From IMG/VR virus record IMGVR_UViG_3300045988_001496: a stretch of 5,702 nucleotides of DNA; one strand, 5' to 3'. A program made the position numbers and the translations under genes. The notes under the pieces are model-generated. The model saw only the letters and a list, made by a program, of their open reading frames with translations, did no database searches and was not told where the DNA came from. The stretch comes from a virus. Position 1 is the first letter of the stretch. Each line of letters starts with the position of its first letter. Shown here piece after piece: positions 1-5,702 of this stretch.

Positions 1-55
1 GAGGCGGCTCACGGTACAGAGAACAAGTACAGGCACTTTGGGATGTCATCATATC
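1..55. repeat. Terminal overlap, copy 1 (identical to 5648-5702); circular-assembly redundancy
   Basis: Base-by-base comparison shows gaggcggctcacggtacagagaacaagtacaggcactttgggatgtcatcatatc at both ends. Confidence 0.95.
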
Positions 56-695
56 GGATAAAACAGTGCAAGTGCCTGAATATCTGGGTGGTGGACGCTA
101 TCACGTAAACATTAACCAAATCGTGCAGACCAGTGGACAACAGACAAGCAATGACACGCCAATTGGTGAAACCGGTGCAATGTCCGTAACACCCATCAAT
201 GAAAGCTCTTTCACAAAGAGTTTTGAAGAGCACGGCTTTGTAATTGGTGTATGTTGTGTAAGACACAATAGAAGCTATCAACAGGGCCTTGAGCGTTTTT
301 GGAGCCGAAAGGACAGGCTAGATTACTACGTGCCGCAGTTCGCAAATCTGGGTGAACAGCCGGTAAAAAAGAAAGAAATCATGCTCACCGGCGATGCAAC
401 AGACGATGAAACGTTTGGCTATCAGGAAGCATGGGCAGACTACCGAATGAAGCCGAACCGTGTAAGCGGGTTAATGCGAAGCAACGCAACGACGACGCTC
501 GATTTCTGGCACTATGCAGATAATTACTCGAAGGTGCCCACACTGTCGCAGGAATGGATGTCAGAAGGAAAAGAAGAAATTGCAAGGACGTTAATTGTAG
601 AGGACGAACCGCAGTTCTTCGGAGCAATTCGCGTAGCAAACAGGACAACTCGCAGGATGCCGCTTTACAGCGTGCCCGGGCTGTACAAACTGTAA
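3..695 (+). CDS. VP1: Major capsid protein VP1, C-terminal part (same ORF as 4672..5702 through the circular junction)
   Basis: The frame (mod 3 = 0) is exactly what the 4672 frame predicts with a 5647-nt unit. It reads ...ARGGSRYREQVQALWDVIISDKTVQVPEYLGGGRYHVNINQIVQTS..., and PEYLGG is a classic capsid F motif. Stop TAA is at 693-695. The track ORF 66..695 is only the part after an internal Met. Confidence 0.95.
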   Translation, partial: GGSRYREQVQALWDVIISDKTVQVPEYLGGGRYHVNINQIVQTSGQQTSNDTPIGETGAMSVTPINESSFTKSFEEHGFVIGVCCVRHNRSYQQGLERFWSRKDRLDYYVPQFANLGEQPVKKKEIMLTGDATDDETFGYQEAWADYRMKPNRVSGLMRSNATTTLDFWHYADNYSKVPTLSQEWMSEGKEEIARTLIVEDEPQFFGAIRVANRTTRRMPLYSVPGLYKL

Positions 696-705
696 GAAAG
701 GAGAA

Positions 706-730
706 AGCCGGGAGAAATCCCGGCTATTTT
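706..730 (+). terminator. Intrinsic-terminator-like hairpin after VP1 (8-bp GC stem, GAAA loop, short T run)
   Basis: agccggga (706-713), gaaa (714-717) and tcccggct (718-725) form a perfect 8-bp stem, followed by ATTTT (726-730). It starts 11 nt after the VP1 stop. With only four Ts it is probably leaky. Confidence 0.6.
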
Positions 731-735
731 AAAAA

Positions 736-1629
736 ATGGCATTTTCACTTTTAGGAACACTAGGAACAATTGGAAATATCGCAGGAACAGTTGGAACAGT
801 AGCAAACGCAATAGGTACACTAGGAAATGCATTTGGTGCGTGGGGACAAGTAGGCCAAAGCCAAAGCCAAGGCGGAAGCACACAGCAAGGCGGCGGAAGC
901 AGTCAGAGCATGAGCAAATCCGGAACAAATGACGAACAAGTAATGCAATACCTGAAAGGCGCATACCAATATCAAAACGCAGAAGGGCAAAGGCAAAGTC
1001 AATTCAATCAAAGGTCAATGCTAGAACAGATGGGTTACAACACATTGGGAGCGATCGCGCAAGGCATATACAACCACATCGAGAACAGCGCAGCAATGAG
1101 CTTTAACTCAACGGAAGCAATGAAAAACAGAGAATGGCAAGAACACATGTCTAACACAGCCTATCAAAGAGCAGTTGCGGACATGAAAGAAGCTGGACTT
1201 AATCCAATATTGGCATTCCAGAACGGCGGCGCAAGCACGCCAGGTGGTAGCGCAGGAACAATTTCAGGTGCAAGCATGGGTGCGCCATCGTCAAGTGCGC
1301 TAGGAGTAAGCAGAGCAAGTGGCTTTGTACCCAACTCATACTCAAGTGAAAGTTGGTCACAAAGTGATTGGTACAACGCCGCGCAAAGCTGGAACCAGAT
1401 GCTTAGCAGTACAGGAATGACACCGTTAGGATTGCAGGAAACACTATCCAACATCGGCAAAAACACAGGAAACGCAATCGATAAAGCAATCGGAGCAGGC
1501 AGAAAAACAGGCGAAAAATTAAGAGGAAACATGAACAAAGCCATGGACAACGTAAGAAACGGACACGGAATCGACAACATCACAGGCAATAGAAATAGAG
1601 CCGGTGGTGGTGCAGGAAGGAGCAAATAA
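736..1629 (+). CDS. VP2: VP2 minor capsid / DNA pilot protein (phiX174 H analog)
   Basis: 297-aa ORF immediately after VP1. It contains [24 protein letters not shown] (about nt 1147-1221), which I recognise as the conserved gokushovirus VP2 core. It has a hydrophobic Gly-rich N-terminus and Q/S/G low-complexity segments. An in-frame TAA at 730-732 leaves ATG 736 as the only possible start. Confidence 0.85.
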
Positions 1630-1632
1630 AAA

Positions 1633-2652
1633 ATGAGCTGCTATAAACCGTTAATCCGGATATACAGCCCAGAAAACAGAGAAATTAGCGGGCAGGTGTA
1701 TTCACTTGCCCGCTTTTCTGAAAAAGTGGGCAAAAAATTAAGATATGAAGATTTGTTGTATGAACCAAAGGTTATGCTAATTCCTTGTGGGCAATGCATA
1801 GGATGCAGAATTCAACAAAGAGAAGACTGGACAACAAGAATTGAACTAGAGGCGAGACAATGGCCAAAAGAGCAGGTATGGTTTATCACGCTAACATATG
1901 ATGATGAACACGTGCCGGGAATGATTCTTAAAACGGGCGAAATCATGAGAAAAGTACAATATGTATGGAAACCGGGGGAAAAATCACCGGAAAGTGTACA
2001 AACACTACTATACGCAGACGTACAAAAGTTCTTAAAAAGGGTCAGAAGAGCTTACAAATCAAGATTAAGATTCTTCTGTGCAGGAGAATACGGAGAACAA
2101 ACAGCAAGACCACATTACCACATGATACTATACGGATGGAAGCCAACAGACCTGAAACAACTGTACAAAATTCACCACAACGGGTACTATACAAGTGAAT
2201 GGCTAGAAAAACTGTGGGAAAACGGTCAAATCCAAATTGCACAAGCAGTACCAGAAACATATAGGTATGTTGCAGGATACGTAACAAAAAAGATGTACGA
2301 AATTGACGGCAAGAAAGCAAATGTTTACTATGAATTAGGACAGCAAAAGCCATTCGCGTGCATGTCGCTTAAACCGGGGCTGGGAGATGCCTACTATCAA
2401 GAGCACAAAGAAGAAATCTGGAAACAAGGCTACATTCAATGCACTAATGGAAAACAGGCGCAAATACCGCGATACTATGAAAAGATGATGGAAAAAGAAA
2501 ACCCTGAAAGGCTTTGGAGAATCAAACAGAACAGACAAAGAAAGGCAATCGAGCAAAAAAGGCTACAGCTAGAAGACAAAGACTACAAAACACAGTTAGA
2601 AACAAAGGAGCGTGTTATTAAAAAACAAACGAGAAAGCGTGGAATTCTATAA
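1633..2652 (+). CDS. VP4: VP4 replication initiation protein (HUH rolling-circle endonuclease, phiX174 A homolog)
   Basis: 339 aa. AAGGAG (1617-1622) lies 10 nt upstream of the ATG. Motifs: a CGQCIGCR cysteine cluster (aa 52-59), motif 1 WFITLTYDD (aa 83-91), the HUH motif PHYHMILYG (H161/H163, nt 2113-2121), and the two-tyrosine motif YVAGYVTKK (Y212 and Y216, nt 2266-2280). The last compares with YVAKYVNK in phiX174 protein A. Confidence 0.95.
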   Translation: MSCYKPLIRIYSPENREISGQVYSLARFSEKVGKKLRYEDLLYEPKVMLIPCGQCIGCRIQQREDWTTRIELEARQWPKEQVWFITLTYDDEHVPGMILKTGEIMRKVQYVWKPGEKSPESVQTLLYADVQKFLKRVRRAYKSRLRFFCAGEYGEQTARPHYHMILYGWKPTDLKQLYKIHHNGYYTSEWLEKLWENGQIQIAQAVPETYRYVAGYVTKKMYEIDGKKANVYYELGQQKPFACMSLKPGLGDAYYQEHKEEIWKQGYIQCTNGKQAQIPRYYEKMMEKENPERLWRIKQNRQRKAIEQKRLQLEDKDYKTQLETKERVIKKQTRKRGIL

Positions 2653-2664
2653 TTGGTGTCACCT

Positions 2665-2696
2665 AGTCCAGTACCTATCAAGTAGGGTACTGGACT
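2665..2696. other. Stem-loop 13 nt downstream of the Rep stop (11-bp perfect stem, or 13 bp with one bulge)
   Basis: agtccagtacc (2665-2675) pairs with ggtactggact (2686-2696), leaving loop tatcaagtag. Alternatively ta/ta extends the stem with G2687 bulged, leaving loop TCAAG (2678-2682). The following tatt is a poor T tract, so it is not a clean terminator. It is a candidate ori or terminator element. Confidence 0.6.
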
Positions 2697-2700
2697 TATT

Positions 2701-2746
2701 CGCGCGCACACGCGCACGCGTAGACGCGCGCACACGCGCACGCGTA
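2701..2746. repeat. Tandem direct repeat: 2 x 22 nt cgcgcgcacacgcgcacgcgta separated by ga
   Basis: Copies at 2701-2722 and 2725-2746 are identical. Each is a perfect alternating pyrimidine-purine run of 11 YR steps and is strongly GC-rich in an A-rich genome. It contains GCGCGC and ACGCGT palindromes. Confidence 0.9.
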
Positions 2747-2786
2747 TTTATAATATTAACTTGTTGTAGCCGTAGTAGTAGAGTAC

Positions 2787-2949
2787 GTGGAAAAGTTGAA
2801 AACAGATAATTTTAAACGTTAGAACGTTAGAAAACAATAAAAACAAACGTTGAAAGATTTGTTGAAAAAATGTTGAAACGTTGAATCACTCTGTTATGCT
2901 AAAGTTTAACAATGTTAAAATGTTGAAAAGTATGTGGAAACTGTTGAAA
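2787..2949 (+). repeat. Array of same-orientation GTTGAA(A) motifs (iteron-like)
   Basis: Exact GTTGAA starts at 2795, 2849, 2861, 2872, 2880, 2922 and 2943. One-mismatch variants are GTGGAAA at 2787 and 2934, GTTAGAA at 2818 and 2826, and GTTAAAA at 2914. Four copies carry the palindrome AACGTT (2815, 2823, 2846, 2877). The motifs fall in all three frames, and the upstream ones lie outside any ORF. Confidence 0.8.
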
Positions 2950-3162
2950 AGCGCCTGCCGCGGGCAACTGTGCAAAAAGGCAAAATTGCCTTCGGCAACC
3001 TTGCCAGTTTGCACAGTAAAAATTACAAATTATTACAAAGAAACAAAGCCATTGAAAAAAAACTTGACAAATGATATAAAGGAACCAGAAAGAAAGCTCA
3101 TGAATGATGATTATGCAACATTCAAAGGCTTATGGAAATACGCAAAGATAAAAGAGAATTGA
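2896..3162 (+). CDS. Doubtful small basic ORF overlapping the repeat array and the long hairpin
   Basis: The track ORF 2881..3162 starts at TTG, and the first ATG is at 2896. It is lysine-rich. Its MLK/LLK repeats are simply GTTGAAA copies read in frame. No Shine-Dalgarno sequence is present. It ends 5 nt before the alternative peptidase start at 3168. The DNA-level repeat explanation is more parsimonious. Confidence 0.2.
   Translation: MLKFNNVKMLKSMWKLLKSACRGQLCKKAKLPSATLPVCTVKITNYYKETKPLKKNLTNDIKEPERKLMNDDYATFKGLWKYAKIKEN
2967..3017. other. 51-nt compound hairpin (about 20 bp in three helical segments)
   Basis: 2967-2976 pairs with 3008-3017 (actgtgcaaa/tttgcacagt, 10 bp), 2979-2983 with 3001-3005 (ggcaa/ttgcc), and 2986-2990 with 2994-2998 (ttgcc/ggcaa), with loop TTC. 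An alternative fold has two small hairpins on the 10-bp outer stem. No T run follows on either strand, so it is not a terminator. Confidence 0.75.
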
Positions 3163-3557
3163 CAAAAATGATTAAAAGCTATATCATGGACACAGACGCA
3201 AACAAAAATGTAGGCAAACACTTCAAAGTAAAAGAATTTGCATGCAAAGATGGTTCACAGGTGGTATTCATCGACAGTAATCTAGTATCAATTCTGGACA
3301 TTCTCAGAAACCAAGTTGGAAAGCCAGTGCACATAAACAGTGGATACAGGACGCCAACAAGGAATAAAGCGGTAGGCGGTGCAAAATACTCGTACCATAT
3401 GCGGGGAATGGCCGCAGACATTCGGGTTGATGGCATGACAGCAAAAGAAATTGCCAACAAACTGAAAAAAATCATCCCATCTGGCTGTGGCATCATCGTA
3501 TACAATACATGGGTACACATCGACACACGCACCAAAGCATACAGAAAGGAGGTATAA
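3132..3557 (+). CDS. Zinc metallopeptidase of the LAS / Peptidase_M15 type (peptidoglycan peptidase, putative lysin)
   Basis: 141 aa with KEFACKDG, SGYRTPTRN (aa 70-78), GG (82-83) and S87-Y-H89-x6-D96 (nt 3396-3419), plus W-V-H129-I-D131 (nt 3516-3524). H-x6-D together with H-x-D is the Zn-ligand and catalytic layout of M15/LAS enzymes. There is no signal peptide or TM segment. The start is uncertain: ATG 3132 has AAAGG only 3 nt upstream, and the alternatives are ATG 3168 and 3186. Confidence 0.85.
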   Translation: MEIRKDKRELTKMIKSYIMDTDANKNVGKHFKVKEFACKDGSQVVFIDSNLVSILDILRNQVGKPVHINSGYRTPTRNKAVGGAKYSYHMRGMAADIRVDGMTAKEIANKLKKIIPSGCGIIVYNTWVHIDTRTKAYRKEV

Positions 3558-3561
3558 ACAA

Positions 3562-3687
3562 ATGGCTCTTATCAGTATCAAAGATGTCAAGGAAGCAATC
3601 AAAATTATGATGAACATTCTTGAAAAACTGGACGAGATTTATCATGCCCTGCACGACCAGACGAACCAGACGAACGAAAAGGAGTAA
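3562..3687 (+). CDS. Hypothetical 41-aa protein (MALISIKDVKEAIKIMMNILEKLDEIYHALHDQTNQTNEKE)
   Basis: ATG 3562 lies 9 nt after AAGGAGG (3546-3552) and 5 nt after the peptidase stop. The track's upstream Met at 3487 has no RBS and overlaps the peptidase. The product is predicted helical and amphipathic, with no family I recognise. Confidence 0.5.
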   Translation: MALISIKDVKEAIKIMMNILEKLDEIYHALHDQTNQTNEKE

Positions 3688-3693
3688 ACAAAA

Positions 3694-3921
3694 ATGATTG
3701 CAAAATCATGGAACATCAGAGACCAGACCGAGAAGGACTTAGCTGAACTGCTTGAAAAGAAATACAAAGAAATCGAGAACGATTATAAGCTCCTGCGAAA
3801 AATTAGCGAGATGGAAACCGCAAAAAAGATGGTAGATGAAATATGGCGATGCAAAAGCTTTGCTAAAGCCATCGAGCTAGAGCTTATCAGAAGAGGGTAC
3901 AATAATGGGACGACATCGTAA
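3694..3921 (+). CDS. Hypothetical 75-aa helical, charged protein
   Basis: ATG 3694 lies 9 nt after AAAGGAG (3678-3684) and 7 nt after the preceding stop. It has no TM segment and no motif I recognise. Confidence 0.6.
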   Translation: MIAKSWNIRDQTEKDLAELLEKKYKEIENDYKLLRKISEMETAKKMVDEIWRCKSFAKAIELELIRRGYNNGTTS

Positions 3922-4027
3922 AGTAATGCGCGGCGCAAAAGACAAGCACATGTTCAACGTAACCGCACGAAAAACGAAAAGTATCAACCTGAGTCAGAAG
4001 CCAATGCGCGGCGGAATTCGACTCTAA
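3905..4027 (+). CDS. VP8: VP8-like small basic DNA-binding/packaging protein (phiX174 J analog)
   Basis: Found by manual translation; it is absent from the track because it is short. Sequence: MGRHRKVMRGAKDKHMFNVTARKTKSINLSQKPMRGGIRL, 40 aa with 12 Arg/Lys. Its C-terminal MRGGIRL matches the MRGGIR(F/L) end I recall for gokushovirus ORF8 proteins. It overlaps the previous ORF by 17 nt. An internal ATG at 3926 is an alternative start. Confidence 0.7.
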   Translation: MGRHRKVMRGAKDKHMFNVTARKTKSINLSQKPMRGGIRL

Positions 4028-4042
4028 AAGAAAGGAAAAAAT

Positions 4043-4282
4043 ATGCTTCACACTTACTATGGTATCTACGACAACGTAGCAAAGTGCTACGCATGGGTAG
4101 GCGAAAGCAAAAGCAACAACACGTTTGCACGAATGTGCAACACAATGCAGAAAGATGAAAATACGTTTATCGGGCAAACCCCGGCCGATTACGTAGGCTA
4201 TAAGCTGGCAGAGTTTGAAGATGAAAGCGGTGCTTTTCAGAACTGCAAAGAAAAGGCATGGGAGGGCAAACCGAATGAATAA
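4043..4282 (+). CDS. VP5: VP5-like non-structural protein (putative phiX174 C analog)
   Basis: 79 aa, with AAAGG upstream of the ATG. The pattern Y-G-I-Y-D-N-V-A-K-C-Y...F-A-R-M...P-A-D-Y-V-G-Y-K-L-A-E-F-E-D-E-S-G-A-F resembles the remembered VP5 layout (V-F-D...A-x-R-x-F...P-x-D-Y-x-L-x-x-x-G-x-F-D-x-x-x-G). Its position just upstream of VP3 fits. The functional call is from memory only. Confidence 0.6.
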   Translation: MLHTYYGIYDNVAKCYAWVGESKSNNTFARMCNTMQKDENTFIGQTPADYVGYKLAEFEDESGAFQNCKEKAWEGKPNE

Positions 4283-4685
4283 GAGGTATGAAGAGGGGCG
4301 GAAGCCCCTCTTTTCTGCATCAGGAGAAACACAGCGTAAACAATACGTTTGGGCGAAAGACAAAGAAGGAAAAGAGTATCTGCAGGAAACAGAAAGCATT
4401 GACATCCAAGCAGAAATTGAAAGCTATGCGGATGAATGCGACATTAAAAACATTGTAAGAAAAGCAAGTTTTGACCCGCAGTTTATGCAGAGCCTTTCAC
4501 AGGGAGCATTTGACGACACAGAAACAGATATCACAGACTGGCCGCAGAACATTCACGAGTATCATAGAATGATTGCAACAGCGCAAGCAAACGCGATTGC
4601 ACTACAGGAAATGCAGAAAGAAACACCAGAAGAAATACCAGAAGAAATACCAGAAGAAGGAGAAATGAAGAATGGACAGGAATAA
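4275..4685 (+). CDS. VP3: VP3 internal scaffolding protein
   Basis: ATG 4275 lies 8 nt after GGAGGG (4261-4266) and overlaps the VP5 stop in ATGAATAA. YADECDIKNIVRKA resembles the conserved E-C-D-I-N-x-I core of gokushovirus scaffold proteins. It has an acidic C-terminal tail and sits directly upstream of VP1, overlapping it by 14 nt. The track's earlier Met at 4215 lacks an RBS. Confidence 0.8.
   Translation: MNKRYEEGRKPLFSASGETQRKQYVWAKDKEGKEYLQETESIDIQAEIESYADECDIKNIVRKASFDPQFMQSLSQGAFDDTETDITDWPQNIHEYHRMIATAQANAIALQEMQKETPEEIPEEIPEEGEMKNGQE
4292..4316 (+). promoter_or_regulatory. Terminator-like hairpin inside the 5' end of VP3 (8-bp GC stem, GGAA loop, T run)
   Basis: agaggggc (4292-4299), ggaa (4300-4303) and gcccctct (4304-4311) form the hairpin, followed by tttct. 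It lies 10 nt after the VP5 stop and shares its architecture with the hairpin at 706-725. Confidence 0.5.
4625..4660 (+). repeat. 12-nt tandem repeat x3 (accagaagaaat) encoding PEEI-PEEI-PEEG at the VP3 C-terminus
   Basis: Copies at 4625-4636 and 4637-4648 are identical. The third (4649-4660) differs only in its last two bases (gg), which creates the AAGGAG RBS of VP1. Confidence 0.9.
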
Positions 4686-5702
4686 TGAACGGCATTTTAA
4701 CCAAATTCCGAAAATGAAAGCAAGCCGAACGCGATTCAATCGAGATCAGACGATTTTGACAACGTTCGACGCGGGCAAACTCATCCCATTTTACGTAGAC
4801 GAAGTACTACCAGGCGACACATTCGACGTGGATACAACGGCAATTATCCGCATGACAACGCCAAAATACCCAGTAATGGACGATAGTTTTATTGACTTCT
4901 ACTATTTCTTCTGCCCAGACCGCATTTTGTGGAACAGTTTCAAGAACTTTATGGGCGAAGTAGAGGAAACGCCGTGGATGCCTTCAAAAACGTATGCTGT
5001 ACCGCAAATCAAAATCAACGGAACGAATGAAAAACCGGCACCGGACGAAAGAAGCATTCTGGACTATATGGGAGTGCCTACAAAGGTGAAAAAACCGTTC
5101 AGCATCAACGCACTGCCTATCAGAGCATACGTCAAAATTTGGAATGAATTTTTCAGAGATGAAAATGTAGACAACGCCGCAGTACTAAAGAGTGATGATG
5201 CAGACGTGACATACACAATGAGCACTGGCAAAGAAGACACCATGGAAAAAGAACTACAGGAAGCTGTAACAGGTGGTAATCTTTTACCAGTAAACAAATT
5301 CCACGACTATTTCACATCCTGCATGCCATATGCACAACGTGGGCCAGAAGTGACAATAGGACTAGCAGGAGCGGCGGGAGTATATGCATACAAAGACGAA
5401 GAACTTAAAAATAAAACAGAAACAACAATAAACAGCTTTGCAAGTCAAACAGACTTTAGCGGAACAGGAAATCAAAAACTTTATGACATGTTCTTTTGGA
5501 ATGGAACGCCGGCACAAATGTATGTAGGAGACGGAACAAAAAAAGAGAAGTACTATCTGGGGGCGGACCTATCGAAAACTGAGGCCGCAACAATTAACCA
5601 ACTTCGGCAGGCCATAAGCGTACAACAGTACTACGAGGCGCTAGCCAGAGGCGGCTCACGGTACAGAGAACAAGTACAGGCACTTTGGGATGTCATCATA
5701 TC
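4672..5702 (+). CDS. VP1: Major capsid protein VP1 (phiX174 F homolog), N-terminal part; continues at position 3 of the window
   Basis: The frame is open from the TGA at 4666-4668 to the window end by my manual translation. ATG 4672 lies 9 nt after AAGGAG (4657-4662). The N-terminus MDRNNERHFNQIPKMKASRTRFNRDQTILTTFDAGKLIPFYVDEVLPGDTF matches the conserved microvirus capsid N-terminal signature, as do later KFHDYFTSCMPYAQRG and ARGGSRY. The joined product is 556 aa. Confidence 0.95.
   Translation, partial: MDRNNERHFNQIPKMKASRTRFNRDQTILTTFDAGKLIPFYVDEVLPGDTFDVDTTAIIRMTTPKYPVMDDSFIDFYYFFCPDRILWNSFKNFMGEVEETPWMPSKTYAVPQIKINGTNEKPAPDERSILDYMGVPTKVKKPFSINALPIRAYVKIWNEFFRDENVDNAAVLKSDDADVTYTMSTGKEDTMEKELQEAVTGGNLLPVNKFHDYFTSCMPYAQRGPEVTIGLAGAAGVYAYKDEELKNKTETTINSFASQTDFSGTGNQKLYDMFFWNGTPAQMYVGDGTKKEKYYLGADLSKTEAATINQLRQAISVQQYYEALARGGSRYREQVQALWDVII
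5648..5702. repeat. Terminal overlap, copy 2 (identical to 1-55)
   Basis: Same 55-mer as 1-55. It lies inside the capsid coding sequence, which argues for linearisation of a circle rather than a biological terminal repeat. Confidence 0.95.

Follow-up and report, generated by a model that had tools for sequence, protein, structure and literature searches.

The 5,702-nt stretch of viral DNA analysed here (the window) is a complete, circular gokushovirus genome (family Microviridae) that, on the evidence of profile matches, conserved catalytic residues and a predicted fold, encodes an intact zinc peptidase of the M15/LAS class with a LAS fold. Hydropathy scanning of the same genome reveals no recognisable holin, no SAR or signal sequence and no E-like membrane peptide. 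What the gene is, where it came from and what it presumably does were already published in 2012, and the window represents one more well-documented genome of the lineage. The gene itself is not a discovery here; its deployment without a holin is a genuine question, and one that is generic to many microviruses. Gokushoviruses are among the most abundant ssDNA phages of the gut and carry no gene of the phiX174 E type. Their mode of lysis is a real gap, and a lineage that keeps an endolysin-type enzyme without a holin offers a reasonable entry point to this question. The reading preferred here, to which we assign about an even chance, is that a lysis enzyme was captured without its holin and reaches the wall through membrane damage caused by a core viral function, acting as a finisher of lysis in a thick-walled host.

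Genome organisation and the peptidase locus

The window starts and ends with the same 55-nt direct repeat, giving a circular genome of 5,647 nt, and all of its recognisable genes are carried on the + strand. Gokushovirus-type genomes are circular, ~4.5-6 kb long and recognised by five core genes that share a strand, and Pfam and PHROG searches identified all five: the major capsid protein VP1 (Phage_F; 4672 across the junction to 695), the VP2 pilot protein (736..1629), the VP4 replication initiator (Rep; 1633..2652), VP5 (4043..4282) and the VP3 scaffold (Chlamy_scaf; 4215..4685). A J/VP8-like basic ORF lies on the same strand at 3905..4027. Direct reading of the sequence shows that the genome uses strong ribosome-binding sites of the AGGAGG type. 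Samples from humans, pigs and monkeys supplied the closest GenBank records, which are gut Gokushovirinae or entries named 'Microviridae sp.'. The top match, MZ821031, aligns over 86% of the window with a DNA identity of 88% and harbours a peptidase 93% identical to that of the window, in a region left unannotated in the record.

The peptidase gene is separated from Rep by a gap of ~480 nt (2653..3131) and sits at the downstream edge of this interval, which is an insertion hot spot. The interval is a variable, apparently non-coding accessory region containing two hairpins, a GC-rich alternating direct repeat and GTTGAA repeats. Its sole ORF, orf93, was found in 6 of 80 related peptidase-bearing IMG/VR genomes, a set retrieved with the peptidase itself as the query, and in KT264799, a relative devoid of the peptidase, other small ORFs occupy the equivalent position. 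Downstream of the peptidase are two further small ORFs on the + strand (3562..3687 and 3694..3921). The first of these, orf41, encodes an acidic 41-aa protein (pI 5.2) with a heptad-repeat helix and without a Pfam or PHROG match. Its AGGAGG ribosome-binding site is embedded in the last codons of the peptidase gene and it directly follows the peptidase in all 80 related loci, with a median identity of 80%. A role as a peptidase-specific partner, such as a chaperone or regulator, was considered for orf41 and ruled out, as the gene is also present in the peptidase-less KT264799; orf41 is therefore a gene of the lineage rather than part of a peptidase cassette.

An ORF for 141 aa that opens with an ATG at 3132 and ends at 3557 (+), as described in an earlier note on this DNA, appears in the ORF listing. 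However, the real start is probably the ATG at 3168 (M13), 36 nt further downstream, which yields a coding sequence of 129 aa (3168..3557, +). This start is the likelier one because most of the best 120 homologue clusters are 129-130 aa long, with a first residue equivalent to M13, and no extension upstream of it shows conservation: those of the few longer versions are basic, non-hydrophobic and mutually unrelated. Residues are numbered below for the 129-aa protein, the 141-aa numbers being higher by 12 (e.g. H89 equals H77). Two candidate elements around the upstream start were rejected. A targeting signal encoded by 3132-3167 is ruled out, since this extension is neither conserved nor hydrophobic, and a promoter-like site at 3159-3187 (11/12 matches) lies inside the gene, with a site count not above that of shuffled sequence.

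Family, fold and origin of the peptidase

The protein matches the Pfam family Peptidase_M15_3 (PF08291; LAS, MEROPS M15A-type) with E=1.6e-24 and a score of 86.6 bits (cut-off 23.2), the alignment spanning all 108 positions of the profile. It also matches, more weakly, the related DUF882/M15_2. It also matches PHROG 894, 'endolysin' (E=2.3e-43), so that the M15/LAS membership proposed from motifs in the earlier note is upheld by both profile collections. The motifs themselves lie where that note had placed them, with SGYR at 70, GG at 82, S87-x-H89-x6-D96 and H129-x-D131 in 141-aa numbering. The SGYR motif (3339..3350, +) contributes an arginine (R61; R73 in the longer numbering) that is invariant in 41 microviral and two Faecalibacterium phage sequences. 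It is equivalent to R138 of PDB entry 1LBU (the Streptomyces albus zinc DD-peptidase) and R47 of LysPM1, which bind the substrate carboxylate (PMC13461873).

The S-x-H-x-x-G-x-A-x-D block (3390..3419, +) contains the predicted zinc ligands H77 and D84 (H89 and D96), and the W-x-H-x-D block (3510..3524, +) is made up of W115, H117 and D119. Within the latter, H117 (H129) is the candidate third zinc ligand and D119 (D131) a candidate general base. Both are invariant across all nine aligned sequences, including two Faecalibacterium phage endolysins, and the tryptophan is invariant in the 41 microviral sequences and replaced by phenylalanine in FP_Taranis. The full set R61, S75, H77, D84, Y112, H117 and D119 is invariant in the 41 microviral sequences and the two tailed-phage endolysins, which bears out the expected conservation of the three putative metal ligands among homologues. 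In LysPM1 and in the endolysin of Burkholderia phage ST79, these same residues are the ones given roles in catalysis and in the binding of zinc and substrate, and the WxH or (W/F)xH and SxHxxGxAxD motifs are described for M15A enzymes (PMC13461873, PMC5025407).

An AlphaFold2 model of the protein is of medium confidence (pLDDT 76.6, pTM 0.73), with the N-terminal 30 residues at ~50 and a shallow underlying alignment of sequences at least 81% identical. When this model was compared with the PDB by Foldseek, 1LBU ranked first (prob 1.00, E=1.7e-4, rmsd 2.4 A). Later matches comprised hedgehog N-domains, LysECD7, VanY, ChiX and LysB4, all of which have the LAS fold, with E-values of about 0.02-0.06 for VanY and VanXYc. 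The structural comparison suggested in the earlier note thus returns LAS folds, with 1LBU the best among them. The same entry is matched at the sequence level (E=4e-5), with the SxHxxGxAxD block aligned. Zinc-dependent cleavage of a peptide bond in peptidoglycan is a prediction for the window protein by analogy with LysPM1 and ST79: both degrade peptidoglycan in vitro and Zn2+ dependence has been demonstrated for LysPM1 (PMC13461873, PMC5025407).

Pairwise comparison with 40 orthologues gave a median dN/dS of 0.10, indicative of a gene kept under purifying selection. In the 80 related loci, which were found with the peptidase as the query and all contain it, identity to the window falls to 39% for VP1 and stays at or above 69% for the peptidase. 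The wider family is large. A total of 1,237 protein clusters match the peptidase, the best 120 at 79-93% identity and most on contigs of up to ~6 kb, and 759 records of a phage collection also match, well over 100 of them microviruses, many with the annotation 'peptidase'. Among the GenBank relatives, MG945753 and KX513877 carry the annotations 'similar to peptidase' and 'peptidase M15'.

This distribution agrees with the published record. Roux et al. 2012 (PMC3394797) found genes for M15_3 peptidases in 11 Microviridae associated with humans, among them five Gokushovirinae, and showed that they had been acquired horizontally, with four gokushoviral copies grouping with genes of Faecalibacterium and Anaerofustis. 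Holins were noted beside the bacterial homologues and an endolysin role was proposed. Among more than 13,000 microvirus genomes, Kirchberger et al. 2022 (PMC9239249) recognised peptidases as one of just two accessory gene classes; such genes keep their position in several microvirus families and are occasionally swapped between families. Later surveys treat such peptidases as the standard accessory lysis gene of microviruses, and M15 peptidases are also present in cultured microviruses that infect Ruegeria or the Roseobacter RCA group. The caution in the earlier note that the gene may not be new was therefore well placed, as it had been described by Roux et al. 2012 (PMC3394797). Its statement that core Microviridae genomes have no muralytic enzyme proves too strong, given that peptidase and amidase genes are conserved accessory genes in several families (PMC9239249). 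No paper was found in the literature that tests a microviral M15 peptidase or discusses how it crosses the membrane.

Outside the microviruses, the closest homologues (40-52% identity) reside in genomes of Clostridia and in tailed phages of Faecalibacterium. A scan of one genome per bacterial species recovered 193 relatives, of which the best 80, at 38-52% identity, belong almost entirely to Clostridia, including Oscillospiraceae, Acutalibacteraceae, Faecalibacterium, Dysosmobacter, Oscillibacter, Lachnospiraceae and Lacrimispora. The scan found no integrated prophage copy of the microvirus lineage, 52% being the best identity. A small same-strand TM ORF lies within 1.5 kb of the bacterial homologue in 49 of the 65 loci with enough flanking sequence, a mechanical count that includes some false positives. 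In some bacterial homologues, the M15_3 domain forms part of a very long ORF (588, 726 or 1,956 aa), as in tail-associated lysins. Of the Faecalibacterium phages, FP_oengus has its endolysin gene followed by genes for a TM/coiled-coil protein and then a holin, and in FP_Taranis a 'hemolysin' gene precedes the endolysin. The simplest history suggested by these comparisons is that the gene was captured, without the holin, from a lysis cassette carried by a tailed phage that shared the microvirus's Clostridia host, an Oscillospiraceae- or Faecalibacterium-like bacterium. The peptidase thereby also provides a clue to the host, pointing to Clostridia (Oscillospirales). This putative assignment draws on the 38-52% identity of a single transferable gene and on the strong Shine-Dalgarno sites, whose AGGAGG type fits a Firmicutes host. 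Should the host prove to be a monoderm Clostridium-class bacterium, the virus would clearly exemplify infection of walled Gram-positive bacteria by gokushoviruses.

Membrane-like segments of the coding strand

Membrane segments were sought in every stop-free stretch of the three + frames, irrespective of start codons, using the mean Kyte-Doolittle hydropathy (KD) over 17 residues, with a lenient threshold (KD>=1.0 and at most one charge) alongside the usual value of 1.6. As a positive control, the scan recovers OrfN of phiMH2K, an annotated E/K-like ORF in a genome of 19% T, and phiX174 E scores 2.8. Even at the lenient threshold, just three segments emerge from the three + frames of the window: the VP2 N-terminus, a 28-codon stretch at 4877 and a core strand of the peptidase. 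The last of these is the hydropathy maximum of the enzyme (KD 1.21 at residues 103-119, or 115-131 in 141-aa numbering) and corresponds to the beta-strand bearing the candidate third zinc ligand, H129 in the longer numbering, in keeping with the earlier description of a protein with neither signal peptide nor TM helix. The N-terminus is hydrophilic from either start codon, unlike that of a SAR or signal-peptide endolysin. The window thus encodes a muralytic enzyme that lacks an export signal of its own, as holin-endolysin systems do, and its + frames contain no small membrane protein that would serve as the holin and no small or overprinted TM peptide resembling phiX174 E.

The VP2 N-terminus (736..858, +) is Gly/Ala-rich, weakly hydrophobic (KD 1.26) and conserved in relatives. 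It is the sole membrane-like segment of any gene on the coding strand, and the claim that no other + strand ORF is hydrophobic now extends to all three + frames. It is a candidate membrane-active element. However, comparable VP2 N-termini occur in phiMH2K, Chp2 and KT264799, gokushoviruses without the peptidase, and this segment is not tied to the peptidase because it is equally present in such viruses and only weakly hydrophobic.

A survey of related microviruses for small membrane ORFs, which had been suggested earlier, makes the lack of a membrane partner a clade-wide property. At a KD threshold of 1.6, 70 of the 80 related genomes lack any TM-like segment on the + strand, and in the other 10 most matches fall in the VP2 N-terminus or in open stretches that have no start codon. 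Small TM ORFs are found in 20 of 42 peptidase-less relatives versus 6 of 74 peptidase carriers. A scheme in which peptidase and mini-TM ORF are alternative solutions to lysis was considered on the strength of this contrast and not adopted, as the contrast is confounded by clade and the 27-aa ORF involved is likelier a cis element. This hydrophobic 27-aa ORF recurs in peptidase-less relatives, and its DNA is nearly identical between viruses whose proteins are 43-50% identical. The stretch also contains a DnaA-box-like TGTGGATAA and GTTGAA repeats. It is probably a cis-acting element, because its DNA is nearly identical across viruses with divergent proteins. Separately, the position of the peptidase is taken in KT264799 by an ORF of 24 aa that has a single TM segment and a strong ribosome-binding site and is found in three genomes only.

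Hydrophobic ORFs of 118 and 109 aa run antisense to the peptidase gene, and an antisense holin was therefore examined and rejected, as the frames are not conserved. Across 81 orthologous genes, the two antisense frames are open for at least 100 codons in 4-5% of cases, compared with 5-12% after codon shuffling. Each related genome has ~33 TM-like segments on the minus strand. Such spurious hydrophobic ORFs arise because the coding strand is poor in T (18% in the window).

Routes to the cell wall and relation to known systems

Late in infection, the enzyme would cut peptide stems or cross-links of mature peptidoglycan, having reached the wall through membrane damage inflicted by something other than a dedicated holin. 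The source of this damage would most likely be the core lysis function of gokushoviruses, for which the Gly-rich N-terminus of VP2 is one candidate. The gokushovirus EC6098 lyses E. coli with a complement of six core genes (PMC7062461). Since gokushoviruses that have the core genes alone can lyse, a core-encoded lysis activity must exist (PMC7062461), and for the same reason the core genes are the most likely source of membrane damage. The peptidase may then speed up or complete lysis where the host wall is thick and not be a self-sufficient lysis system.

The earlier note had proposed leaky membrane damage by VP2, a host export route, an entry role or virion association as ways of deploying the enzyme. 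Its list left out a route without any export, in which cytoplasmic wall precursors are hydrolysed in the manner of VanX. In this scenario, the peptidase is an enzymatic 'amurin' that stays in the cytoplasm and hydrolyses D-Ala-D-Ala or the stem peptides of UDP-MurNAc-pentapeptide or lipid II. Transpeptidation would be starved and the growing cell would lyse, which is the effect of phiX174 E achieved by catalysis, with no need of a holin. Such a mechanism removes the export paradox posed by a clade in which TM and signal elements are absent although strong purifying selection maintains the gene. The best match among solved structures, moreover, is a D-Ala-D-Ala carboxypeptidase, whose substrate motif is also present on cytoplasmic precursors. 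The repeated acquisition of peptidases by microviruses, several times and never with holins (PMC3394797, PMC9239249), would also be explained because a cytoplasmic target needs no export. Overexpressed cytoplasmic VanX does lyse E. coli by blocking the incorporation of D-Ala-D-Ala, as related in a report citing Sohya et al. 2014 (PMC11514776). However, lysis driven by VanX is described there as slow and partial, with 30% release of GFP in 24 h (PMC11514776). The nearest homologues of the window peptidase are, in addition, endolysins in holin cassettes, and the characterised M15_3 enzymes act on mature peptidoglycan; these were made in the cytoplasm of E. coli, and the accessible parts of the reports mention no autolysis. 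On balance this alternative is considered unlikely. A doubtful prospect of similar weight is that the lineage will exemplify enzyme-based lysis without a dedicated membrane protein, either as the first catalytic 'amurin' or through a core protein, e.g. VP2, that doubles as the membrane-breaching factor.

Release could instead be assisted by the host, through a pore of host or resident-prophage origin (CidA/LrgA-type proteins or prophage holins) or by non-classical secretion. This would account for the lack of any phage-encoded membrane protein, and the genomes of the candidate hosts commonly contain M15_3 genes next to TM ORFs, which are likely to be lysis cassettes of prophages. However, the timing of lysis would then hang on the genotype of the host, and we regard such assistance as quite improbable. 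Least probable of all, and very much so, is an entry function, in which a peptidase attached to the virion, packaged inside it or freed along with it opens the monoderm wall locally for the VP2 conduit: the thick walls of the putative Clostridia hosts, the occurrence of the domain in the very long bacterial ORFs and the strongly cationic nature of the peptidase (pI 9.8, charge +11) would suit this function, but the enzyme is a free-standing 129-aa ORF unfused to VP1 or VP2, its close homologues in tailed phages lie in lysis cassettes and bear endolysin rather than structural annotations, and we know of no solved gokushovirus capsid with such a peptidase component.

The preferred reading, of a captured lysis enzyme that depends on core-encoded membrane damage, can be set against several known systems. 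The problem of lysis by a genome of ~5 kb is shared with phiX174 E and OrfN of phiMH2K. These are overprinted small TM proteins rather than enzymes, and neither has an equivalent in the + frames of the window. VanX belongs to the same LAS zinc peptidase fold class, has no export signal, like the window peptidase, and lyses cells from inside. It is, however, a dipeptidase with a closed pocket, placed in a different M15 subfamily, M15D, and the likeness drawn here runs through its relatives VanY and VanXYc rather than VanX itself. Among solved structures, 1LBU is the best match in both sequence and fold, and its zinc-binding block aligns with that of the window peptidase; in contrast to the latter, it is a secreted bacterial carboxypeptidase of 213 aa with an extra N-terminal domain.

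LysPM1 of Proteus phage Homer and the M15A endolysin of Burkholderia phage ST79 each consist of one Peptidase_M15_3 domain and share the H-x6-D...(W/F)-x-H triad with the window peptidase. They differ in serving phages of Gram-negative hosts with holin/spanin systems, and they are distant in sequence from the window protein, the comparison being one of published descriptions. Closer relatives are the endolysins gp82 of FP_oengus and gp75 of FP_Taranis, which are 36-40% identical to the window peptidase and have all catalytic residues in common with it. FP_oengus gp82 consists of a single M15_3 domain of 138 aa, close in size to the window peptidase, whereas FP_Taranis gp75 follows the 'hemolysin' gene and is fused to PG_binding_1, features that the window peptidase lacks. 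Both phages are tailed dsDNA viruses and the cassette of FP_oengus provides a TM protein and a holin, partners without which the microvirus carries its enzyme. Closest of all are the M15_3 peptidases of gut Gokushovirinae and Alpavirinae (PMC3394797), which share with the window peptidase the Pfam family, the virus group, the habitat, the affinity to Faecalibacterium and Clostridiales and the proposed role, and from which it differs in nothing of substance.

Small genes around the peptidase

Immediately downstream of the peptidase gene lies orf41 (3562..3687, + strand), which encodes an acidic protein of 41 aa (pI 5.2) and whose AGGAGG ribosome-binding site is located within the stop region of the peptidase gene. 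The product displays a clean heptad a/d pattern, composed of I6, V9, I13, M16, L20, L23, Y27 and L30, and has no match in Pfam or PHROG. It is present, at ~80% identity, in all 80 of the related peptidase-bearing genomes from IMG/VR. A counterpart is also found at 4237..4380 of KT264799 (KT264799.1), a gokushovirus lacking the peptidase, and orf41 is therefore a conserved gene of the lineage.

At the site where the window has the peptidase, KT264799 possesses a hairpin resembling a terminator and, after it, an ORF of 24 aa, MVDVIQSIAIMLLSIAVIINAKRR (together 3916..4046). This ORF, which encodes a candidate small membrane or lysis peptide, is preceded by a strong ribosome-binding site, AAAGGAG, consists of one TM helix and a basic tail, and is also found in L180 and L181. 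Further downstream in the window, a basic 40-aa ORF (3905..4027, + strand) with the C-terminus ...KPMRGGIRL overlaps the end of orf75; relatives have a matching VP8/J-like DNA-binding protein (4319..4468 in KT264799, ending ...KNMRGGTRL). An ORF cut-off of 60 aa would overlook the 40-aa ORF.

The Rep-peptidase gap and a conserved stretch 3' of VP4

The Rep-peptidase gap (2653..3131) contains four features. Two are hairpins, a perfect one with an 11-bp stem (2665-2696) and an imperfect one of 24 nt (2967-3017); between them lie a GC-rich direct repeat of alternating purines and pyrimidines, CGCGCGCACACGCGCACGCGTA (2701-2746), and several GTTGAAA(A/C)G repeats (2845-2951). The sole ORF of the gap, orf93, is found in six of the 80 relatives and is thus not conserved.

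Some 100-170 nt past the VP4 stop, a stretch of DNA (L185, 5206..5349; L219, 4942..5085; L220, 1469..1612) is near-identical across gokushoviruses whose VP1 and VP4 are just 43-50% identical; the homologous upstream portion lies at ~2750..2800 in the window. The stretch includes AACTTGTTGTAG..GTAGTAGTAG, GTTGAA repeats and the DnaA-box-like TGTGGATAA, the reverse complement of a DnaA box. Although it can be read as a hydrophobic 27-aa ORF, MLNTMNFYPWNDIFWIILMLILLWITC, it is more likely to be a cis-acting element for replication or packaging than a gene.

Membrane-like segments and bacterial homologues

Across the window and its 80 relatives, the coding strand is ~37% A and 18% T, an extreme strand asymmetry, and as a result the complementary strand is rich in TM-like open segments, with a mean of 33 per genome. 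Caution is therefore due for hydrophobic minus-strand ORFs in such phages, including reported complementary-strand genes.

In some bacterial homologues, on the Clostridia MAG contigs L111, L120 and L122 (match 6001..6375), the M15_3 domain resides within very long ORFs of 1,956, 588 and 726 aa; instead of free endolysins, these may be multidomain wall hydrolases, tail-associated or of another kind.

The only membrane-like element of the window's coding strand is the VP2 N-terminus (736..858, +). This Gly/Ala-rich start of small, hydrophobic residues, which looks like a glycine zipper, is common to VP2 of the window phage, phiMH2K, Chp2 and KT264799 (from 1684 in L170 and 1804 in L171).
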